Notes under the pieces: model-generated
Databases searched by the model: none
What the model saw: the letters and a program-made list of their open reading frames with translations, nothing else
Told to the model about the DNA's origin: nothing
NCBI GenBank assembly: GCA_963675785.1
Contig: OY776562.1
Location: forward strand, 2,112,001 to 2,176,000
Length of the DNA stretch: 64,000 nt
Source: Anaerolineae bacterium
Lineage (GTDB): Bacteria; Chloroflexota; Anaerolineae; UBA1429
Reading direction: 5' to 3'
Part shown: positions 1 through 64,000 of the stretch, in pieces
Layout: each line of letters starts with the position of its first letter
How positions within the stretch are numbered: the first letter of the stretch is position 1
Position numbers and translations under genes: made by a program

Positions 1-1597
1 GCGGCTGCAACTCGGCGTCCATCAAACGTGCACGCTGAGCCACGCCAAAGCGGTGTTCTTCATCCACAATAGCCAAGCCTAAATCGGCAAAAGAAACGCT
101 CTCCTGAATCAATGCATGCGTGCCGATCAACAGGTCTACCTGGCCAGAGGCGGTTAGATCTCGAATGCGCTGCTTTTCCGTCTCGGGCAAACTGCCCGTC
201 AATAGTTCAATTCGTACCTCGTCATGATCGAGAAGCGCGCTGATGGTTGCATAATGCTGCTCAGCAAGAATGCTGGTAGGGGCCATGATAGCCACCTGTG
301 TACCGGCAGAAACAGCTGCGAGAGCCGCAGCTACCGCAACTGCCGTTTTACCAGACCCCACATCGCCCTGTAGCATACGGCGCATGGGATGTGGTCGCGC
401 CATATCGGCCAAAATCGCCTCAACCGCCCGATTCTGGGCTTCTGTGAGAACAAAGGGCAAATTCTGCACATAGCACTCGATGCGAGCCTGATCGATGAAC
501 AAAGCACGGCCAGGCTGTTGATCCCGCTGCCTTCGGCGTTCAAGCAATCCCACCTGCAAGGCAAGGAATTCGTCTACACATAGCCGCTGACGTGCTGCGG
601 CCAAAGCCTCCGCCGAACTGGCAAAATGGGCTTCTTGTAGGGCCGTTCGCAGGTCCATCAGTCCAAAGTCTGTTCGCTCCTGTTCGGTCAAGGGATCGTG
701 CACCCGCACCACCCAGGTTTGCACCATATCGTGCATAATGCGCCTGAATTTGCCAGCCGTGAGCCCTTCAGTGAGGGGATACACTGGAACAAACTCGCCA
801 GTGTGGATGGGCTGTTGCTCAAGCGGCTCCCAGGCCGGCGACTGCAACCCCACCTGCCCCTTGTACTCGGATACCTCACCACTCACTCGAATCAACTGTC
901 CGGGCTCGAGTTGGCGAGCAATGTAACGGTTGCCGAACCAGGTAGCTCGAATGGAGCCCGTGTCATCAGAAAGCAGCGTAGTAGCAATGGGGATACGCTG
1001 CCGAGTGTTGTTGACACGAAGCTCTCCGACGGAGACAGAGAGGGTGACCTTTTGGCCGAGCAGAGCATCTCGCACAACACTGTGGGGATAGGCGTCGTGC
1101 CGGCGCGGCAGATGATAGAGCAAATCGCGCACAGTATGAATATCCAGCCGCGTCAGGCTGTCAGCCAGTTTAGGGCCGATGCCGCTGACCGCAGTAGCGG
1201 GGGAATCGAGCGTCGTAGCAGAAGGGCGAGACTTGGTCGCCTTTCTTTGAGGTGGTTGTTCAGCAGGAGCAGGCTGAGGAGCAACACGCCGTGATTGTTG
1301 CTGTTCAGCGGAGCTTGGCTGATCATCGGCTAGCTTTCTCAGAACACGATGAGCCATCAGCCGACGCTGCGCCGGATTGAGTGCGGCATAGCCACCCAGT
1401 TCCTGATTGAGCCAGGCCAACAAACGGCGCTCCTCGTCCGTCGAATTGCTAGACTGGAGCGAATGGCCCCAACTATCAAGAAACGCCGCGATGCCACCCA
1501 TCACGGCGTTATTCTCATAACCCTGTTCATCCTCCAAAGCGAGAATTCGCTCAAGCGCTCGCGCTCTGTCCGATGATCTACTAGCTGTGCTGCTCAT
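1..1597 (-). CDS. recG: ATP-dependent DNA helicase RecG (3' end truncated by window edge)
   Basis: Not in the ORF track because it runs off the edge. Manual translation gives MSSTASRSS... from ATG 1597 (GGAGAG RBS), with MRRMLQGDVGSGKT, IGTHALIQ and IVDEEHRFGV helicase motifs. Confidence 0.95.
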   Translation of the reverse strand, partial: MSSTASRSSDRARALERILALEDEQGYENNAVMGGIAAFLDSWGHSLQSSNSTDEERRLLAWLNQELGGYAALNPAQRRLMAHRVLRKLADDQPSSAEQQQSRRVAPQPAPAEQPPQRKATKSRPSATTLDSPATAVSGIGPKLADSLTRLDIHTVRDLLYHLPRRHDAYPHSVVRDALLGQKVTLSVSVGELRVNNTRQRIPIATTLLSDDTGSIRATWFGNRYIARQLEPGQLIRVSGEVSEYKGQVGLQSPAWEPLEQQPIHTGEFVPVYPLTEGLTAGKFRRIMHDMVQTWVVRVHDPLTEQERTDFGLMDLRTALQEAHFASSAEALAAARQRLCVDEFLALQVGLLERRRQRDQQPGRALFIDQARIECYVQNLPFVLTEAQNRAVEAILADMARPHPMRRMLQGDVGSGKTAVAVAAALAAVSAGTQVAIMAPTSILAEQHYATISALLDHDEVRIELLTGSLPETEKQRIRDLTASGQVDLLIGTHALIQESVSFADLGLAIVDEEHRFGVAQRARLMDAELQP

Positions 1598-1608
1598 GCC
1601 CTCTCCGC

Positions 1609-2451
1609 TCAGGGTGCGACGATGACTGCCCCCATAGCCTGCGGCCCCACAATCGATCCCCAAACTGGCCCGTAGACATGTTCGGTAAACTGCTTGGAAT
1701 TGGCCACTTCGCTCAACCGCTCTCGAAAGGCCTTGACTTCGGGATTGAGCGATGTATGCACCAGAGACAGATGCTCCCACTCGGTGAATTCCGTAACAAA
1801 CTCTGTCAGGCGATCCACAATCGGCCCCCTGCTGCGCATTTGGAACTGAGGTGTTATAACGCCATCCTCAAGCGTCAGCAGCGGTAGAATGTGACGGCCA
1901 CCATTAACACCAAAATTATAAGTCTCTTGATAGATGCCGCTGTTCTTGAGTGCCTCGGGAGTTGGTACGGCAAAAGCATAATACGTGCGAGAGATCAGAT
2001 CGCGCGCATATTTGACCACATCGTCCAACGAAGCACCGCGAGCTGCGGTTTTGGCAGTTTGAGTGACGATATAGCCCAATGCGTGCGAAACAAAGCGCGT
2101 ATCGATAACCCGGATATCCACCCGCCCAAGCAGTTGATCACGAGCCTGACAGGCCGCAGAGACTGTTGGGTTCATCGCCGAGCTGAGGTGCAGCGAAACA
2201 ATATCGCTAGTCTCATGGCTCAAACGACGGTAGGCTGTCTCAAAACGCTGAGCAGCCGGGGGGCGGACACACAGATGTTCCCTATTCTTGACTACTTGAT
2301 GGAAAAAGTCGCCCGAACAAAAACAAGGGTCATCCGTTATCGTATCAGCGCCTCGGCAGATATCGAGTGGAATAACAGTAATGCCTAGTTCGACGGCCAC
2401 GGAAGGGTCCAATTCGGCAGAACTATCCGTGACTATCCTAACCTGGCTCAT
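1609..2451 (-). CDS. DegV/FakB family protein (binding residues degenerate)
   Basis: Starts MSQVRIVTDSSAEL after a GGAGG RBS; has the IDTRFVS segment and lies downstream of the DAK2 gene. Confidence 0.85.
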   Translation of the reverse strand: MSQVRIVTDSSAELDPSVAVELGITVIPLDICRGADTITDDPCFCSGDFFHQVVKNREHLCVRPPAAQRFETAYRRLSHETSDIVSLHLSSAMNPTVSAACQARDQLLGRVDIRVIDTRFVSHALGYIVTQTAKTAARGASLDDVVKYARDLISRTYYAFAVPTPEALKNSGIYQETYNFGVNGGRHILPLLTLEDGVITPQFQMRSRGPIVDRLTEFVTEFTEWEHLSLVHTSLNPEVKAFRERLSEVANSKQFTEHVYGPVWGSIVGPQAMGAVIVAP

Positions 2452-2497
2452 GGCGCATGCCTCCTGCATAAGCATCTTTGCTTGATTAATGCAGCCC

Positions 2498-4213
2498 TCA
2501 TTCGGCAGAAATGATGTAGAAATAGTGGTCTTGGCCACCGCTAACGACTTCGATTTCGAGGTCAGGATAGAGTTCTTCCATAGCCTCGGCAAGATCTCGC
2601 GCCTCATCTGGCTGAACGTCGTTACCGTAATAGATGGTAATGATCTCGCACTCTTCGAGCGTCATGCGCTCTAGCAATCCCTGTACAATGTGCGTGATAT
2701 CATCGCCAGCATCTACAAGATCACCATCCAACAGACCGATAATCTGTCCCTCGCGAACATCCACACCTTGTATCTCTACAGTGCGGACTGCACGCGTCAC
2801 TTCTGCAGTAGAAACTTGATCGAGGGCTTCCGACATCAGGCGCAGGTTGGTCTCCGGATCAGCCTGGTAGTGGAAGGCCAGCAACGCCGAGATGCCTTGG
2901 GGCACCGTTTTGCTGGGCACGACCACAACATTCTTTTCCGGACACAGCTCCTTTGCCTGTTGAGCCGTAAGGATAATGTTGCTGTTGTTAGGAAGCAAAA
3001 AGACATCTTGACCGGGGACCGCCTGAACAGCAGCGACCAGATCCTGTGTCGATGGGTTCATGGTTTGCCCACCCGCAACAATAGCGCTCACTCCAATGCT
3101 CTCAAAAACGCGCCGCAAGCCATCGCCCGAAACCACAGCAATGATGCTGGTATCCGAGAGATCGTCGTGGATGGCTGCCATCGGAGGTGTGTATTTTGCC
3201 ATCTCTTGGGTATGGGCAGCCTTGAAAACCTCATACTGAAGCTGCATGTTCTCAATGATTACATGGTCTACCTGGCCCTGGCGAACGCCGTAATCCAAGG
3301 CAAGGCCGGGCAAATCACAGTGCACATGCACCTTGATGGTTTCGCTATCGCCGACAACCAGTGTCGAATCACCAAGAGTGTCAATGTGTGCCCGAATCGC
3401 CTCAACGTCCATATTATGGCCAGTAATGATGAACTGGGTGTCATAGTTGTATTGGCCATCAGGAGGCCGAGTAAAATCATGTTCATGATCGAACATGGAT
3501 TCTTCACCCGTTTCGATTGAGACGCCTGTATCTTTGCCCTGAGCAAATCGTTGAATGCCTTCCAGGATATAGGCAAAACCTGTTCCGCCCGAATCCACGC
3601 AGTTGGCCTCCTTGAGGATAGGCAGCAAATTCGGTGTTCGTGTGACAGAAGCATGAGCCTCTTGAACACAAACATCGAGCAAATCGATGAACACCACACC
3701 CGAGGCCACTGCTGCAAGTGCAGCCTCAGCCGTATCGCGCGCCACGGTGAGTATTGTTCCTTCAACCGGCTGCATCACACCCTTATAGGCCGTCTCAGAG
3801 CCAATCAATAAAGCCTGAGCAAGAGAGGGGGCATCCAAATTTCGGGAGCCTTCCAACGATCTAGCCATACCCCGCAAAATCTGTGAAAGGATGACACCCG
3901 AATTACCACGTGCGCCCATCAGAGCACCGTGGGCCACGGCTGCAGCCACATCCGATACGGTGCGACAGTCTCGCGAGTGTACCTCTTCGAGTGCAGCCTT
4001 TATTGTCATGGACATGTTGGTGCCAGTATCCCCATCGGGAACCGGGAATACGTTGAGATCGTTCACCTTGTCCACATGTACCTGAAGCCAGGCAGCACCC
4101 GCCTGTAGTGCCTCATAAAAACGTAGGTGATCCCACGACACGGCGAGCCCCCCCGCAGTGGCCAGGTCCGTCTCAGGGGCGTCGGTACGCTCTGGGAAAA
4201 CGGAATCCGTCAT
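2498..4213 (-). CDS. DAK2 domain fatty acid kinase catalytic subunit (FakA/YloV family)
   Basis: LNVFPVPDGDTGTNM, GARGNSGVILSQ, GGQTMNPST and LLPNNSN motifs. Start is ATG 4213 (GGAGG upstream) or GTG 4261. Confidence 0.93.
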   Translation of the reverse strand: MTDSVFPERTDAPETDLATAGGLAVSWDHLRFYEALQAGAAWLQVHVDKVNDLNVFPVPDGDTGTNMSMTIKAALEEVHSRDCRTVSDVAAAVAHGALMGARGNSGVILSQILRGMARSLEGSRNLDAPSLAQALLIGSETAYKGVMQPVEGTILTVARDTAEAALAAVASGVVFIDLLDVCVQEAHASVTRTPNLLPILKEANCVDSGGTGFAYILEGIQRFAQGKDTGVSIETGEESMFDHEHDFTRPPDGQYNYDTQFIITGHNMDVEAIRAHIDTLGDSTLVVGDSETIKVHVHCDLPGLALDYGVRQGQVDHVIIENMQLQYEVFKAAHTQEMAKYTPPMAAIHDDLSDTSIIAVVSGDGLRRVFESIGVSAIVAGGQTMNPSTQDLVAAVQAVPGQDVFLLPNNSNIILTAQQAKELCPEKNVVVVPSKTVPQGISALLAFHYQADPETNLRLMSEALDQVSTAEVTRAVRTVEIQGVDVREGQIIGLLDGDLVDAGDDITHIVQGLLERMTLEECEIITIYYGNDVQPDEARDLAEAMEELYPDLEIEVVSGGQDHYFYIISAE

Positions 4214-4253
4214 CAGCCTCGATTCCTCCACTATCTCTCTCCTCGGTTGGTGA

Positions 4254-4610
4254 TCAGTCACTGTTGCTTATGTGCAGGCCCTGGACATGCACATTCACAG
4301 CGGCTACACCCATGCCGAGTGTCTTTTCCATGTCAAACTTGACCGTCTGCATAATATTGCGGGCCACTTCTGAGATGCGCATACCGTATTCTAGAACAAC
4401 ATAGAGGTCGATTTCGATACGGCTATCGACGACTCGAACCTGAACTCCACGGTGACAATTTTCCACCTGGAGGATCTCGGCAATTCCGTCTGTAACATTA
4501 TTGGCTGCCATGCCCACTACACCATAACAATTCAGCACAGCATGGCTGGCAACGCTGGCAATGGCGTGGGGTGTAATCTCGATCTTGCCCGTTGGAGAGT
4601 CTGTGCTCAT
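4254..4610 (-). CDS. Asp23/Gls24 family protein (YloU-like)
   Basis: CYGVVGMA, IDLYVVLEYG and VNVHVQG motifs; conserved position between rpmB and the DAK2 gene; GAGGAG RBS. Confidence 0.93.
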   Translation of the reverse strand: MSTDSPTGKIEITPHAIASVASHAVLNCYGVVGMAANNVTDGIAEILQVENCHRGVQVRVVDSRIEIDLYVVLEYGMRISEVARNIMQTVKFDMEKTLGMGVAAVNVHVQGLHISNSD

Positions 4611-4730
4611 TGAGCAGCTCCTCGCTTGCGTTTTTACAGATAGCTTTTGATATGGTATCATAACCCTTGGCTGAGGGCCAAATAATGCGGGCGCACGATG
4701 TGCGGCCCCTTCACCGTAGGAGGATATAGA

Positions 4731-4916
4731 ATGGCAAAGTGTGAGATCTGTGGCAAGGGGCCCACATTTGGGAACAACGTCAGCCACTCTAAGGTACATA
4801 CCAAGCGACGTTGGTCACCCAATCTGCAAAAAGTTACGCTGACTCGCGACGGTCGCAAGAAGCGAATGACTGTTTGCACGCGTTGCCTGCGCACTATTAA
4901 CAACAAGGGCCTCTAA
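4731..4916 (+). CDS. rpmB: 50S ribosomal protein L28 (CxxC..CxxC type)
   Basis: [20 protein letters not shown]...CTRCLR with AGGAGG RBS. Confidence 0.97.
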
Positions 4917-4926
4917 ACCCGAACTT

Positions 4927-4963
4927 AACCCCGGCTGGTGCAAACCAGTCGGGGGTTTTCTTT
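4927..4963 (+). terminator. Intrinsic terminator after rpmB
   Basis: CCCCGGCTGGT-GCAA-ACCAGTCGGGG followed by a T-rich tail. Confidence 0.85.
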
Positions 4964-4965
4964 GC

Positions 4966-5643
4966 CTACAGGGCAGCAGCAATCATTTCGCGGAACCCGG
5001 CCATCGCCGCAGCAATACCCTCGGGTGCACCGAAAACAGCCGAGCCCATGACGAGCACATTCGCGCCAGCGCCAACAGCATCTGCCAGGGTGCTAGCGTT
5101 GATGCCACCGTCCACCTCAATATCACAAACCAAACCCCGCTCATCGAGCATAGCCCGTAAACGCCGCACCTTGTCCAACGCAGCTGGGATCAACTTTTGC
5201 CCGCCAAAACCAGGGTTCACCGTCATAATCAACACCTGATCCACGTCAGGAAGAATTTCCTCCAGAGTGCAAAGCGGCGTCGCCGGATTGAGCACCACCC
5301 CCGGGCGCACGCCAAACTCGCGAATCTGCTGAATAGTTCGATGAAGGTGCGGACAAGTCTCGACCTGCACCATCAACGTCTGTGCCCCGGCCTCACAGAA
5401 TGCGGAAATATAGCGCTCGGGCTTTTCGATCATCAAATGAACATCCATTGGCAGATGCGTTATGGGTTTGAGCGACTGCATGACCAGTGGGCCAATGGTG
5501 ATGTTGGGCACAAAATGCCCATCCATCACATCTATGTGAACACGGTCGGCACCGGCTCGTTCCGCTTCCAGCACCTGTTCGCCCAACTTGGCAAAATCAG
5601 CCGAAAGAATCGATGGGGCAATCTCGATTTTGTTGCTGTTCAT
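4966..5643 (-). CDS. rpe: Ribulose-phosphate 3-epimerase
   Basis: IAPSILSADF, HIDVMDGHFVPN, MTVNPGFGGQ and EVDGGI motifs. Confidence 0.97.
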   Translation of the reverse strand: MNSNKIEIAPSILSADFAKLGEQVLEAERAGADRVHIDVMDGHFVPNITIGPLVMQSLKPITHLPMDVHLMIEKPERYISAFCEAGAQTLMVQVETCPHLHRTIQQIREFGVRPGVVLNPATPLCTLEEILPDVDQVLIMTVNPGFGGQKLIPAALDKVRRLRAMLDERGLVCDIEVDGGINASTLADAVGAGANVLVMGSAVFGAPEGIAAAMAGFREMIAAAL

Positions 5644-5660
5644 GATTCGACAACCTCATT

Positions 5661-6722
5661 TCATGATTCATCGCTGTGATGATGCGCACGAAGCTGCCCA
5701 CAGGCGGCGAGAATATCGGTGCCGCGAGACAGACGCACGGTGGTCTCGATACCCTGTTTGACCAACACATCCTGGAAAGCCCGCACAGCAACCGCCGTTG
5801 GTGGTGGATAATCAAAACCTGGCGTCGTGTTTAGGGGTATCAGATTGACATGGGCAAGTGTTCGCCGCAGCAATTGCACTAGAGCACGAGCATGTTCAGG
5901 GCCGTCGTTCAGTCCACCAATGAGCATATACTCATAGGTTGGCCTTCGACCAGTTTTTTCAGCAAAAGCCTGCACCGCAGAAACAAGTACGCCGATTGGG
6001 TAGCGATCGTTCAAAGGTACTAATCTGCTGCGCAACGTGTCATCAGCAGCATGGAGCGAGATAGCCAGCCCCATCTGCGTGCCCTCGGCTGTCAATCGCT
6101 CAATACCCGGCACATAACCAGCCGTAGAGAGTGTAAACCGCCGCGCGCCCATGTTCAAGCCGTTCTCATCCTCCAAAATGGATACCGCTTTGAGCACGGC
6201 ATCGTAATTCAGTAGCGGCTCGCCCATGCCCATGAATACCACGTTGGTTACCAGAGCATCTTGTGCAGCCAGTTCCCGCGAAAAATGCAGCACCTGCCCG
6301 GAAATTTCACCAGCAGATAGATTCCGTTCAAATCCGTTCTGGCCCGTTGCGCAAAAGGCGCAACCGATAGGGCAACCCACCTGAGTGGATACACAGACTG
6401 TGTTGCGGCGCTCATAACGCATGAGTACCGCCTCGACCAAAGCGCCGTCTCTAGCAGATAGCAATACCTTTTTCGTCTGGCCATCTTTAGATTCGAGTTC
6501 GGATGCCAGAGCAAAAGGCCGCAGAATGGCTTGCTCATCCAGGCGCTTGCGTAGCGCCACTGGTAGATTGACCATTACTTCAGAGTCAGTCTCTAATCGT
6601 GAATAGAGCCAGCCCCAAAGCTGGCGAGCACGAAAGCGAGGCTCTCCCCAGGTTAGGAGGAGAGCCTGTAATTCGTTCAGGTTCATGTCGTAAATGGCAA
6701 TACGTCCATCGTTTGCCGCCAA
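5661..6722 (-). CDS. rlmN: Dual-specificity RNA methyltransferase RlmN (radical SAM)
   Basis: CVSTQVGCPIGCAFC, FMGMGEP and AACGQL motifs. Confidence 0.95.
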   Translation of the reverse strand: MAANDGRIAIYDMNLNELQALLLTWGEPRFRARQLWGWLYSRLETDSEVMVNLPVALRKRLDEQAILRPFALASELESKDGQTKKVLLSARDGALVEAVLMRYERRNTVCVSTQVGCPIGCAFCATGQNGFERNLSAGEISGQVLHFSRELAAQDALVTNVVFMGMGEPLLNYDAVLKAVSILEDENGLNMGARRFTLSTAGYVPGIERLTAEGTQMGLAISLHAADDTLRSRLVPLNDRYPIGVLVSAVQAFAEKTGRRPTYEYMLIGGLNDGPEHARALVQLLRRTLAHVNLIPLNTTPGFDYPPPTAVAVRAFQDVLVKQGIETTVRLSRGTDILAACGQLRAHHHSDES

Positions 6723-6726
6723 CTGC

Positions 6727-7446
6727 CTAGTCCCTTCTACGGTTCAAGAGCGTCATATAATAGAGCAGGGTTGAAAGCGCCTGCACTGCTGCGGCCACAT
6801 AGGTCATAGCCGCGGCACTGAGCACCTTTTTCACCTGCGCTTGTTCTTCTACGGTGGTCAAGCCACTTTGCTGAAGTAATACCATGGCCCGCCGAGAGGC
6901 ATCGAACTCGACCGGTAACGTGACCAAGGCAAAAACCAGCGTAAGCGAAAAGAGTACCAGCCCGACAAGAGAAAGATTCGATGAAGCAAAGAGCATGCCA
7001 ACGATAAAGAGAAGAGGGCCCAGCCAGGAACCAACTTTTACAGCAGGCACAATGGCGCTGCGCAGTTTAAGCGGCACATAACCCTGGCTATCTTGCATGG
7101 CGTGCCCAATCTCGTGGGCAACAATACCAAGAGAAGCCACCGAAGGCACCTGAGCTACGTCGCGGCTCAGATAGAGCTTTTTATCGCGCGGGTTATAGTT
7201 ATCAGAAAGGGTTCCGCTGGTAAGGGCCACACCGACGCCCTGCTGCTGATCTCCCAGACCGGCGCTTTCGAGCCCAGCGGTACGCAAGAGCACCTGCGCC
7301 GCTTCCTGCCCGCTGATATTCCGTAGATTGCGCACCTTGCTGTACTTGGTATATGCCGATCGAACACGGGCCTGCGCAATCATCCCCAGAATAAGCGCGG
7401 GAAGTGCAAACAAATAGTAGATTGGATCAAACACAGGCCAATACAT
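6727..7446 (-). CDS. Neutral zinc metallopeptidase, YugP family, membrane protein
   Basis: AHEIGHAMQD, VTLPVEFDASRRA and AAAMTYVAA motifs. Confidence 0.9.
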   Translation of the reverse strand: MYWPVFDPIYYLFALPALILGMIAQARVRSAYTKYSKVRNLRNISGQEAAQVLLRTAGLESAGLGDQQQGVGVALTSGTLSDNYNPRDKKLYLSRDVAQVPSVASLGIVAHEIGHAMQDSQGYVPLKLRSAIVPAVKVGSWLGPLLFIVGMLFASSNLSLVGLVLFSLTLVFALVTLPVEFDASRRAMVLLQQSGLTTVEEQAQVKKVLSAAAMTYVAAAVQALSTLLYYMTLLNRRRD

Positions 7447-7470
7447 GATGAATACTCCTACTCGTAACGA

Positions 7471-7508
7471 TTGACCCCATATTGTACAACGACGCTACAA
7501 TATGTCAA
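7471..7508 (-). promoter_or_regulatory. Sigma70-type promoter of yugP-rlmN-rpe overlapped by a 9-9-9 inverted repeat
   Basis: Minus strand TTGACA-16-TACAAT (7508-7481); CATATTGTA-N9-TACAATATG at 7478-7504. Confidence 0.7.
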
Positions 7509-7512
7509 GTTA

Positions 7513-8325
7513 TTACCTTGTAGAGCAGCTAGTAGCCTTGCGCCAGGCATCGAGCAATTCCGCCAGATCAGCAAAGACGTAATCGGGCGCCGATTCGTAA
7601 GCAACGGCCTCTTCAGCCGAATTGACCCCGGTTAGCACCATGATGCTGGTAAGCCCTGCTCGATTGCCGCCAAGAATGTCCGTATCCAAGCGGTCACCCA
7701 GGATGGCCGTCTCTTCGGGTTTGCTATTCATCAGGCGCATAGATTGTTCAAAAATGATGGGTTCCGGTTTGCCGATGACCAGCGGTTGGGTATCGGTAGC
7801 GGCGATGAGTGAAGCCAAAATGCTGCCCGCCCCCGGGATCAATCCCTCTTCGATAGGATAGGTCTTGTCGGCGTTGGTGCCGATGAAGGTAGCCCCGGCG
7901 CGAATGGCCAAACAAGCCGTAGCCAGCTTTTGATAGGTGATGGTTTTATCCCAGCCGCAGACCACGTAATCCGCATCCTTACCAGCCAGCGTGAAACCGC
8001 GCTTTTCCATTTCATGCGAGAGCGCCGGCTCCCCCACAACATTCACTTTGGCCCCTGCAGGCGCGATCGTCGTAAGGTACTCCGCCGTTGCTACGCCAGA
8101 GGTGATGATCTCGTCTTCTTTCACGTCGATGCCAAAACCAGCCATGCGTTTGACAAACTCGTCCTGTGTGGCCGTCGAGTTGTTGGTTACCATCAGAAAC
8201 TTTATACCGCGCTCTTTAAGAAATCGCATGAGCTCGGGGCCGCCAGGCAGCCCCGTCTTGCCGCGATAAAGCACGCCGTCCATATCGATGAGCAGCGTGC
8301 GAATTGATGCAAGGTCAGTGGCCAT
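7513..8325 (-). CDS. HAD-IIA family hydrolase (NagD-like)
   Basis: DMDGVLY, TNNST, GKPE and GDRLDTDI motifs. Confidence 0.93.
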   Translation of the reverse strand: MATDLASIRTLLIDMDGVLYRGKTGLPGGPELMRFLKERGIKFLMVTNNSTATQDEFVKRMAGFGIDVKEDEIITSGVATAEYLTTIAPAGAKVNVVGEPALSHEMEKRGFTLAGKDADYVVCGWDKTITYQKLATACLAIRAGATFIGTNADKTYPIEEGLIPGAGSILASLIAATDTQPLVIGKPEPIIFEQSMRLMNSKPEETAILGDRLDTDILGGNRAGLTSIMVLTGVNSAEEAVAYESAPDYVFADLAELLDAWRKATSCSTR

Positions 8326-8458
8326 AACTCACTCCCTGTTCAGGTTACATTAGCAAACATTCTCACCGAGTATACCACAGCCTGAAACAAGGCTTCGAAT
8401 GAACCGAAATACCACATTATATCTGTATCCTTTATTGCGTTCTTGACGCAAAATACCC

Positions 8459-8487
8459 TTGACCAACGAGGTGATAAAGACTATAAT
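8459..8487 (+). promoter_or_regulatory. Sigma70-type promoter
   Basis: TTGACC-17-TATAAT. Confidence 0.85.
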
Positions 8488-8493
8488 CATACT

Positions 8494-8601
8494 TGTAGGT
8501 TGGCCTGTAGGGTCAGGGGAGTGCTGTGACGCAAGGTTGCCACGAACCAGATGCTCGGTAAGTTACCTCACGACGTGAGGAAGCTTGCTGAGCCTTTTTT
8601 T
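8494..8601 (+). ncRNA. Candidate structured leader RNA or sRNA ending in an intrinsic terminator
   Basis: Starts just after the promoter; two short hairpins closed by GGTT/AACC, then the hairpin 8553-8593 and T7 at 8595-8601. No family recognised. Confidence 0.55.
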
Positions 8602-8764
8602 GTGCCTTGAACAGGAACCAACAGACACTCTGACGTGAATGACATGATGCTCCGGATACCGGACAGTAATATTATGGGAGGTAAGTTCTAGCAAGGTAAC
8701 GGCCACACCAAAGAGGTGGTGGTAAGCAACGGACGCGCAAAACCTTGATGGAGAGGACAAAGCT

Positions 8765-9724
8765 GTGGAGGACGAGTCGACCAGACGCATCACCCGCGAA
8801 GCCGAGATAGACCAAATCTCTGCCGATGATACGGTCAGTCTGTACTTGAAACAGATGGGACAGGTACCATTGCTCACAGCTGAAGAAGAAGTTACCCTGG
8901 CCCGTCAGATCGAAGAAGGAACGTTTGCCAGAGCTCGAATCTGTGAGGGGAACTGCACCGAAGACGAACTTGATGAACTTGAGCGGATTGTTGTAATTGG
9001 CGAAGAGGCCCGTGACCGATTGGTGGTATCCAATACCAGGCTGGTCGTAAGCGTCGCCAAAAAGTATGTTGGGCAAGGTGTCCCGTTCCTGGATCTTATC
9101 CAGGAAGGCAACATTGGCCTGATGAAGGCCGTGGAAAAGTTTGACTACCACCGGGGCTTTAAGTTCAGCACTTATGCTACATGGTGGATCCGTCAGGGCA
9201 TTACGCGCGCCCTGGCACAGCAGAGCCGCCTAATTCGGCTGCCGGTTCATGCTGGTGATCAAATCCGCCGCATCTACCGCCTCGCAGAAGAGATTGAACA
9301 GGAGACCGGCCACAAGGCGTCTCCTGAAGAGATCGCTGCCGAAGCAGGTCTGCCAGCCGATAAGGTTGATCAGCTCTTGAGAATATCGCGTTATCCCGTA
9401 TCGCTAGAGCGCCCCGTGGGTGACGATGGCGATACCGAATTTGGCGATTTCATCGAAGACGATGATTCGCCCGAACCTACCGAAATTGCTTCACAGCAAA
9501 TGCTGCGGGAAACCCTAGAGAGTGTGCTAACCGCACTCACTCCCAGAGAAGCCCGTATCCTCCGCCTGCGTTTTGGGCTGCGTGACGGCAAACCTCATAC
9601 CCTGGAAGAAGTCGGCGAAAAGTTTGGGCTTACCAGGGAACGGATTCGCCAGATCGAGCATCAAGCGCTGGACAGGCTCCGCAACCCCCGTCGCAGTGAA
9701 AAACTGCGGGATTACATCCGTTAG
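8765..9724 (+). CDS. RpoD/SigA-family sigma70 factor, second copy lacking region 1.1
   Basis: [41 protein letters not shown] and TRERIRQIE motifs; GTG start with GGAGAGG RBS. Confidence 0.93.
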
Positions 9725-9729
9725 ACCCC

Positions 9730-9756
9730 GGGCCGCTCATTGAGCGGCCCTTTTCT
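9730..9756 (+). terminator. Intrinsic terminator
   Basis: GGGCCGCTC-ATT-GAGCGGCCC followed by TTTTCT. Confidence 0.85.
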
Positions 9757-9820
9757 GTGCCTCTGCTGGACTCTCCTCCCCTCCCGTGAGATAATGAAAC
9801 AAGCTAGAGGGAGGCGAATT

Positions 9821-10720
9821 ATGGAACAGTATCCTGGCATCACTGTCATACGCGTTCCCTTTGAAGAGACGCGCTATATCAATGTATTCTTGTTGAGTGG
9901 CACTCGTTCGATCCTTGTGGATACCGGCATAGCAGGCACCGCTGTTGGCCACATCCTTCCTTCGCTCGAACAAATGGGGCTCTCTGCCCCCCATCCTGCT
10001 ATCGTGGTCAACCTGCACAGCCACGCCGACCACATCGGCGGCAACGCCGAGCTCTTTGCAGCATGGAAAGAGATGGTGTTATTCGCGGCGCACGTCTTTG
10101 AAGTCCCTTTCATTGAGGATCATTTTATTCTGGCGCGGTATGTCTACCATCTAGACACCGTGCCCGAGATCCGCCAATTAATGGGGCGCACTGGAAGCAG
10201 TGTACCGATCAGTCTCCGCCTGCGCGACGGCGACAAGCTCTCCCTCGGTAATCATGAGATAACCGTTTTGCACAGCCCCGGCCACACAGTGGGCAATATT
10301 GCCCTGTGGGACGAGGATAACCACATTCTCATCCACGGCGAAAGCATTATGGGGCCAGCTGAACTAGATGAGCACGGCAGCTTAGCGGCCAACTTTGGAC
10401 GAAACCCTCTGGATTACCGCGAAACCCTTTTACGCCTGAACCACCTCGATTTTGAGACGTTGCTCTCATCTCACCGCCCCGCCATGAACGCAAAAGAAGG
10501 GCATGCTTTTATCCAGGAGACGCTGCACAGCCTGGAACGCTTTATCCAGACCGTAAAAACCTGCCTAGCCCAGGTAAGTAATACCTCAAGCGATCTCGCG
10601 AAATGCGTGGCCGAACGCGGCAATTATCAACTGGACAAAGACCTGATGCGACAAGTAGAAGCAATTGCCAAAAAACAGACAAAAGCCGCATTAGCCCCCC
10701 CGCCGGTTTCCGCTCTCTGA
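9821..10720 (+). CDS. MBL-fold metallo-hydrolase
   Basis: LVDTG, HSHADHIGG and HSPGHT motifs; ATG 9821 with GGAGG RBS. Confidence 0.88.
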   Translation: MEQYPGITVIRVPFEETRYINVFLLSGTRSILVDTGIAGTAVGHILPSLEQMGLSAPHPAIVVNLHSHADHIGGNAELFAAWKEMVLFAAHVFEVPFIEDHFILARYVYHLDTVPEIRQLMGRTGSSVPISLRLRDGDKLSLGNHEITVLHSPGHTVGNIALWDEDNHILIHGESIMGPAELDEHGSLAANFGRNPLDYRETLLRLNHLDFETLLSSHRPAMNAKEGHAFIQETLHSLERFIQTVKTCLAQVSNTSSDLAKCVAERGNYQLDKDLMRQVEAIAKKQTKAALAPPPVSAL

Positions 10721-10801
10721 TCTCGCTACACTACACCTCGACCGGGTTGCGTTCCTTACAAGCCCGGGTAGAATCTCCTCGTCTTGTGAAAGGAGCAAGT
10801 A

Positions 10802-11539
10802 GTGATCCCCCTTATCGAAATGTGTGTGGATTCGGTCGAATCGGCCCTTTCGGCTCAAGCAGGCGGTGCCCAGCGCATCGAATTGTGCGCCGACTTGCTA
10901 GAAGGCGGCACAACTCCCAGTCACGGCACCCTCGTTAGCACGCGCAAGGTCCTGTTTATCGGTATGAACGTCATCATCCGGCCCCGCGGTGGCGATTTCC
11001 TCTATTCCGAGGCCGAATATGCGGTCATCAAGCAGGACTTGCTCCATGCCCGCGAATGCGGCGCCGACGGCGTGGTCATCGGCCTATTGAATGCCGACGG
11101 TACTGTGGACAAAGAGCGCACTGCCGAGCTCGTGGCCTTGGCCCATCCCATGACAATCACCTTTCACCGTGCTTTTGACCTGACCCGCGATCCCTTTAAA
11201 GCGCTGGAGGACCTGATCGACCTGGGCATCGACAGGGTGCTCACGTCGGGACAAGAGAGTTCGGCGCTGGAGGGCCTGGAAACCCTGACTCGACTAGTAG
11301 GACAGGCCAAGGATCGCATTATCATCATGCCTGGCGGTGGTGTGAATGCTCGCAATATTCAGCGTATACTCACCTGCGGCGCCCACGAGGTACATATGCA
11401 CTCGGCCCGAGCGTTGGATAGCGGCATGACCTATCGCAGCAGTCATTGTTACATGGGTAGCGCACTGCGTCCTGCCGAATACGCCCTTTCGATAACCGCC
11501 GCAGACGATGTGGCCCAGATTGTAGCTGCGGCCAAATAG
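10802..11539 (+). CDS. cutC: CutC family (copper homeostasis) protein
   Basis: RIELC, GGTTPS, IRPRGGDF, TFHRAFD and VLTSG motifs; AAGGAG RBS. Confidence 0.93.
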   Translation: MIPLIEMCVDSVESALSAQAGGAQRIELCADLLEGGTTPSHGTLVSTRKVLFIGMNVIIRPRGGDFLYSEAEYAVIKQDLLHARECGADGVVIGLLNADGTVDKERTAELVALAHPMTITFHRAFDLTRDPFKALEDLIDLGIDRVLTSGQESSALEGLETLTRLVGQAKDRIIIMPGGGVNARNIQRILTCGAHEVHMHSARALDSGMTYRSSHCYMGSALRPAEYALSITAADDVAQIVAAAK

Positions 11540-11551
11540 AGGAGACTCATC

Positions 11552-13585
11552 ATGCCCGTCGTTCCTTGGGAATGTGAAACAAATCCAGCCGATATGCACT
11601 GCAATCACATGGATCAATGGCAGATCGACTTGGCTGAACACAAAACCTCAGCCTTGTTAGTTGTGCGCCACAATCGTATCGTACACGAGTGGTACGCTCC
11701 CGAATGCGGCCCCGACGTGCCCCATTACACCGCTTCCCTAGCCAAAGCCCTGGTGGGAGGCACCTCCCTCGGCTTGGCGATAGCAGACGATCTCATCTCA
11801 CCAGACAACCTCGCTTGCCAATACATTCCGGCCTGGCGCGTTGATCCCCTCCGTTCCAAGATCACCATTGCGCAGTTGGCCAGTCATTCTTCTGGCCTGG
11901 AGGATGCCGAAACGCTAGGCAAGGGTCACATGGATCAGGACGGCTGGAAAGAAGCCTTTTGGAGGCGTGATCCCGATCCATTTACCATCGCCCGAGATCA
12001 GGCGCCAGTAAGCTTTGAGCCGGGCTCAGCTTACGCCTACAGCAACACGGGTATGGCCATGCTGGCCTATGCCGTAACAGCCTCCCTCCCCGCGAATCAA
12101 AGCATTCGTGAACTGCTCGAGGAGCGCCTGATGACACCGCTGGGTATCCCTCAGGAGAATTGGCAGATCGGCTACGGTACCACCTACGAAATCGACGGCC
12201 TGCGCCTCAATGCTAACTGGGGCGGTGGCAGCTACACTGCCCGAGCGGTGGCCCGTGTCGGACAATTGATGCTGGATCAGGGGCGTTGGGGAAACCAGCA
12301 GCTCATCTCGGCCGAAACTGTGCGACGTATGCTACGGTCCGTGGGCGCTCCTCGGCCGCCACGGGCAGAGGAACTACACATCCCCACACCGGGATTAGGC
12401 TGGTGGTTGAATATCGACGGCACTTGGCCTAACTTGCCACGCGACGCTTTTGCTGGTGCTGGCGCTGGCCAGCAGATTTTACTGGTGGTGCCCTCACTTG
12501 ATTTGGTAGTCGTGCGTTTGGGTGAGGCCTTTACTGGTGGGTTCCGTCATGATGCCTTTTGGCCCGATGTCAATCGCTATCTGATAGAACCTCTTCTCGA
12601 TTCGCTCAAGCCAGTGATGACACCAGTCGACAAGCTGCCCTACCCCGCTAGCCCAGTCATTCGCGGCATCAATTGGGCTCCCATCAACTCGATGGTGCGC
12701 CAGGCTTACGATAGCGACAACTGGCCCACCACCTGGGGCGACGATGATCGCATCTACACCGCTTATGGCGATGGCTGCGGCTTTGCACCTTATGTCGATC
12801 ACAAGATCGGGCTGGGCTTTGCCGCCATCTCGGGCACACCCGATAATCCCCTCGGTGAGAACATTCGCTCTGCCAGCGGCGAAAACGAGGGCATGGGGGC
12901 CAATGGCATCAAAGCTTCGGGCATAGTGATGATTGATGGCGTGCTCTACATGCTGGGGCGCAACGCTGGTAACGCTATCGTCGCCCGCTCTACCGACCAT
13001 GCGCGCACCTGGGAATGGGCAGACTGGCGTTTCGAGACGAGCTTTGGCTATCCGGGATTCGTCAATTTCGGGCGCAACTATGCCAGCGCCCGCGATGAAT
13101 ACGTCTATATCCATTCATCCGATGGCGATTCAGCTTATCTCCCCACTGACCAGATGGTGCTGGCGCGCGTACCTCGTGAACGCATCATAGAACAAGAAGC
13201 CTATACCTTTTGCGCCGGATTGAAGGATGGTCAACCACGGTGGTCCGCCGATATAGCCGAACGTGCGCCTATTTTTATCAATCCCGGCCGATGTAGCCGC
13301 TCTAGCATGGTTTACAACGTCGGCCTCGGGCGCTATTTATGGTGGCAGGTGCTTACCATCGGCCAAGAACCAGGGCCGCGATTTTGTGGTGGTTTTGCCG
13401 TGTATGACGCTCCCGAACCTTGGGGGCCTTGGACCACCGTCTATAGTGCTGACCAGTGGGATATAGGCCCTGGTGAGATGGGCGGCTTTCCTGCCCGCTG
13501 GATGAGCGAGGATGGCAGAGAATGCGCCTTGGTTTCCTCAGGCAATGATTACTTTAGCGTCAGAAAACTGCGCTTACTCTGTTAA
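11552..13585 (+). CDS. Beta-lactamase-family serine hydrolase fused to a DUF4185-like C-terminal domain
   Basis: N-half has SLAK (SxxK), YSN and GAGAGQQ..VVPSLDLVVVR. C-half has SDNWPTTW, YGDG, STDHARTW and APEPWGPW. The C-domain assignment is from motif recall. Confidence 0.75.
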   Translation: MPVVPWECETNPADMHCNHMDQWQIDLAEHKTSALLVVRHNRIVHEWYAPECGPDVPHYTASLAKALVGGTSLGLAIADDLISPDNLACQYIPAWRVDPLRSKITIAQLASHSSGLEDAETLGKGHMDQDGWKEAFWRRDPDPFTIARDQAPVSFEPGSAYAYSNTGMAMLAYAVTASLPANQSIRELLEERLMTPLGIPQENWQIGYGTTYEIDGLRLNANWGGGSYTARAVARVGQLMLDQGRWGNQQLISAETVRRMLRSVGAPRPPRAEELHIPTPGLGWWLNIDGTWPNLPRDAFAGAGAGQQILLVVPSLDLVVVRLGEAFTGGFRHDAFWPDVNRYLIEPLLDSLKPVMTPVDKLPYPASPVIRGINWAPINSMVRQAYDSDNWPTTWGDDDRIYTAYGDGCGFAPYVDHKIGLGFAAISGTPDNPLGENIRSASGENEGMGANGIKASGIVMIDGVLYMLGRNAGNAIVARSTDHARTWEWADWRFETSFGYPGFVNFGRNYASARDEYVYIHSSDGDSAYLPTDQMVLARVPRERIIEQEAYTFCAGLKDGQPRWSADIAERAPIFINPGRCSRSSMVYNVGLGRYLWWQVLTIGQEPGPRFCGGFAVYDAPEPWGPWTTVYSADQWDIGPGEMGGFPARWMSEDGRECALVSSGNDYFSVRKLRLLC

Positions 13586-13598
13586 GGCAAATGAGTTC

Positions 13599-13626
13599 TT
13601 GATGACATCATTCACGGGTGTATAAT
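13599..13626 (+). promoter_or_regulatory. Sigma70-type promoter
   Basis: TTGATG-16-TATAAT upstream of the lipoprotein gene. Confidence 0.6.
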
Positions 13627-13646
13627 CGTAACCTGATTAGTGAGTT

Positions 13647-14696
13647 ATGGAGCACATGATGCGATTCAAACGTTTATTGCTCATAGTCATTCTAGCAGGA
13701 ACGACGCTCATCAGCGCTGCCTGCGGTCAGGTTTCACAAACAACACAGCAAGGCGATATTACGACGCCTACGGCTCTTGCAACCGAAACGCCCGCTACGG
13801 TCATCGCTGAAGATCAACCCTGGACGCTGACCGTCATCCATAGTAACGACACCATGGGGCAGATGGTCCCCAGTGGTTGAAGCGACCCCTGCGGGGGGCT
13901 GGCTCGGAGAGCCGGCGTAATTGCTGAAACTAAAGCTGCTGCCGAAGGCATTGTTCTCGTACTAGATGCGGGAAGCTCGCTAATGGGTACAGATATCTCT
14001 CTGGAGACCGAAGGACTTGCTGTAGCCGAACCTATGGCTGCCATGGGCTATGATGCCATGGCCATTGGTGTCATGGACGCGGTCAAGGGACTCGATGCAT
14101 TGCGGGCCGTGGAAGAAACGGGCCTTACACTGCTTAGTGCCAACATCGTTGATGCGACGACGGGGGATTTGGTCTTTACGCCCTACGTTTTGCTGGAAGA
14201 ACAGGGAAAAACCATCGCCCTGTTGGGGCTTTCGGATGATGATGTCCTGTTGGCACCCGGCATGGATGGTGTCATTGATATTCTCGATCCCATCGAGCAA
14301 GCCAAGGCTTTAGTGTCTGAACTAGCCGAACAGGCGGATATCATCGTGGTCATCTCGCACCTCGGCGTTGATCTTGACGAACAGTTAGCTGCGGCGGTGC
14401 CCGATATTGACATCGTCATTGGCGGCAACTCGCAAAACATTCCCGACCAACCCGAAATCGTCGGCAGCACTGTGATGGCACGTATAGAAGCCTATGGTTC
14501 CTATGTAGGCCGCTTGACGGTCAAGTTCTCGGCCGATAATGCCATTACGGATGTGGGTGCAGAGGCCATCCATTTAGATAGCACGATTCCAGAAGACTCG
14601 AATGTAGCAGCCATTGTACAAAAGTGGGTCGATCTATACCCGACACCGACGGCTGATCCGGCAATCACCGAGACGCCAGCCGCTATCACATACTAA
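13647..14696 (+). CDS. UshA/5'-nucleotidase-like lipoprotein, probable selenoprotein (in-frame UGA at 13878-13880)
   Basis: ORFs 13647..13880 and 13983..14696 share a frame. Read-through gives HSNDTMGQMVPSG-U-SDPCGGLARRAGVI...LVLDAG. Lipobox ISAAC is present. Start may be 13656 or 13659. Confidence 0.85.
13898..13916 (+). promoter_or_regulatory. Candidate bacterial SECIS hairpin
   Basis: GCTGGCTC-GGA-GAGCCGGC; the G-initiated loop starts after a 25 nt spacer from the UGA. Confidence 0.65.
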
Positions 14697-14725
14697 AAAA
14701 GAGGGGGCTTAAAGCCCCCTCTTTT
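14697..14725. terminator. Bidirectional intrinsic terminator
   Basis: AAAAGAGGGGGCT-TAA-AGCCCCCTCTTTT between convergent genes. Confidence 0.9.
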
Positions 14726-15823
14726 CTACCCTTTGCGCACTGGCAGGGTTGAGCCGCAGCTCTGGCGTTGTATTACGCGCCCCCCCACATGCACCGTATC
14801 CACCTCTTGTTCCAAGAGCAACCCCTTAACTTGCCGGGCCACCGCAGTGGCTAAACCGTCCAAGTCAAAACGTACCGAAGTAATCGGTGTTGGAGCTACG
14901 CTGCACAAGTTATCATCACCCATGCCAACCACAGCCACATCGCGCGGACATGCCCGGCCAATGTTCGTCAATGCCGATATAACCTGCAACGCATAGATAT
15001 CATGCGAGCAAAAGACGGCTGTCGGCCCATCTTCACTGGCAAATAGCGTTTCCAGCCGACTAACAAAGGTCGAACTCCCCGGCTGGCCCGTAATCACCCA
15101 CTCGAGAGAGACGTCAGCACCGTGATCCCAGAGCGTGTTGGCATAGCCCCAATACCGCCTGTCGCCGGATACACTGGTTGGCTCTGCGCCAACATAAGCG
15201 ATCCTCCTGTGCCCCAAAGAAAGCAGGTGCGCAGTAATAGTAGCCGCGCAGATATCCTCATCCAATACGACAGCCGGCACATCAATACCGTCGATATCGC
15301 GCAGAATCAGGATAATCGGCAAAGGGCTTTGTTCCACAAGACCGCCAAATCGATCTGATAGTCCAGAACTCTCGCCCTGAACAAGTATCAAGGCGGCGAC
15401 ATGCTGCTCGGCAGCAGCGACGTACAGAGCGTCCTCCAGCTCGTCCCAGTTACCTTCCAATGTGCGCAACACCACTTGCAGATCCGCATCTCCCAGAGCA
15501 TGCATCATAGCCTGCAAGAGCCCAATGGGAAGTGCATCGAGGCGATCCGGCACCAATAAACTCACTGTCCCTGTTCGTGATCCAGACTGAGGATGTTCAG
15601 AAATGAACCACCCCAACCCATGGCGGCTAACCACAATGCCGTCATGTTTGAGTTCACGCAAGGCACGGCGCACTGTGATCTGGCTCACACCATAGGCATC
15701 ACAGAGTGCGTGTTCGCTCGGAAGTCTATCTCCCGCTTGCAAGCGACCAGATTCCACCTTGTCGGCAATGTCATCCGCAACCCAGCGATAGAGCGGACCA
15801 GAAGGCCGTTCGGTCATGACCAT
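14726..15823 (-). CDS. GntR-HTH plus LacI-type sugar-binding domain regulator (AraR-like)
   Basis: GDRLPSE..YGVSQITVRRAL at the N-terminus; HLLSLGHRRIAY, PTAVFCSHD and DVAVVGMGD at the C-terminus. Confidence 0.9.
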   Translation of the reverse strand: MVMTERPSGPLYRWVADDIADKVESGRLQAGDRLPSEHALCDAYGVSQITVRRALRELKHDGIVVSRHGLGWFISEHPQSGSRTGTVSLLVPDRLDALPIGLLQAMMHALGDADLQVVLRTLEGNWDELEDALYVAAAEQHVAALILVQGESSGLSDRFGGLVEQSPLPIILILRDIDGIDVPAVVLDEDICAATITAHLLSLGHRRIAYVGAEPTSVSGDRRYWGYANTLWDHGADVSLEWVITGQPGSSTFVSRLETLFASEDGPTAVFCSHDIYALQVISALTNIGRACPRDVAVVGMGDDNLCSVAPTPITSVRFDLDGLATAVARQVKGLLLEQEVDTVHVGGRVIQRQSCGSTLPVRKG

Positions 15824-15866
15824 GAGCTCCCTCCCCAGACCAAACCAGCACTAGATGAAACAAACT

Positions 15867-18164
15867 TTAATCCACACGCCCCTGACGTGCTGAGAACCAG
15901 CGATAATCAATGTTCAAAAAGACTTTGTCGAGTTCATATAGTTCTTCAACAAAACTCGTATCAATATCAGCATGCTCAACTGCATCAGCAAGCTGATTAA
16001 AGCGCACCACATGTGATTCGAACCGCTCTATAGCGTACTCTTTGGCCTGCCCAGTGGTGATCAAAAAAGGCCAGTCACTAGATTCGAGGAGCAACAATTC
16101 GCGTGCAGCCTGATCAAGCGCCCATCGCTCATCGCCTATCGCGTCAGGATGCTCGGCACAAAGCCGTTCCATCCTGGTTTCAGCCGCATGAATCGGCTCC
16201 CACACCCAATGTGTGTCGTCATTATCCCAGGTCCAATGGGTTCCGCCCGCTCCCCAGGAACTCTCAGGAAGCGCCATGACCTCTTCGGGCGGGTTGATCT
16301 CGAGATATTCGCTGGCCGTCACCAAGTCTACCTCGTCGTCCTCAGCCAGGTTTCGCAGAACCTCGCGAATCCAGGTAACACCCTCGAACCACCAGTGGCC
16401 AAAGAGCTCGGTATCATAGTTTGAAGCCACTAGACCATATTGACCAGTCTTTTCGTGATTTTCGACCAACAGCTCGTGCACAAGCGAAGCATAGTGTTTT
16501 GCGTGGCTTATTACCTTGTTCTCGGCCCAATCGGGGTGATACCAGTCTTTGGAACCCAATTCGGTACGGGGACCGGTAACGCGCCAGTACTGCAAACCCG
16601 ATTCAGGGTCTTTTTGATGGAATTCGCGATAATCCTGATCACCAGGATAGCCCCAATCCGCCGACCAAACTTGCTGACCCGTACGATTGTTGCGCCCAAT
16701 GGCTGCAACTGGCGGATCGACTAGCCCGTTGGTGTTGCCCATCACCCAATAGGCAGAGAAAGTGGTGCCACCACTGGTGTTGCTTTCAGCCATGGGTATA
16801 ACATAATGGCGCTTGATCATGCCATAGGGGCCAATGGCAGTTTCGCCGGCAGCCTTACCCACAGGCATACCACCCTCAATGGCGTGCGTCTCCACAAAGA
16901 AACAGGTAATACCTTGCGCCGAGAGAAACTCTTCGATGCCCGGGCGCACCGTACCGTCGTCATCCACAAAAGCTGGCCTATAGGCACATTCGGGCAGCCA
17001 GATGGCACGAGGTGCCTTGCCGAAATGACGCATATAGCTGGCAATTCCCGTACGAAGCTGGCCATAAATAGACGAATCGCGCCCCAGCAGCGGCAGATAG
17101 CCGTGGGTTGCCGCAGAACAAATGATCTCGATCAGCTCCTCATCCTGCAGTTGGCGGAATGCGCCGATCACATCGCTCTTGAAACGGTCCAAAAAGGCGT
17201 TATGTACCTTGCGGTAATAGTCACGATAAAAGGTGGCCAGATATTCGGCGTGCTCGTCACCCTCTTCGCCAAAGCGGGGGATATCTGCTTCGGCAGAAGC
17301 GATCTCTTGATCCAAATAGGTGACAAAATGGGCTTTGATGTCGGCATCGGCCAGTTGCTCGGTGAGAACCGGCGTAATGCCGATAGTCAAGCGAAAATCA
17401 ATACCCTCATCGCGAAGGTCATAGAGGGCCATAAGCAAGGGAATATACGTCTCGGCCAGGGCTTCGTGCAGCCACTCTTCTCCGTGGGGCCACATGCCCG
17501 CCCGTCGGCAATAAGGCAAATGGCTGTGCAGTACGAACGTAAACGCCCCTGCCGCCTGACCGGGGGTGTTGCGTGGTTTTAGGGCCTTGATCGGAGCCGG
17601 GACAATTGAATTGTTTGCAGACCGAAAAGCCCCCTGAACGAGCTGCTCTTTGAGATTCAGTGTCCACTCGATATCGATGCGAACACGTCCTGCAAGATGG
17701 CGCCAAACGGCATCCAGTGCCAAACCGGGCCCAGGCTGCGCCTGATAGGAGCGCGACATATGCTCAATGCGCACAAGTTCATCTTCTAGGTGCTCTAACC
17801 GGCGATCGAGGAGAGCAGCAAGTTCATCCTCAGGCAGCAAATCGATGAATGAGGCCGCCGCATCCTGAGGTACGCCTCCCAGCGCTGTTTCCTGCCAGGC
17901 ATCTCGCAGCAAATCCTGAAGAACCAGTCCACCCTGGTCAGTAATCTGATAAACATTGCGAGCTGGGCGGCCCTGTGCAGCCTCAACGCCAGACTTGACG
18001 ATCAGGCCTTCATCGGACATACGCGCCAATTGGGCATAGAGCGAGGCCGATGGCACGGTCGCCCAGTCACGGTAAGCATCGCTTTCCAGCGTTTTCTTGA
18101 TCTGGTATCCATACATCTCGCCCCGGGCTAGCAAACCTAGAATCAAAGTACGTACTTGCGACAT
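15867..18164 (-). CDS. PadR-family regulator fused to a GH57 1,4-alpha-glucan branching-type enzyme
   Basis: N-terminus has ILGLL..MYGYQI..SLYAQL..GLI..RNVYQITDQG. From about aa 205 come FVLHSHLPY, ATHGYLPLL, WLPECAY, YDTELFGHWWFEG and SSDWPF. One uninterrupted ORF; AAGGAG RBS before ATG 18164. Confidence 0.9.
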   Translation of the reverse strand: MSQVRTLILGLLARGEMYGYQIKKTLESDAYRDWATVPSASLYAQLARMSDEGLIVKSGVEAAQGRPARNVYQITDQGGLVLQDLLRDAWQETALGGVPQDAAASFIDLLPEDELAALLDRRLEHLEDELVRIEHMSRSYQAQPGPGLALDAVWRHLAGRVRIDIEWTLNLKEQLVQGAFRSANNSIVPAPIKALKPRNTPGQAAGAFTFVLHSHLPYCRRAGMWPHGEEWLHEALAETYIPLLMALYDLRDEGIDFRLTIGITPVLTEQLADADIKAHFVTYLDQEIASAEADIPRFGEEGDEHAEYLATFYRDYYRKVHNAFLDRFKSDVIGAFRQLQDEELIEIICSAATHGYLPLLGRDSSIYGQLRTGIASYMRHFGKAPRAIWLPECAYRPAFVDDDGTVRPGIEEFLSAQGITCFFVETHAIEGGMPVGKAAGETAIGPYGMIKRHYVIPMAESNTSGGTTFSAYWVMGNTNGLVDPPVAAIGRNNRTGQQVWSADWGYPGDQDYREFHQKDPESGLQYWRVTGPRTELGSKDWYHPDWAENKVISHAKHYASLVHELLVENHEKTGQYGLVASNYDTELFGHWWFEGVTWIREVLRNLAEDDEVDLVTASEYLEINPPEEVMALPESSWGAGGTHWTWDNDDTHWVWEPIHAAETRMERLCAEHPDAIGDERWALDQAARELLLLESSDWPFLITTGQAKEYAIERFESHVVRFNQLADAVEHADIDTSFVEELYELDKVFLNIDYRWFSARQGRVD

Positions 18165-18178
18165 GAGCACTCCTTGCT

Positions 18179-18225
18179 AATAGTCCAAGTTAGACTATTT
18201 TAGGCCAGGCACTGTGCAATGACAA
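18179..18225 (-). promoter_or_regulatory. Promoter with overlapping palindromic operator
   Basis: TTGTCA-17-TAAAAT (18225-18197); palindrome AATAGTC-N7-GACTATT (18179-18199) covers part of the -10 and the +1 region. Confidence 0.75.
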
Positions 18226-18344
18226 ACCTCTGCGCGAGAACATGGCGCTATTCTACACAGTATTGTTGCATTCGTCCATGCCAATTTAACTTTTGTCCTT
18301 GATTCTGCCAACATGAAACACTATCCTCTCAAGAGGGAGAAGCT

Positions 18345-20582
18345 ATGAAACCACAGATCATCGGACATATGACGGATAAAAGCCCTAACGGCCAATTCGA
18401 GATAGAACGCGTCGTATACGAAAACGAGGAAAACGGCTGGGCCGTGCTGCGTATGGTACCGCTTGATTCGCCTGCCGCCCTGCCTGTCACCGCCGTTGGA
18501 AACGTACCCAACCCCGTAGCAGGTGCCTGTTACGATATTGAAGGCGAGTGGCAGAAATCCAAGGAGCACGGCTACCAGGTTCAGATCAAGTCAGCCAAGC
18601 CCTTTGTTCCCGCCACAGTTCAAGGTATTGAGCGCTATCTGGCCAGCGGCGCCATTCCCGGCGTCGGTAAACATTATGCCCATTTGCTGGCAGAGAATTA
18701 CGGCAGTGATACTCTGGCCATATTGGATGCTGGCGCACCCAATATGGAAGATATTTCGGGCATCGGCAAAAAACGAGCCGCCCTTATCCGCCAAGCCTGG
18801 CTAGAAAACCGCCACACCCACAGCATAATGGAACGCCTGCAAGGTGAGGCTGGTCTTTCTGCGCGCCAGGCGCAAACCTTGTACAAAGAACTCGGCGATC
18901 AGGCCTGGGAAAAAGTTCGCAGCAATCCCTATCGCCTGCAAGATATTCTGGCTGGTGTGGGTTTTAAGACCTGCGATAAGATTGCCCGCAATATGGGATT
19001 GGGGCTCAACGATCCAGCTCGAATCCGCGCTGGCCTGCTTTACGTGTTAGAAGAAGCCTTGCACAAAGGCGATCTATGGCTCCCCGAAGAGGCCATCAAA
19101 GCCCAAGCTACCGACTTGCTTCAACTTTCTACTGAGGAAATCGAGACTACATTTACCGGCATGGTCGCGCAGGAAGACTTGATCCTGGAAGTGCAAGAAG
19201 GCCAAAGTGCTGTCTATCTAGCGCGCGTCTATTATACCGAAACCCGCATCGCCGATGATCTAGCACAGTTGTTAGCTTCGCCACGGCCTTTACGAGCAAT
19301 GTCTCGCACCAAAGCGGAAGAACTAGTGGACCGTCTGCAAGAGTTTCCTCTCACCGAAGCGCAGCACAATGGTATAGTCGAAATCCTCTGCGGTGCACCT
19401 CTGCACGTCATCACCGGTGGGCCGGGAACCGGCAAAACCACCGTCATGCGCACGCTCATCCGCTGTCTGGAAGACCAAGCCATCGAGTATGCATTGTGTG
19501 CCACCACAGGCAGAGCCAGCAAACAGTTGGAATCAGCCACGCAACGACCCGCTGCCACCGTACACCGCCATCTCAAGCTAGGCACGCCCGGCGAGCCCGA
19601 GCCTCTTTACGAGGATATTCTCATCATCGATGAATCCTCAATGATCGATCTCTGGCTCATGGCCGAGATCAGCCAACGGCTTAGGATTGGGCAGCAGTTG
19701 GTGTTGGTGGGGGATATCGATCAACTCCCCTCCGTGGGACCAGGTACTGTCTTGCAAGACATCATCCAAGCTGGCGCTAGCTGCCCCGGCATCTCTGTGA
19801 CCCGGCTGGACACCATCTTTCGCCAGGAAAAGGGCAGCGAGAGTCTCATCGTCACCAACTGCCACCGCATCCGCCAGGGAGAACTGCCCATCAAAGGCGA
19901 CAGCGAAGCCGACTATTTCGAGATGTCCCGCGATTCAGCAGAGCAGGCCCGTGACCTGGCCATCGAACTGGTTACGCGACGCCTCCCTGCCTATCTGGAT
20001 ATCGACCCCTTGCAGATTCAGTTGCTGGCCCCCATGCACCGCGGCACAGCCGGCATTGCAGCGCTGAATACCGAACTTCAGCAGAAACTCAATCCACCAG
20101 CCCCTAGAAAACCCGAAGTCATCCTCACCCACGGAGGCGAAGGGCCCGCGCGCGTCTTTCGACTGGGTGACAAGGTGCGGCAGACACGCAACAACTATCA
20201 GAAGCAAGTGCTCAACGGAGATATCGGCCTCATCGATTCAGTCAGTACGGCGAATCGACAGATCACGGTGCGCTTTGATAATCAGCTCGTACCCTACGAG
20301 GCAGACGAATTGCTCGAGCTGGTTCACAGTTGGGCTATGACCGTCCATGCTGCCCAGGGATCGCAATGGCCGGCGGTGGTCATTCTGATGATTTCCGAAC
20401 ATTATGTCATGCTGGAGCGCAACATCTTGTACACGGCCCTCTCTCGTGCCGAACGATTAGCCGTACTGGTCAGCGATGCTCGGGCTGTAGGCATAGCCGT
20501 CAAGCGTCAGCACGCCCTCGATCGTCACAGTGGCCTGGCTCAGAGAATTGTGCAGGCTACTGCGCAAGCAGCCGCTTACTGA
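18345..20582 (+). CDS. recD2: RecD2-like SF1B DNA helicase
   Basis: N-terminal YENEENGWAV and HhH repeats, GGPGTGKTT, IIDESSM, GDIDQLPSVGPG, IFRQ and NGDIG motifs. Confidence 0.9.
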   Translation: MKPQIIGHMTDKSPNGQFEIERVVYENEENGWAVLRMVPLDSPAALPVTAVGNVPNPVAGACYDIEGEWQKSKEHGYQVQIKSAKPFVPATVQGIERYLASGAIPGVGKHYAHLLAENYGSDTLAILDAGAPNMEDISGIGKKRAALIRQAWLENRHTHSIMERLQGEAGLSARQAQTLYKELGDQAWEKVRSNPYRLQDILAGVGFKTCDKIARNMGLGLNDPARIRAGLLYVLEEALHKGDLWLPEEAIKAQATDLLQLSTEEIETTFTGMVAQEDLILEVQEGQSAVYLARVYYTETRIADDLAQLLASPRPLRAMSRTKAEELVDRLQEFPLTEAQHNGIVEILCGAPLHVITGGPGTGKTTVMRTLIRCLEDQAIEYALCATTGRASKQLESATQRPAATVHRHLKLGTPGEPEPLYEDILIIDESSMIDLWLMAEISQRLRIGQQLVLVGDIDQLPSVGPGTVLQDIIQAGASCPGISVTRLDTIFRQEKGSESLIVTNCHRIRQGELPIKGDSEADYFEMSRDSAEQARDLAIELVTRRLPAYLDIDPLQIQLLAPMHRGTAGIAALNTELQQKLNPPAPRKPEVILTHGGEGPARVFRLGDKVRQTRNNYQKQVLNGDIGLIDSVSTANRQITVRFDNQLVPYEADELLELVHSWAMTVHAAQGSQWPAVVILMISEHYVMLERNILYTALSRAERLAVLVSDARAVGIAVKRQHALDRHSGLAQRIVQATAQAAAY

Positions 20583-21900
20583 TTGCGTTATGCTGGGCGA
20601 TGAGCGCATCGAGATCCACATCCACCAGGCGGCCATTCTCAATCACGATACGGCCATTGATCACACTGAGCGACACGTTCACTGGCGTGCAGAACAGAAG
20701 CGCCGCCACGGGATCGGCCTGAGCGCCAGCGAACTCAACCGTACGCGTGTCTATGGCAATGACATCTGCGGCCATACCGGGCGCCAGCACACCAATATCG
20801 TTGCGCCCCAACACTTGCGCGCCACCAACAGTCGCCATGCGTAGCGCCTCACGCGCCGAGAGTCCCTGTGGCCCCAGATTGACGCGCTGCAACAGCATAG
20901 CCAGGCGAACCTCGCCCAGCAGATGCCCTGAATCGTTACTGGCGCTGCCATCCACTGCCATACCCACACGCACACCAGCATCAAGATAGCGACGAATAGG
21001 GGCAATGCCCGAGCCTAGGCGCATGTTTGACCCCGGACAATGAGCCACGCCCGTGCCCGTTTCGGCCATCAGCGTAATCTCGCGCTGATTGGGCCAAACA
21101 GCGTGAGCCCACCATACATCTGGGCCCACCCAGCCCAACGATTCCATATAAGCCACAGGGCGCAGGCCAGTTCGCTCCAAACAATAGTCATCCTCATCGC
21201 GTGTTTCGGCCACATGTGTATGCATAAACACACCATAACTGCGGGCCAACGCGGCCGAATCCCGCATGAGCGCCTCGGTCACATTAAAGGGTGCGCAAGG
21301 TCCCACCGCCACGCGGCACATGCTATAGCGAGAAGCATCATGATAGCTCTCAATGACACGGCGGCTGTCGCGCAGCACATCTTCATCGCGTTCCACCACG
21401 GCATCGGGAGGCAGGCCACCGTCGGATTCGCCCAAAGTCATGCTCCCACGTGAGGGGTGAAACCGCACCCCCATCTCAGCAGCAGCACGAATCTGGTCAT
21501 CGAGGCGAGCATCATTGGGGAATAGATAGGTGTGGTCGGCACAGGTAGTACAGCCAGAGAGCATTAGTTCGGCCAAGGCCAATTTGGCACTGGTATACAG
21601 TGCCGCTGCATCAATGGCTGGCCACACGCGATAGTGTGTACGAAGCCAATCAAAGAGACTGCCATCCTGAGCGCCCGGAGTCGCCCGCGTAAGCGATTGG
21701 AACAAATGATGGTGGGTGTTCACCAATCCGGGCAATACCACGTGCCCGCGCATATCCAGCACGCAGTCAGCTGTATTGGGCGTATCGCCTACCTGTTCAA
21801 TAATGTTATCACGAATGAACAAGCTGCCATTGCGAATCTCGCGTCCTTGCTCGTCCATACAAGCCAGCACATCGGCGTTTTTTATCAAGAGCGTACCCAT
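20557..21900 (-). CDS. Amidohydrolase, 8-oxoguanine deaminase-like
   Basis: PGLVNTHHHLFQ, RGSMTLGESDGGLPPD, HTHVAET and VDGSASND motifs; GGAGG RBS before ATG 21900. Confidence 0.85.
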   Translation of the reverse strand: MGTLLIKNADVLACMDEQGREIRNGSLFIRDNIIEQVGDTPNTADCVLDMRGHVVLPGLVNTHHHLFQSLTRATPGAQDGSLFDWLRTHYRVWPAIDAAALYTSAKLALAELMLSGCTTCADHTYLFPNDARLDDQIRAAAEMGVRFHPSRGSMTLGESDGGLPPDAVVERDEDVLRDSRRVIESYHDASRYSMCRVAVGPCAPFNVTEALMRDSAALARSYGVFMHTHVAETRDEDDYCLERTGLRPVAYMESLGWVGPDVWWAHAVWPNQREITLMAETGTGVAHCPGSNMRLGSGIAPIRRYLDAGVRVGMAVDGSASNDSGHLLGEVRLAMLLQRVNLGPQGLSAREALRMATVGGAQVLGRNDIGVLAPGMAADVIAIDTRTVEFAGAQADPVAALLFCTPVNVSLSVINGRIVIENGRLVDVDLDALIAQHNAISKRLLAQ

Positions 21901-22237
21901 ATCGACCTCCAACTCAAGTATCGACTTTAGCAATATCCCAAGGCAAAAAACACATCCTCAACTCTTTTGCCATGGGTGTATATCATCATAACGTCAAATC
22001 TGCCATTCTTGGCGGATTGAATGAACGACCATAGAATAGCAAATCCTAGCGTCAAATTCGGGGTTGTCCCAAAACTCGTTTGCGGCAGGATCGTGAAAAG
22101 CAATGCCCTATTTATTGGTTCATTGCAGCGTTTGCTGATGCATAAAACCGAATTCGGACGATAGCCCAGAAGACGCAAAATTTATGCATCAGTTTAGAAA
22201 CTATAAGTATTCTGAAAGGGTTTTCAGGCTTGATGTA

Positions 22238-22266
22238 TTGGCTAGGTGAATTTGCTGAAGTATAAT
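22238..22266 (+). promoter_or_regulatory. Sigma70-type promoter of scpA
   Basis: TTGGCT-17-TATAAT. Confidence 0.65.
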
Positions 22267-22295
22267 TGCGTAATACGCTGACAGGGGGAAAAGAG

Positions 22296-23117
22296 ATTAG
22301 CAGCTTTCAGGTCTCTCTCCAGGTCTTTGAGGGTCCCTTGGACCTTTTATTGCACCTAATCGAAAAGCGCGAGTTGGACATCACAGAGATTTCTCTGGCA
22401 CTGGTGGCCGACCGTTTTCTTGCGTATGTCGCGGCCATGCACACCGTTAATGCGGGTGAGCTGGCCGATTTTTGCGCAGTTGCTGCACGCCTTTTACTGA
22501 TCAAATCGCGCTACCTCTTGCCGCGGCCACGAGATGAAGAGAGCAGCGAAGAGGAAGAAGATCCGGCAGAAGAACTAGCCCGGCAGCTTTGCGAATACAA
22601 ACGCTACAAGCAAGTCGCCGAACTGCTCAAAGAAATCGAAGAAGCCGGCGTGCGTTGTTACCCGCGCGTTGCTCCGCCTCCCCATTTTGAACGGCCGCTC
22701 AAACCCGGTGATAACACCCTGGATGAGCTGTTCAGCGCCTTTCGGCGTGCTCTCAAGGAACACCCCCAGCCCGGCAACGCCAACCACGTTGTAGCCCCAA
22801 TCCAAGTATCCATGGCAGAATGCATCACGCGCATTGAGAGCATTGCTACCACAAACAGCCGCATCTATTTCTCAAGCTTGATAGGGCAAGCACAATCGCG
22901 GCTAGAGATCATTGTGCTCTTTTTAGCTGTTCTCGAATTGATCAAGCAGCAACACCTCACTGCCAAACAGGAGACTTCTTTTGGCGAGGTGTATCTGGAA
23001 AAAAGAGAACCTGAAGATGGTTTTGATAATGACCCCATCGACTTGAGCGAATATGGCGAAGGCCTCAGTGAATACGACGAGGAACTGAGCGAGTACGTAG
23101 AAGATCAGGTCGAATAG
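22296..23117 (+). CDS. scpA: Segregation and condensation protein A (kleisin)
   Basis: FEGPLDLLLHLI, LLIKSRYLLP and FLAVLELIK motifs. Start is uncertain: ATT 22296 after AGGGGG, or TTG 22266 overlapping the -10 box. Confidence 0.93.
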   Translation: MSSFQVSLQVFEGPLDLLLHLIEKRELDITEISLALVADRFLAYVAAMHTVNAGELADFCAVAARLLLIKSRYLLPRPRDEESSEEEEDPAEELARQLCEYKRYKQVAELLKEIEEAGVRCYPRVAPPPHFERPLKPGDNTLDELFSAFRRALKEHPQPGNANHVVAPIQVSMAECITRIESIATTNSRIYFSSLIGQAQSRLEIIVLFLAVLELIKQQHLTAKQETSFGEVYLEKREPEDGFDNDPIDLSEYGEGLSEYDEELSEYVEDQVE

Positions 23118-24277
23118 GCTTCAAGCGTTCGTTCAGCCAGGATACTCCAGTTGTAACGCTCCTCCATACGCTGCGCTGCAGCGGCACCAAGGCGATCAGC
23201 CAGTTCTCGATCATCCAGGATTTGCAGCGTAGCCGCAAGCATAGCCGCCTCGTCCCCTGCTTCTACCAACAAACCCGTCTCTCCGTGCTGGATATATTCT
23301 TTGTTCTGTCCCACTGCATCTGCCACAGTAGGTACGCCCGCAGCAAGCAAATCGAGCAGCTTGACCGAGCACTTGGTACGGTTGATCAGCGTGTCATCAA
23401 AGGGAAACCAGGCCACGTCCGCGGCAGCAAGCAAATCGGGCAATACACTCTCTTCAACCCAGCCTGTACGAACAACATGATCCTGCAAACCTGCCTCTAT
23501 CACCCGGGTGTCCAATTGTACATCGGCCTCTGTAAAGAGCGCCTTGCCCACCACCAGCAGACACGCATCCGGGCGTAGCTCGACAAGGCGAGCCAGCATA
23601 TGCACCACCCGCGCCGGATCGAATTCGAACAGCCGAGTATACAAGAGCACCAGAGGGCCATCGCCCAGCGCAAAAAGTTCTCGTCCGCGTAAGCGATCGC
23701 CCCGTTCCCGTGGAATTGCGCCATTGGGCACATAGTGTACAGCAGGCGCTTCTACCCCCAGCGCCCATACCAACGTTTGTAGGGCACGGCTGGCAACCGT
23801 TACAGCGTTGCAGTGGCGTAGCCCCCAGTTTTCTTGCCAAGCGAAAAATCGTTTGAGGAGTGCCGAATAATTGCTAACTTCGTTCCAGCCCCCCGCACCC
23901 TCCCAGTCATCCTCGTCTACCACCAAGCGCGGGCGATGGATTAACTGGTGCCTGAAATAGCAACCTGCAAGCCCTGAATAAGCTTTGGGCTTGAAAATAT
24001 GCACAACGTCCGGCTGCCAGGCACAGGCAGCACGAATCAATCGATATGTTATGAACAGTTCGCGCAATACAGGTACCGCTGGCTTGATCGAAACATATTC
24101 CAACGTAACGCCCGCATCGCTCCAGCACCCCGCACCGCTGGTAGGATCTTTCCATGGCGGCATAACGATCAGCACCTCGTGCCCCTTGGCAGCTAACTCG
24201 CGGGCCAAGGGCAGAGCTCTTACTTGAATTGTTCCCCGATATTTGAGCCCAAAGGGGCCAATCATGGCAATGCGCAT
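23105..24277 (-). CDS. GT4 family glycosyltransferase
   Basis: MRIAMIGPF start, GHEVLIV, PDVVH, VPNG, KLLDLLAAGVP and GETGLLV motifs. Confidence 0.88.
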   Translation of the reverse strand: MRIAMIGPFGLKYRGTIQVRALPLARELAAKGHEVLIVMPPWKDPTSGAGCWSDAGVTLEYVSIKPAVPVLRELFITYRLIRAACAWQPDVVHIFKPKAYSGLAGCYFRHQLIHRPRLVVDEDDWEGAGGWNEVSNYSALLKRFFAWQENWGLRHCNAVTVASRALQTLVWALGVEAPAVHYVPNGAIPRERGDRLRGRELFALGDGPLVLLYTRLFEFDPARVVHMLARLVELRPDACLLVVGKALFTEADVQLDTRVIEAGLQDHVVRTGWVEESVLPDLLAAADVAWFPFDDTLINRTKCSVKLLDLLAAGVPTVADAVGQNKEYIQHGETGLLVEAGDEAAMLAATLQILDDRELADRLGAAAAQRMEERYNWSILAERTLEAYST

Positions 24278-24369
24278 GTGTGTGATCCACCTTTTTTGTA
24301 AAGAGAGCGTAGCGGCCAGGTGCGAGACTGTCAAACACCAAATGCGAATGGTAAAAGAGCAGTTGCAGG

Positions 24370-24398
24370 TTGAACCGCGTGTTAACTATTGGTATAAT
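24370..24398 (+). promoter_or_regulatory. Sigma70-type promoter of the two-component pair
   Basis: TTGAAC-17-TATAAT with a TG extension. Confidence 0.75.
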
Positions 24399-24439
24399 GC
24401 TACCACGTAGATCGAGAATCTTATCAAGGGGGGGCTACT

Positions 24440-25585
24440 TTGCAAGAGATACCGACTGGCATATCTCAAAACATGGCAGGGCAGCCACATTCTACCGCCT
24501 TCACAGGGCATGAACAGAATCTGTCTCAGCAAGAAAGTATTGCTCTCCACCTCTTACAAAGCCTGCCACAGGGCGTCGCTGCTGTAAACCGCGAATCCGA
24601 GCTGCTGTGCATCAACAAGACGCTCCTAGATCTTGTTGGGTTGCACGACTTGGAAATATCTCTGCCCATCAAGATCAATTGTTATGACTTGCCCGAACCA
24701 CTACGTATTTTGCTCAGCCCTTGTGCGCAGAACATTATCGGCCCTTACGAAATGAAAACCTCAGAACTAGAATGGCCAACTCCAGAACGTATCCTGCGGG
24801 TCGAACCACTCGAAATGTACGCCGACTCGGTATGTGTCATGGTTCTTGTAACTGACGTAACACCGGAAAGAATCGCCGAAAGCGCCCGTGCAGAGTTCAT
24901 GTCACAAATTGCCCACGAACTACGCACGCCGTTGCAGCACATCATGGGTTTTGCCGGTATTATGAATGATATAGAGGACTTGGAACCCGGCGACTATCAG
25001 CACTTTTCGGCTCAGATCAACAGCGAAACCAAGATTATGGCGCGTCTGATTAGTGACCTCGCAGAACTTTCACTCATTACCGGCGGTCGCTTTATAATTG
25101 AACGTGAGCCAATTGACCTGGCGTCTCTGGTTCGGGAAATGACCTCTCGAACTCAACCGAGCGCGCGCGATCACGATCTTGAATTGGATTGTGTCGTTCC
25201 TCCAAGGGCTGTGCCCATTTATGGTGATGCGGTTCGCCTGAGCCAGGTGCTGGCGAACCTTTTGGAGAACGCGATCAAGTACGTGCCTGCTGGCGGGCAG
25301 GTTCATGTTACTCTTCAAATCATTGAAGGTCACGCCGTTGTATCAGTAGCAGATACGGGCAAAGGCATTCCCGCTGATGCAGTAGAGCACGTTTTCGATC
25401 AGTTCTTCCAAGTTCCCCAGTCCGGAGGAAATCGTTCTCATCGGGGAATGGGTCTTGGACTCTATATCAGCCGTGAGATCATCCATGCGCACGACGGCCG
25501 CATTTGGGTAGAAAGCGAACAAGGCAAAGGAAGCACCTTTGCCTTTAGCCTGTCACTTATGCCAGAGAGTGAGGCAAAATCATGA
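24440..25585 (+). CDS. Soluble PAS-like sensor histidine kinase
   Basis: AHELRTPL H-box, NLLENAIKY, DTGKGI and GMGLGL motifs; no clear transmembrane segment. Confidence 0.93.
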   Translation: MQEIPTGISQNMAGQPHSTAFTGHEQNLSQQESIALHLLQSLPQGVAAVNRESELLCINKTLLDLVGLHDLEISLPIKINCYDLPEPLRILLSPCAQNIIGPYEMKTSELEWPTPERILRVEPLEMYADSVCVMVLVTDVTPERIAESARAEFMSQIAHELRTPLQHIMGFAGIMNDIEDLEPGDYQHFSAQINSETKIMARLISDLAELSLITGGRFIIEREPIDLASLVREMTSRTQPSARDHDLELDCVVPPRAVPIYGDAVRLSQVLANLLENAIKYVPAGGQVHVTLQIIEGHAVVSVADTGKGIPADAVEHVFDQFFQVPQSGGNRSHRGMGLGLYISREIIHAHDGRIWVESEQGKGSTFAFSLSLMPESEAKS

Positions 25586-26724
25586 GCCATCGCGTCCTTA
25601 TTATCGATGACGACCCAACGCTAGTCGAGATGTTGATCTTTGTACTCTCTCGAGGTGGTTATGAAACCAGGGCAGCTACCAATGGCGCCGATGCCTTGGA
25701 AATCCTAAAATCGACACACATTGATGCGATTGTACTTGATGTGATGCTGCCCGATGTGGATGGATATCAAATCTGCCGCAACATCCGTGCCCTACCCGGC
25801 ATTGCTGATATCCCCATTCTGATGCTCAGCGCACGCTCTCAGGTAGAATATCGCCTCACGGGTTTTGAAAGCGGCGCAGATGACTATGTGCCCAAACCAG
25901 CGGATCCCAAAGAAGTGCTGGCACGCATCCATGCACTCATTGCTCGAGCTGAACGAGCACAAGTCGCTCCGTCACCAGTGATTGGCTTGGTCGGCGTTAA
26001 GGGAGGCGTAGGCACCACCACCCTTTTGATCAACACGGCGCTTGCCCTGGTAGAGGATAAAAAGCGCGTGTGTTTGATGGAGTTGTCGGACCACGGCTAT
26101 GATGGGGCCTGGCGTCTTGGCATGGGCACTGGCCAACCGCTCATAGAGCTAAACATCCCTGCCAGTGGAAGAGTAACACCTGCTGCCATTCAGTCTTGCA
26201 TCATCAAACACAACAGCGGCATTCATTATATGCCCTTGTGCACACAGCAACCAGACAAGCGCAGTTTTGCTGAAGGTGTTCTCACCAAAACCATAGAGAC
26301 GCTGCAAACATCCTATGACATCATCCTCTTGGATGTCCCGCCAAGTGCCCTGGCTTTATACCCAGAGTTGATTACGACCGTTGGTGCCTTTATTCCCGTT
26401 GCCGAGAGAGATGACCTCTGCATTTGGCACTTGAGTGCCTTTGTCAGATGGCTGCAAGACCAACATGCGAACGTCCCAGGATCCGTCCTTGTGGATCGTA
26501 CTATCGAACCTTCGCGCGACTCGGCTTCTTCAACCGCCAGCAAGATCGGTCTGGCCGTGTTGGCACTCATCCCGCCCATGCCGCTGGCCATGTTCCACGC
26601 AGACAACCTGCAAACGCCGCTATACATGAGCGACTCAACCAACCTGGCTTCAGAAGCCTATGCTGAATTCGCAACCCGATTGATTACAGATCCCATTGAA
26701 GGCCCTGCTGATATGCGTCCCTAA
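25582..26724 (+). CDS. Response regulator receiver fused to a CpaE/MinD-like P-loop domain
   Basis: IIDDD, LDVMLP and VPKP receiver motifs, then GVKGGVGTTT and YDIILLDVP; ATGA overlap with the kinase. Confidence 0.85.
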   Translation: MSHRVLIIDDDPTLVEMLIFVLSRGGYETRAATNGADALEILKSTHIDAIVLDVMLPDVDGYQICRNIRALPGIADIPILMLSARSQVEYRLTGFESGADDYVPKPADPKEVLARIHALIARAERAQVAPSPVIGLVGVKGGVGTTTLLINTALALVEDKKRVCLMELSDHGYDGAWRLGMGTGQPLIELNIPASGRVTPAAIQSCIIKHNSGIHYMPLCTQQPDKRSFAEGVLTKTIETLQTSYDIILLDVPPSALALYPELITTVGAFIPVAERDDLCIWHLSAFVRWLQDQHANVPGSVLVDRTIEPSRDSASSTASKIGLAVLALIPPMPLAMFHADNLQTPLYMSDSTNLASEAYAEFATRLITDPIEGPADMRP

Positions 26725-26735
26725 TGCAACATTGC

Positions 26736-26775
26736 AAGAGGCGCGGATCGAGTTTCGATCCGCGCCTCTTTGTTT
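26736..26775. terminator. Terminator hairpin between convergent genes
   Basis: Perfect 16-bp stem AAGAGGCGCGGATCGA-GTT-TCGATCCGCGCCTCTT. Confidence 0.85.
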
Positions 26776-26796
26776 AGACATGCACCTAAAAGTGCA

Positions 26797-28347
26797 CTAT
26801 TGCAGGGGTTCCTCATACTCGATTTCGGCAGAGTCGGTGCCTGTGAGGGTAACATCAGGCGGCACCCAGCGACCGGTAAACTCAGCCAGATCGCGAATAG
26901 CCCGTTGCAGGCCCTCATTAAGTTGCCCGGCCTCAAAACGCCAAGCCCAATTGCCCTCTGGTTCTCCCGGTTTGTTCAAACGAGCCTCGGCACCCAGGCC
27001 AAACAGATCTTGCAACGGTGTGATAGCCATACTGGCAACTGACGTGTACACCAACCGCATCAGAGCCCACACCACACCATTGTTATCGCAGCCACCATAA
27101 ACACGTACCTTGTGCTGGGTAGCAGCATCCAGCTCGGAAAACCATCCGCGGGTTGTATCATTATCATGGGTGGCGGTATAGGCCACACAGTTCACAGGGT
27201 GATTGTGCGGCAGATGCGGGTCGGCCGAATCACCGTAAAAACCAAACTGTAACACACGCATACCTGGCAAGCCCAAGCTATCGCGCAGATCATGGACATC
27301 CTGAGAAATCAGGCCCAAATCCTCAGCGATGATGGGCAAATCACCAAGGTGTGCCTTTATCGCATCAAAGAGAGCCTTGCCCGGCCCTTTGACCCAGCGG
27401 CCATTGAGCGCTGTCTTTTCAGCAGCAGGAACCTGCCAATAGCCAGAAAACCCTCGGAAATGATCTAGTCGAACCTTATCAACGCGACGTAGCGTCTGCT
27501 CCAGCCGCATCAACCACCAGTCATAGCTGCGTTCTGCCATACGGTCCCAACGATAAAGAGGATTGCCCCACAACTGGCCCGTTGCTGCAAAACGATCGGG
27601 GGGCACACCAGCCACCACCGTGGGACGACCCGTCTCATCCAGATAAAAGAGGGATTGATTAGCCCAAACGTCCGAGCTCTCATGGCCCACAAAGATGGGA
27701 ATGTCGCCTATGATGCTAATTCCCCGCTCAGTAGCATAGTCATGCAAGGCCGTCCACTGCCGGTCAAACAGAAATTGCAAAAAACACTCGTAACCGATCT
27801 CATCAGCAAGTTTCTCACGCCAGTTCACCAAAGCAGCGGGATCATGTTGGGCCAGCTCAGTTGGCCACTCTGTCCAGTTTACCCACTGAAAATACCGTTC
27901 CGCAGCCATAAATAGGCAATAATCATCCAGCCAGGCAACTTCTCGTCTGATAAAAGCCTGCAGAGCGCCCTGCAGTGGATGGGCGGAATCCTTTGAAAAG
28001 GCCTGCCAGGCCTGGCGAAATAGCGCCGTTTTGGCTGGAATGACTGCGCTGTAATCTACCTGGCCAGAAGAAAAGTGTGGATAGGCCTCAAGATCGCCTT
28101 CCGTCAGCAAACCTTCTTCTAGCAAAAGCTGCGGGCTGATCAGGAGCCAGTTCCCAGCAAAAGCCGAAAAAGGTTGATAGGGAGAATTGCCATAGCCAGT
28201 AGGGCCCAAAGGGAGTATTTGCCACAATGTTTGCCCGGCATCAACAAGCCAATCGACAAACTCGAAAGCCTGCTGGCCGAGATCGCCAATACCGAATGGA
28301 CCGGGCAAACTGGTAGGGTGTAAGAGTATGCCGCACTGCCGATTCAT
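26797..28347 (-). CDS. malQ: 4-alpha-glucanotransferase (GH77 amylomaltase)
   Basis: GILLHPTSLP, GQLWGNPLY, RLDHFRGF, AEDLG and THDNDT motifs. Confidence 0.95.
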   Translation of the reverse strand: MNRQCGILLHPTSLPGPFGIGDLGQQAFEFVDWLVDAGQTLWQILPLGPTGYGNSPYQPFSAFAGNWLLISPQLLLEEGLLTEGDLEAYPHFSSGQVDYSAVIPAKTALFRQAWQAFSKDSAHPLQGALQAFIRREVAWLDDYCLFMAAERYFQWVNWTEWPTELAQHDPAALVNWREKLADEIGYECFLQFLFDRQWTALHDYATERGISIIGDIPIFVGHESSDVWANQSLFYLDETGRPTVVAGVPPDRFAATGQLWGNPLYRWDRMAERSYDWWLMRLEQTLRRVDKVRLDHFRGFSGYWQVPAAEKTALNGRWVKGPGKALFDAIKAHLGDLPIIAEDLGLISQDVHDLRDSLGLPGMRVLQFGFYGDSADPHLPHNHPVNCVAYTATHDNDTTRGWFSELDAATQHKVRVYGGCDNNGVVWALMRLVYTSVASMAITPLQDLFGLGAEARLNKPGEPEGNWAWRFEAGQLNEGLQRAIRDLAEFTGRWVPPDVTLTGTDSAEIEYEEPLQ

Positions 28348-28370
28348 AAAACCCTCCCGAGTAAAACTGT

Positions 28371-28399
28371 TTGACAGAGCATTGCCCAAAGCCTAGAAT
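28371..28399 (+). promoter_or_regulatory. Sigma70-type promoter of the CDF gene
   Basis: TTGACA-17-TAGAAT; 8 nt separate the -10 from ATG 28408. Confidence 0.8.
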
Positions 28400-28407
28400 C
28401 ACTTTTC

Positions 28408-29334
28408 ATGACTAATTGGCCGAATTTCGTGACAATTGACTCACATCGTCCCTCTGACGCTAGCCGCAAGCTATACCACGCAGCCAGCGCTATTGCCATT
28501 GGCGGAAACCTCGTGCTCATCGGCATCAAAGCGGTTGCAGCCGTCATAAGTTCCAGTAGCGCCATCTATGCCGATGCCGCAAATTCAGCCTCTGATGTAG
28601 TATACAGCCTTTTCATGGCGCTGGGGTTGACACTTTCACTGCGTCCGCCCGATTCGGGCCATCCGCACGGACACCAACGCGCTGAATCTCTGGTAGGCGT
28701 GGTCATCGCCATGGCCATGGGCATTGCCGGTTATGCAGCAGCACATGAAGGCATCGCGGCCTTTAGTTCGCCCGTCCCAACGATGAGCGTCTGGGCTATT
28801 GTCGTGCTCCTCGCCACAGCAGTCATCAAAACGGCTATGTACATTGGCTCTCGTCGACTCGCCCGAGAGGCACACAGCAGCACGCTGCACGCTGCCGCCG
28901 TTGATAACCTCTCAGATATTATCACCTCATCAGCAGCTCTGGCAGGATATCTGGCCAGTCAGTACATTTGGCCACAGCTTGACGGCATTGCGGCTCTTGC
29001 TGTTTCAGCCTGGATATTCAAGAACGCTATCCAGATTGCCATAGAGAATCTTGGCCATCTGGTCGGTTCAGGTGTTTCGGAAGAAACCCTCGAATCCATG
29101 GCTGAAATCGTCTTGCAGATTCCCGGCGTAGTAGCAGTCGAGCGATTGGTCGCTGAACATGCCGGACCGCGCGTCATCCTCGATGTACACATTCTGGCGG
29201 CTGGCGACATGCCTTTAAGGGAAGTTCATGCTCTCAGCCACCGCGTGCGAAAAGCCCTTGAGCAATGTGAGATTGTGGAACATGCCTGGGTTCACGTAGA
29301 ACCCACTGACATGCCCCTGGATGCCTCATACTAG
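28408..29334 (+). CDS. Cation diffusion facilitator transporter, probably Mn-type
   Basis: Multiple TM segments, HPHGHQRAE motif and C-terminal VHVEP; TM2 NSASD and TM5 DNLSD. Confidence 0.9.
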   Translation: MTNWPNFVTIDSHRPSDASRKLYHAASAIAIGGNLVLIGIKAVAAVISSSSAIYADAANSASDVVYSLFMALGLTLSLRPPDSGHPHGHQRAESLVGVVIAMAMGIAGYAAAHEGIAAFSSPVPTMSVWAIVVLLATAVIKTAMYIGSRRLAREAHSSTLHAAAVDNLSDIITSSAALAGYLASQYIWPQLDGIAALAVSAWIFKNAIQIAIENLGHLVGSGVSEETLESMAEIVLQIPGVVAVERLVAEHAGPRVILDVHILAAGDMPLREVHALSHRVRKALEQCEIVEHAWVHVEPTDMPLDASY

Positions 29335-29961
29335 TAGCTCTTTGACCTTTTCTGCCAAAGCCTTGCCCAGTGCCGCATGCCCTTCAGCCTCAAAGTGAAT
29401 GCCATCCTTTTCGCTGCTGATCAACACAGAGCCGGCGTCGAAATAGGCGCAGCCCTGCTCTCTGGCCACACGATGGTACTCGGCCGCAAATCGCGCCGAT
29501 TTTTCACCTGCCCCGGCAAACATATCGCTATAGCTCGTCAGACGGACCGTGGGTGGTGGGGCTACTAGCAAAACCATTGGGTCGCCGTCATTACGACCGG
29601 TACCACTGCGCATAGTCATCCTGGCTAAAATGCCTGCTCCAGCGGCGATATCCGTGGGCGGAGCGCTAAAGCGCTGTTTAAGATCATTGGTGCCCAACAT
29701 AATGATGACCAGATCCAGTGGTTTTTGCGACTCTAGACAGGGCTCCAAGTAGGTTTTGCCGTTCTTTAGGCATCCGATGGGATCATCCCATACCGTCGTG
29801 CGACCGTTGAGTCCCTCTTCGATGACACGATAGTTACTACCCAATTCAGCCTGCAGCACACCTGTCCAGCGTACATCATCGGCATAACGCCCCTGCGTCG
29901 AAGGGTTATACCCCCAAGTATTGGAATCGCCATAACATAGAATGCGATAAACCACGCTCAA
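29326..29961 (-). CDS. SGNH/GDSL hydrolase
   Basis: GDSNTWG, EEGLNGRTT, LGTND and DGIH motifs. Confidence 0.93.
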   Translation of the reverse strand: MSVVYRILCYGDSNTWGYNPSTQGRYADDVRWTGVLQAELGSNYRVIEEGLNGRTTVWDDPIGCLKNGKTYLEPCLESQKPLDLVIIMLGTNDLKQRFSAPPTDIAAGAGILARMTMRSGTGRNDGDPMVLLVAPPPTVRLTSYSDMFAGAGEKSARFAAEYHRVAREQGCAYFDAGSVLISSEKDGIHFEAEGHAALGKALAEKVKELLV

Positions 29962-30042
29962 CCTCCCAAAACATGCTGACTAGAACTTTTGACGCGCCTA
30001 GCCTAGCACGCTGGAGGCAGATGGTCAACGATTGCAAGGCAC

Positions 30043-30183
30043 AAAAAGGGGTGAGAGATTTACTCTCTCTCACCTGAGAAAGCGTTCTATCATGCTGCCA
30101 AAGCTCCATGGGATTCGTTCATGGTCTGTTCAATTTCCTTGCAGGTCCTATGTAAACTCCTTGATGTATTCACTGACCATTAC
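30043..30183 (-). ncRNA. Candidate sRNA or micro-ORF transcript
   Basis: Bounded by promoter-like TTGATA-18-TATTCT (30219-30190) and terminator GGTGAGAGA-N7-TCTCTCACC-CCTTTTT (30074-30043). Confidence 0.4.
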
Positions 30184-30229
30184 ACCACCAGAATACTGTA
30201 CCCCCCTTAGCTATATCAATGGTGTATAA

Positions 30230-30265
30230 TAAAAAAAGAGCCATCTGCTTAACAGATGGCTCTTT
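30230..30265 (-). terminator. Intrinsic terminator after tRNA-Pro
   Basis: AAAGAGCCATCTG-TTAAG-CAGATGGCTCTTTTTTT. Confidence 0.9.
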
Positions 30266-30266
30266 G

Positions 30267-30340
30267 TCGGGGCGAGACGATTCGAACGTCCGACCACTTC
30301 AACCCCATTGAAGTGCGCTACCTGACTGCGCTACGCCCCG
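30267..30340 (-). tRNA. tRNA-Pro (GGG)
   Basis: CGGGGCG acceptor, anticodon arm CTTCA-ATGGGGT-TGAAG, GTTCGAAT T-loop; CCA not encoded. Promoter TTGCCT-17-TATACT at 30381-30353. Confidence 0.96.
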
Positions 30341-30463
30341 GACACGAGTGAGAGTATAGCACCAACATGATGAACAGGCAAATGAAAACCGCTCGGTAAC
30401 TTGCTTTTCATGAGCAATTTACAATGTTATAATGCCGACACTGGATGCAAGCAGGCAGGCACA

Positions 30464-31762
30464 ATGGACAAAAGCAACATGGCGCAGCAGAAATCATCAA
30501 CATGGCTTGAGAGAGTCGTGTCTCGTTGCGTCGCCTCCTTGGGCAGCTTGCGCGCCACTGAGCATTTTCCCATTGCAACCAGGCGCGGACTTGTTTTAGG
30601 TGCGCTAAGCCTTGGCCTAACCGGCCTGATCTTGGGTATCCTCCTAGGAAGTGCCAATCGAGGTCTTGTGGGAGCATTTGTCGGTGCCGTCAGTGCAGCA
30701 GCATTGGGCATTCTTGGCGGAGCGCTTATCGGGGGCATTCTGGGACGAACCCTGTTCCCCACAGAAGATGATGTGGATGTCTCTATCGAATTTGAACGCC
30801 CCGAACGCCTTTATGCAGCTGGCGATCTCATACGCGGCTACATTGCCGTCAAAGGCAGCAAAAAAATAAGACTGTTGGGCGGGACTACTTGCCTCTGGGG
30901 ACGACGTTTTTACACTTATGACACCCTGGTTGACGAAGAAAGTGCTGCACGCGACATGGTGCAGGAACCCTACGAGCTTCACCTGGAACACACCCGCTCT
31001 ATCCCCGAAAGAAAACTCGGACGTAACGTGCTGCTTCGCTATCCCTTTGAGTTTCGTATCCCCCAGGATGCTGCACCCAGCCAGCACGGCCAGATCGTCT
31101 CCATCCGCTGGCAGGTACTGGCCGAAATTGAACTACCCTATCTATCGTCGCTTATTGCACGTAGTGAAGTGTTTATCAGTGCTCCCCCACCCGCCGTACC
31201 GGATGTGGTCAGCCAGTATCGATCGCTAACCTCCGCCGAACCCTGCCAACTACTGCTCTCTATGCCTAGGGTAGAATTCTGGCCGGGCGAGACGATAGAC
31301 GCGAATATAAGGCTAGCATCCAGACGCTCTTTTGCGGCCACCAGCATTCGCGCAGTGCTATACAGAGTCGAGCACATTGCTCAGGGTGACCCCCATGTGA
31401 TCTATGTCTCAGAATGGGATCTCGCCAGCGGCCGCTTTGAAGGGCAACGCTGGCCTGCACAAGAAGGCACAACCTATATCTGGCTGGAGGATGAGTTCGT
31501 CCTCGGTGAAGAACTGGCCATCGACGACCAAGAAATGCTCATCTATGCTTTTTCCTTGCATATACCCGAACGATTCTGCCCCACAGTCCGCGGCGTGCCC
31601 TCTGTTACGTGGAAACTGGGCGTCATTGTCGAACAACCCTCAGGAGAGGCAAACGTACGCGTCTTTCACGAAGTAATCGTCTCAACCTGGCTTGATAGCC
31701 TCATCAAGCCCGAAAAACCTGCTTCTCAGCCCCAAATTACCCTCCGCAGGGTATCTCGATAG
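30464..31762 (+). CDS. Membrane-anchored protein with tandem arrestin/Spo0M-like domains
   Basis: Two Gly-rich TM segments, then two repeats of the pattern Y/FxxG(D/E)xI...YxFxF/LxIP..P(S/T)..G..(I/V)xW. TGnTATAAT at 30425-30433 argues against the TTG 30401 start. Confidence 0.6.
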   Translation: MDKSNMAQQKSSTWLERVVSRCVASLGSLRATEHFPIATRRGLVLGALSLGLTGLILGILLGSANRGLVGAFVGAVSAAALGILGGALIGGILGRTLFPTEDDVDVSIEFERPERLYAAGDLIRGYIAVKGSKKIRLLGGTTCLWGRRFYTYDTLVDEESAARDMVQEPYELHLEHTRSIPERKLGRNVLLRYPFEFRIPQDAAPSQHGQIVSIRWQVLAEIELPYLSSLIARSEVFISAPPPAVPDVVSQYRSLTSAEPCQLLLSMPRVEFWPGETIDANIRLASRRSFAATSIRAVLYRVEHIAQGDPHVIYVSEWDLASGRFEGQRWPAQEGTTYIWLEDEFVLGEELAIDDQEMLIYAFSLHIPERFCPTVRGVPSVTWKLGVIVEQPSGEANVRVFHEVIVSTWLDSLIKPEKPASQPQITLRRVSR

Positions 31763-31768
31763 CCTTGC

Positions 31769-31797
31769 TTGACGCTCTCTCCGTTCAGCGTTACAAT
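31769..31797 (+). promoter_or_regulatory. Promoter of ffh
   Basis: TTGACG-17-TACAAT. Confidence 0.75.
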
Positions 31798-31835
31798 ATC
31801 CTGCATTTTGCAGTTATGGCTGACAGGATAGGTTG

Positions 31836-33158
31836 ATGTTCGAAGCACTCTCCGAACGACTTGAAAAAACCTTTCGCGATCTCTCTGGTAAGGGGCGTCT
31901 CTCTGAAGAAGATGTCTCGCGGGGACTTCGCGAAGTTCGTATGGCTCTGCTTGAAGCAGACGTCAACTATAAGGTTGTCCGAGAATTCATTAACAAGGTG
32001 CAGGAACGCGCCATAGGCGAAGAAGTCTCGCGAGCTCTCTCGCCAGCCCAGATGGTCATCAAGATCGTCAACGAAGAGCTTGTCAGCCTGCTCGGCAGCC
32101 CCGAGAAACTCGATCTGAGTGGACCACATCCAACGGTATTGATGCTGGTGGGCCTTCAAGGTTGTGGCAAAACAACGATGGCGGCTAAGCTTGCCGTCTT
32201 TTTGCGCAAGCAAGGGCATAATCCTCTCCTCGTTGCCGCCGACACCTACCGCCCGGCAGCCATCACTCAGTTGGAAACACTTGGTCATCAGATCAACACG
32301 CCGGTTTATGCCGAAGGCACCAACGTCTCACCCGTAACCATCTGCCAAAACGGCGTCAAAGAAGGGCGTCGGAACGCACATAGTATCGTCATACTGGATA
32401 CTGCAGGTCGGCTACAGATTGACGAGCAAATGATGGGTGAACTGGTGCAGATCCGCGATGCGGTCAAGCCGCAAGAGATTTTGCTCATTGTCGATGCCAT
32501 GACCGGCCAGGAAGCTGTGTCTGTAGCTGACGAGTTTAACAAAAAGGTGCCTCTTAGTGGCCTGATACTCACCAAAGTGGACGGAGACGCCCGCGGTGGT
32601 GCAGCACTTTCCGTTCGTTCAGTTACTGGCGTGCCTATCAAGTTCATGGGTGTGGGTGAAAAGACCTCGGACCTGGAAGAGTTCTATCCGCAACGATTAG
32701 CGTCCCGCATTCTGGGCATGGGTGATATGCTCACCCTCATCGAGCGTGCTGAATCAGCCTTTACGGAAGACCAGGCCCGCAAGATGGAAGAAAAGCTGCG
32801 TTCAGCTTCTTTCACCTTTGAGGACTATTTAGAGCAGATAAAAGCCCTGAAGAACATGGGGCCGATGAGTGAGATTTTGGCCATGATCCCCGGTATGCAG
32901 GGCGCAGTCAAAGGGTTACCCAATAACTTTGCCGAAGATTCCATGAAAGCCACCGAAGCCATGATCAGCTCGATGACGCGTGAAGAACGCCATAACCCAA
33001 AGATCATCAATGCCAGCCGCAAGCGGCGTATTGCTCAGGGAAGTGGCAAATCTGTTCAGGAAGTGAACCAGCTCTTGCGTCAGTTCGCGCAGACGCAAAA
33101 GATGATGAAGCAAATGCGGCGGGGCAAAGGCCGAGGACTTGCTTCACTCCTCGGTTAG
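31836..33158 (+). CDS. ffh: Signal recognition particle protein
   Basis: ALLEADV, GLQGCGKTT, DTAGR, TKVDGDARGG and an M-domain with RRIAQGSG. Confidence 0.98.
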   Translation: MFEALSERLEKTFRDLSGKGRLSEEDVSRGLREVRMALLEADVNYKVVREFINKVQERAIGEEVSRALSPAQMVIKIVNEELVSLLGSPEKLDLSGPHPTVLMLVGLQGCGKTTMAAKLAVFLRKQGHNPLLVAADTYRPAAITQLETLGHQINTPVYAEGTNVSPVTICQNGVKEGRRNAHSIVILDTAGRLQIDEQMMGELVQIRDAVKPQEILLIVDAMTGQEAVSVADEFNKKVPLSGLILTKVDGDARGGAALSVRSVTGVPIKFMGVGEKTSDLEEFYPQRLASRILGMGDMLTLIERAESAFTEDQARKMEEKLRSASFTFEDYLEQIKALKNMGPMSEILAMIPGMQGAVKGLPNNFAEDSMKATEAMISSMTREERHNPKIINASRKRRIAQGSGKSVQEVNQLLRQFAQTQKMMKQMRRGKGRGLASLLG

Positions 33159-33184
33159 ACAAAATTATAGAACATGCGTATAAT
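33156..33184 (+). promoter_or_regulatory. Promoter of the rpsP operon
   Basis: TAGACA-17-TATAAT. Confidence 0.75.
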
Positions 33185-33228
33185 CACTTTGTGTGAAAGA
33201 ACAAACGAGAGAGGGTTGAACACACACT

Positions 33229-33513
33229 ATGGTAAGAATTAGACTCCGTCGTGTCGGTGCCAAGAAACAGCCTAGTTATCGAATCGTCGTTAGTGACCAG
33301 CGCTCACCGCGTGATGGCCGCTTTATCGAGCAGATCGGGCATTTCAATCCCCGCACTGATCCCGAGACGGTTGTGGTAGATGAAGAGCGAGCACGTTTTT
33401 GGCTGCAGCGCGGTGCACAGCCCAGTGAGCCGGTTAATCGAATCTTTAACCGCATGGGAATCTCCGCCAAGCCAGTCGAAGCTCAAGAATCCACCGAAAT
33501 CGAAGCTGCGTAA
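33229..33513 (+). CDS. rpsP: 30S ribosomal protein S16
   Basis: [33 protein letters not shown]. Confidence 0.98.
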
Positions 33514-33527
33514 GAAAAGAGCTATTC

Positions 33528-33752
33528 ATGAAGGATCTGGTCCTGTATATCGCGAAATCGATCGTCAATAACCCGGATGACGTCCGCATTCAGCAGATTC
33601 GCGGACGCAATGCAACAATTCTAAAGTTGCGTGTACATCCTGACGACAAGGGCTGGGTCATCGGAAGGCATGGTCGCGTCGCTAATGCAATACGCTCGCT
33701 TTTGCGAGTTTGTAATGATGGCGATCGGCGCGTCATTCTCGAGATAGAGTAG
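33528..33752 (+). CDS. khpA: KH domain RNA-binding protein (KhpA/YlqC)
   Basis: DKGWVIGRHGRVANAIR (GxxG loop); lies between rpsP and rimM. Confidence 0.92.
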   Translation: MKDLVLYIAKSIVNNPDDVRIQQIRGRNATILKLRVHPDDKGWVIGRHGRVANAIRSLLRVCNDGDRRVILEIE

Positions 33753-33830
33753 CAACCTGCTTATCAGAATTAAGAGGCGACGTCCCGGTTGGGTCGTCGC
33801 CTTGTCTTGTATACAAGGGGAACAGCACCT

Positions 33831-34340
33831 ATGAAATCTGCGTCTCCCTCCCATCTGGTTATTGGCACAATTGTGGGCGCACGTGGCCTCGACGGTGAGA
33901 TGCGCGTCAACATCGAAACCGACCGGCCTGAGCGCTTTTATGATTTGAAAGACGTCTGCATCGGCCCCGAAAAACGACTTTACCATGTGGCACGGGCGCG
34001 GCTCTTCAAGGGGCAGGCACTGCTTGTGATCGAAGGTATCAGTTCGCCCGAACAAGCCGAACGTCTGCGCGGACAAGAACTGTATGTCCCCATCGAAGAC
34101 GCCTACGAGCTCGGTGAAAACGAGTATTATGTGTTCGAACTGGAAGGCATGGACGTGATCAGCGATGAGGGTGAAACCCTGGGCATCCTGGCAGAAGTGC
34201 TGTCAACGGGCGCCAACGATGTCTATGTTGTAAGGGGAGACCGCGGTGAAATCCTCTTGCCGGCCATCAAGGATGTTATCCTTGACGTTAACACGCAAGA
34301 TGGCATTATGACAGTACATTTGTTGCCAGGACTCGTCTAG
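33831..34340 (+). CDS. rimM: Ribosome maturation factor RimM
   Basis: IGTIVGARGLDGE, EYYVFELEG and TGANDVYVV motifs. Confidence 0.95.
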   Translation: MKSASPSHLVIGTIVGARGLDGEMRVNIETDRPERFYDLKDVCIGPEKRLYHVARARLFKGQALLVIEGISSPEQAERLRGQELYVPIEDAYELGENEYYVFELEGMDVISDEGETLGILAEVLSTGANDVYVVRGDRGEILLPAIKDVILDVNTQDGIMTVHLLPGLV

Positions 34341-34353
34341 AAAGGCCAGCTCG

Positions 34354-35436
34354 ATGGACAAACGCTACTGGCTTGGCTTTAACATGGTGTCGGGCTATGG
34401 TCCTGCCCGTATAGAAGCTTTGCTGGAGCGTTTTGGTGATCTGGAATATGCTTGGAATAGCGATGCTGCCAATCTGCGCGCCCTGGGCATTCCTCGGGAT
34501 GCCATTGAGTCTCTGCTGTACCATCGTGCCCGCCTCGACCTAGAAGATGAACTTGCTCGTGTGGCTGATCTGGATATCGACATCCTCACTTGGCAAGATC
34601 CCAACTATCCTGAACTGCTGCGCGATATCGACCAGTCCCCTCCCCTGCTATATGTGCGCGGAGAGATTACCCCGCCAGATGCCCTGGCTATCGCCGTTGT
34701 GGGTACCCGTAAGGTTACCTCTTATGGTCAAAGTGCCACGCGCGAGCTGGTGAGCGGTCTGGTTGCTCAGGGTATTACTATCGTCAGCGGTCTGGCCTTG
34801 GGTGTTGATGGTATTGCCCACACCACTGCCCTGGAACACAACGGCCGTACGCTAGCCGTGTTGGGCTGCGGTCTGGATGAAGTCTACCCTGCAAGGCACA
34901 GGGCCCTGGCCGAGCAAATTAGCACATCGGGCGCACTCGTCTCTGATTACGCACCCGGCGTCAAGCCCGAAGCACGTAACTTTCCTCCGCGCAACCGCAT
35001 CATCAGTGGCCTTTCGCTGGGAACAGTAGTCATTGAAGCGGGAGAACGCAGCGGTTCTTTGATTACCATTCGCTACGCACTGGATCAAGGCCGGGAGACC
35101 TTTGCCATACCCGGCAGCATGTTCAACCCCCTGAGTGACGGGACGAACGCACTCATTCGCCGGGGAGAAGCCAAACTTGTTACCCGAGTCGAGGATGTGC
35201 TGGAAGAATTGAACCTGAGCATGGTCGCAGAACAGCGCCAAGTGCGTGAACTTGTACCCGATAGCCCCACAGAAGCTTCTCTACTCGATCTTTTGGGCCC
35301 CGAGCCTATTCAGGTGGATGACCTCGTCCGTCAGTCTCATCTGGCAGCAAATGTGGTTTCCAGTACACTGTGTATGATGGAGCTCAAAGGAATGGTCCAA
35401 CGCGTCGACCGCTCTGCTTACGTCATCGCCCGCTAA
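34354..35436 (+). CDS. dprA: DNA-processing protein DprA
   Basis: AVVGTR, VSGLALGVDGIAH, FPPRNRIISGLS and EAGERSGSLIT motifs. Confidence 0.96.
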   Translation: MDKRYWLGFNMVSGYGPARIEALLERFGDLEYAWNSDAANLRALGIPRDAIESLLYHRARLDLEDELARVADLDIDILTWQDPNYPELLRDIDQSPPLLYVRGEITPPDALAIAVVGTRKVTSYGQSATRELVSGLVAQGITIVSGLALGVDGIAHTTALEHNGRTLAVLGCGLDEVYPARHRALAEQISTSGALVSDYAPGVKPEARNFPPRNRIISGLSLGTVVIEAGERSGSLITIRYALDQGRETFAIPGSMFNPLSDGTNALIRRGEAKLVTRVEDVLEELNLSMVAEQRQVRELVPDSPTEASLLDLLGPEPIQVDDLVRQSHLAANVVSSTLCMMELKGMVQRVDRSAYVIAR

Positions 35437-35450
35437 CTTGGGAGACTGCT

Positions 35451-36563
35451 ATGACATCAGCCAACGACGGCAATTCAAACAGTGATATCTATGTCACCAT
35501 CCTCGCGGGAGGCAGCGGCACACGTCTTTGGCCCCTCAGCCGGAAAGCGCTGCCCAAGCAGTTCTTGCAGCTCTGTGATCACCGTTCTATGCTGCAAAGC
35601 ACCGTCGATCGTGTGTTGCAAGTTTGTCCCCTTGAGCATGTCTTTGTGCTAACCGGCCCCGAACATGCTCATTTGGTGCATGAGCAAATTGAGGGATTGC
35701 CGAAAGAGAACGTATTTATAGAGCCGGGCCCTCGCAATACTGCTCCCTGCCTTGGTCTGGCCGCTATGCGTCTGGCCCATATGACCGCGAACAAACATGC
35801 TGTTATGGCTTCCATCCATGCTGACCACGCTGTGCAGCGCCCCCAGGCATTCGCTGCCGCCCTGCGTTCAGCCTGTCAAACCGCACGCCAGGGTTACATT
35901 GCCACAGTGGGCATCGTTCCCACAGAGCCGCACACGGGGTATGGCTATATTGAAAAGGGCGCGCCCCTCTATGACGATACCGGCTGCACTGTGTATGCTG
36001 TTTCCAGCTTTGTAGAAAAGCCGCCTTTGGATCAGGCGCGGGATTATGTAAATTCTGGCAATTACTTGTGGAACACGGGGTATTTTGCCTGGACGCTGGA
36101 GCGCATTCTGGGAGAATTCGAACGTTCGCTCCCCGAGACTTTTGAATTGCTGCACCAGGTCGTCAGTGCCGAACGGCGCGGCGATGCCCTAGCTGCCGCA
36201 TCAGCCTGGAACAGTATAAAACCCGTCGCTATTGATGTGGGCATCATGGAAAAAGCTGACCATGTTGCCGTCATTCCCTGCGAGATGGGCTGGAACGATG
36301 TGGGTAGTTGGGCATCACTCTATGAACTCGCCGAATACGACGAACAGGGCAACGTACTTTTAGGCGACAGCGTGCATGTGAGCCTGGATACCCACAACAC
36401 GCTCGTCTCGAGTTCAAAACGGTTGGTGGCTACCGCCGGATTGGAAGACTATATCATTGTTGATACAGAGGATGCACTGCTCATCCTCCCGCGAGAACGC
36501 GCTCAGGATGTAAGCAGCCTGGTCAAGCAAATACGTGCCAAGGGTCTAGAAGAACACCTCTAA
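35451..36563 (+). CDS. manC: Mannose-1-phosphate guanylyltransferase
   Basis: ILAGGSGTRLWPLSR..PKQF, EPGPRNTAP, FVEKP and WNDVGSW motifs; no C-terminal cupin domain. Confidence 0.9.
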   Translation: MTSANDGNSNSDIYVTILAGGSGTRLWPLSRKALPKQFLQLCDHRSMLQSTVDRVLQVCPLEHVFVLTGPEHAHLVHEQIEGLPKENVFIEPGPRNTAPCLGLAAMRLAHMTANKHAVMASIHADHAVQRPQAFAAALRSACQTARQGYIATVGIVPTEPHTGYGYIEKGAPLYDDTGCTVYAVSSFVEKPPLDQARDYVNSGNYLWNTGYFAWTLERILGEFERSLPETFELLHQVVSAERRGDALAAASAWNSIKPVAIDVGIMEKADHVAVIPCEMGWNDVGSWASLYELAEYDEQGNVLLGDSVHVSLDTHNTLVSSSKRLVATAGLEDYIIVDTEDALLILPRERAQDVSSLVKQIRAKGLEEHL

Positions 36564-36573
36564 GAGCGAAAGT

Positions 36574-37785
36574 GTGGATACCTTGCAAGCGGAAATTGTT
36601 ACCATTGGCACCGAGCTCTTGCTCGGTGAAATCGTCGATACAAACTCGGCCTGGATTGCACAGCGGCTCACCGAGATCGGCCTGAATCTCTTTTACACCA
36701 CTACCGTGGGTGATAACCTGGAGCGTGCTGCGCAGGTGCTCAGACAGTCGCTGGAACGCTCGGACATCACCATCACCACCGGTGGGCTAGGGCCTACAGT
36801 CGATGATGTTACCCGTGAAGCCGTGGCCAAAGCCATAGGCTGCGCGCTCTATACCGATGATAGCCTCTTGGAGGAAATCCAGGGCTTTTTCGCCCGACGC
36901 AACCGCGTTATGACGGCAAGCAACCGCCGGCAGGCTCAGCTTCCGCAAGGCGCTCAAGTGATTCATAACCCCGTTGGCACAGCACCAGCCTTTATCGCCG
37001 AAAAAGATGGGCACATCATCATCTCGCTGCCGGGTGTACCCTTTGAGATGAAATACCTGATGGAGCACGAGGTGTTGCCCTACATCCGCAACCGTTATGA
37101 TCTCAACGGTGTCATCAAGATTCGCGTTCTGCGAACCTGCAACATCGGTGAGAGCACGCTGGGTGAACGCATTGCCGACTTGATGGAACTATCCAACCCC
37201 ACAGTAGGCACGGCTGCCCACCCCGGGCAAACTGATGTGCGCATTGCTGCCAAAGCCGATAGCGAGCAAGAAGCAGATGCCCTCATCGCCCCCATTGAGG
37301 CCCGCATTCGTGAGGTGGCCGGCGAGTATATCTTTGGCGTTAATCATGAGACTATCGAAGGCGTGGTAGCAGCCCGATTACAACAGTTGGGACAAACGCT
37401 AGCGGTGGTCGAGATTGGCACGCCCAGCCTCATCATCCAGCGACTGGCCGGCACACCAGAAGCAGCGAATGTGCTCAAATCAGCCATGGTGGCTGCCAAT
37501 GCCCAGGGGTTGGCACTCGACCTGCCCACAGAGTTCGCGCAGCCCTCGCAAGAACTCGCCGATGCCGCTGCCATCGCCATACGACATGCAGCCCACAGCG
37601 ACCTGGGCTTGGCCGTGTGCACACAGCCAACCGCGGACGACCAGGGCATGCCCACCTATATTACCCTGGCAACACCCGGTGGGCTGGTTCGCACAGAACC
37701 ATACGGCGGCCGCCCCGGCCCTCTGGGGCAAGGTTGGGTTATCCACCTGGGCCTTGACACGATCCGACGCTACCTTACGTCATAA
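36574..37785 (+). CDS. cinA: CinA family protein (intact MocF domain, degenerate PncC domain)
   Basis: IGTELLLGEIVDTN, GGLGPTVDDVT, NPVGTAP and LPGVPFEM motifs. Confidence 0.9.
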   Translation: MDTLQAEIVTIGTELLLGEIVDTNSAWIAQRLTEIGLNLFYTTTVGDNLERAAQVLRQSLERSDITITTGGLGPTVDDVTREAVAKAIGCALYTDDSLLEEIQGFFARRNRVMTASNRRQAQLPQGAQVIHNPVGTAPAFIAEKDGHIIISLPGVPFEMKYLMEHEVLPYIRNRYDLNGVIKIRVLRTCNIGESTLGERIADLMELSNPTVGTAAHPGQTDVRIAAKADSEQEADALIAPIEARIREVAGEYIFGVNHETIEGVVAARLQQLGQTLAVVEIGTPSLIIQRLAGTPEAANVLKSAMVAANAQGLALDLPTEFAQPSQELADAAAIAIRHAAHSDLGLAVCTQPTADDQGMPTYITLATPGGLVRTEPYGGRPGPLGQGWVIHLGLDTIRRYLTS

Positions 37786-37866
37786 AATTGCCTATTTGAC
37801 CAACAACCTCAATGTGCGTACTGTTAGCCGGTTTGCTGAAGCGGAAACCCTATTGAGGTTGTTGGT

Positions 37867-39201
37867 ATGTCCAAGATACAACGTATTCGAGCCGAGCATC
37901 TGCCAATCAGTTATGCGCGCAACTATATCGCGCTAGGAGCTGATTCGGCCTTTTTTTCTGTAGGCGCAAGCCTGATCAGCACCACCACCGTCATTCCGGC
38001 TTTTGTCGATGCCCTGGGCGGATCGGCCTCACTTGTAGGCCTCATCTCAGGCTTGGCCAGCGGTGCCTGGCTGCTGCCTCAGCTTTTGGTGGCCAGCCAC
38101 ATTGCTCGTTTTGACAGGCGCAAACCAGCTATCCTACGCGCCGCATGGCTTGGTCGCCCCCTGTTCTTTATCTTTGCAATCCTCGTCATGCTGCTGGCAG
38201 AAAACCACGCCAATCTGCTACTCGGTTGTCTGGTAGCCATCATCTGCATGTTCTATGTTTGCGATTCCTTTGTAAGCCTGCCATGGATGGACCTGGTGAG
38301 CGTGGCCATTCCTGCGCGCCGCCGGGGGCGCCTACTTGGCACATCGCAAGCACTGGGAGGATTGGGAGGCATCGCCATAGGTGCGCTGGTTAACTGGTTG
38401 CTGGGTGCCAACAGTCGTTGGGGGTTCCCCACCAACTATGCCATCATCTTTGGCCTAGCCTCAGTGGCATTCATATTTGCAGCAACGGGTCTCTCAGCCG
38501 TCAAAGAGCCAACAGGTTGCTATCCCAAGAAACAACCCCTTGGTTTTGCCCAAACGCTTCGGAATATTCCCGCACTGCTGCGTGATGACCGTGCCTTTCT
38601 GCGGCTCATCATCGCCAAGATTACCGCCGGCTTTGTCACTATGGCCAGCTCTTTTTATGTACTACATGCCGTACAGGTGGGCAAAATGAGCGTAGCCTCG
38701 ACAGGCTTGCTCATCTCTGCCCAGGTGGCTGGTACAGTAGCAAGCGGCCTGTTGATGAGCTTTGTTCAGGATGCCAAAGGACCTCTTTACCACATCCGGC
38801 TGACCTGTGTTCTGGCGGCACTGCCCTCGGCGGGTGCGCTTGTCCTTTCCTTGTTTCCAGGTGTTCTCGGCGAATCTATGGCTATCTATATGGCTATATT
38901 TTTCGTTCTAGGCATTGTTCTAAACTCATTGGGCTGGCCTTTTTACAACTGGATTTTGGAATACGCCCCTGCCGAACGACGGCCTGTGTACATTGGTACT
39001 ATCAACACCCTTTCCGCATTGACCATGCTGGCTCCACTGGCTGGTGGCCTTCTTGTAGAGAACATCTCCTACACATTCGTTTTTGTTGCTGCAACGGCCG
39101 CCGCCGCTATCGCGCTGGTTTTGTCTCTGGGCTTGCCCAGCACGCGTGATCCCAAAGCGACCGAGAACGGCGTTGACACCAGAGTCAAAGCCTCGGTATA
39201 A
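37867..39201 (+). CDS. MFS transporter
   Basis: About 12 hydrophobic segments, IPARRRGRLLG and APAERRPVYIG loops. Confidence 0.85.
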   Translation: MSKIQRIRAEHLPISYARNYIALGADSAFFSVGASLISTTTVIPAFVDALGGSASLVGLISGLASGAWLLPQLLVASHIARFDRRKPAILRAAWLGRPLFFIFAILVMLLAENHANLLLGCLVAIICMFYVCDSFVSLPWMDLVSVAIPARRRGRLLGTSQALGGLGGIAIGALVNWLLGANSRWGFPTNYAIIFGLASVAFIFAATGLSAVKEPTGCYPKKQPLGFAQTLRNIPALLRDDRAFLRLIIAKITAGFVTMASSFYVLHAVQVGKMSVASTGLLISAQVAGTVASGLLMSFVQDAKGPLYHIRLTCVLAALPSAGALVLSLFPGVLGESMAIYMAIFFVLGIVLNSLGWPFYNWILEYAPAERRPVYIGTINTLSALTMLAPLAGGLLVENISYTFVFVAATAAAAIALVLSLGLPSTRDPKATENGVDTRVKASV

Positions 39202-39202
39202 T
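39173..39202 (+). promoter_or_regulatory. Consensus promoter embedded in the MFS 3' end
   Basis: TTGACA-18-TATAAT; the MFS stop TAA (39199-39201) lies inside the -10 box. Confidence 0.8.
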
Positions 39203-39237
39203 CGCGAGGTTGGGTTCGAGATCAAATCGGGAGTCCC

Positions 39238-39774
39238 ATGAAGAAAGCACGCGTCATTTCAGGCATTCTGCTATTTGCCATCATCATGGCTCTTCCGGTT
39301 TTGCCTGTGTGTGCACAGGCTCCTGTTCCGACCACCATTCCCGGATATCCGGAGCCAACCACCGGTGTGGCCACGCCAGTTCCCACGACAGTCTCGTCTT
39401 ATCCCACGACGGAATCGACACAGGCTGCCCTCTCGACGCTGGCACCGACCAATACGCCCGTATCAGATGAAACAGCAGTGCCAACAATAGTGGGGGCCGC
39501 AACCGTGACCAACACGCCCCTTTGGACTCGTACACCCACGCCAACAACAGCGGCAACAATCACGCTCATCAGCCCCTCTACAACGACAGAAGAAACGCCA
39601 ACGGCATCCGCAGCCACTACGCCCACGCCATCGTCGTACCCAACCGCAGTCTCTGACGAGACACCGCAGGATAGCCAGTTACCTTATGTATCCGATCCCA
39701 TCTTTTGGGGCATCGTGGGCGTTATCCTCATCGTCGCCATTTGGGGCACATTCCGATTGTTCAAGAGTTCATAA
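39238..39774 (+). CDS. Secreted Thr/Pro-rich surface protein with C-terminal membrane anchor
   Basis: Signal peptide (MKKARV..VCA|Q), low-complexity T/P/S body, C-terminal TM and basic tail. Confidence 0.8.
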   Translation: MKKARVISGILLFAIIMALPVLPVCAQAPVPTTIPGYPEPTTGVATPVPTTVSSYPTTESTQAALSTLAPTNTPVSDETAVPTIVGAATVTNTPLWTRTPTPTTAATITLISPSTTTEETPTASAATTPTPSSYPTAVSDETPQDSQLPYVSDPIFWGIVGVILIVAIWGTFRLFKSS

Positions 39775-39814
39775 AAAGGGTGTCACAAAAGATGCCCTCA
39801 CAGAGATATCTAGC

Positions 39815-39860
39815 AGAACTCTCCGCAACCGGTGACTCGGTTCCGGAGAGTTCTTTTGTT
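39815..39860 (+). terminator. Intrinsic terminator
   Basis: AGAACTCTCCG...CGGAGAGTTCT followed by TTTGTT. Confidence 0.8.
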
Positions 39861-39937
39861 ATACGGACGTCTATATGGCTCATCGCTGGCGAATGAGATG
39901 CCTTTCAAATAGTAGTAAGATTTCTCTTTCTCGCTGA

Positions 39938-39964
39938 TGTAACCTTTTACTCCTTACCATCATC
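39938..39964 (+). promoter_or_regulatory. Putative ECF-type autoregulatory promoter
   Basis: TGTAAC-17-CATC, resembling the TGAAAC..CGTC pattern of SigV/SigW-like promoters. Confidence 0.5.
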
Positions 39965-39981
39965 TTATATGTGACCGGTCA

Positions 39982-40524
39982 ATGAAAAGGAGGCAGCTAC
40001 ATGAGAGGAGGACATCCACAGCTGTGTTGAGCAATTATGATGAAAAAACCTGGTTTTGCGATCAGGTGATCGAAAACAAACTAGCTCTGTTTCGGCTTGC
40101 CAAGAGCATCCTGAAAAATGATGCCGATGCAGAGGATGCTGTGCAAGATGCTGTCCTTTCTGCATACAGCAAGCTATCTACACTGCGTGACCGCGACAAA
40201 TTCAAGCCGTGGATCATGAAGATACTCGTCAACTCGGCTTACCAGACCTATGGCAAGCGCAAGCCAGAAGTCAATTTAGAAGACGTGGACAACATTCTCG
40301 CTGTGATACCTCAGGACAATACCAAAGCCCTCTCGTTATGGTCGGCGGTAGAAACCTTGTCAGACGATTTACGAGCCGTCGTTGTGCTGTTCTATTACGA
40401 GGATATGAGCATCAGCGAGATAAGCAGAATTACCGGCGCCAGACGCGGTGCGATTAAGACACGCCTCTGCCGTGCAAGGCAAAAGCTCAAGCCCATTTTA
40501 CTTGGGGAAAGGAGCACACAATGA
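39982..40524 (+). CDS. ECF RNA polymerase sigma factor (SigV-like)
   Basis: DAEDAVQD, FKPWIMKILVN, LFYYEDMSISEIS and KTRLCRAR motifs. The true start may be GTG 40024 or TTG 40027. Confidence 0.9.
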   Translation: MKRRQLHERRTSTAVLSNYDEKTWFCDQVIENKLALFRLAKSILKNDADAEDAVQDAVLSAYSKLSTLRDRDKFKPWIMKILVNSAYQTYGKRKPEVNLEDVDNILAVIPQDNTKALSLWSAVETLSDDLRAVVVLFYYEDMSISEISRITGARRGAIKTRLCRARQKLKPILLGERSTQ

Positions 40525-41366
40525 ATAGCGATGATAGGAAACTAAGAATGATGGCTAAACGTGAGGATATGCATCTTCCGGAAGGCTATGACAACAACCT
40601 GAGAAATACCTTGAATTTACTCCCTGAAGCAGAGGGTGAGCAGCTACGCCACCATACTGGCCGTTGGGTTTCTGTCGCTGTTGCCACTGCCTTGGCGCTC
40701 TTTATCATTCTGCCCAACACGAGCATGAGTGTCGCCTATGCTATGGGGAACCTACCAATCATAGGCCCTATCGTACAAGTGGTTACTTTCCGCACCTACG
40801 AATATGACGATGGACACAGCTCTGCCAGTGTTGATGTGCCAGAAATCAAAGATGAAAGCGAAGCAGCTTCTCTGATCAATGCCTCTGTCGACGACTATAC
40901 CAACATGTTGATTGAAAAATTCAAAGAGCAAAAGGAAGAGATTGGTGAAGGCTATCTCGGCCTTGATATTACCTACAACGTCGTGACAGACAGCGATGAT
41001 TGGTTCACACTTCAGGTCGCCGTACTCGAAGTTCAAGCAAGCGGTTACGAATACAATGTCTACTACAACGTCGACAAGACCACAGGACAGATCATCGAAC
41101 TGAAGGATCTGTTCAAGGATGACTCTGACTGGGCGTCTGTTCTCAATACAGAGATACTCAATCAAATGCAAGAGAAACAAAACCCAGACGAAGGAATCAT
41201 GTACTTTCCGGATGATTTCACCGGGGTCACGGATGACCAGGATTACTATTTCAGCAGCGATGGCGAACTCGTCATTCCTTTTGACGAATACGAAATTGCT
41301 CCAGGCTCCATGGGCTGCCCTGAGTTTACTATCCCTCAAGCGCTCATCCAGGATTTGATGGCCTAG
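40521..41366 (+). CDS. Anti-sigma factor, RsiV-like (DUF3298-type)
   Basis: Single TM, then VAYAMGNLPIIGPIVQVVTFR and FDEYEIAPGSMG.PEF; ATGA overlap with the ECF gene. Confidence 0.85.
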   Translation: MNSDDRKLRMMAKREDMHLPEGYDNNLRNTLNLLPEAEGEQLRHHTGRWVSVAVATALALFIILPNTSMSVAYAMGNLPIIGPIVQVVTFRTYEYDDGHSSASVDVPEIKDESEAASLINASVDDYTNMLIEKFKEQKEEIGEGYLGLDITYNVVTDSDDWFTLQVAVLEVQASGYEYNVYYNVDKTTGQIIELKDLFKDDSDWASVLNTEILNQMQEKQNPDEGIMYFPDDFTGVTDDQDYYFSSDGELVIPFDEYEIAPGSMGCPEFTIPQALIQDLMA

Positions 41367-41369
41367 CGC

Positions 41370-41405
41370 AGAAAAAGAGCGCCGCTTTTGCGGCGCTCTT
41401 TTTCT
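41370..41405. terminator. Bidirectional intrinsic terminator
   Basis: AGAAAAAGAGCGCCGC-TTTT-GCGGCGCTCTTTTTCT. Confidence 0.92.
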
Positions 41406-42515
41406 TTAGGAGAGCAAGGCTTTTGCTTCTGCCATGCTCACAAAATTCATCACCAGCGGCTGAGAATAATCCTCCTGGGCTTGCTGCCAAGTGGCATAAA
41501 AGCCTCCCTCGGTCGCCAAAACATCCACATAGCGACTTGTACGCCAACCATAAGGCGAGAGAAACATGGGTTCATTGACCGACAGACGCTCAATCTCTGA
41601 CACGCCATCGGCGGCAGCAACCGCAACACCGCCAATCTCCTCACATGAGAACCCGCGCGGCCTGCTGTGAGCCGAAGCATGCTCTTGCATATTGCGCATA
41701 GATTCGCCGCCGTCATAAAACACCAAGGTTAGCGCCGGCCCGCTGGCAAAGGCCCCAAAACGCGGCACCGAGAGCATGGCTGTGGCCCGCGTGATGGCTA
41801 CATCCCAGGTAAACCCCCGGGCAAAGAAATCATATACGACGGCAGTCCAGTCACCTGTTTCTGCCGAACGAACAGCATAACCGCTGTTGCTGCTTGACCA
41901 ACAAAAAGGATGTGTGCAAAAACCCAATGTAAGATCACCGCTAAAACGATCCATCACAAAGGGATCCTTGACATGGAGCCATCGCGGGTCATCACAATGT
42001 AGTACAGTCTGGATAGGGGCATCCTTCAAATCCGCAACCGTGTCAGCCTTGAGGCACTCGATAGACCAGATACCAGTGCCTGGTTTCATATAATCTTCAT
42101 ATCCCTGCGGATAATCTCGCCCGGCCTTTTCAGTGGAGACAAAAAGCTCAACGCCAGATTCAGTCCAGTGCAAAGCCGAACCTTCTATAGAAAGCACTTG
42201 CAGCCCGTTCACATCGAGATCCGGTTTTTGCCAGGAGACGAGATGTGCCCAGGTGGCGCCGCCATCAGATGAACGATAAATCACCAATTCTTTGCCTCGT
42301 TCGCCTGCCCCCAGGCCAGTGCGAGAATCCCCGTAATTACGATACCGCCCCACCACGTACAGAGCGCCTTTTTTATCACTGATCATGTTGCCGCCACCGA
42401 ACCAATGTCCCTCTGAGGGGCGTGCAGCTGGTACGATAATGCGTGCAGCGTCCTGATTCACAAGCGCTCGGGCAAAGCGTTCAAGCCTAACCCGTTGGGG
42501 TACGGTCAACATCAT
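41406..42515 (-). CDS. Conserved hypothetical Asp-box (BNR) beta-propeller glycosidase-like protein
   Basis: RSSDGGATW Asp-box, HVKDP and SRYVD segments; no signal peptide; GGAGG RBS. Confidence 0.6.
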   Translation of the reverse strand: MMLTVPQRVRLERFARALVNQDAARIIVPAARPSEGHWFGGGNMISDKKGALYVVGRYRNYGDSRTGLGAGERGKELVIYRSSDGGATWAHLVSWQKPDLDVNGLQVLSIEGSALHWTESGVELFVSTEKAGRDYPQGYEDYMKPGTGIWSIECLKADTVADLKDAPIQTVLHCDDPRWLHVKDPFVMDRFSGDLTLGFCTHPFCWSSSNSGYAVRSAETGDWTAVVYDFFARGFTWDVAITRATAMLSVPRFGAFASGPALTLVFYDGGESMRNMQEHASAHSRPRGFSCEEIGGVAVAAADGVSEIERLSVNEPMFLSPYGWRTSRYVDVLATEGGFYATWQQAQEDYSQPLVMNFVSMAEAKALLS

Positions 42516-42588
42516 TTGATATTTCCTCCCTGAAACATGCTCTCTGTCTGGCCATTATCCCAGCTGCCCACATAACGTCAACTCTGCA

Positions 42589-42620
42589 CAAAAAAAGGGC
42601 ACGACTTTCGTCGTGCCCTT
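42589..42620 (-). terminator. Intrinsic terminator after the ABC exporter operon
   Basis: AAGGGCACGAC-GAAA-GTCGTGCCCTTTTTTT. Confidence 0.9.
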
Positions 42621-42630
42621 GATGAGAAGG

Positions 42631-44544
42631 TTAGTGTCCTGCCTGAGCCAGTACAGCACTCTTACCGCGGAACTGGCTATAGTAAAGATCGTGGTAAAAG
42701 CCACCGGCTGCAAGAAGGCTCTCGTGGGTGCCTTCTTCGATCACCTCGCCATAGTTGATAACCAGCACCTTGTCTGCCTCGCGGATGGTACTTAGGCGGT
42801 GAGCAATAACAAAACTAGTTCGCCCCGCCATCAGGCGAAGCAGGGCATCCTGAAGATGCCTTTCGGTGCGCGTATCTACGTTACTGGTAGCTTCGTCGAG
42901 AATCAGGATATCCGGATTGGCCAAAATCGTTCGGGCAATGGCCAACAACTGCCGCTGTCCCTGGCTCAGGTTGCTGCCGCGCTCAGTAAGCACTGTGTTA
43001 TAGCCGTACGGCAATCGATGGATAAAGGTATCGGCATTGGCCAGGCGTGCTGCCTCGTAAACTTCTTCATCGGTAGCCTCCATACGACCATAGCGGATGT
43101 TCGCCAACACGCTATCTCCGAACAAAAAGTTGTCTTGCAGAACAATACCAAGATGGCGCCGTAGTTCATCCATCTTGAGGTCGCGGATATCGCGGCCATC
43201 AATGCGAATACTGCCGCTATCTACATCATAAAAACGCATCATCAGGTTGATGACGGTGGTTTTGCCTGCACCAGTAGGGCCAACCAGGGCAATCGTCTGG
43301 CCGGGCTCTGCCACCAGGCTAACGTGCTTGAGCACAGGGGTAGTAGGCTCATAAGAGAAGCAGACATCGTCAAACACCACCCGACCAGCAACCCCTTCGA
43401 GTGAATGTGCATCAGCCGCATCCGTGATCTCGGGAATCTCATCCATAACCTCAAAGACACGCTCAGCGCCCGCAAGGGCTGACTGGATCGAGTTATACAA
43501 TTGGGCAATTTCGTTGATAGGGCGTGTAAACTGGCGCGAATAGTTCACAAAGGAGGCAATGGTACCAACGGTCGCCAATCCCTTGACAGCAAACCAGCCG
43601 CCCAATCCAGCCACAACGGCAAATGAAGCATTGTTGAGCATGTTAGAAATAGGTCCCATGAAACCAGATAGGATTTGCGCCCGGACGGCGTAATAAACGT
43701 ATTCGCCGTTCTTTTCTTCAAAGCTCTCGATCGTTCCCTCTTCGCGAACATAGGCCTTGACCACGCGCTCGCCGGTAATCGTTTCTTCAATCACACTGTT
43801 CAACTCACCGAGGGCACGCTGCTGCCCACGAAAGTTTTCGCGAGTATGTTTGGCGATGGCCTGTGTTACCAAAACAGTGGCAGGAGCCACCAGAATCGAA
43901 ACCAAAGCCAAACGCCAGTTGATGACGAACATCATGATCGCAACACCCACAATTGTCAGGATGCTAGATATTAATTGGGTAACCGTAGATGTAAGAATGT
44001 TGCTGATGTTCTCAATATCGTTAGTGAGACGGCTCATCAACTCACCGTGAGTGTGTTGATCGAAATAGCGCAGAGAAAGCGTTTGCAGCTTGGCAAACAA
44101 GTCGTTTCGCAGATCACGCAGCGAATTTTGGGAAACTCCCACCATGATAAAGGTCTGCAACCAGGTGGTTATGGCCATTCCCGTATAGGCACCGAGCATC
44201 AACAACGCCATACGCGCCAGACCCGACATCTGCCCAGCGACCATATAGTCATCGATAGCCAAGCCCAACAGATAAGGCGTAAGCACATTGAATACAGAGG
44301 TAAGGGTCACCATTAACACTGTCCCTACCAAACCGCGCCAGTATCGCCCCAGATAGGTCGCTAACCTACTGGTTGTGCCACGCACATCTTTGGCGCGCCG
44401 CTTCTCAAAGCGAGCAGCCATACCTCCGCCAGGACCACGCCCTGGCACCATAGGCGGATCTGAACGCTGCACAGTGGTCGCTTTATCATCCGCTTGGTCA
44501 TTCATCTGGGGGCGCGGACGTTGCGTTTTTTCTCTATCAGACAT
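42631..44544 (-). CDS. Heterodimeric ABC exporter subunit (canonical Walker B and H-loop, TM288-like)
   Basis: GPTGAGKT, LSQGQRQ, ILDEATS and IAHRL motifs; ATG 44544 overlaps the upstream gene's end. Confidence 0.93.
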   Translation of the reverse strand: MSDREKTQRPRPQMNDQADDKATTVQRSDPPMVPGRGPGGGMAARFEKRRAKDVRGTTSRLATYLGRYWRGLVGTVLMVTLTSVFNVLTPYLLGLAIDDYMVAGQMSGLARMALLMLGAYTGMAITTWLQTFIMVGVSQNSLRDLRNDLFAKLQTLSLRYFDQHTHGELMSRLTNDIENISNILTSTVTQLISSILTIVGVAIMMFVINWRLALVSILVAPATVLVTQAIAKHTRENFRGQQRALGELNSVIEETITGERVVKAYVREEGTIESFEEKNGEYVYYAVRAQILSGFMGPISNMLNNASFAVVAGLGGWFAVKGLATVGTIASFVNYSRQFTRPINEIAQLYNSIQSALAGAERVFEVMDEIPEITDAADAHSLEGVAGRVVFDDVCFSYEPTTPVLKHVSLVAEPGQTIALVGPTGAGKTTVINLMMRFYDVDSGSIRIDGRDIRDLKMDELRRHLGIVLQDNFLFGDSVLANIRYGRMEATDEEVYEAARLANADTFIHRLPYGYNTVLTERGSNLSQGQRQLLAIARTILANPDILILDEATSNVDTRTERHLQDALLRLMAGRTSFVIAHRLSTIREADKVLVINYGEVIEEGTHESLLAAGGFYHDLYYSQFRGKSAVLAQAGH

Positions 44545-46282
44545 TAGCCATCGCTCCATTAGAAAGCTGTGATTCAAATATCTCACGATAAATGGGGCTT
44601 GAATCCAAAAGCTCGTCATGCGTGCCTTCGGCGGCCACCATACCATCATCAAGAACTAGAATCTTATCAGCATTGAGTACTGTGCTGATACGTTGGGCAA
44701 TTACAAAGGAGGTCATCTCTTTCATAAAAGAAGCCAATGCCTCTTGGATGCGTCCTTCGGTCTCTACATCCACCGAGCTCGTACTGTCATCTAACACCAG
44801 AACTGCTGGCTTGGTCAACAGCGCCCGCGCAATAGAAAGTCGCTGCTTCTGTCCACCAGAAAGGTTTACGCCTCGCTGCCCCACTTCGGTGTCATACCCC
44901 TCAGGGAAGGATATGATGAAATCATGTGCTTGAGCCATGCGCGCCGCATGCTCGACTTCTTCTTGCGAGGCTTCTGGCCGTCCGTAGCGGATGTTGTCAC
45001 GAATAGTGCCGGTAAACAGGATTGGCTCTTGTAGAGCGACACTCACCTTGCGCCGAAGTACGTCCGTATTGACATCGCGTACGTCAACGCCATCAATGGT
45101 TACACATCCGCCGGTAACATCATAGAATCGCGGGATGAGATGGACCAAGCTAGACTTGCCTGCTCCGGTCGTCCCCAGAATGGCTACTGTTTGCCCGGGC
45201 TCTACATCAAAGCTGACGCCCTTGAGAACAGGGTCCCCTTGATCACCATCATAACTGAACGACACATTGTCAAAGACCACATGACCGGTCGGGGAAAAAT
45301 CGGTCAAAGCATCCGGGGAATTGACGATGTCTGGTTCAGAATCAAGTACTTCGGACACACGTATGGCCGATGCCTGTGCACGTGCAAGACGCATAACGAG
45401 CATTGCAACCATCACAAGGCTCATCATGGCGCGCGTCAAATAGTTAACAAAGGCGATGATCTGGCCAACCTGCATGTCTCCCTGCTGAACATCGATACCG
45501 CCAAACCAAACGACGGCCACAATGCCCAGGTTCACTGCCATGCCCATCAAAGGCATCGCTACCGCTGCAATACGCGAAGCTTTGACGGTAATGTCCTTTA
45601 GAGATTCGTTGGTGGTCTCAAAGCGATTTCGTTCGTGCCGCATCTGCACAAAAGCTTTGACCACACGAACACCCATCAGGTTTTCCTGCAAGACGGTGTT
45701 GAGTTTATCCAGGTTCTTTTGGACGATACTGAACAGAGGAAAACTCTTACGGACAACAAAGATGACGAAAACCAGCTCTATTGGCATGAGCACCAAGAGA
45801 ATCCAGGATAACTTGGGGCTGGTTACGATAGCCATAGCAAAACTACCGATCATCGTAAACGGGGCTCGCACCATCATCTGCATGATCATGCGAGCCACTT
45901 CTTTGATCTGTACCACGTCATTAGTCAGGCGGGTTACCAATTCGCCGGTATGAAGCTTGTCCAGATTAGAAAATGAGAGAGATTGAACCTTGCGAAACAG
46001 TGTTCCGCGCAAATCTGCGCCAAAAGCCTCTGCCGCTTTGACAGCAAAAAAGGTGCAGCCCATGCCGCCAATCACACCGATGAGCGCTACCCCCATCATG
46101 AGCCAGCCCGTATTAACGACCAATTGAAGATCAAGGTTGGCAATACCTTCATCAACAATGCGCTCAACAAGGGCAGGCTGTAAAAGGTCCATGGCAACTT
46201 CCAACACCATAAACAATGGTGCCAAAATCGCCCACTTGCGATAGGGGCGCATGAACCTAATTAGCTCTTTCAGCGATTGCAT
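44537..46282 (-). CDS. Heterodimeric ABC exporter subunit (degenerate site, TM287-like)
   Basis: GTTGAGKS and LSGGQKQ; LDDSTS (E to D) and IAQRI (H to Q). Confidence 0.93.
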   Translation of the reverse strand: MQSLKELIRFMRPYRKWAILAPLFMVLEVAMDLLQPALVERIVDEGIANLDLQLVVNTGWLMMGVALIGVIGGMGCTFFAVKAAEAFGADLRGTLFRKVQSLSFSNLDKLHTGELVTRLTNDVVQIKEVARMIMQMMVRAPFTMIGSFAMAIVTSPKLSWILLVLMPIELVFVIFVVRKSFPLFSIVQKNLDKLNTVLQENLMGVRVVKAFVQMRHERNRFETTNESLKDITVKASRIAAVAMPLMGMAVNLGIVAVVWFGGIDVQQGDMQVGQIIAFVNYLTRAMMSLVMVAMLVMRLARAQASAIRVSEVLDSEPDIVNSPDALTDFSPTGHVVFDNVSFSYDGDQGDPVLKGVSFDVEPGQTVAILGTTGAGKSSLVHLIPRFYDVTGGCVTIDGVDVRDVNTDVLRRKVSVALQEPILFTGTIRDNIRYGRPEASQEEVEHAARMAQAHDFIISFPEGYDTEVGQRGVNLSGGQKQRLSIARALLTKPAVLVLDDSTSSVDVETEGRIQEALASFMKEMTSFVIAQRISTVLNADKILVLDDGMVAAEGTHDELLDSSPIYREIFESQLSNGAMANV

Positions 46283-46308
46283 ACCCGACAGACTCCTCTC
46301 ACAACAAC

Positions 46309-46752
46309 TTAACTATTCTCAGTTACATTCTTGAGGTTTGTGATGATTCGTTCCAACAGGGCACGAATCTGCTCCCGCTCCTCGTCATCAAAGCCTGCAA
46401 AGGTTTCCTCATCGATTCGATCAAACGTCGCAAAAACCTCCTCGCGCTTGGTACGCCCCTCTTTGGTAAGATACACGCGAGAGATGCGCTGATCATTCAT
46501 ATCCTGCTTGCGTTCGACAAGACCCGCTTTTTCAGCTCTTTGAACAAGGCGCGTCACAGTGGCACGCGTGACTTCCATCTTGTCAGCAAGGTCAGAATGA
46601 CTCTGCCCATCTTCATGCCAGAGCAAACGCATCAAACGGGACTGACTGTGAAACAATCCCAAAAGATCCATCAATTGCTGCACGCGGTGGTGATGCAAGT
46701 GCCCCACAGTACCTATCAGAAACCCAAGGGTCTTATCAGGTTTGTCGTGCAC
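46309..46752 (-). CDS. MarR family transcriptional regulator
   Basis: TRATVTRLV..EKAGLVER..DQR..RVYLT motif; GTG start with GGAGG RBS. Confidence 0.92.
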   Translation of the reverse strand: MHDKPDKTLGFLIGTVGHLHHHRVQQLMDLLGLFHSQSRLMRLLWHEDGQSHSDLADKMEVTRATVTRLVQRAEKAGLVERKQDMNDQRISRVYLTKEGRTKREEVFATFDRIDEETFAGFDDEEREQIRALLERIITNLKNVTENS

Positions 46753-46773
46753 GCGGCACCTCCGATTGAGATA

Positions 46774-46817
46774 ATACTTAGCTAGCTAAATATAAGCCGG
46801 CTTATCATTTTTGTCAA
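46774..46817 (-). promoter_or_regulatory. marR-ABC promoter with palindromic operator
   Basis: TTGACA-17-TATATT (46817-46789); ATAcTTAGCTAGCTAAaTAT at 46774-46793. Confidence 0.8.
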
Positions 46818-46831
46818 GCGCGTAGAAACAT

Positions 46832-46865
46832 AAAAAACAGCCCGAGGAAAATCTCGGGCTGTTTA
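46832..46865 (-). terminator. Intrinsic terminator after tRNA-Asn
   Basis: AAACAGCCCGAG..CTCGGGCTGTTTTTT. Confidence 0.88.
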
Positions 46866-46894
46866 TAGGGTGGATGCGGGTTTGCCGCATTCAG

Positions 46895-46966
46895 CTCCTC
46901 GGGCTGGACTCGAACCAACAACCAACCGGTTAACAGCCGGTCGCTCTACCATTGAGCTACCGAGGA
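46895..46966 (-). tRNA. tRNA-Asn (GTT)
   Basis: TCCTCGG acceptor and ACCGG-CTGTTAA-CCGGT anticodon arm; CCA not encoded. Own promoter TTGACA-17-TAAACT at 47023-46995. Confidence 0.96.
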
Positions 46967-47040
46967 TTACAGGGTTTCCCCTAGCACGGGGAGCAGTTTA
47001 CCCCCTAACTTTTGCAGTGTCAAATCTGACCGGGCCCACG

Positions 47041-48291
47041 TTAGGTCAAATAGTCACGCAGCTTGCGACTTCGAGTTGGATGACGCAACTTGCGCAACGC
47101 CTTGGATTCAATCTGACGAATGCGCTCGCGTGTGACGCCAAACCGCTGGCCCACCTCTTCAAGAGTATGCGTCTGGCCGTCTTCGAGACCGAAACGCATG
47201 ATCAGCACCTCTCGCTCGCGTTCTTTGAGAGAATCAAGGCTTTCGGCAATCTGCTCACGAAGCAATTCGCGGTCCGTCTCTTCTACCGGGCTGGCCGTAT
47301 TTTCATCCGCAATAAAGTCCACCAACACACTGTTCTCTTCAGAACCAACTGGTGTCTCCAAAGACATGGGCTCTTGCGAAACGCGCATGAGTTGCTGCAC
47401 TTTATCAGCAGAATTCTCCAACCGTATGGCAACATCGCGTGGAAGTGCAGTGCCTGTGGTGCTGCAATTTTCGATAATACGCTGATCCTCTTTGGTAACA
47501 AAATCCAAGGCCATGGCCGTCTCTTCAGGCGTTGGATCCCGTCCCAGTTCTTGTTGCAGTTGGCGTTGTGCACGGGTAACACGATTGATCGATTCGACCA
47601 TATGGACGGGAATACGAATAGTTCGCGCTTGGTCGGCAATTGCCCTTGTAACCGCCTGTCGGATCCACCAGGTGGCATAAGTGCTGAACTTGAACCCACG
47701 CTTGTAATCAAACTTTTCAACAGCGCGGATCAAGCCAAGATTTCCTTCCTGAATCAGATCAAGAAACGAAAGCCCTCTGCCAAGATAGCGCTTGGCCACG
47801 CTAACCACCAGGCGAAGGTTGGCCTCAGTCAATCGCCTCTGAGCCACATCTCCCTGAAGCACCTTGAGTTTTGTAGTCTGGAGCTCTTGGGCAGAAAGAC
47901 TCGTCTCGGGGTCAGCCAATAACGCTTGCGCCTCAAAGCCTTCTTGCACAGCCTTGGCAAGGCGGACTTCTTCTTCACCAGAAAGAAGAGGTACCCGACC
48001 TATTTCGCGGAGATACATGCGTACAGGATCGTTGATCAGTGAAGGATCGTTGGAACTATTATCAGAAGTAGTGCGCATACGCGAGGCATCAGCCTCGATC
48101 TCTTTGTCCTCAACGGTTATAACCGGGATTTCCAGTTCTTCGAGAGACTCACGCAAACCTATAACCTGCCTCTTGGTTGCAGAAGCAGGAAGGGCGTCTT
48201 TGATGTCTTCTTCTGTCACATAGCCGCTTCGCTCGGCTTTTTCAACAAGCCTGCTGAACAATTGATCCTGTAGCGTGGGATCTGATGACAT
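47041..48291 (-). CDS. rpoD: Primary sigma factor RpoD/SigA
   Basis: Region 1.1 present, [11 protein letters not shown] and [24 protein letters not shown]; follows dnaG. Confidence 0.96.
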
Positions 48292-48312
48292 TCTTTGCTC
48301 CAAACTGGACGC

Positions 48313-50184
48313 TTACTTGCGACTCTTGCCCATCAAGGTTACTTCATATGCGCGCCGATTAGCTAGTTCAATCTCTCGCGAGATCTCTTCAGCCCTGGCT
48401 CCAAGACGTTCAGCCTCTTGCTTGTCGCCAGACTGTCGTGCATCCTCAAGGGCATATCGCAACTCTGCCAATGACCGGGAAAGATGTGCCTTGCGCATAC
48501 GTAGCGCACTTTTGATCAGATCCTCGATCGCCATATCCTCGGACATGGCTGGCCCCGCCGTCAGGGCATCGCGCGTGGATTCTACACGACCTACTAGCTC
48601 TTCGTCAAGCCATTCTAACTTCTCTTTTGAATCTTCTACTGTCTTTTTTTCAAGTGTAAGCAGCTCTTCAAAGAGAGCACGGTTGCGCACATCTTGAAAT
48701 GCTTCTGCATCGATTCCCGAGAGACTGCGGACTTGCTCAAACCGTTGGGGATAGAGCCATAGCAAACCAACTACACGATCCTCAATCGAGAGCGCACGCG
48801 CGGGTTGTCGCTGCGTCTCTGCCGCCTCCACCGGTTGCGCAGAATCCCGCTGACGATATCTGCGCATCTCCCGAGCCAACACCTGCTCGGATACTCGAAC
48901 AAGTTGTGACAGACGCTGCAGATAATGGCTTTGCTCAACCTGGCTGTCAATGGCAGCAATGACCGGCAAAATCCGTTCGGTAAACTGGCGTTTGCCCCGC
49001 GCCGTAGTCAAATCCTCTTCGGATGAGACAATACGCATCACAAAATCAACAAAGGGTACGGCCTCTTCTACAGCCTGATCCCAAAGCGCCCGATCGCGGA
49101 GGATAACCTCATCTGGGTCTAGTCCATCCGGAAGTGTCATCACCCGAATCTCGGCATTCAGCTGATTCTCATAGCGCACCACACCATCAGCGGATACCAG
49201 TGGCACTATTTTGTGCCCCAATCCGTCCCTGGCCGCATCCACCCCTCGCAATGTTGCATTGATACCAGCCGTATCCGGATCCAGCGCAAAAAGAAGCCTA
49301 TCCGTCATGCCACGCAGAATCTTGATATGGTCGTTGGTCAACGCCGTGCCCAGGCAGGCCACAAGATTGCGTACCCCTTCCTGATAGGGCACGATGACAT
49401 CCATATAACCCTCTACGATGACAACCGTTCCTGTGTCGCGAATTGCCTGGCGCGCTAGATCAATGCCATAGAGCACGCTGCCCTTGTGGAACAACGGCGT
49501 TTCGGGGCTGTTCAGGTATTTGGGCTGCGAATCATTGAGCACACGTCCACCAAAACCCATTACCCGACCGCGGTGATCACGAATTGGGAACATGATCCGC
49601 CCGCGGAATCGATCATATATGTTGCCCGAATCGCTTTGGGTGAGCAGCCCTGCTTTGAGCAAGTCGCTTTGTGGATACAAGCGCAAGAGGCGCTGTTCTA
49701 GAACATGCCAATCGTCTGGCGCAAAACCAAGTTGATAGGCACGAAGTGTCTCTGGCCTGAGACCTCTTTTGGTCAGGTACTGCCTGGCCTCTTCAGCGCG
49801 GGGATCATTGAGTAACAGGTGATTGTAAAAATCGGCCGCTGAAGCATTGACCTCGAACAAGCGATCGCGCTCGCTCTTGATGGCCTGTTCCTGCGGCGTC
49901 TGCGGACGCAGCTCAACCCCAGCCCGTTCGGCCAACATACGTAGCGCTTCGCCAAAAGCCAGGTTCTCTTGCTTCATGATAAAAGCAAAGACATCGCCGC
50001 CCGTGCCGCAAGAACCAAAACAGTGCCATGTTTGGGTATCGGGAAAAACGATGAACGATGGCGTCTTTTCAGTGTGGAACGGGCAAAGGCCTTTGTAGCT
50101 GTGGCCGGCCTTTTTTAGTTCCACATACTGACTAATAACATCCACCAGATCGAGGCGCTGGCGGATTTCGTCGACGACATCCAC
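48313..50184 (-). CDS. dnaG: DNA primase
   Basis: CPFHTEKTPSF..CFGSC, PKYLNSPET and VEGYMD motifs. Confidence 0.97.
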   Translation of the reverse strand: MDVVDEIRQRLDLVDVISQYVELKKAGHSYKGLCPFHTEKTPSFIVFPDTQTWHCFGSCGTGGDVFAFIMKQENLAFGEALRMLAERAGVELRPQTPQEQAIKSERDRLFEVNASAADFYNHLLLNDPRAEEARQYLTKRGLRPETLRAYQLGFAPDDWHVLEQRLLRLYPQSDLLKAGLLTQSDSGNIYDRFRGRIMFPIRDHRGRVMGFGGRVLNDSQPKYLNSPETPLFHKGSVLYGIDLARQAIRDTGTVVIVEGYMDVIVPYQEGVRNLVACLGTALTNDHIKILRGMTDRLLFALDPDTAGINATLRGVDAARDGLGHKIVPLVSADGVVRYENQLNAEIRVMTLPDGLDPDEVILRDRALWDQAVEEAVPFVDFVMRIVSSEEDLTTARGKRQFTERILPVIAAIDSQVEQSHYLQRLSQLVRVSEQVLAREMRRYRQRDSAQPVEAAETQRQPARALSIEDRVVGLLWLYPQRFEQVRSLSGIDAEAFQDVRNRALFEELLTLEKKTVEDSKEKLEWLDEELVGRVESTRDALTAGPAMSEDMAIEDLIKSALRMRKAHLSRSLAELRYALEDARQSGDKQEAERLGARAEEISREIELANRRAYEVTLMGKSRK

Positions 50185-50185
50185 C

Positions 50186-53100
50186 TTAATCCACCTCTCC
50201 CGACAATCCTTCAGTTCGGGTCACCCGTATGGGGCCATCAGCCACATAGAGTTCGCCCGTTGTCGTATCCAAGTCACTTGCTCGACTGTATCCTTCGGGA
50301 ACCAAGGCTTGTTGGCTGATAATCTCAAGGGTATATGGATCCAGCAAATACATTGTCGTTGGCGTGAGCAAAATGACCGATTCACCATCCGCCGAGAGCT
50401 GCACATGATTAGCGATCGAAAGAGGCTCTGTAGGATTGCCCCACAAGCTCGCCGTAATACGGCCAGTCAGCGTATCAATGGCTTGAATGCCCCCATACTT
50501 GGCCGAAAGAGAATTAACGATGTAAAGACGATTGCGCTCACTATCCAACACCATATCGGCGGGCATGGCAGTCCCCGTCAATTCGATGTAACTCTCGATA
50601 GCCAAATTAGTCGTATTTATCAAGGCTAGACGACTGGCCTCTGGCTCAGCGACATAGAGCTTGCCGTTGGCCTCATCAAGCAGCATCATGTCGGGGATCG
50701 TCCCCAAATCGAGGCTATCGACAACGGCGCCACTCTTGGCATCGGCCAACACGAGCTGATCACTGCCTGCATCGGCGATCAACAGACCTTGACCCGATAG
50801 AATAGCAGCCACAGGCTTGCCCAAATCACTGACCGCACCAAGTAGATTGCCATCGCTGTCCAGCAGATCCACGCGCCCTTCATCGAAAAGCGGCACCGCC
50901 ACAGAACCCGTGGCTTCATCCAAGCCCACAATACCCAAGGAGCTGGTGTAGTTGAGGGAGTAAACAATCTCCCCCGTCGAGAGATCGACGCTCGTTAGAG
51001 CTTTATAGCGCGTCACCACCATACGTTGTAGGGCTTCATCGATCTGCAATGTAGAGACTCTGGCATCGGCCTTGTTCTCCTCGGCCAAGGAGATATCCCC
51101 TTCCACCAGATCGTAGGTGACGGGGGGTGAAAGGGTCGTTAGCTGTACAGTTTCGCCAGTCGCCGTCTGGATCGCCACATGATCAGAAGAGTTGGTAGAA
51201 ATCGCATCACAAGCCTCGACTGAAATATTGTCTACCAGCATTGAGGTAACGCCTTCGCTCGGGATACCATCGTTATAAACACCAAAATAAAGATATAATG
51301 TCTGACCGGCATAATCGGTAAGGTCATAGTAATAACCGACCCAGTCCGAAGTATTGTTCAAGCTCCAGAGAAGTGCTCTAGAAGTGCCAAGATCCTCTGA
51401 TCTCAGTAAAATACACTGGTAGTCGCCAGAAGTATCGGAAGAAGAATATTTGGCCCAGAAGATCAAGGCAATATCATCAGCTTCAGGCAATGTGATCTTT
51501 TGCTGAACAGAACTAAAGGAATAGCAATCTTTGCTAGAATTCACGATGCCGATGCGTAAAGCCTGTGTCCCCGCATAAGCATCGCTGGTATAGCTAGCTG
51601 GATATCCTCCCTGAAGAGTCCAGACACTGCTCGTTTCGCAATTCCCATTCGTCACTAGTTCTACACAACCCTGCACGGGCGCCGGCGTTGGCTCGGTCGT
51701 CAAGTCTGCATACTGATAAATCAACGGCAGGTTCCAAACCAACGTACCCGCTGAATAGGGTGTAGGCGTGGGCAGAACGGTATCCGAAGGGATGCGCACA
51801 GGAGCGGCATTCGTCAACGCAGCACTGCCGTTGGATGGCGTCGTCAGGGTAGCATCGATGGTACGAGTGCCCGTGGCGCCACCAGAACGCGCCTCAAAAG
51901 TGAGCTCTAGCGTGCCCTCAACTAGAGTGCTGGGTTTGGAAGCTGCGGCTAACACATCGTATTGCGCATGTGTGCTGCCGTCATTATCGCGCCAATCCCA
52001 CATATCCCAATTGCCGTTTGGATCAACCAATTCAAAGGGGCAGACCCCTATCACTTCGGACCACTGCGACCAATAGTCGGTCATAGCCCTGAGCATATAG
52101 TTAGCGCGATTGCTTTCGCCTATCTTGTCATACTCAAGATCGTTTGCACTCAAAGCATATCCCGTCTCAGTGATGAGTACCTGCAAATCATCACGACCGT
52201 ATTGTGCTAGACGTTGTAGTTCAAGCAAATAGCTATCAATACTATAGTTAGAGTAACTTGTTATATTTCCAGCATGTAGATTGTATTCAGGAGGACGATT
52301 GCCAGGATAAGTATGGGCAGCCCACACATCAAAAGAATCCAACCAGCCGCTCACTCGAGCCATACGGTCGATGAACGCCAACGCAGCAATGTTTCCGCCA
52401 TTGGGTGAAAGTCCACCATTCATGATGACGATACGATCATCGCCCAAGGCTCGTATGGCAGCCGATACGTCCACCATCATAGCAGCGTATTCTTCGGGGT
52501 TAGCCTCATCCCCCCACTCCAAATTCAAGTTGGGCTCGTTCCAAATCTCGATATAGAGGAGATGATCATTGGGAATGTACTGCCGCAGGCCATCTACTAC
52601 GCGGGCAAAAGCCGCGGCGATTGAACTATAATCACCGGGAGCGTCAGCAATCGGTTTGTTCCAATAACCACTGCCATAGGTGCCCGCCAGACGAATGACT
52701 GGAGTAATGTTATTTGCATAACAAATTTCAACAAACTTTTCCCAACACGGCTGGGGGCCAGGTGTAGATGCCTCGATATCCTTAAAGAGCTGCTTGGCGT
52801 AGGTGTTTTCACCCACTACTTCAAGTGTCCAGTTCAACTGCTGATTAATACCGTCGGTATTGCAGTAATCTTGTACAAAAGTATTCATGCCATATACGGT
52901 GGTGGTACGCGCAGCAGGGATGGTAAAATCAGAGGCGGACCACCGTAGCGTATCACCAGAGACTACAGGATTCACCCCAGCCTTTGTGACACCATTGGAG
53001 GTCAGCGTGGTACTACCCGATACATAGGTAAAACCATCGGGCAAAGTCACCACAAGTGTAGCACCATCAACCTCGTTCTCAGCGGTATTCTCAACGGTGA

Positions 53101-53260
53101 GCGTATAAGTAACGGTATCTCCAGATACTACAGCCGAAGGAGAAGCCGAGGCCGACATCGCGACAGTAGGTGAGTCAGCAGATGCAACAGAGGTGGCTAT
53201 GGTCAAGAGGGCCAGCAGCGCCACACCGAACAGACTGCGGGCCGCGATGCGTTTGCGCAT
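50186..53260 (-). CDS. Secreted multidomain glycoside hydrolase (DUF11/Ig-like, clan GH-A barrel, jelly-roll, beta-propeller)
   Basis: Signal peptide, GDTVTYTLTVEN..LPDGFTYVSGS, IWNEPN, HTYP and ITETGY, Pro/Thr linker, ELVTNGNCE..VDNISV module and YncE-like repeats. Confidence 0.75.
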   Translation of the reverse strand: MRKRIAARSLFGVALLALLTIATSVASADSPTVAMSASASPSAVVSGDTVTYTLTVENTAENEVDGATLVVTLPDGFTYVSGSTTLTSNGVTKAGVNPVVSGDTLRWSASDFTIPAARTTTVYGMNTFVQDYCNTDGINQQLNWTLEVVGENTYAKQLFKDIEASTPGPQPCWEKFVEICYANNITPVIRLAGTYGSGYWNKPIADAPGDYSSIAAAFARVVDGLRQYIPNDHLLYIEIWNEPNLNLEWGDEANPEEYAAMMVDVSAAIRALGDDRIVIMNGGLSPNGGNIAALAFIDRMARVSGWLDSFDVWAAHTYPGNRPPEYNLHAGNITSYSNYSIDSYLLELQRLAQYGRDDLQVLITETGYALSANDLEYDKIGESNRANYMLRAMTDYWSQWSEVIGVCPFELVDPNGNWDMWDWRDNDGSTHAQYDVLAAASKPSTLVEGTLELTFEARSGGATGTRTIDATLTTPSNGSAALTNAAPVRIPSDTVLPTPTPYSAGTLVWNLPLIYQYADLTTEPTPAPVQGCVELVTNGNCETSSVWTLQGGYPASYTSDAYAGTQALRIGIVNSSKDCYSFSSVQQKITLPEADDIALIFWAKYSSSDTSGDYQCILLRSEDLGTSRALLWSLNNTSDWVGYYYDLTDYAGQTLYLYFGVYNDGIPSEGVTSMLVDNISVEACDAISTNSSDHVAIQTATGETVQLTTLSPPVTYDLVEGDISLAEENKADARVSTLQIDEALQRMVVTRYKALTSVDLSTGEIVYSLNYTSSLGIVGLDEATGSVAVPLFDEGRVDLLDSDGNLLGAVSDLGKPVAAILSGQGLLIADAGSDQLVLADAKSGAVVDSLDLGTIPDMMLLDEANGKLYVAEPEASRLALINTTNLAIESYIELTGTAMPADMVLDSERNRLYIVNSLSAKYGGIQAIDTLTGRITASLWGNPTEPLSIANHVQLSADGESVILLTPTTMYLLDPYTLEIISQQALVPEGYSRASDLDTTTGELYVADGPIRVTRTEGLSGEVD

Positions 53261-53309
53261 CCAGGGTCCTCCTCAGAGGAAGTCTGAAGGCATTCCTTCA
53301 GGCTAAGCT

Positions 53310-53338
53310 AGATTACTCGCACCACACGGCGTTGTCAA
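53310..53338 (-). promoter_or_regulatory. Promoter of the GH-dnaG-rpoD unit
   Basis: TTGACA-17-TAATCT. Confidence 0.75.
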
Positions 53339-53400
53339 TCGCCCTCGATATGACAAGAGGGCCAGTCCTACTTGGGCCGGCCCTCCAGTAAAAGCAGGTA

Positions 53401-56058
53401 TTACTCTATGCCAAGAGCGGCATGTGCGGCAGCCAGTCGGGCCACAGGCACTCGGAAGGGTGAGCAGCTCACATACGTAAGCCCCACCTCGTGGAAGAAC
53501 TTGATAGAAGCCGGATCGCCGCCATGCTCACCACAAACACCCAGAAGGATATCCGGGCGAACAGCGCGTCCTTGCTCTACGGCCATCTTGACTAGCCTAC
53601 CGACGCCGCCCCGATCCATCGACTGGAAAGGGCTCACAGGCAAGATGCCTCGTTTGACATAGTCCAGCAAGAACTTGCCCTCGGCATCATCGCGCGAATA
53701 GCCAAAGCTCATCTGGGTCAGGTCGTTGGTGCCAAAGCTAAAGAATTCGGCCTCAACGGCGAGCTCGTCGCTGGTCACGGCACCGCGTGGTGTCTCGATC
53801 ATCGTGCCGAATAGAGCCTCAACATCAACGCCTTTTTCTCCCATAACCTGGGCAGCTACAGTGCGTAGCTTGGCGATTTCGGTCTTGAGCTCGTTGATGT
53901 GCGATACCAGCGGGATCATAACCTCGACCTTGACGTCGATACCCTCAGCAGCTTTGTTGCAGGCCGCCTCAAAGATGGCACGCACCTGCATCTCGGTCAG
54001 GCCCTTGTAGCTGATGCCCGCACGACAGCCGCGTAAGCCCATCATCGGGTTGATCTCGGAAAGATCGGTGACCAGGCTGAGCAAAGCCTCTTTTTCGGCC
54101 AGCTCCTTCGGATCGGTCCCAATGCAGCGCAGCTTGACGACTTCTTCCAACAACTCATAACGGCTGGGCAGAAACTCGTGCATGGGTGCGTCCAATAGAC
54201 GAATAGTGACGGGCAGGCCGTCCATCGCCTCAAAAATGCCCTCAAAGTCTGCACGCTGGATCGGCAGTATCTCGTCCAGGAATCCCTGACGCGCAGCATC
54301 GTTCTGGGCCATGATCATGCCCACAATAGCCTTGCGCGCCTTTTCCTCAAAGAACATGTGCTCGGTGCGGCAAAGGCCAATGCCCTCGGCGCCCAAAGTG
54401 CGAGCGCGGACGGCATCGCGCGGATAATCGGCATTGGCATACACACCCAATACGCGAATTTCATCAGCCCAGCTGAGCAACGTGCGCAGTTCATGCTCTT
54501 GATCAAGATCCACTTCGTGGGTGGGAATAGCACCGCAAAAGACCTCGCCAGTTGTGCCGTCAATCGAGATGACATCGCCTTCACTGACGGTCAGATCGCC
54601 GATGGTAAAGCGGGCATTGATCTCGTCAACCTTGATGTCCTCACAGCCCACCACACAAGGTAGGTTGCTGCCGCGGGCGACCACAGCTGCATGAGACGTA
54701 GCACCGCCGTGCTGGGTGAGAACGCCCTTGCTAGAGAGCATACCGCCCACATCGTCGGGTGATGTTTCGGGGCGGACGAGAATGACATTCTCATTGGCTG
54801 AGCGATCTTCAGCACGAACGGAATCAAAAACGGCCACGCCCGTGGCAGCACCCGGAGAGGCGTTTAGCCCCTTGGTAATGAGCAAATCGGCCGCTGCTTC
54901 TTTGGCCGCGGGATCAAATGAAGGATGGAGCATGACATCGACCTGCGTAGCGGTTACACGAGCCACAGCCTCTTCTTTAGTAATGAGGCCCTCATTAGCC
55001 TGGTCCACGGCAATCTTGATGGCCGCGCGCGCGGTGCGCTTGCCATTGCGGGTCTGCAACATGTAGAGCTTGCCGCGCTCAACGGTAAACTCGAGGTCCT
55101 GCATATCGCGATAATGCTTTTCGAGCATCATAGCCACATCAAGAAACTGCTTGTAAACCTCGGGGTTTCTTGCTTCCAACTCGGCAATCTTGAGTGGCGT
55201 GCGAATACCGGCCACCACATCTTCGCCCTGAGCGTTCTCCAGGTACTCGCCAAACAGAGCCTTGTCACCCGTGTTCGGGTTGCGCGTAAAAGCCACGCCT
55301 GTGCCAGAATTGTCACCCATGTTGCCGAACACCATGGTGCAAATGTTTACCGCCGTGCCCCAGCTATCGGCCATATTGTTGTGGCGGCGATAGGTGACGG
55401 CATTGGGACCAAACCATGAATCGAATACGGCTTCAATACCCTGGCGAAGCTGCTCCCAGACATCCTCAGGGAACTCGACACCGAGCTCAGCCTTGTAGAG
55501 TGCCTTGAATTCTTTGACCACGTTCTGGAGCATTTCCATGGTAAGATCTGTATCGCGGCCACCTACGGTCTTGGCCTTGTAGGCGTCAAGAATGGCTTCG
55601 AATTTACGACCATCTATGCCTTTAACGATGCGTCCAAACATGGAGATGAGCCGACGGTATGAATCGAGAGCAAAACGCTCGTTGCCAGAGAGTTCAGCCA
55701 GTCCTTTGAGCGTCTCACCGTTGAGGCCCAGGTTTAGTACTGTGTCCATCATGCCGGGCATAGAAACGCGAGCACCCGAGCGAACCGATACCAACAGGGG
55801 GTTGCTGGGGTCGCCAAACCGTTTGCCAGTTTGCTCCTCAACCACCTTCATTGACTCTAGAACCTGATCCCACATATTCTCTGGAAACTGCTTGCCAGCA
55901 TCGAAATAAGCCAGGCAGGCTTCCGTTGTGCAGGTAAAACCAGGAGGTACTGGCAAGCCAGCATTCGTCATCTCTGCAAGACCTGCGCCCTTGCCTCCAA
56001 GCAGATCCCGCATGTCTCTGTTCCCCTCAGAGAACAAATACACCCACTTTTTCCCCAT
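53401..56058 (-). CDS. ppdK: Pyruvate, phosphate dikinase
   Basis: LLGGKGAGLAEM, VRSGARVSMPGMMDT, GGATSHAAVVAR, FSFGTNDL and CGEHGG motifs. Start MGKKWVY at 56058. Confidence 0.97.
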   Translation of the reverse strand: MGKKWVYLFSEGNRDMRDLLGGKGAGLAEMTNAGLPVPPGFTCTTEACLAYFDAGKQFPENMWDQVLESMKVVEEQTGKRFGDPSNPLLVSVRSGARVSMPGMMDTVLNLGLNGETLKGLAELSGNERFALDSYRRLISMFGRIVKGIDGRKFEAILDAYKAKTVGGRDTDLTMEMLQNVVKEFKALYKAELGVEFPEDVWEQLRQGIEAVFDSWFGPNAVTYRRHNNMADSWGTAVNICTMVFGNMGDNSGTGVAFTRNPNTGDKALFGEYLENAQGEDVVAGIRTPLKIAELEARNPEVYKQFLDVAMMLEKHYRDMQDLEFTVERGKLYMLQTRNGKRTARAAIKIAVDQANEGLITKEEAVARVTATQVDVMLHPSFDPAAKEAAADLLITKGLNASPGAATGVAVFDSVRAEDRSANENVILVRPETSPDDVGGMLSSKGVLTQHGGATSHAAVVARGSNLPCVVGCEDIKVDEINARFTIGDLTVSEGDVISIDGTTGEVFCGAIPTHEVDLDQEHELRTLLSWADEIRVLGVYANADYPRDAVRARTLGAEGIGLCRTEHMFFEEKARKAIVGMIMAQNDAARQGFLDEILPIQRADFEGIFEAMDGLPVTIRLLDAPMHEFLPSRYELLEEVVKLRCIGTDPKELAEKEALLSLVTDLSEINPMMGLRGCRAGISYKGLTEMQVRAIFEAACNKAAEGIDVKVEVMIPLVSHINELKTEIAKLRTVAAQVMGEKGVDVEALFGTMIETPRGAVTSDELAVEAEFFSFGTNDLTQMSFGYSRDDAEGKFLLDYVKRGILPVSPFQSMDRGGVGRLVKMAVEQGRAVRPDILLGVCGEHGGDPASIKFFHEVGLTYVSCSPFRVPVARLAAAHAALGIE

Positions 56059-56193
56059 TATCAAACCCCCTTGTTTGGCGTAGCGCCCTTTGGACGCGTG
56101 ATTATAGGTCCCATGACCTGATTCTGCAACTCTGCAACCACTGTTTAGTTTCAGCGTATAGATTATGATGCTAAAAAAATGGAGAGTAACTAA

Positions 56194-56571
56194 ATGAGCC
56201 TGTTGATGAATGTCCTCTGGATCCTCCTCGGCGGATTCCTGGTTTTCTTTTTCTACCTTATCGGTGGCGTGGTGCTGTGCTGCACCATTATCGGCATTCC
56301 CTTTGGCGTTCAACTGATCAAGCTGTCGCTCTTGGGCCTAGCCCCCTTTGGCAAAGAAGTAGATACCACCGGATCTGCCGCTGGCCTCTTGCCCATCCTG
56401 ATGAATGTGCTCTGGTGGGTCTTTGGCGGCGTCGAGGTCGCCATCGTACACCTCGTGTTCGCCCTGCTCTGTGCCATCACCGTCGTCGGGCTGCCCCTGG
56501 CCGCCCAGCACATGAAACTACTCAAGATGGCACTGGTGCCCTTTGGTGCACAAATTCGCGAAGCCCGCTAG
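56194..56571 (+). CDS. YccF-domain inner membrane protein
   Basis: Two repeats of NVLW..GG..TIIGIPF..PFG. Confidence 0.92.
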   Translation: MSLLMNVLWILLGGFLVFFFYLIGGVVLCCTIIGIPFGVQLIKLSLLGLAPFGKEVDTTGSAAGLLPILMNVLWWVFGGVEVAIVHLVFALLCAITVVGLPLAAQHMKLLKMALVPFGAQIREAR

Positions 56572-56580
56572 CGTAAAACA

Positions 56581-56616
56581 AAAAGCGGGGTAGGCATTCC
56601 CCTACCCCGCTCGTTT
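56581..56616. terminator. Terminator between convergent yccF and glyQS
   Basis: AAAAGCGGGGTAGG-CATTC-CCTACCCCGCT. Confidence 0.85.
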
Positions 56617-56619
56617 GAC

Positions 56620-59595
56620 TCAGAATCCCTCCATGGCAGTCAGGTCTACAATCCCCTCCGCCAGCCCCGAGACTGCTTGCAGCAGCCCCAGGCGGTTATT
56701 TCTGATATCCTGATTGGGGTCCATCACCAACACTTGATCAAAGAAAGCTGTGATGGCCGGCTTGAGCGCCTGAATAGCCTCCATCAGCGCATCCACCGTG
56801 CCCTTGCTACTGACTCCTTCTACCTGTGCAGCATAGCTAGCATAGAGCTGCCGCGAAGCCTCTTCAGAGAACAGTCCGGGGTTCACAGTAAACTGCGTAT
56901 CGAGCTTACGGGTAATGCGCACACAACGCGCATAACTATCCAACAGTTCGCCCCAGTCATCTCGCCCAACCCAGACAGCCAATTCGTCCAGCGCATGGCG
57001 TGCCGCAGCCGGGTTGTCGACCTGAGCGTTCAACACTGCATCCACCTGGTCATAGGCGTAACCAGCATCGCGCAAGGCCACGCGATAGCGCGTCTGTACA
57101 AAGTCCAAGACCTCATCAACCAAGCCATTCCCAGCTTTGACTGGCAGGTTCGCTGCTGCGGACTTTATCGCTTCTCTCAACGAGATAGACATATCCAACT
57201 CAGAGAGCGTTTGCACGATGGATAGTGCCGCACGGCGCAGCCCCCAGGGATCGGCCCCGCTAGAAGGCTTGATGCCCACCGCAAACAGGCCAACCAGAGA
57301 ATCAAGGCGGTCTGCCAGACCAACTACCAGGCCTGCCTTACTGGCTGGCAAACGGTCGCCGGTAAACCGCGGCAAATAATGCTCGGCAATAGCCTGCGCC
57401 ACAGCCGGTGTCTCTCCCGTGTGTTCGGCATAATGGCGTCCCAACTCACCCTGCAATGAGGTAAGTTCCACCACCAATTGGGTGGCCAAATCGCTCTTGC
57501 AAATAGCGGCTGCGCGTTCAGCAGTGGCCTTTTCCTCAGCATTCAAGCCCAACGTATCGGCCAATACGGGCACCAGTTTTTCCATACGGTGCACCTTGTC
57601 CAGCACCGAGCCCAATTTTTCCTGGAAGGTCAGTGTGTTTAGCGCAGGCGTATAATCAGCCAGCGGCTTTTTGATGTCGCTGTCATAGAAATAGGCGGCG
57701 TCGGCATAACGAGCACGAAGCACCTCGTCGTTACCGTGGCGCACCACATCCACATCCAACGAAGCGCCGTTGGCGATGGTGATGTAATAAGGCAACAGTT
57801 TGCCATCCTTGAGCACCGGCAAGTAACGCTGATGCTTGCGCATCACAGCCAACAGCACCATATCGGGCAGGCGAAGATATTGTTCATCAAAACTGCCGCG
57901 AATGGCCAGCGGATACTCGACCAGATTGGTCACTTCGGACAGCAAATCCTCATCGTCAGGAATCTCGCCGCCCACCTCAGCCGCCAGGGCGCGAGCCTGC
58001 TCGAGAATGCTTTCGCGGCGCGCCGCCTGAGACAGCATGATGCCCGCCTCAGTGATGGCCTGCTCGTAAGCAGAAGCACAGCATATCGGCACCGCTGGGC
58101 TATCCGCCGGGCGAATGCCGCGCGATACGCGCCCACTGCGTACACCAGCGAATTCACAGGGCACCACTACATCGCCCAACAAAGCAATGATCCAACGCAC
58201 CGGCCGTGAAAAGCTGATGCCTCTCTCGTTCCAGCGCATATTGCGCGTATAGTGCAATGAAGCAAACACACGCGGCAGCGCTTCGGCCAGCACCACAGCC
58301 GCCGGTTGGCCCTTTTCCGCCGTAATGGCAAACACATACTCTTTGCCATCGACTTCACGCACCTCAAGAGCGGTAGGGTCAATGCCCTTGCCACGGGCAA
58401 AACCCTCAGCTGCCTTGGTAGGTTGGCCGTCTTTAAAGGCAATGGCCGCCGCTGGGCCGCGACTCGATACTTTACGGTCCTGCTGAGCTGCCTGCAAACC
58501 TTTGACGATGGCCGCCACGCGACGCGGCGTGCCCTCGACTATCAAAGAATCATAACTCAAACGCGCCTGAGTGAGCTCTTGTTCCAATGCCTTTTTGACG
58601 TCATCGACAGTAACATCGAGATCTCCCACCGGCAATTCCTCAATACCCAGTTCGAGCACGAAATCGAACGGCCCGTCACCTTCTGGTTGAACAGGGGTTG
58701 GCAGAGGCGCTTCGACTATTTGGTCATTGGCGCGCAGCATGGGGTAGCCCATCTCTTTGCGCTGCTCGACATAGAGCGAAGCCACGGTGCGGGCCAAATT
58801 ACGCATACGCACGAAATAGCGGGCCCTCTCGGTGACGCCCACGGCGCCACGGGCATCCAGCACGTTGAACACATGGGAACATTTCAAGACGTAATCATGG
58901 GCTGGCATCACCAGTCCACGATTGATGGCGTTCTGGGCCTCGGCCTCATACAGATCGTACAGGGCATGGAGGTTATCGACATCAGCCACTTCAAAGTTAT
59001 AGGTACAGTGTTCGATCTCACCCTGCAGCCTCAAGTCCCCATAGGTGAGATCACCGTGCCATTTGATCTCGGGAAAAGTACTCACGCCCTGCAACACCAT
59101 GACGATGCGCTCCAGGCCGTAGGTGATCTCGACCGCAACCGGATCCAATTCTTGGCCACCGGCCTGCTGGAAATAGGTGAACTGGGTGATCTCTTGGCCA
59201 TCCAGCCAAACTTCCCAACCCAAGCCCCAGGCACCCAACGCCGGCGATTCCCAGTTGTCCTCCACAAAGCGCACATCATGCTCCGCAGGATCGATGCCCA
59301 ATGCTCGCAAACTGGCCAGGTACAGCTCCTGTGGATTGCCGGGTTCCGGCTGCAGGATGACCTGATACTGATAGTATTTCTGCCAGCGATTGGGGTTCTT
59401 ACCATAGCGGCCATCAGCGGGACGCACCGAAGGCTCAACATAGGCTACGCTCCAAGGTTCGGGGCCCAAAACACGAAGCGCAGTTGCCGGGTTGAGTGTG
59501 CCAGCACCCACCTGAACATTGTGCGGTTGCCACAAAAGGCAGCCATGCTCAGACCAGAACTGGTTCAGGCGCATGATGACGGTTTCGAAATCCAT
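56620..59595 (-). CDS. glyQS: Glycine-tRNA ligase, fused alpha-beta subunits
   Basis: Alpha motifs ([25 protein letters not shown]) continue in frame into beta motifs ([23 protein letters not shown]). Confidence 0.96.
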
Positions 59596-59624
59596 TTGCA
59601 GTCACCTCAGACAATATTTACTAA

Positions 59625-60419
59625 TCATGGTTCATCCACGTTTGTTCCGTGATGAATTGGGCGGCGTTCGGCGCGACGCAGGCTATCCAGCACGGCTCCC
59701 GAGCGCACTTCACGCTCTAGAATATGCTGCATCACCATACGCAGCAGCGATTCGAGCTCTTGCAGGGTCACCGGTCGTACGGTCAGATGGCTCACTTGTT
59801 CGTCACTGTACCGCCGCATATAGCGCAGCACCTTTTGCGCCCCTAACGAAACCTGACGCGCATAAGGAATATCTGCCCCACAGTGAGGGCATAATATGCC
59901 GCCCAGTTCCGCCGAAAAACGGTTAACCTCAGGCAGCAATTCTTTGCCGCATTCCAGGCAATTGAACAATTCAGGGTCGTATCCCGCCTGCTCTAGTAGG
60001 CGCAACTCAAAGAGGCGCATACCCAGGGCTGGGTCATTGTCACTCTCCAACCAGCGCAAAGTATCTAGCAAGAGCTGGTACAACGCCTGGGGCTCTTCTT
60101 CCTGAGCAAACTGATCCACCAACTCTCCAGCATAGCAGGCCATAGTGAAACGCTCTACATCCTGCGCAAGCACATCGAACTGCTCCAGGCACTCGGCCTG
60201 GGTAATGGTATCCAGATTGCGCCCCTGAGCCACTAGCAGCCGCACCCGTGAAAACAAGGATAAATGGCCACCTTTGCGGCTCTTGATGCGACGCACGCCA
60301 TGGGCCATGGCATCGAGCCGGCCCTGCGGCGTAATCAGCGACAGAATACGGTCGGCTTCTCCATAGTCGCGCTCTCGCAGTACGATGGCCTCACGCCCGT
60401 AGACGCGCTCGCGCGGCAA
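59625..60419 (-). CDS. recO: DNA repair protein RecO
   Basis: DYGEADRIL..AHGVRRIKS and a CxxC..CxxC zinc finger. Confidence 0.93.
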   Translation of the reverse strand: MPRERVYGREAIVLRERDYGEADRILSLITPQGRLDAMAHGVRRIKSRKGGHLSLFSRVRLLVAQGRNLDTITQAECLEQFDVLAQDVERFTMACYAGELVDQFAQEEEPQALYQLLLDTLRWLESDNDPALGMRLFELRLLEQAGYDPELFNCLECGKELLPEVNRFSAELGGILCPHCGADIPYARQVSLGAQKVLRYMRRYSDEQVSHLTVRPVTLQELESLLRMVMQHILEREVRSGAVLDSLRRAERRPIHHGTNVDEP

Positions 60420-60429
60420 GTGTCACCTC

Positions 60430-61176
60430 CTAGAGCATCTCCGGCAAGCCAGGGCAAGCCCGACAATGCTTGCAATCTGGCCCGGCAAAATGGCGCTCGG
60501 AGCCTAAAAGCCCGTCTCGCATGGCAGATAGCCGTCTGATTTCGTCCAAGGGCAAAATCTGCACCCTGCCCAATTTGTGCGCTTCGGCCAGCACCACTGC
60601 CGTATTCTCGACCTTTTCGGTATGCGCATAAGCTTCCATCACCGTACGCCCCACCGTCACCGGCCCGTGACGATCCAACAACAAGGCGTCGTGATCACCA
60701 ATCAATTCGCGGATGACCTCCGGCCCCTGCGCCGATGTCGGTGTAGCATAGCGCGTGGTCACGATGGTGCCCAGCGTCACCAGGGTCTCGGGCATAACAC
60801 AGGGTGCCAACGAAATGCCAGCCACTGAAAGGGCCGTAGCCATCGGCGCATGAGAATGCACCACAGCGTTCACGTCCGCCCGCTGATGGTACACTTCCAG
60901 ATGCAAGCGTAGCTCTGCCGAAGGACGATAGCCGTTGAGCGGAAAAGCACCGCCCTCGACGACTTGACCCTCCATATCCGTCACCACCAGGTCGGCCTCT
61001 CGCAACAAACCCTTGGCCAGCCCCGTGGGTGTCGTCACCAGATGAGCATCATCCAGCCGAGCCGAGATGTTGCCATCCGTCGCGGCGATAAGCCCACGAG
61101 CATAGAGCAACTGACAAGCACGTACAATCTCGCCACGCAGCATTTTTTCTCTATCAACAAGGCTAACTTTCACCAA
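60430..61176 (-). CDS. Class II aldolase/adducin family protein
   Basis: DGNISAR, TPTG, PSAELRLH, VVHSH and RHG motifs. Confidence 0.9.
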   Translation of the reverse strand: MVKVSLVDREKMLRGEIVRACQLLYARGLIAATDGNISARLDDAHLVTTPTGLAKGLLREADLVVTDMEGQVVEGGAFPLNGYRPSAELRLHLEVYHQRADVNAVVHSHAPMATALSVAGISLAPCVMPETLVTLGTIVTTRYATPTSAQGPEVIRELIGDHDALLLDRHGPVTVGRTVMEAYAHTEKVENTAVVLAEAHKLGRVQILPLDEIRRLSAMRDGLLGSERHFAGPDCKHCRACPGLPEML

Positions 61177-61179
61177 GAC

Positions 61180-61932
61180 CTACTCCTCAATGCCGTTGAG
61201 AATGGCAATGCCCGCACTAGCCCCAATGCGGCTAGCGCCTGCGGAAACCATGGCGATGGCCTTTTCGACATCGCGAATACCGCCCGCAGCCTTGACACCC
61301 ATCTCCGGACCGACCACATAACGCATCAGGCGAACATCTTCAACCGTAGCGCCGCCCGGGCCAAAGCCGGTAGAGGTCTTGGCGAAATCGGCGTCAGCCT
61401 CGACGATTAGGCGGCAAGCCTCGACTTTTTCCAGATCAGTCAACAGCGCCGCCTCGATGATGACCTTACAGACAGCCCCCTTGACATGGCAAGCATCGGC
61501 CACAGCCTTGATATCCTTGTAGACAGATTCAAATTTGCCCGCCTTCAAACCGCCCACATGAATGACCATGTCGATCTCTCGGGCACCCGCTTTGAGGGCG
61601 TATCTGGTCTCCGCCACTTTGGCTTCGGTAGCGCTAGCCCCCAAAGGAAACCCAACCACACAGCAGACATCCACATCCGTATCGGCCAATGCCTTGGCAC
61701 AACGCGCCGCATACACCGTGTTCACACAAACCGAGGCGAACTGATATTCGCGCGCCTCTTGGCAAAGCAGATCGATCTGCTCTGGCGTCGCTTCTGCCTT
61801 GAGCACTGTGTGGTCGATCAAGCCGGCCATGGTAGTTTTGGTCAGTTTAACCGGCGCATCAACGGGCATGTTCTCGTTGTACTCGCTCAATAGGCGAGCG
61901 CTATCTTCTTCAAAGGTGGACCACGTTATCAT
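61180..61932 (-). CDS. deoC: Deoxyribose-phosphate aldolase
   Basis: IDHTVLK, VVGFPLG, EIDMV, KTSTGF, KAAGGIR and RIGAS motifs; AAGGAGG RBS. Confidence 0.96.
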   Translation of the reverse strand: MITWSTFEEDSARLLSEYNENMPVDAPVKLTKTTMAGLIDHTVLKAEATPEQIDLLCQEAREYQFASVCVNTVYAARCAKALADTDVDVCCVVGFPLGASATEAKVAETRYALKAGAREIDMVIHVGGLKAGKFESVYKDIKAVADACHVKGAVCKVIIEAALLTDLEKVEACRLIVEADADFAKTSTGFGPGGATVEDVRLMRYVVGPEMGVKAAGGIRDVEKAIAMVSAGASRIGASAGIAILNGIEE

Positions 61933-62029
61933 TCCGGGCCTCCTTGCGCGGTGTTGATCATACTGAACATTATAACTGGCTGCCTGTGCACGCACAAAGA
62001 GCGGCGCCGTGACAATGCCAGAAGAACTG

Positions 62030-62440
62030 CTAGAGTTGATCAGGTGTAAAGGAACGCGGCAACAGCTCGTCCATGCTATAGCGCTCGACGTTGCCCCGGG
62101 TATCGGCAATCAACACTGTAAGCTCGGGGGCAAACTCAGCCATCACCTGCCGACAGGCGCCACAAGGCGAGGAAGCGTTTTCGGTCACCACGGCAAGCGC
62201 TATGAACTCGCGCTCTCCTCCAGAAACCGCCGTAAAGATGGCCGTACGTTCGGCACAGTTGGTCAACCCATACGAGGCATTCTCGACGTTCACACCTGTG
62301 TAGATGTGCCCTAATACCGTACGCAGGGCCGCCCCTACCTTGAAATGCGAATAGGGCGCATAAGCCCTTTCGCGCGCTTCGGTAGCCGCTTGTACAAGCT
62401 CGGCCTCACGAGGATTCAGTTCCTCAATCCTGGTCTTCAT
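62030..62440 (-). CDS. cdd: Cytidine deaminase (homotetrameric type)
   Basis: YAPYSHFKVGAA, NVENASY..CAER and PCGACRQ motifs. Confidence 0.95.
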   Translation of the reverse strand: MKTRIEELNPREAELVQAATEARERAYAPYSHFKVGAALRTVLGHIYTGVNVENASYGLTNCAERTAIFTAVSGGEREFIALAVVTENASSPCGACRQVMAEFAPELTVLIADTRGNVERYSMDELLPRSFTPDQL

Positions 62441-63797
62441 CGACCCTCTCCATTTTGCGAATCTCGCGCGCAGGCTGCCCGTAGGCCAGCATATCGTCGC
62501 CAACCGGATGCGTCACCACAGAACCTGCACCCAGTTTGGCGCGCTCACCAATCTGCGCGGGAGCCACGATTAGCGAGCCGCTGCCGATAAAGGCGTCACG
62601 TCCGATAACCGTGGGATGTTTGTTGACGCCGTCATAGTTGCAGGTGATGGTGCCAGCGCCGATATTGACGTCTTCCCCCACCTGGGCATCACCCAAATAG
62701 GAAAAATGGCCCATCTTGGTGCCCGGCGCCAAATACGAGTTCTTCACCTCGCCAAAATTGCCCATGTGCACACCCTCGCCCAGGTGTGCTCCCTTGCGCA
62801 GGTGGCCAAAGGGACCAATGTTCGCACCGTCATCCATGCGAGCTCCTTCCAACATGGAAGAAAGCACGGTACAGCCGTCGCCGATAATAGAACCCTCGAT
62901 AATGGTATTAGGGCCGATAGAGCAATCCTCGCCGATGACAGTGCCGGCGCGCAGATGCGTGTTGGGATAGATCACCGTGTCGCGGCCAATGACCACGTCG
63001 ACATCGATATAGGTCGAGGTGGGATCGGTGATGGACACGCCATTGAGCATGTGCTCCTGGTTGATACGTTTGTGCAGAATGCGAGTACATTCCGCCAGAT
63101 GAACGCGGTTGTTCACTCCCTGAATCTCTTCCACATCGTCAATGCAAACGACTTTGATGGACTCGCCCGCCGAGGCTGCCAGATCGACCACGTCTGGCAA
63201 ATAATACTCATTCTTGGGTGGCGTGGGCTCGATGCGCTGAATATTCTCCCACAGCCAGTCGGCGTCAAAGCAGTACACACCGCAGTTTAGCTCACGAATG
63301 GCCAGCACCTCGGGAGAAGCCGCTGCCTCTTCGACGATAGCCTGTACCTTGCCTTTAGCATCGCGCACCACACGGCCAAAGCCCATAGGATCCTCAGCGA
63401 TGACGCTCAGCAGGGCAAACACGGCATCACTCTCACGCTGCCTTGCGACCAGCGCCGCCAGCGTCTCAGCGCGCAAGGCGGGCATATCGCCATAGAATAC
63501 GAGTACGCTATTAGCACCAAAATCCTCTACGGCCTTTTGGGCCTGCATCACGGCGTGAGCCGTGCCCAAGCGCTGTTCCTGCAGCACAAAGGTCACGCCC
63601 TGGCCCACATGCTCACGCACGGCATCGGCGTCATTGCCTACCACCAGCACGATTTGGTCCGAGCCGATAGCGCGAGCCGCCGCCACAGACCAATCCACCA
63701 TCGGCCGCCCACAAACAGGATGTAGCACCTTGTTCAGTTTGGATTTAAGCCGAGTACCCTGGCCAGCCGCCAGAATCACCGTGGATAGTCTGTGCAT
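62424..63797 (-). CDS. glmU: Bifunctional GlmU
   Basis: ILAAGQGTRLKS, NEYYL, hexapeptide repeats, HFSYLGD and TCNYDG motifs. Confidence 0.97.
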   Translation of the reverse strand: MHRLSTVILAAGQGTRLKSKLNKVLHPVCGRPMVDWSVAAARAIGSDQIVLVVGNDADAVREHVGQGVTFVLQEQRLGTAHAVMQAQKAVEDFGANSVLVFYGDMPALRAETLAALVARQRESDAVFALLSVIAEDPMGFGRVVRDAKGKVQAIVEEAAASPEVLAIRELNCGVYCFDADWLWENIQRIEPTPPKNEYYLPDVVDLAASAGESIKVVCIDDVEEIQGVNNRVHLAECTRILHKRINQEHMLNGVSITDPTSTYIDVDVVIGRDTVIYPNTHLRAGTVIGEDCSIGPNTIIEGSIIGDGCTVLSSMLEGARMDDGANIGPFGHLRKGAHLGEGVHMGNFGEVKNSYLAPGTKMGHFSYLGDAQVGEDVNIGAGTITCNYDGVNKHPTVIGRDAFIGSGSLIVAPAQIGERAKLGAGSVVTHPVGDDMLAYGQPAREIRKMERVDEDQD

Positions 63798-63902
63798 CCA
63801 ATGCCTCCCCTATAGACAAAGAACCAGGTATGCGCGCTTGCAGCCAAGGCACAACCTGGTTCTTTACGAGCACCGCATACGCTGTACCGGCGCTATCAGT
63901 AG

Positions 63903-63974
63903 CTGGGGCGGAAGGATTCGAACCTCCGAATAGCGGCTCCAAAAGCCGCTGCCTTACCGCTTGGCGACGCCCCA
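63903..63974 (-). tRNA. tRNA-Gln (TTG)
   Basis: TGGGGCG acceptor, GCGGC-TTTTGGA-GCCGC anticodon arm, GTTCGAAT T-loop; CCA not encoded. Confidence 0.96.
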
Positions 63975-64000
63975 ATAACAATCTGGATTCTAGCACAACT

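Follow-up and report, generated by a model that had tools for sequence, protein, structure and literature searches.

The window, a 64,000-nt stretch of the genome of an Anaerolineae bacterium, carries a short leader ahead of an additional RpoD-type sigma factor gene. Anaerolineae are abundant, mostly uncultured bacteria of wastewater and sediments, and to our knowledge almost nothing is known about gene regulation in this class. The genome carries two more RpoD-type genes, both of which encode region 1.1. A 420-amino-acid RpoD-type sigma factor with region 1.1 is encoded directly behind the dnaG primase gene (623 amino acids; window positions 47041 to 50184, minus strand for the pair). Since dnaG-rpoD is the classical arrangement, this gene likely encodes the primary sigma factor. 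A tRNA lies just downstream of the pair, at 46895 to 46966. The features of the leader and of the sigma gene behind it are, in window coordinates:

8459 to 8487, plus strand: sigma-70-type promoter TTGACC-17-TATAAT, in agreement with the consensus at 11 of 12 positions; the orthologous leaders are preceded by these hexamers at this spacing.
8494 to 8552, plus strand: 5' domain of the leader RNA, not significantly structured (z, -0.77), with a putative start about 7 nt after the -10 box.
8516 to 8521, plus strand: Shine-Dalgarno-like GGGGAG, the counterpart of GGUGA in relatives; predicted duplex with the 16S 3' end GAUCACCUCCUUUCU, -8.0 to -9.7 kcal/mol.
8526 to 8561, plus strand: candidate leader open reading frame (ORF) GTG...TAA of 11 codons, MTQGCHEPDAR; its TAA (8559 to 8561) lies 6 nt inside the hairpin.
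8553 to 8593, plus strand: terminator hairpin with the conserved base GCUCGG...CUGAGC, identified by folding against shuffles and by comparison of stem bases.
8595 to 8601, plus strand: U-run (T7) of the intrinsic terminator, read from the sequence, with one C between hairpin and run; relatives have T4 to T7.
8602 to 8764, plus strand: remaining 5' untranslated region (UTR), from the terminator to the sigma start, with no sigma-70-type promoter.
8676 to 8685, plus strand: Shine-Dalgarno-like GGGAGGTAAG (that is, GGGAGGUAAG) with no start codon behind it, resembling a STAB-SD; relatives have GAAAGGAGGTG.
8750 to 8756, plus strand: Shine-Dalgarno sequence GGAGAGG of the sigma gene, 8 nt before its GTG; GGAGAGG(CC) also precedes the starts of orthologs.
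8765 to 9724, plus strand: RpoD-type sigma factor of 319 amino acids with regions 1.2, 2, 3, and 4 and without region 1.1.

The promoter claimed in the original prediction is present at 8459 to 8487 and is the sole sigma-70-like site found by a promoter scan of positions 8200 to 8900 (0.6 expected). The claimed terminator was likewise confirmed in the sequence, as a hairpin followed by C and then T7. Its 41 nt form stems of 12 and 6 bp, separated by an A.A mismatch and capped by a GAC loop. The leader from 8489 to 8602 has a minimum free energy (MFE) of -46.9 kcal/mol, compared with -33.6 ± 3.5 kcal/mol for shuffled sequences (n = 200; z, -3.8; none of the 200 was as good). This signal sits in the hairpin, which alone reaches -26.5 kcal/mol versus -9.3 kcal/mol in shuffles (z, -7.0), and not in the 5' part. 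A simple terminator scan listed nothing at 8553 to 8601, presumably because the stem holds the A.A mismatch. With its stable, GC-rich hairpin directly before a U-run, the element is predicted to be a strong intrinsic terminator, at which transcription would end.

Orthologs of the sigma factor were found in 41 of the 42 genomes of the family to which the window belongs, which is its whole order in the collection. They share 66 to 81% identity, compared with 60 to 65% for paralogs, and among 201 genomes of the class no match above 64% identity to the sigma factor was found outside the family. Most orthologs (those at loci L010, L013, L014, L018, L028, L035, and L119, among others) start about 100 codons earlier and carry region 1.1 (MLE.VL.NAKARGFIT...), identified in L010 as Pfam PF03979. 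Region 1.1 is absent from the sigma factor of the window and from those of genera g20, g24, g21, g16, g2, g3, and g9, so a single ortholog group switches between group-1-like and group-2-like architectures.

A BLASTN search with positions 8440 to 8780 against 41 relatives returned no leader homolog, only the query itself and one 29-nt match in genome G032, which was rejected as a chance match within a Ser/Thr kinase ORF. Homologs of the leader were instead found through gene order, upstream of the sigma orthologs. They share a recurring unit: TTGACC-17-TATAAT, about 64 nt, a hairpin of 41 to 49 nt with the base (A/G)CUCGG...CCGAG(U/C), and a run of U4 to U7. An automated scan found both promoter and terminator in 30 of the 37 ortholog loci with upstream sequence, and the unit was seen by eye in three further loci (L031, L120, and L032). 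It is present in 19 of 23 genera, one further genus having been left out of this count because its contig ends there. The unit is absent from genera g23 (in which a hairpin lacks a U-run), g16, g2, and g13. The hairpin begins a median of 64 nt past the end of the -10 box, and in 12 of 16 genera this spacing is 60 to 68 nt.

A covariance model, R1, was built from 17 leaders, with a structure consisting of the 7-bp stem base only. It matches 23 of the 42 family genomes, once per genome and adjoining sigma orthologs (genome G055 was checked separately); the leader in the window, which has a GTG start and a Shine-Dalgarno sequence of modest strength, is among its weakest members, at 41.8 bits. Across the class (151 genomes, 146 of them outside the family), R1 gave weak matches of 24 to 31 bits in five genomes outside the family, none of them at a sigma gene. 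At 98 other RpoD loci, it gave two matches (L039 and L164), both at orthologs. The region upstream of a paralogous sigma gene in the genome of the window (L005) has no such promoter or terminator.

Within the unit, the hairpins are stable in the 16 genus representatives (mean z, -3.2) while their interiors cannot be aligned, suggesting that the structure is kept as the sequence drifts; since columns could not be aligned, per-sequence shuffles were used here. The stem base is 93.9% paired in the R1-fitted alignment, with the outermost pair switching among A-U, G-C, and G-U. The CUCGG/CCGAG core is near-invariant (CG in 25 to 26 of 26 sequences, UA in 21, and GC in 22 to 24), as counted in an alignment that was fitted to, and hence is biased towards, that structure. 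The pyrimidine fraction is 0.61 in the 5' arm and 0.36 in the 3' arm of the hairpin (16 genera). We also observed CCUC-like words in the 5' arms of 12 of 16 genera and GGAG-like words in the purine-rich 3' arms of 11, so that the terminator hairpins look like a Shine-Dalgarno sequence paired with an anti-Shine-Dalgarno mimic. Outside the hairpin, the conserved letters are a GUAGAU-like transcript start and a GGUGA-like word followed 3 to 5 nt later by AUG(C). Collectively, these comparisons establish the anatomy of the leader, its conservation, and its restriction to the sigma gene; it is a real, lineage-wide leader that uncultured Anaerolineae carry before an additional RpoD-type sigma gene. 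A search of the literature outside subscription journals returned nothing on a sigma-gene leader in Chloroflexota, and the leader is undescribed in the literature covered and in Rfam.

The statement in the original prediction that no convincing promoter lies between terminator and gene holds, as positions 8601 to 8765 contain no sigma-70-like site. The same was found in 16 of 16 genus representatives (0 sites versus 2.0 expected), a count that applies to sigma-70-like promoters and does not cover other sigma types. Barring a promoter of another type, the sigma mRNA must come from read-through of the terminator. An attenuator controlling the second RpoD-type sigma gene, as had also been proposed, fits both this result and the recurrence of the unit before the ortholog. 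Nine sequence runs contain the stretch, three of which are metatranscriptome libraries of one study. RNA contigs 95 to 99% alike (about 97 to 98% identity to the window) lie at 8701 to 9720 (X1), 8783 to 9299 (X2), and 9229 to 9725 (X3), covering the sigma ORF and reaching 64 nt upstream of it, with none on the leader; as assembled contigs from libraries in which DNA is possible, they show neither transcript ends nor absence of transcripts and are uninformative on the leader.

The remaining 5' UTR contains the Shine-Dalgarno-like word GGGAGGUAAG, which is complementary to the 16S 3' end and starts no ORF, as expected of a STAB-SD. By pattern, 10 of 16 genera have words resembling GAAAGGAGGUG at a distance of 6 to 88 nt past the U-run, and 13 of 18 leaders have no start codon within 16 nt behind the word. 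Two RNase J genes scored above the cut-off in the genome. By analogy with STAB-SD elements, the word at 8676 to 8685 probably stabilises the read-through mRNA. Further downstream, CAAGG (8692 to 8696) pairs in the MFE fold with CCTTG (8743 to 8747), enclosing a CCACACC/GGTGGTGG hairpin, and this structured block (8692 to 8747) ends 2 nt before the Shine-Dalgarno sequence of the sigma gene; relatives also have hairpins ahead of that sequence, such as GCATAC...GTATGC in genus g24. In genus g21, the leaders L033 and L034 share a reading frame that stays open for about 50 codons between the terminator and the sigma start. It closes at TTGA, a tetranucleotide that contains both its own TGA stop and the TTG with which the sigma gene begins, and in L034 it opens about 10 nt behind the Shine-Dalgarno-like word; this arrangement may reflect translational coupling in g21 only.

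The 5' domain of the leader behaves differently from the hairpin. In the window it is no more stable than its shuffles, and across 16 genera its mean z is -0.12, versus -3.2 for the hairpins of the same set. Individual 5'-domain folds differ from genus to genus, and a MAFFT and RNAalifold consensus of 20 leaders retained the stem base only, with no consensus pairs in the 5' domain. The three-way junction of the original prediction did not withstand refolding: its helices do occur as complementary words, but GGUU/AACC and UGGCC/GGUCA claim the same U, and the corrected fold reaches -11.1 kcal/mol versus an MFE of -19.6 kcal/mol for 8489 to 8552, a deficit of 8.5 kcal/mol. Of the switch proposed between GCAAG (8531 to 8535) and CTTGC (8584 to 8588), the complementarity is real, but the mutually exclusive fold loses 16.5 kcal/mol relative to the terminator fold (-30.4 versus -46.9 kcal/mol) and is not supported. 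In the window, pairing between the 5' domain and the 3' arm is somewhat stronger than in shuffles (-17.3 versus -13.1 kcal/mol; z, -2.1; 4% of shuffles were as good), and z fell below -1.5 in 5 of 16 genera. Over all 16 genera, however, the duplex energies of the 5' domain with the two arms did not exceed those of shuffles (mean z, +0.24 for the 5' arm and -0.40 for the 3' arm), and a trp- or riboswitch-type antiterminator was dropped from consideration on these grounds.

A search of the window against Rfam 15 gave no match at the gathering score; at E values up to 10, two chance-level matches appeared, the better of them at 15.6 bits against a cut-off of 50. In 11 related loci, the only Rfam family matched was a tRNA. 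The earlier view that the leader fits no known riboswitch consensus was thus borne out, while the suggestion of a novel riboswitch was not, as the 5' domain has no conserved fold and no conserved sequence beyond the Shine-Dalgarno-like motif and start codon, and no excess pairing with the terminator arms. Neither membership in a described class, nor a conserved aptamer fold with conserved nucleotides, nor a mutually exclusive antiterminator pairing was found, and the leader is no new riboswitch class.

What the 5' domain does share between genera is a potential ribosome binding site. The 16S rRNA, read from the genome, ends in GGAUCACCUCCUUUCU, which marks the conserved GGUGA as a Shine-Dalgarno word. 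In the window, the layout is GGGGAG, 4 nt, and GTG; most genera start with ATG, this leader and those of three other genera with GTG, and g3 possibly with TTG. In 10 of 16 genera, the stretch 30 to 44 nt past the -10 box holds a Shine-Dalgarno sequence followed by ATG, GTG, or TTG, compared with 2.2 genera expected from shuffles (P about 5e-6; duplex of at most -6.5 kcal/mol), a test whose window and threshold were set after the pattern had been seen and whose genera are related rather than independent. The remaining 6 of the 16 genera failed it. Fifteen genera have a Shine-Dalgarno-preceded start before the hairpin, and in 12 of them the ORF that follows stops within the hairpin or past it. 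In g22, g15, and g21 it stops 14 to 42 nt before the hairpin, and g5 has no such start. By simple arithmetic, about 65% of random frames would stay open for the 8 to 9 codons concerned. Both hallmarks of a leader-ORF attenuator, a short ORF with its own Shine-Dalgarno sequence and start (judged in the post hoc window) and its overlap with the terminator, are present.

Regulatory codons or a conserved arrest peptide were not found: the peptides are unrelated between genera, with only an Arg at codon 2 or 3 recurring, and the frame of the ORF relative to CUCGG differs between genera. In genus g8, four of five variable codons are synonymous in the ORF frame, whereas the two alternative frames give 0 of 4 and 0 of 3. 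There is no synonymous excess in g3 or g20, and by eye the g24 pair L030/G055 has no synonymous and three non-synonymous differences. A metagenome scan added only two orthologs among 80 loci, too few for a better codon test. In the model set out below, the short ORF would be translated.

Taken together, an unstructured 5' part of fixed length, a ribosome binding site with start codon, an ORF reaching into the hairpin's 5' arm, and the lack of an antiterminator and of a downstream promoter argue for a leader that is read by a ribosome over one that binds a ligand. The leader is probably a ribosome-coupled transcription attenuator of the sigma-70 paralog, and expression of the sigma factor is most likely gated by translation rather than by a metabolite-binding RNA. 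In the sequence of events that we propose, the near-consensus promoter would start transcription about 270 nt before the sigma gene, from the putative start site. After some 57 to 59 nt of unstructured RNA, the terminator at 8553 to 8601 would stop most transcripts, leaving only read-through transcripts as sigma mRNA. The likeliest switch would be a ribosome loading at the Shine-Dalgarno-like site and the GTG at 8526. Judging from the usual mRNA footprint, a ribosome with the stop codon at 8559 to 8561 would cover the RNA to roughly 8572, the whole 5' arm, and if it followed closely it would prevent termination. Efficient coupled translation would then raise sigma synthesis and lagging leader translation would lower it, although the direction of this response is itself predicted. 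Once transcription has passed the terminator, GGGAGGUAAG at 8676 to 8685 would probably bind 30S subunits and shield the read-through mRNA from 5'-3' decay. Coupling of this specific kind, with a ribosome that trails the polymerase closely enough to keep it from terminating, as in pyrBI, is the explanation we favor, held with slightly less than even confidence. It leaves the near-invariant CUCGG/CCGAG base unexplained.

The most serious alternative is a constitutively leaky terminator that merely scales down a strong promoter. The resulting RNA of about 108 nt would be a by-product or a trans-acting sRNA, and its SD-AUG would serve to bind 30S subunits and stabilise the short RNA. Such an arrangement would suit a compact unit of conserved, constant length with its own consensus promoter and strong terminator and with an unconserved peptide; elsewhere in the genome, consensus promoters likewise precede short leaders with terminators. 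A trans-acting sRNA gene would, however, be an independent unit beside a neighbor with its own promoter, and no sigma-70-like promoter serves the sigma gene in 16 genera. This speaks against a purely independent sRNA gene, as the terminator must be read through. The unit is, moreover, always linked to one gene, that of the sigma factor, and no conserved single-stranded seed besides the SD-AUG was found in the leader. We consider a leaky terminator unlikely, yet it deserves to be kept in mind.

The near-invariance of the stem base, while all else drifts, would be explained if CUCGG/CCGAG, or GGUGA, were the binding site of an RNA-binding antiterminator, if termination depended on NusA or NusG, or if the sigma factor fed back on its own leader. 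No RNA-only switch is visible, which also suits control of the terminator by a protein or polymerase factor. On the other hand, any intrinsic terminator needs a GC-rich stem base next to its U-run, and no candidate protein emerged. GGAUG motifs were considered as CsrA sites and dropped, as the single-contig genome (94.8% complete by markers) has no CsrA gene. We regard protein control as quite improbable. Least probable by far is a small-molecule riboswitch with the three-way junction as aptamer and GCAAG:CUUGC as antiterminator contact; it has in its favor a promoter-terminator layout typical of riboswitches and the modest pairing of the 5' domain of the window with its 3' arm, and against it the lack of Rfam matches, 5' domains that cannot be aligned across genera and do not exceed shuffles in stability, a junction far above the MFE, and a complementarity to the terminator arm that is not general.

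Leaders of similar layout were noticed elsewhere. A look-alike was observed in a genome of another Anaerolineae family (G111; L156:1441-1980), where TTGACA-17-TATAAT is followed by 65 nt with GAGGAG, 7 nt, and ATG (a 2-codon ORF) and by ACUCGGU...GCCGAG-U7. This leader, with the layout and stem base of the sigma leader and an R1 score of 30.4 bits, precedes a gene for a 105-amino-acid DksA/TraR-type C4 zinc-finger protein. The homolog of that gene in the genome studied here (36% identity) has no such leader. Outside the window, near position 1367121 of the same genome (G000:C1, minus strand), a second leader of the sigma-leader design has a consensus promoter, a strong Shine-Dalgarno sequence (GAAGGGGGG), and an ORF, MILLKQDTAL, that stops 3 nt before a GC-rich terminator hairpin; the next gene has its own AAGGAGG. 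Weaker examples were seen at 2604067, 2579224, and 817717; the one at 817717 precedes an RNase J gene. A possible pyrimidine-gene attenuator, also outside the window, lies near 1374202 (G000:C1, plus strand), where a dihydroorotase-like gene (MPSILIPGLIDAHVH...) is preceded by a consensus promoter, 56 nt of leader, and a terminator-like hairpin with UUUUCUU. The genome-wide scan for leaders with promoter, terminator, and upstream ORF (uORF) was noisy, picking up tRNAs and coding genes and yielding one or two clean look-alikes.

A general Anaerolineae design, in which a consensus promoter and an unstructured SD-AUG mini-ORF running into a terminator make ribosome-polymerase coupling itself the signal, with no antiterminator and here gating a sigma-70 paralog, is a speculative idea that we consider unlikely. 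Were it true, the state of translation would directly set the make-up of the RNA polymerase holoenzyme pool, and several polymerase-binding factors might share this input, as the DksA/TraR-type look-alike hints. The sigma leader is a clean case, with comparative support, of promoter-proximal termination before a sigma-70 paralog, and it offers a testable link from translation to sigma factor supply. It also illustrates that a region with the looks of a riboswitch, comprising a strong promoter, 110 nt, and a terminator, can instead be read by ribosomes, which matters when riboswitch discovery is automated in poorly studied phyla.

Among known systems, the favored coupling mechanism resembles the translation-coupled attenuation of Escherichia coli pyrBI (and pyrE), in which the ribosome blocks the hairpin and no antiterminator helix is needed. 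As in pyrBI, the leader ORF runs into an intrinsic terminator and the ribosome itself would block the hairpin. Unlike pyrBI, the leader described here has no identified UTP-sensitive pause tract, the gene controlled encodes a sigma factor, genera differ in the peptide and in its length, and the system is known from sequence. Sigma supply is also set after transcription initiation in the rpoS and rpoH leaders, whose translation is controlled by sRNAs or temperature, and in the E. coli rpsU-dnaG-rpoD operon, which has terminator T1 between genes. The former differ from the sigma leader in acting on translation through sRNAs or temperature, and T1 is not part of a promoter-proximal leader with a uORF.

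The word downstream of the terminator recalls the STAB-SD of the Bacillus thuringiensis cry3A mRNA, which is a Shine-Dalgarno-like word that binds 30S subunits without starting translation and blocks RNase J (PMC4113751). In both cases the word is non-initiating and lies in a 5' UTR, and RNase J is present here; the word in the sigma leader, however, lies 6 to 88 nt behind a terminator and not at a processed 5' end, occurs in 10 of 16 genera, and has a predicted stabilising role. Antibiotic-responsive attenuators such as Bacillus subtilis vmlR likewise place a short uORF upstream of an intrinsic terminator but use alternative RNA folds and drug-stalled ribosomes (PMC9226507), whereas the sigma leader involves no resistance gene. 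In the whiB7/wblC leader of actinobacteria, efficient uORF translation favors the terminator and stalling forms an antiterminator (bioRxiv 10.1101/2023.06.02.543512). Like the sigma leader, it combines a uORF with a rho-independent terminator in the long leader of a transcription regulator; it senses the state of translation, as the sigma leader would. The sigma leader differs from what is described there in having no detectable antiterminator pairing and a uORF without visible amino acid bias, and given the missing antiterminator its polarity is probably opposite to that of whiB7. Among the systems compared here, whiB7 offers the closest parallel for a transcription regulator placed behind a uORF and a terminator.

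Follow-up and report, generated by a model that had tools for sequence, protein, structure and literature searches.

A short UshA-like putative lipoprotein gene of an Anaerolineae bacterium with a predicted selenocysteine and a candidate partner cysteine at position +4 instead of -2

The 64,000-nucleotide stretch of an Anaerolineae genome analysed here (the window) contains two open reading frames that lie in the same frame on the plus strand and raise a double question: is the TGA between them a stop or a selenocysteine (Sec) codon, and, if it is a Sec codon, what is the role of the unusually placed cysteine that follows it? The first frame, 13647-13880, comprises 77 codons plus the TGA, and the second, 13983-14696, encodes 237 amino acids. 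As the preliminary description had stated, only the TGA at 13878-13880 splits them, and translation through it gives a 349-residue product with no further stop. The 34 codons separating the TGA from the ATG at 13983 encode SDPCGGLARR...LVLDAGSSL, so that translation confirms the conserved GGLARR..LVLDAG segment described there; the residues flanking the UGA read H-S-N-D-T-M-G-Q-M-V-P-S-G-U-S-D-P-C-G-G-L-A-R-R. Standard gene calling does divide the gene in two, as had been expected, and the public databases list both pieces separately. The two features under discussion are the following.

13647..14696, plus strand: predicted selenoprotein coding sequence, 349 codons with one UGA read through (from the frame and an AF2 domain across the TGA)
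13878..13880, plus strand: UGA as putative selenocysteine, U78 (from the column kept in relatives, the Cys homolog L250 and the Sec machinery)

The machinery that a Sec reading presupposes was found in the host genome, a single contig of 3.2 Mb, in which tRNA-Sec, selA, selB and selD are all present, each above its curated cut-off. The tRNA-Sec scores 64.2 bits (gathering score 47) and is called tRNA-SeC with anticodon tca by ARAGORN; the selA, selB and selD matches reach 556.5, 319.4 and 385.7 bits, selD carrying an in-frame TGA of its own.

Homologs were sought in 41 genomes (the host and 40 relatives), 37 of which gave a match, and a TGA lies within the match in 55 of the 59 best rows (at least 111 bits). 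Twenty-three read-through homologs were aligned, namely the window gene, 21 copies from relatives and a second copy in the host genome. These genomes use TGA as a regular stop as well, since 6 of the 23 homolog genes terminate in it. When one genome for each species was scanned with the pattern H-x-N-D-x-x-G-x-x-x-P-x-G-[TGA/TGC/TGT]-x-x-x-x-G-G-x-A-R-R, at least 123 matches were obtained. TGA occupies the identical alignment column in all 23 read-through homologs and the Sec column in all 123 matches listed, two counts that are not independent because the species-scan genomes overlap the 41-genome set; a Cys codon occurs there in 0 of the 123, though the pattern admitted TGC and TGT. The only Cys homolog found, the stop-free L250, has Cys at the Sec column and reads EPCACEPRAGGLARR (E-P-C-A-C), and neither Trp nor Arg occurs at this column among the homologs compared. 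The column thus behaves as the preliminary description would have it for Sec and not for a nonsense mutation.

The second line of evidence is an RNA structure within the coding sequence, for which the relevant features are listed below.

13886..13897, plus strand: small CCCC-UGCG-GGGG hairpin, lying past the UGA and ahead of the putative SECIS hairpin
13898..13916, plus strand: putative SECIS hairpin GCUGGCUC-GGA-GAGCCGGC, 8-bp stem, loop GGA at 13906-13908 (from pairing, covariation and folding)

Bacterial SECIS elements usually have their loop about 16-37 nt from the UGA (as in bSECISearch). The SECIS-like hairpin announced earlier was recovered at 13898-13916, directly 3' of the UGA, with its loop starting 25 nt past it and a G in the apical loop, as is looked for in a bacterial SECIS; across the family the apical loop is G-G/U-N. 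The conserved core pairs 13900-13905 with 13909-13914, and the hairpin overlaps the codons for G-L-A-R-R-A-G. The 48-nt stretch that holds it has a folding energy of -24.5 kcal/mol (z = -2.65), a value matched by 2 of 200 shuffles. Compensatory changes are evident among 125 aligned sequences: the hairpin cells are paired in 87.7% of cases vs 30-47% with slid partners, and the covariation score is 0.216 vs 0.105 in shuffles, none of 500 shuffles attaining the observed value, figures that overstate independence, as the fetching pattern fixed several stem positions and the 123 sequences are related. A-R-R-A written as GCN-CGN-CGN-GCN also partly self-pairs, and for both reasons the evidence rests on the free third positions. 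Of these, pair 33-39, formed by the third bases of the first Ala and second Arg codons, is CG in 100 sequences, UA in 22 (including the window) and UG in 3, and is never unpaired; one further stem pair occurs as six pair types.

The second hairpin of the preliminary description exists as such. It sits, however, between the UGA and the main hairpin rather than beyond it, and its structure is not kept in relatives: 62.2% of its cells are paired vs 63.6-65.8% at slides of -2 to +2 (47.8% and 50.0% at -3 and +3), and its covariation in the family alignment is no higher than in controls. It was therefore dropped as a part of the SECIS; Pro and Gly codons probably account for its presence. An Rfam scan of 13600-14800 gave nothing close to a gathering score, only terminator-like chance matches.

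Contigs from other samples allow the constraint on the gene to be gauged. Contig X3, assembled from another study's run, spans the gene completely and has 3 changed codons, 3 synonymous and 0 non-synonymous. Contigs X11 and X12, from two metagenome studies and each about 3% diverged, show 23 changed codons (16 synonymous, 7 non-synonymous) and 19 changed codons (13 and 6), respectively. Codons 76-82 stay S-G-U-S-D-P-C across the contigs with one synonymous change in Asp80, and Ser76 and Cys82 are unchanged in the covering contigs (X3, X11, two X12 records for Ser76, and X19), which stem from four runs of four studies. X19 comes from an RNA library and spans the TGA; such libraries can hold DNA, so it is no proof of transcription. 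Measured against X11 across 263 codons, dN/dS amounts to 0.15, with 0.08 for the mature part, a substitution pattern that shows the predicted protein to be under purifying selection.

These observations bear directly on the reading of the locus as a pseudogene, a nonsense mutation or a sequencing error, with separate ORFs of 77 and 237 codons. Public gene calls, which list the pieces separately, agree with such a reading; the TGA column shared by every homolog aligned and every match listed, the conserved SECIS, the Sec machinery, the identical codons in every covering contig, the low dN/dS and a single domain that spans the TGA (see below) all speak against it, and it is extremely improbable. 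On comparative grounds, given the conservation of the TGA column and a hairpin kept with compensatory changes, 13647-14696 is a real selenoprotein gene, and from this we infer Sec insertion in vivo at the UGA.

The ends and the export of the product can be described from the following features.

13599..13626, plus strand: promoter-like site upstream of the gene, TTGATG-16 nt-TATAAT, 10 of 12 consensus matches (consensus resemblance only)
13659..13724, plus strand: predicted signal peptide with a lipobox-like end (..LISAAC), Cys26 at 13722-13724 (from MRFKR, a hydrophobic run and LISAAC)
14703..14720, no strand assigned: terminator-like G+C hairpin with T runs on both strands, common to the convergent regulator gene

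The true start is likely the ATG at 13659 (MRFKR...), which has GGAG 6 nt ahead of it, and the called N-terminal fragments of relatives begin MRFKR or MRIKR. By a strict regular expression, 16 of 23 relatives have a lipobox-like Cys after a hydrophobic stretch; the lipobox of the window product, S-A-A-C, has Ser at -3 and so differs from the textbook L-x-x-C. Judged from this N-terminus, the product is a candidate lipoprotein that would be exported and lipid-anchored on the outer side of the membrane. Upstream on the same strand lie genes for a sigma-70 factor, a metallo-beta-lactamase-fold protein, CutC and a beta-lactamase/DUF4185 protein; downstream on the opposite strand are a GntR-type regulator with a periplasmic-binding-protein-like sugar-binding domain and a PadR-GH57 fusion. 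This neighbourhood gives no hint to function.

The family to which the gene belongs is known. Selenoproteins of the UshA-like kind, with a CxU motif and assigned to COG0737, were reported in 2008 from marine metagenomes (Zhang and Gladyshev, PMC2398784) and appear in two reviews (PMC9312934 and PMC13188914). The 2008 paper classes the UshA-like family with SelD and FdhA among families without a Cys-based redox motif, and because of this grouping we take its function to be regarded as unknown in that literature. Among papers on selenoproteins in Anaerolineae, judged by title, none is on the UshA-like family. The designation of the gene as a "hidden" selenoprotein consequently stands in one respect, its having been missed by gene calls, and falls in another, the family being already in print and in NCBIfam.

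In NCBIfam the top match is NF041198 (UshA_like_PCGU), at 164.4 bits vs a cut-off of 275, followed by NF049981 (UshA_like_Sel_2) among the selenoprotein models at 56.5 bits vs a cut-off of 140, the latter profile being matched over its full 1-262 of 262 positions. None of 33 short forms scanned attains either cut-off, the best listed NF041198 bit score among them being 208.9 and the best E-value 5e-66 (among 23). With NF041198 the window gene has the fold family in common and the placement of Sec in the equivalent loop, right before GG.ARR. That model has P-C-G-U, as have the window gene's relatives, in which C-x-U does precede GG.ARR as the preliminary description held to be usual; the window gene differs in its P-S-G-U and Cys at +4. 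It differs further in lacking a C-terminal domain, given that only positions 15-272 of the 519-position NF041198 profile match. UshA-like family 2 (NF049981) is of similar size, with its 262-position profile, and likewise consists of the N-domain only; its motif is CxxU, according to PMC13188914, and so differs from P-S-G-U-S-D-P-C. The CxxU-type paralogs of the phylum (L260, L266, L269) themselves score only 70-77 bits vs NF049981. By these comparisons the window gene is of the known UshA-like selenoprotein kind in a short form, a predicted lipoprotein with the N-domain only. By the taxon in the record title, 76 of the 80 pattern matches listed come from Chloroflexota lineages, mostly Anaerolineae, among which we count Ktedonobacter and Ca. 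Amarolinea on the assumption that they belong to Chloroflexota; the other 4 come from KSB1, Humimicrobiia and two Actinomycetota bins.

The fold of the product was examined with an AF2 model, which forms one compact domain spanning the TGA (pLDDT 91). The Sec loop (residues 21-30) has a mean pLDDT of 78, the lowest within the folded domain, and the C-terminal Pro/Thr tail lies below it at 60-62. Foldseek retrieves CD73 and UshA (1ush, 4h1s and others) (TM 0.85 on the query, 0.50 on the target), and the profile aligns to residues ~3-307 of 5'-nucleotidases at E-values from 1e-33 to 1e-45. The window protein thus has the fold of the N-terminal domain of CD73 and E. coli UshA; their C-terminal substrate-binding domain is absent from it, the protein ending about 270 residues past Sec. 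In the profile alignment a vertebrate 5'-nucleotidase has two Cys in the Sec-equivalent loop (C....C just before GG.ARR), and the C51-C57 disulfide of CD73 presumably sits in this loop. Metallophosphoesterases bind their metals through the motifs D-x-H, G-D, G-N-H-E/D, H and G-H-x-H, most of which are altered here.

Canonical D-x-H: family D-x-x-G, window D-T-M-G; G under the His (profile alignment)
Canonical G-D: family G-S/N, window A-G-S; S/N under the Asp (profile alignment)
Canonical G-N-H-E: family G-x-M-D, window G-V-M-D; x-M-D under N-H-E (profile alignment)
Canonical G-H-x-H: window G-N-S-Q; family R/N under the His (profile alignment)

The canonical H motif is retained in the window protein as S-H-L-G, and the His and Asp of the H-x-N-D motif are invariant in the family. 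A Pfam search gave no match at E<=0.01 and no Metallophos. TGA-free paralogs, in the relatives' genomes as well as in the host's own, retain all metal-ligand motifs and are without the C-G-U loop, so that gain of the Sec loop accompanies loss of the metal site. The homology and fold shared with UshA and CD73 would allow for a 5'-nucleotidase or phosphoesterase of the usual metal-dependent type in which Sec is a mere addition; with the canonical ligand motifs replaced, neither a Metallophos match nor a C-terminal substrate-binding domain, and canonical paralogs in the same genomes that retain the motifs, this is very unlikely. Since the substrate-binding domain and most metal-binding residues are gone, the window protein, as read from the alignment, is probably not a phosphoesterase. 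Its working centre is likely Sec, whose loop connects the first strand with the first helix and sits above what was once the metal site.

The residues near Sec set the window gene apart from its relatives.

13872..13874, plus strand: Ser76 codon AGT, position -2 (Cys there in relatives)
13890..13892, plus strand: Cys82 codon TGC, position +4 (only Cys of the mature protein)

The substitution of Ser for Cys and the new Cys at +4 (PSGUSDPC) that had been noticed earlier are both borne out by these codons. Cys occupies -2 in 22 of the 23 aligned homologs and in 122 of the 123 matches listed. Positions +1 to +4 are highly variable across the family, +4 being elsewhere Lys, Val, Ile or other, and Cys at +4 occurs in none of the 123 matches listed and, among the 23 aligned homologs, in the window gene alone. 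The +4-Cys pattern was found in the host genome only, both among 42 family genomes (0 of 41 others) and among 401 genomes of the class (0 of 400 others). Among metagenome contigs it had 0 matches, in a collection evidently without the contigs that encode the 70-81% identical fragments described below; a protein-guided scan of metagenomes likewise found no relative above 39% identity, the query peptide NDTMGQMV included. This peptide is present in P0008, one of those fragments (P0003 and P0008 are encoded on JGI contigs of 996 and 1463 nt), yet did not retrieve it; the collection is evidently without these contigs, and the 0 matches carry no information on the 70-81% identical relatives.

Among called proteins, the database holds the window's own 237-residue C-terminal piece, a C-terminal fragment from another sample that is 81% identical, and two N-terminal pieces of 73 residues, 92% and 70% identical, which both end ...M-V-P-S-G at the stop. 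The Ser at -2 hence marks a lineage and not one genome. In relatives of 70-81% identity, position +4 falls within the uncalled gap between the gene pieces.

In an ML tree of 47 rows the window gene lies inside a 25-row clade among P-C-G-U sequences (support 90/91, not starred), with a terminal branch of 1.11 vs a median of 0.53, and the host genome's second copy falls in the other main clade. The nesting among P-C-G-U sequences indicates that the Ser/Cys arrangement is derived. The relocated Cys represents one evolutionary event (n = 1). An exchange of tetrapeptides ([DPCG]U.[VPKG] to [VPSG]U.[DPCG]) was considered and rejected, as x-D-P-V after Sec is already present in L053/L255, L061 and L119. 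As judged from the alignment, all that is special in the window motif is the change of C to S at -2 and the change to C at +4.

The family is almost free of Cys: counted from 22 residues before Sec to the protein end in 43 sequences, 16 Cys occur outside positions -2/-3 in 12,266 residues, one of them the +4 Cys of the window. C-x-x-U is present in three family members. Other members have lost the -2 Cys as well. L258/L047 (P-S-G-U) have five Cys, all far off in sequence, and L259 (A-I-G-U) has two elsewhere; in L258 and L259 no Cys lies within 80 residues of Sec. A new Cys occurs at +88 in L258, L038 and L042. Because L258 and L259 lack a -2 Cys without a nearby replacement, a Cys beside Sec may be dispensable, and the presence of Cys82 could be coincidental.

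The main rival explanation takes up this point and holds that the gene encodes a genuine selenoprotein in which Ser76 and Cys82 reflect neutral drift on a fast-evolving copy, Sec acting alone or with an external thiol. The two -2-Cys losers without a Cys near Sec, the long branch of the window copy and the wide variation of +1 to +4 are all in keeping with drift. It is nevertheless rather unlikely, to our judgement, for in a family so poor in Cys the chance appearance of a Cys near Sec in one of three -2-Cys losers would be of the order of a few percent, and both Ser76 and Cys82 are kept in the ~3% diverged strains, at a dN/dS of 0.15.

A further explanation retains Sec and Cys as a metal-binding or selenium/sulfur-carrying site that replaced the two-metal centre, with no catalytic redox pair. 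The position of the Sec loop, above the place where the fold once bound metal, would suit such a site, as would the invariant His and Asp of H-x-N-D, and in NCBIfam the second-ranked match, behind the UshA-like model, is SoxB, a sulfur enzyme, with 100 bits. This score is far under the SoxB cut-off of 550, however, and the likeness is one of general fold homology; moreover, a shift of a ligand from -2 to +4 would be expected to disturb chelate geometry more than a flexible selenenylsulfide loop. We consider a site of this kind doubtful.

A selenenylsulfide redox pair usually shows itself as one Sec with one Cys close by in a protein that has no other Cys. CxxU, UxxC and CxU selenoproteins (thioredoxin-like, AhpD-like and others) likewise combine Sec with one near Cys, though the fold of the window protein is not thioredoxin-like. 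A spacing of UxxxC or CxxxU occurs nowhere in the main text of a 2026 selenoprotein review.

The reading we prefer, and hold with good confidence, is that 13647/13659-14696 is one gene for a Sec-containing lipoprotein that is not a phosphoesterase and in which the partner thiol of Sec has been relocated to Cys82. SelB and tRNA-Sec would decode the UGA at 13878-13880 as Sec78, SelB being bound to the hairpin at 13898-13916, and the read-through product would be exported and probably held by a lipid anchor on the membrane's outer side. There Sec78, in its loop over a vestigial metal site, would work with a single thiol partner, which in nearly all relatives would be the Cys at -2 (P-C-G-U) and in the window lineage Cys82. 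The latter would form a selenenylsulfide with Sec78 as one step of a cycle, of redox or chalcogen-transfer type, that runs outside the cytoplasmic membrane. The redox or sulfur/selenium-transfer chemistry of Sec78 and the resolving or partner role of Cys82 are what we infer from the signature of Sec plus one Cys, the Cys-poor background and the lost metal ligands.

What is new here is a short, predicted lipoprotein form that lies below both curated models, a documented loss of the phosphoesterase site, and a lineage in which the Cys has moved. Because the whole short-form clade scores under both NCBIfam selenoprotein models, short-form UshA-like selenoproteins are probably under-counted in Chloroflexota genomes. 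A SECIS made of conserved A-R-R-A codons provides a clear case of joint protein and RNA constraint on one stretch. Taken together, the loss of metal ligands, the nearly Cys-free background and the moved partner favour Sec/Cys redox or chalcogen transfer over nucleotide hydrolysis. A broader and tentative proposal is that in these Chloroflexota lipoproteins a selenol-thiol centre has replaced the two-metal phosphoesterase centre and that the thiol can work from either -2 or +4. If this is true, a new enzyme chemistry would have arisen on the old 5'-nucleotidase scaffold, U-x-x-x-C would be a new functional Sec redox motif, and the constraint on the site would be the formation of a small selenenylsulfide ring and not a fixed metal-binding geometry.

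Two further selenoprotein genes lie outside the window on the same contig (C1) of the window's own genome (G000):

G000:C1:2723791-2724594, + strand, L043, a second UshA-like selenoprotein gene with a single TGA and the motif T-G-C-G-U
G000:C1:352208-353143, - strand, L019, the selD gene, itself a selenoprotein gene with an in-frame TGA (residues T-A-A-G-U-A-A-K around it)

L043 is 38% identical to the window selenoprotein, displaying a transmembrane anchor in place of a lipobox, and is placed in the family's other main clade, apart from the window gene. It carries a SECIS of its own, in which the stem changes are compensatory. In related genomes the selenoprotein gene is often doubled in tandem, with copies 1-3 kb apart, e.g. 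at L035, L037, G012:C127, G014:C4, and G024:C22.

The surroundings of the window selenoprotein gene include the following features:

11552-13585, + strand, upstream gene with serine beta-lactamase-like and DUF4185 domain matches
14703-14720, hairpin rich in G+C, each strand carrying T runs
15867-18170, - strand, PadR-GH57 fusion ORF of 767 residues

The DUF4185 match is weak: it scores 32.9 bits, whereas the cut-off is 39.5. The hairpin could serve as a terminator for the selenoprotein gene as well as for the GntR-type regulator gene that converges on it. The fusion ORF is unusual: its N-terminal part is a PadR-type regulator domain and its C-terminal part a GH57 glycoside hydrolase / branching-enzyme domain.

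The Gly codon directly 5' of the UGA (13875-13877 in the window) is GGT in all 23 read-through homologs of the first alignment; in the larger set of 125 sequences its third base is variable, including T, C and, judged by eye, at least one A and at least one G. This pattern may point to a context effect on Sec insertion.

The Cys at position -2 from Sec is absent from two other family members, L258 (the same as L047; P-S-G-U) and L259 (A-I-G-U). Neither has a Cys close to Sec in sequence, and extra Cys residues occur far along the chain, five in L258 and two in L259; one of these, at +88/+92, is matched by a Cys in L038 and L042. Three loci in relatives, L260, L266, and L269, are C-x-x-U variants (V-C-G-G-U, V-C-G-S-U). 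Despite this motif, they score only 70-77 bits against NF049981, the NCBIfam UshA-like (seleno)protein family 2 with a CxxU motif, for which the cut-off is 140 bits. Because these variants share a clade with C-x-U members, Cys-Sec spacing is variable inside the family.

Follow-up and report, generated by a model that had tools for sequence, protein, structure and literature searches.

A PadR regulator fused to a GH57 branching-type enzyme in Anaerolineae: a candidate trigger enzyme

Does a polypeptide that joins a DNA-binding regulator to an alpha-glucan enzyme control its own synthesis? The question is raised by one gene in a stretch of 64 000 nucleotides (the window; positions 2,112,001 to 2,176,000 of contig OY776562.1, assembly GCA_963675785.1, from an Anaerolineae bacterium), whose predicted product begins as a PadR protein and ends as a member of glycoside hydrolase family GH57. 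A sequence-only reading of the window had suggested that this fusion was undescribed, and we have likewise found no paper on a PadR-GH57 architecture in the literature searched, while trigger-enzyme fusions and the GH57 and PadR families are already known.

The reading frame and its distribution

The fusion coding sequence lies at 15867..18164 on the minus strand and specifies 765 amino acids and a stop codon from an ATG at 18164, in agreement with the single open reading frame of about 765 residues claimed previously. The list of open reading frames begins it at a GTG (15867..18170, minus strand, 767 aa); since that GTG at 18170 overlaps the AAGGAG ribosome-binding site read from the sequence at 18170..18175 (minus strand, 5 nt before the ATG), the ATG is the likely start. 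Pfam matches divide the protein into PadR (PF03551, residues 10-84, 54.6 bits against a cut-off of 27), Glyco_hydro_57 (PF03065, residues 211-635, 116.8 bits) and BE_C (PF09210, residues 660-759, 107.6 bits). The two halves are joined by a Pro-containing linker of about 25 residues (181-205; 17550..17624, minus strand), which is the least conserved part of the protein and has low pLDDT in the AlphaFold2 (AF2) model (below 50 at 182-192). The linker had been placed at about 17540-17630, corresponding to residues 181-209 in the 767-residue numbering, and said to lack a separate start, and indeed no in-frame ATG, GTG or TTG codon occurs from residue 169 to the Leu of HSHLP.

The two halves truly share one reading frame, and their junction was not created by assembly. 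Runs X1, X4, X5 and X11, representing four studies, yield contigs that contain the coding sequence without indels, those of X4 and X5 bridging the linker, and none has a stop or frameshift there or elsewhere in the gene. Misassembly, a frameshift joining two genes, or a decaying pseudogene is thus a most improbable explanation, for which no support was found, and it is further opposed by the invariance of all of the catalytic motifs and by the recurrence of the architecture in relatives; with the indel-free contigs, about 30 protein clusters and 19 of 42 family genomes sharing the fusion, we reject it. One oddity was noted, in that the window protein has Glu at residue 343 (G343E), where 115 of the 118 related proteins have Gly, but this position is polymorphic between strains (Glu in X1 and X4, Gly in X5), and Glu343 is also found in other natural GH57 proteins, one of them fused. 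An enzyme and a DNA-binding domain therefore reside in one polypeptide, a feature of trigger enzymes.

The domain combination PF03551 plus PF03065 (with or without PF09210) is found in about 30 metagenomic protein clusters, and within the window's own family 19 of 42 genomes, spanning 13 genera and 20 loci, carry the fused gene, each genus being uniform in this respect. A further 20 of the 42 have the enzyme without PadR, usually with the same regulator gene downstream of it, indicating both that the PadR module is dispensable and that the enzyme and regulator genes form a conserved unit. All 34 fused rows in a GH57 tree fall in one clade with 99% support, and adjacent split PadR and GH57 genes, which the sequence-only reading had named as a refutation, were found in none of the relatives examined.

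The enzyme half and its genetic neighbourhood

Residues 206-765 (15870..17549, minus strand) form a GH57 (beta/alpha)7 catalytic body followed by the BE_C helical domain. The three motifs reported earlier, HSHLP, WLPECAY and YDTELFGHWW, are all present in the translation, and the fuller set (HSHLPY, ..SAATHGYLPLL, WLPECAY, NYDxELFGHWW and SSDWPF) is invariant in all 29 fused proteins and identical in the Thermococcus kodakarensis branching enzyme TK1436 (3n8t; E=4e-140). Glu392 (codon 16989..16991, minus strand) in WLPECAY and Asp584 (codon 16413..16415, minus strand) in NYDTELFGHWW are what we take to be the catalytic pair, the nucleophile in conserved sequence region (CSR) III and the acid/base in CSR IV respectively, and the enzyme half thus retains its catalytic motifs. 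Such conserved regions, with the nucleophile in CSR III and the acid/base in CSR IV, are described for GH57 (PMC6629080, PMC9291813). The AF2 model (pLDDT 77.5) matches 3n8t, the Pyrococcus horikoshii enzyme 5wu7 and the Thermus thermophilus enzymes 1ufa and 3p0b with Foldseek target TM values of 0.83-0.87, and structural alignment to 3n8t and 5wu7 gives 43% identity. The fusion shares with these branching enzymes the CSRs, the Glu and Asp motifs, the barrel and the C-terminal helical domain; it differs from the known GH57 branching enzymes in its N-terminal PadR module, in a longer loop, and in its NCBIfam scores, which fall below the equivalog cut-offs (550.2 bits against 1000 for NF041133 of the Thermococcales, and 500.7 against 920 for NF041566 of Thermus). 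Judged by these scores, it is homologous to both types without being an equivalog of one or the other.

The loop bears on what the enzyme may do. In alignment the flexible loop is about 17 residues longer than that of TK1436, and the loop region about 24-25 residues longer; relative to 3n8t the region has insertions of 14+3 and of another 7 residues, the beta5-beta6 region is shorter by 4, and the segment from VETHAIE to VAAIGRN, 31 residues long in 3n8t, spans 55-58 in every one of the 29 fused proteins, from which we estimate a loop of about 36 residues. As set out in PMC9291813, strong GH57 branching activity is tied to a flexible loop of 17-22 residues together with full beta5-beta6 strands, and long-looped enzymes have little branching activity on amylose. 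With a loop outside 17-22 residues and a shortened beta5-beta6 region, the fusion enzyme falls outside the 'true' branching enzymes as delimited there, and is similar to the Thermoflexus hugenholtzii GBE by its description in the same paper (long loop, shortened beta5-beta6). Because long-looped GH57 enzymes branch amylose little, the enzymatic role of the fusion is uncertain too. By sequence it is nonetheless the sole branching-enzyme candidate in the genome: it is the only GH57, and a GH13 GlgB was not found in the genome (best match 48 bits against a cut-off of 464). The genome also encodes a GT5 synthase domain, MalQ and an alpha-glucan phosphorylase, and the C-terminal 560 residues are best read as a long-loop GH57 enzyme of the alpha-glucan branching type that is putatively competent in catalysis.

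The gene that follows the fusion stop after 43 nt on the same strand (14726..15823, minus strand, 365 aa) encodes a chimeric regulator with a GntR winged helix-turn-helix (wHTH) and a LacI-type sugar-binding domain (PF00392, 69 bits; PF13377, 100.8 bits; PF00532, 47.1 bits). The same combination of a GntR-type DNA-binding domain and a LacI-type effector domain makes up AraR of Bacillus subtilis, and we refer to the product as AraR-type, although its match to CcpA/LacI-type effector domains (about 1e-15) is stronger than that to the effector domain of AraR itself (3tb6, 8.8e-12). Directly after its stop codon is a bidirectional terminator-like hairpin (14702..14720), which likely marks the end of a two-gene operon of fusion and regulator. 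The regulator lies downstream in 15 of 18 fused loci, and it also follows unfused GH57 genes at loci L016, L030, L033 and L052; it is therefore either older than the PadR state or unconnected with it. The GntR-LacI partner proposed for the fusion is thus real as a neighbour but is not specific to the fusion. The proposed proximity of malQ (GH77, 590 bits; 26797..28389, minus strand) also stands as a distance, 8.6 kb from the start of the fusion where about 9 kb had been stated, but unrelated genes lie between and the two are not co-transcribed.

The PadR module and its candidate operator

As modelled and aligned, residues 1-180 make up an entire regulator of PadR subfamily 1, as had been suggested. 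The wHTH (residues 1-95; 17880..18164, minus strand) is supported by Pfam, by alignment to 5x11 and by the AF2 model, in which helices at 2-13, 19-27 and 39-51 are followed by wing strands at 55-58 and 71-74 and a helix at 76-91. The subfamily-1 C-terminal helical domain, with its putative dimerization or effector role (residues 96-180; 17625..17879, minus strand), has two long predicted helices (112-141 and 148-176) in the manner of alpha6 and alpha7 of this subfamily, and gave no Pfam match to PF10400 in the window protein, though relatives do match. Residues 1 to about 181 align end to end with stand-alone PadR proteins of approximately 170-205 residues; Foldseek aligns the model over 182 columns with the B. 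subtilis PadR-operator complex (5x11_D), and the PadR structures 8jxk, 5x11, 3l9f and 1yg2 match at E values from 2e-8 to 1e-4. The wHTH with a multi-helix C-terminal domain containing two long helices is shared with B. subtilis PadR and Vibrio cholerae AphA (1yg2). The fusion is the sole PadR-s1-type gene in the genome, one other PadR match being in a 129-residue frame.

Y20, Y43 and R69 of the window protein correspond to Tyr20, Tyr42 and Lys67 (Lys to Arg) of B. subtilis PadR, which are described as family-wide DNA-binding hot spots, the change of Tyr42 to Ala lowering DNA affinity more than 100-fold (PMC5728393). The corresponding columns of the 29 fused proteins contain 28 Tyr, 22 Tyr and 27 Arg. 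In other respects the module departs from subfamily 1: it carries a 560-residue enzyme at its C-terminus, it has at most 36% identity to the stand-alone relatives found, and its wHTH has a lower net charge (mean -0.1 in fused proteins, n=22, with 0 in the window, against +2.4, s.d. 3.0, in 94 stand-alone relatives).

These observations bear on the main rival, itself somewhat doubtful, in which the PadR module has lost or never had a role in gene control and serves either as a dimerization scaffold, bringing two catalytic bodies together and altering product structure or processivity on glucan, or as a domain that senses small molecules by means of the interdomain pocket of PadR-s1 proteins. 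The fusion keeps the C-terminal domain that provides about 70% of the large dimer interface in PadR-s1 proteins (PMC5728393), and seven of the 29 fused proteins retain the module despite loss of the Tyr42 equivalent; the less positive wHTH points the same way, as does the much faster evolution of the PadR part (mean identity over 406 pairs of 0.425 for the wHTH, 0.308 for the C-terminal domain and 0.167 for the linker, compared with 0.71 for the enzyme). However, all three hot spots are retained in 21 of the 29, including the window protein, and hardly any variation is seen at W34, in the wing GRPAR..Y.IT..G or at R69, which would be unexpected if the C-terminal helices alone mattered. The wHTH is also more conserved than the C-terminal domain, and in three fused proteins a 34-residue deletion affects the very domain that would dimerize the scaffold.

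The upstream region offers a candidate operator, although it speaks for both sides. A 10-1-10 near-palindrome, AATAGTCTAAcTTGGACTATT, with the core TAGTC-N7-GACTA, occupies 18179..18199 (minus strand), sharing the final 3 nt of the -10 element of the best promoter-like site, P1 (TTGTCA-17-TAAAAT, a 10/12 consensus match; 18197..18225, minus strand) and ending 3 nt before the ribosome-binding site, a fitting position that argues against a module without regulatory function. An alternative promoter-like site by consensus match, P2 (TGGACG-17-TAGAAT, 9/12; 18250..18278, minus strand), contains TGTGTAGAAT, which resembles the TGGTAGAAT conserved upstream of the fused genes in genus g7. Among the sequencing runs listed, none is recorded as RNA. 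Inverted repeats within their own promoters are reported as binding sites of PadR proteins (PMC5050560), and the fusion is like subfamily 1 in having a candidate palindrome there together with Y20, Y43 and R69; the candidate site, with 7-nt arms and a 7-nt spacer, is unlike ATGT-N8-ACAT. Given how often such palindromes occur across this genome, 174 nt should hold 0.066 of them by chance, approximately a 1-in-15 event. Conservation in relatives was not seen: the six fused genomes of g7 keep the promoter and ribosome-binding site while the intervening stretch varies, and under looser criteria promoter-proximal palindromes occur in 3/5 fused genes, 10/24 scans of unfused orthologues and 33% of random genome windows, a background level consistent with a scaffold or sensor. 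The operator attributed to the fusion therefore exists as a near-palindrome, but one of which about 0.07 are expected by chance and which relatives do not conserve.

The core is present three times in 3.2 Mb, where composition predicts 2.6. The other two sites overlap in tandem within a single intergenic region; they lie 36-74 nt upstream of the -35 element of a perfect TTGACA-18-TATAAT promoter, which drives a zinc-ribbon Ser/Thr kinase gene. No motif-like site (seven or fewer mismatches) comes closer than 400 nt to malQ, to the genes of the GT5 synthase and the phosphorylase, or to the start of the regulator. Both findings speak for an unlikely reading in which PadR binds DNA without being an autorepressor that responds to glucan, the fusion merely coupling the expression of two functions; PadR might then act at other genes such as the kinase gene, respond to a classical small PadR effector, or tether the enzyme to the nucleoid. 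Related PadR-s1 modules (32-33% identity over approximately residues 2-175) are also fused at the N-terminus of P0210, P0227 and P0238 (509-526 aa), whose partner, DUF4388, is no enzyme of known activity, suggesting that PadR of this type can move between proteins as an N-terminal DNA-binding module. Against this reading, the promoter of the fusion itself is one of the two loci with the motif, and since the motif count equals chance expectation the kinase-gene sites may be unrelated.

A possible glucan-responsive autorepressor

We tentatively favour, at somewhat below an even chance, an autorepressor akin to the trigger enzymes, in which DNA binding would compete with alpha-glucan binding. What is established is that the frame is single and conserved, that the catalytic and DNA-contact residues are intact and that the gene pair is conserved; dimerization, DNA binding, the operator and the response to glucan are what we infer. 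Glucan sensing and the two-tier cascade put forward in the sequence-only reading are likewise conjectural. The bifunctional polypeptide would have PadR joined through the flexible linker to the start of the first strand of the barrel, and would dimerize through the two long C-terminal PadR helices; the PadR dimer would sit on the 21 bp palindrome between promoter and ribosome-binding site and repress the operon. When linear or growing alpha-glucan is present, the enzyme halves would engage the polymer and the protein would leave the DNA, partitioning between substrate and operator perhaps as PutA does between membrane and DNA, so that output of enzyme and regulator would be proportional to substrate. 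That one of just two loci with the core motif is the fusion's own promoter fits autoregulation. We count against this autorepressor the seven proteins without the Tyr42 equivalent, the three deletions, the lower wHTH charge, the palindrome as an event of only about 1 in 15, a core count at chance expectation, the variable stretch in g7, the long loop of the enzyme, and the 20 of 42 genomes without PadR.

Trigger enzymes with a fused HTH or wHTH include RbkR (wHTH plus riboflavin kinase), BirA, NadR and PutA, acting, in the account given by PMC5397151 (2017), in vitamin, cofactor or amino-acid metabolism and on small molecules. The PadR-GH57 fusion resembles these in combining an N-terminal DNA-binding domain with a metabolic enzyme that retains its catalytic residues, and in a gene placement that might allow autoregulation; as with RbkR, whose DNA-binding domain has been lost in some lineages (PMC5397151), related lineages have the enzyme without it. 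It is unlike them in that its enzyme is, by sequence, a transferase of a glycoside hydrolase family with a polymer as substrate, and that binding to DNA would fall to an entire PadR-s1 protein of two domains. If the autorepressor reading is true, a storage-sugar enzyme might control its own gene, and the metabolism of storage polysaccharides would have a trigger enzyme in this fusion.

The fused gene and its PadR module

The fusion lies in a single open frame on the reverse strand (15867..18170), which the ORF list opens with a GTG and counts as 767 aa. This GTG falls within the AAGGAG ribosome site, and the start is likely the ATG at 18164, 5 nt past AAGGAG, with which the alignment agrees in that the homologues share the same initial methionine; the protein then has 765 aa, and the single frame of about this length described in the sequence-only reading is confirmed. 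Pfam recognizes a PadR domain (residues 10-84, 54.6 bits), a Glyco_hydro_57 domain (residues 211-635, 116.8 bits) and the branching-enzyme C-terminal domain BE_C (residues 660-759, 107.6 bits), and NCBIfam scores the fusion at 550 bits against the Thermococcales and 501 bits against the Thermus branching-enzyme models, both below the equivalog cut-offs. The protein has every GH57 motif that had been read by eye (HSHLP, WLPECAY and YDTELFGHWW). No ATG, GTG or TTG occurs in the linker (residues 181-205, window 17550-17624), in keeping with the earlier remark that it has no Met for a separate start, and the earliest start-like codon past it is a TTG within HSHLP that has no Shine-Dalgarno sequence, so that an intact enzyme is not separately translatable.

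The sequence across the linker, for which a stop or frameshift had been a concern, shows no indel; contigs of four sequencing runs from four different studies, aligned over 15800-18350, contain no insertions or deletions throughout this interval. One contig of run X4 spans 17123-17828 with no differences and those of run X5 span 15800-17579, 17550-17657 and 17628-18170, while the coverage of run X11 extends to 14 of 30 bins only. An artefact is excluded by these contigs and by the recurrence of the same architecture in about 30 protein clusters. The contigs also reveal variation at codon 343 (17136-17138), ten residues N-terminal of the SAATHGYLPLL motif, where the window strain has Glu; Gly is the residue in 115 of 118 related GH57 proteins and in 33 of 36 loci. 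Runs X1 and X4 have T at position 17137 (Glu) and X5 has C (Gly), and this is therefore a real strain polymorphism; Glu is also found in proteins P0067 and P0090 and in the fused protein of locus L005. M552I (16509) is a second difference of the window protein from its cluster representative.

An exhaustive HMMER search with residues 1-195 returned 1928 matches at E<=0.001. The best stand-alone PadR relatives are about 170-205 aa long, have 36% identity or less and align from about residue 1 to 181, which indicates that the module is a whole PadR protein rather than a DNA-binding domain alone. Because this search found stand-alone relatives, the blank from an earlier search of shorter proteins with the same residues (no matches among 1438 candidates) reflects a limit of sensitivity. 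In the AlphaFold2 model of the fusion (mean pLDDT 77.5, pTM 0.77) the wHTH is built from helices 2-13, 19-27 and 39-51, wing strands 55-58 and 71-74, and helix 76-91, and is followed by two long helices (112-141 and 148-176), a feature of the dimerization domain of PadR subfamily 1 according to an excerpt of PMC5728393; Foldseek aligns the Bacillus subtilis PadR-operator complex 5x11_D over 182 columns. By the sequence and fold features tested, the fusion is a member of both the PadR-s1 and GH57 families. One other PadR-family match, a 129-aa frame, is present in the window genome. Related full-length modules are also fused to DUF4388 in P0210, P0227 and P0238 (509-526 aa), and P0219 has two PadR units in tandem; PadR proteins of this type seem prone to N-terminal fusions.

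Tyr20, Tyr42 and Lys67 are described, in the same excerpt, as DNA-binding hot spots conserved throughout the PadR family (PMC5728393), and align with Y20, Y43 and R69 of the window protein. Among 29 fused proteins these columns hold 28 Tyr, 22 Tyr and 27 Arg respectively, and all three are retained in 21, including that of the window. The Tyr42 equivalent is lost in seven (P0023, P0025, P0026, P0027, P0028, P0030 and P0031), and 34 residues of the PadR C-terminal domain are absent from P0018, P0021 and P0022. Mean pairwise identity falls from 0.425 in the wHTH to 0.308 in the C-terminal domain and 0.167 in the linker, compared with 0.705 in the enzyme half of the 29 fused proteins, so the PadR module is constrained, albeit far less than the enzyme. 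The net charge of residues 1-90 averages -0.1 in the fused proteins (0 in the window protein) against +2.4 (sd 3.0) in 94 stand-alone relatives, which is a weak hint given that the rows are mutually related. Both this lower wHTH charge and the seven proteins without the Tyr42 equivalent favour the main alternative to a repressor, namely that the PadR module serves the enzyme as a dimerizer or sensor, as does the lack of a conserved operator among the relatives in which one was sought; we regard this alternative as somewhat unlikely.

The enzyme half and its neighbours

The motifs HSHLPY, WLPECAY (with Glu392), NYDxELFGHWW (with Asp584) and SSDWPF are invariant in all 29 aligned fused proteins. 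The enzyme half matches Thermococcus kodakarensis TK1436 (3n8t) at E=4e-140, and superposition of the AlphaFold2 model on the solved structures of four GH57 branching enzymes gives target TM scores of 0.83-0.87. The fusion is the only branching candidate in the window genome, in whose one contig of 3.2 Mb neither a second GH57 nor a GH13 GlgB was found; a GT5 glycogen-synthase domain, MalQ and an alpha-glucan phosphorylase are also encoded there, and no GlgC scored above its cut-off. In extracts of PMC9291813, strong branching activity is associated with complete beta5-beta6 strands and a flexible loop that measures 17-22 residues, and a 36-residue loop, as in Thermoflexus hugenholtzii, with very low activity. 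Relative to 3n8t the fusion has 14 and 3 additional residues in the loop and 7 after it, and its beta5-beta6 region is 4 residues shorter; on this comparison of sequences the enzyme half is a long-loop homologue of GH57 branching enzymes. By the loop criterion in those extracts (PMC9291813) the fusion does not class as a 'true' branching enzyme. The long-loop feature is common to all 29 fused proteins, and AlphaFold2 confidence is low at residues 430-448 and 459-465.

A regulator gene (14726..15823, reverse strand) begins 43 nt downstream on the same strand, as the sequence-only reading had it, and encodes a GntR wHTH joined to a LacI-type sugar-binding domain (AraR-type); a bidirectional terminator-like hairpin follows directly. 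Of the 18 fused loci examined (the fused loci of genomes G304 and G306, cut by contig ends, were left out), 15 have the AraR-type gene immediately downstream in the same orientation, the exceptions being L101, L006 and L008, the last with only about 1 kb of downstream sequence. It is also found downstream of an unfused enzyme in L016, L030, L033 and L052, and the divergent RecD2 helicase gene of the window recurs at L030, L033, L051 and L052. The conserved unit is thus the enzyme with the regulator, and the PadR module is either an addition to this unit or a loss from it. The malQ gene noted earlier in the vicinity is indeed present (26797..28389), but is separated from the fusion by six unrelated genes (RecD2, amidohydrolase, ScpA, GT4 transferase, histidine kinase and response regulator) and so lies outside the unit.

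Several other genes in the region merit mention. The ORF at 25582-26724 (+), with a histidine kinase gene upstream and malQ adjoining, encodes a response-regulator receiver fused to a ParA/BcsQ-like ATPase domain, and a 237-aa ORF without a Pfam match (13983-14696, +) converges on the operon terminator and has relatives (33-37% identity) adjoining the operon in L006, L007, L096 and L100. The window also encodes a 453-aa bacterial arrestin-like protein (30401-31762, +; Arrestin_N 5e-10, with a weaker Arrestin_C match) and a 677-aa protein with a beta-lactamase-family domain and DUF4185 (11552-13585, +).

Distribution and ancestry of the fused architecture

The protein clusters that carry the same three Pfam domains in the database, about 30 in number, have 37-51% identity over the first 260 residues, and the names given to relatives by their sources are Anaerolineae or Chloroflexi. 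Across 301 genomes sampled evenly from the class (150 matches listed, 286 further unlisted), five of the matches listed span the query from residue 2-3 to about 765, all of them in the family of the window organism, and the remaining strong GH57 matches listed begin at residue 184-305. All 42 genomes of this family were searched with residues 1-260; the fused gene is present in 19 (13 genera), an enzyme without PadR in 20 (eight genera), and three have no match to this query. No genus represented by two or more genomes is mixed in state. The fused gene of G308 carries an internal deletion, and G312 has two copies of the fused gene and AraR-type regulator pair (L090 on G312:C26 and L091 on G312:C31), which may represent two strains rather than a duplication, since contamination of the bin is estimated at about 9%.

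A quick IQ-TREE analysis of the GH57 domain used 80 rows (34 fused, 23 from loci in genomes with an unfused enzyme, and 23 stand-alone proteins sampled as every fourth of P0032-P0120); four loci in which the motif was not located were left out. All 34 fused rows fall within one 99%-supported clade of 47 rows, alongside 13 unfused rows. The tree as drawn has four changes of state, only one of which is forced by well-supported branches, and a single origin of the fusion is therefore compatible with it. Putative PadR remnants upstream of unfused GH57 genes were unconvincing (best E 7e-4 and 3e-3, the alignments lying mainly on the linker and the start of GH57), and no stand-alone orthologue of the module was found in the unfused genomes of the family among the matches listed for a full-length query. 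In G150, G041, G247, G060 and G178 the long open frames that precede GH57 were rejected as other fusions, being judged spurious high-GC read-through overlapped by opposite-strand ORFs. In some members of the class (for example G209:C188:7190-9085 and G184:C400:2942-4831) the GH57 match is split in one open frame into residues of about 205-302 and 304-763 by roughly 70 extra codons, which suggests an insertion just beyond the barrel's first third.

Candidate operator and a possible trigger enzyme

The operator ascribed to the fusion in the sequence-only reading was upheld only in part. A 10-1-10 near-palindrome, AATAGTCTAAcTTGGACTATT, is present at 18179-18199, where it includes the three final bases of the -10 in the best promoter-like site (TTGTCA-17-TAAAAT, 10 of 12) and stops 3 nt short of the ribosome site, although 0.066 such palindromes are expected by chance in the 174-nt spacer (from a genome rate of 1215, or 0.38 per kb) and conservation in relatives was not found. 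The segment from -10 to ribosome site is not conserved across the six genomes of g7, a fused genus of the family (nine aligned rows, three of them duplicates). Palindromes upstream of orthologues were discarded as evidence, occurring by a loose, promoter-proximal criterion in three of five fused loci, in 10 of 24 scans of unfused loci (L016 counted twice) and in 33% of random windows. The near-palindrome is thus a candidate operator only. A second promoter-like site (TGGACG-17-TAGAAT), about 50 nt upstream of the best, resembles TGGTAGAAT, which is conserved in g7, so that the transcription start is not pinned to one site. The g7 loci (L068, L070, L071, L073, L075 and L076) also share a conserved box, GCGTCAAG(G/A)GTC, some 45 nt ahead of the fused gene's -35, and in L030 an inverted repeat ahead of the unfused gene includes a similar GCGTCAAG; the g7 box could represent either a divergent promoter or a target of the AraR-type regulator.

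Three copies of the core TAGTC-N7-GACTA are present in the window genome (2.6 expected). The other two copies overlap, 18 nt apart, outside the window (L003:1501-1539, G000:C1:1190558-1190596), between a gene for a 1130-aa zinc-ribbon Ser/Thr kinase and an integrase-family gene. A perfect TTGACA-18-TATAAT promoter faces the kinase gene, and both copies lie 36-74 nt upstream of its -35; their clustering is suggestive, the count of cores is not. Rfam has no match at this locus, and no motif-like site was found within 400 nt, at up to seven mismatches, of malQ, the GT5 synthase, the phosphorylase, an NTP-transferase, a GT4 gene or the regulator start.

A regulatory function of the fusion is plausible as a prediction, and we tentatively propose, at somewhat less than even confidence, that it acts as a trigger-enzyme-like autorepressor. 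A dimer formed through PadR would occupy the palindrome and block the operon, and would leave the DNA when both enzyme bodies engage alpha-glucan, a competition between polymer and DNA that would require no allostery through a disordered linker. In a (beta/alpha) barrel the N-terminal strand ends lie at the face opposite the catalytic residues, and the fusion should therefore not obstruct catalysis. The fuller form of this proposal, which we consider unlikely, is a first storage-polysaccharide trigger enzyme, a branching enzyme that partitions between a glycogen-like polymer on the one hand and, on the other, a palindromic operator within its own promoter, such that the glucan store is sensed directly by the enzyme building it; it would set the levels of itself, of the co-transcribed sugar-sensing AraR-type regulator and possibly of the Ser/Thr kinase, the operator core being found elsewhere only at its gene. 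That the PadR module binds DNA at other targets, or in response to other signals, seems distinctly unlikely.

To our knowledge, only a few enzymes also serve as transcription factors. The known fused trigger enzymes, RbkR, BirA, NadR and PutA, all act in cofactor or amino-acid metabolism, on small molecules, and RbkR has undergone lineage-specific loss of its DNA-binding domain (PMC5397151, 2017, in extract); the mode proposed here resembles theirs. Full-text literature searches aimed at the PadR-GH57 architecture, with most subscription journals outside their coverage, yielded no paper; neither 'PadR' nor 'helix-turn-helix' appears in the 300,000 characters covered of a Chem Rev review on alpha-glucan enzymes, and PMC12619756 was dismissed because its 'PadR' matches are the surname Padra. 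PadR-GH57 is a real, conserved and, by these searches, undescribed domain architecture.

Should DNA binding fail, the fusion would still document a regulator fold recruited as an accessory domain of an enzyme. It bears on the in vivo role of the long-looped GH57 'branching enzymes', an open question in the extracts of PMC9291813, and sister genera of one family, sharing the operon with and without PadR, provide a natural experiment. Competition between polymer and DNA is a simple and testable mechanism and, if true, this conserved natural union of a full repressor with a polymer-acting enzyme of a glycoside-hydrolase family would extend the trigger-enzyme principle to carbon-storage polymers.
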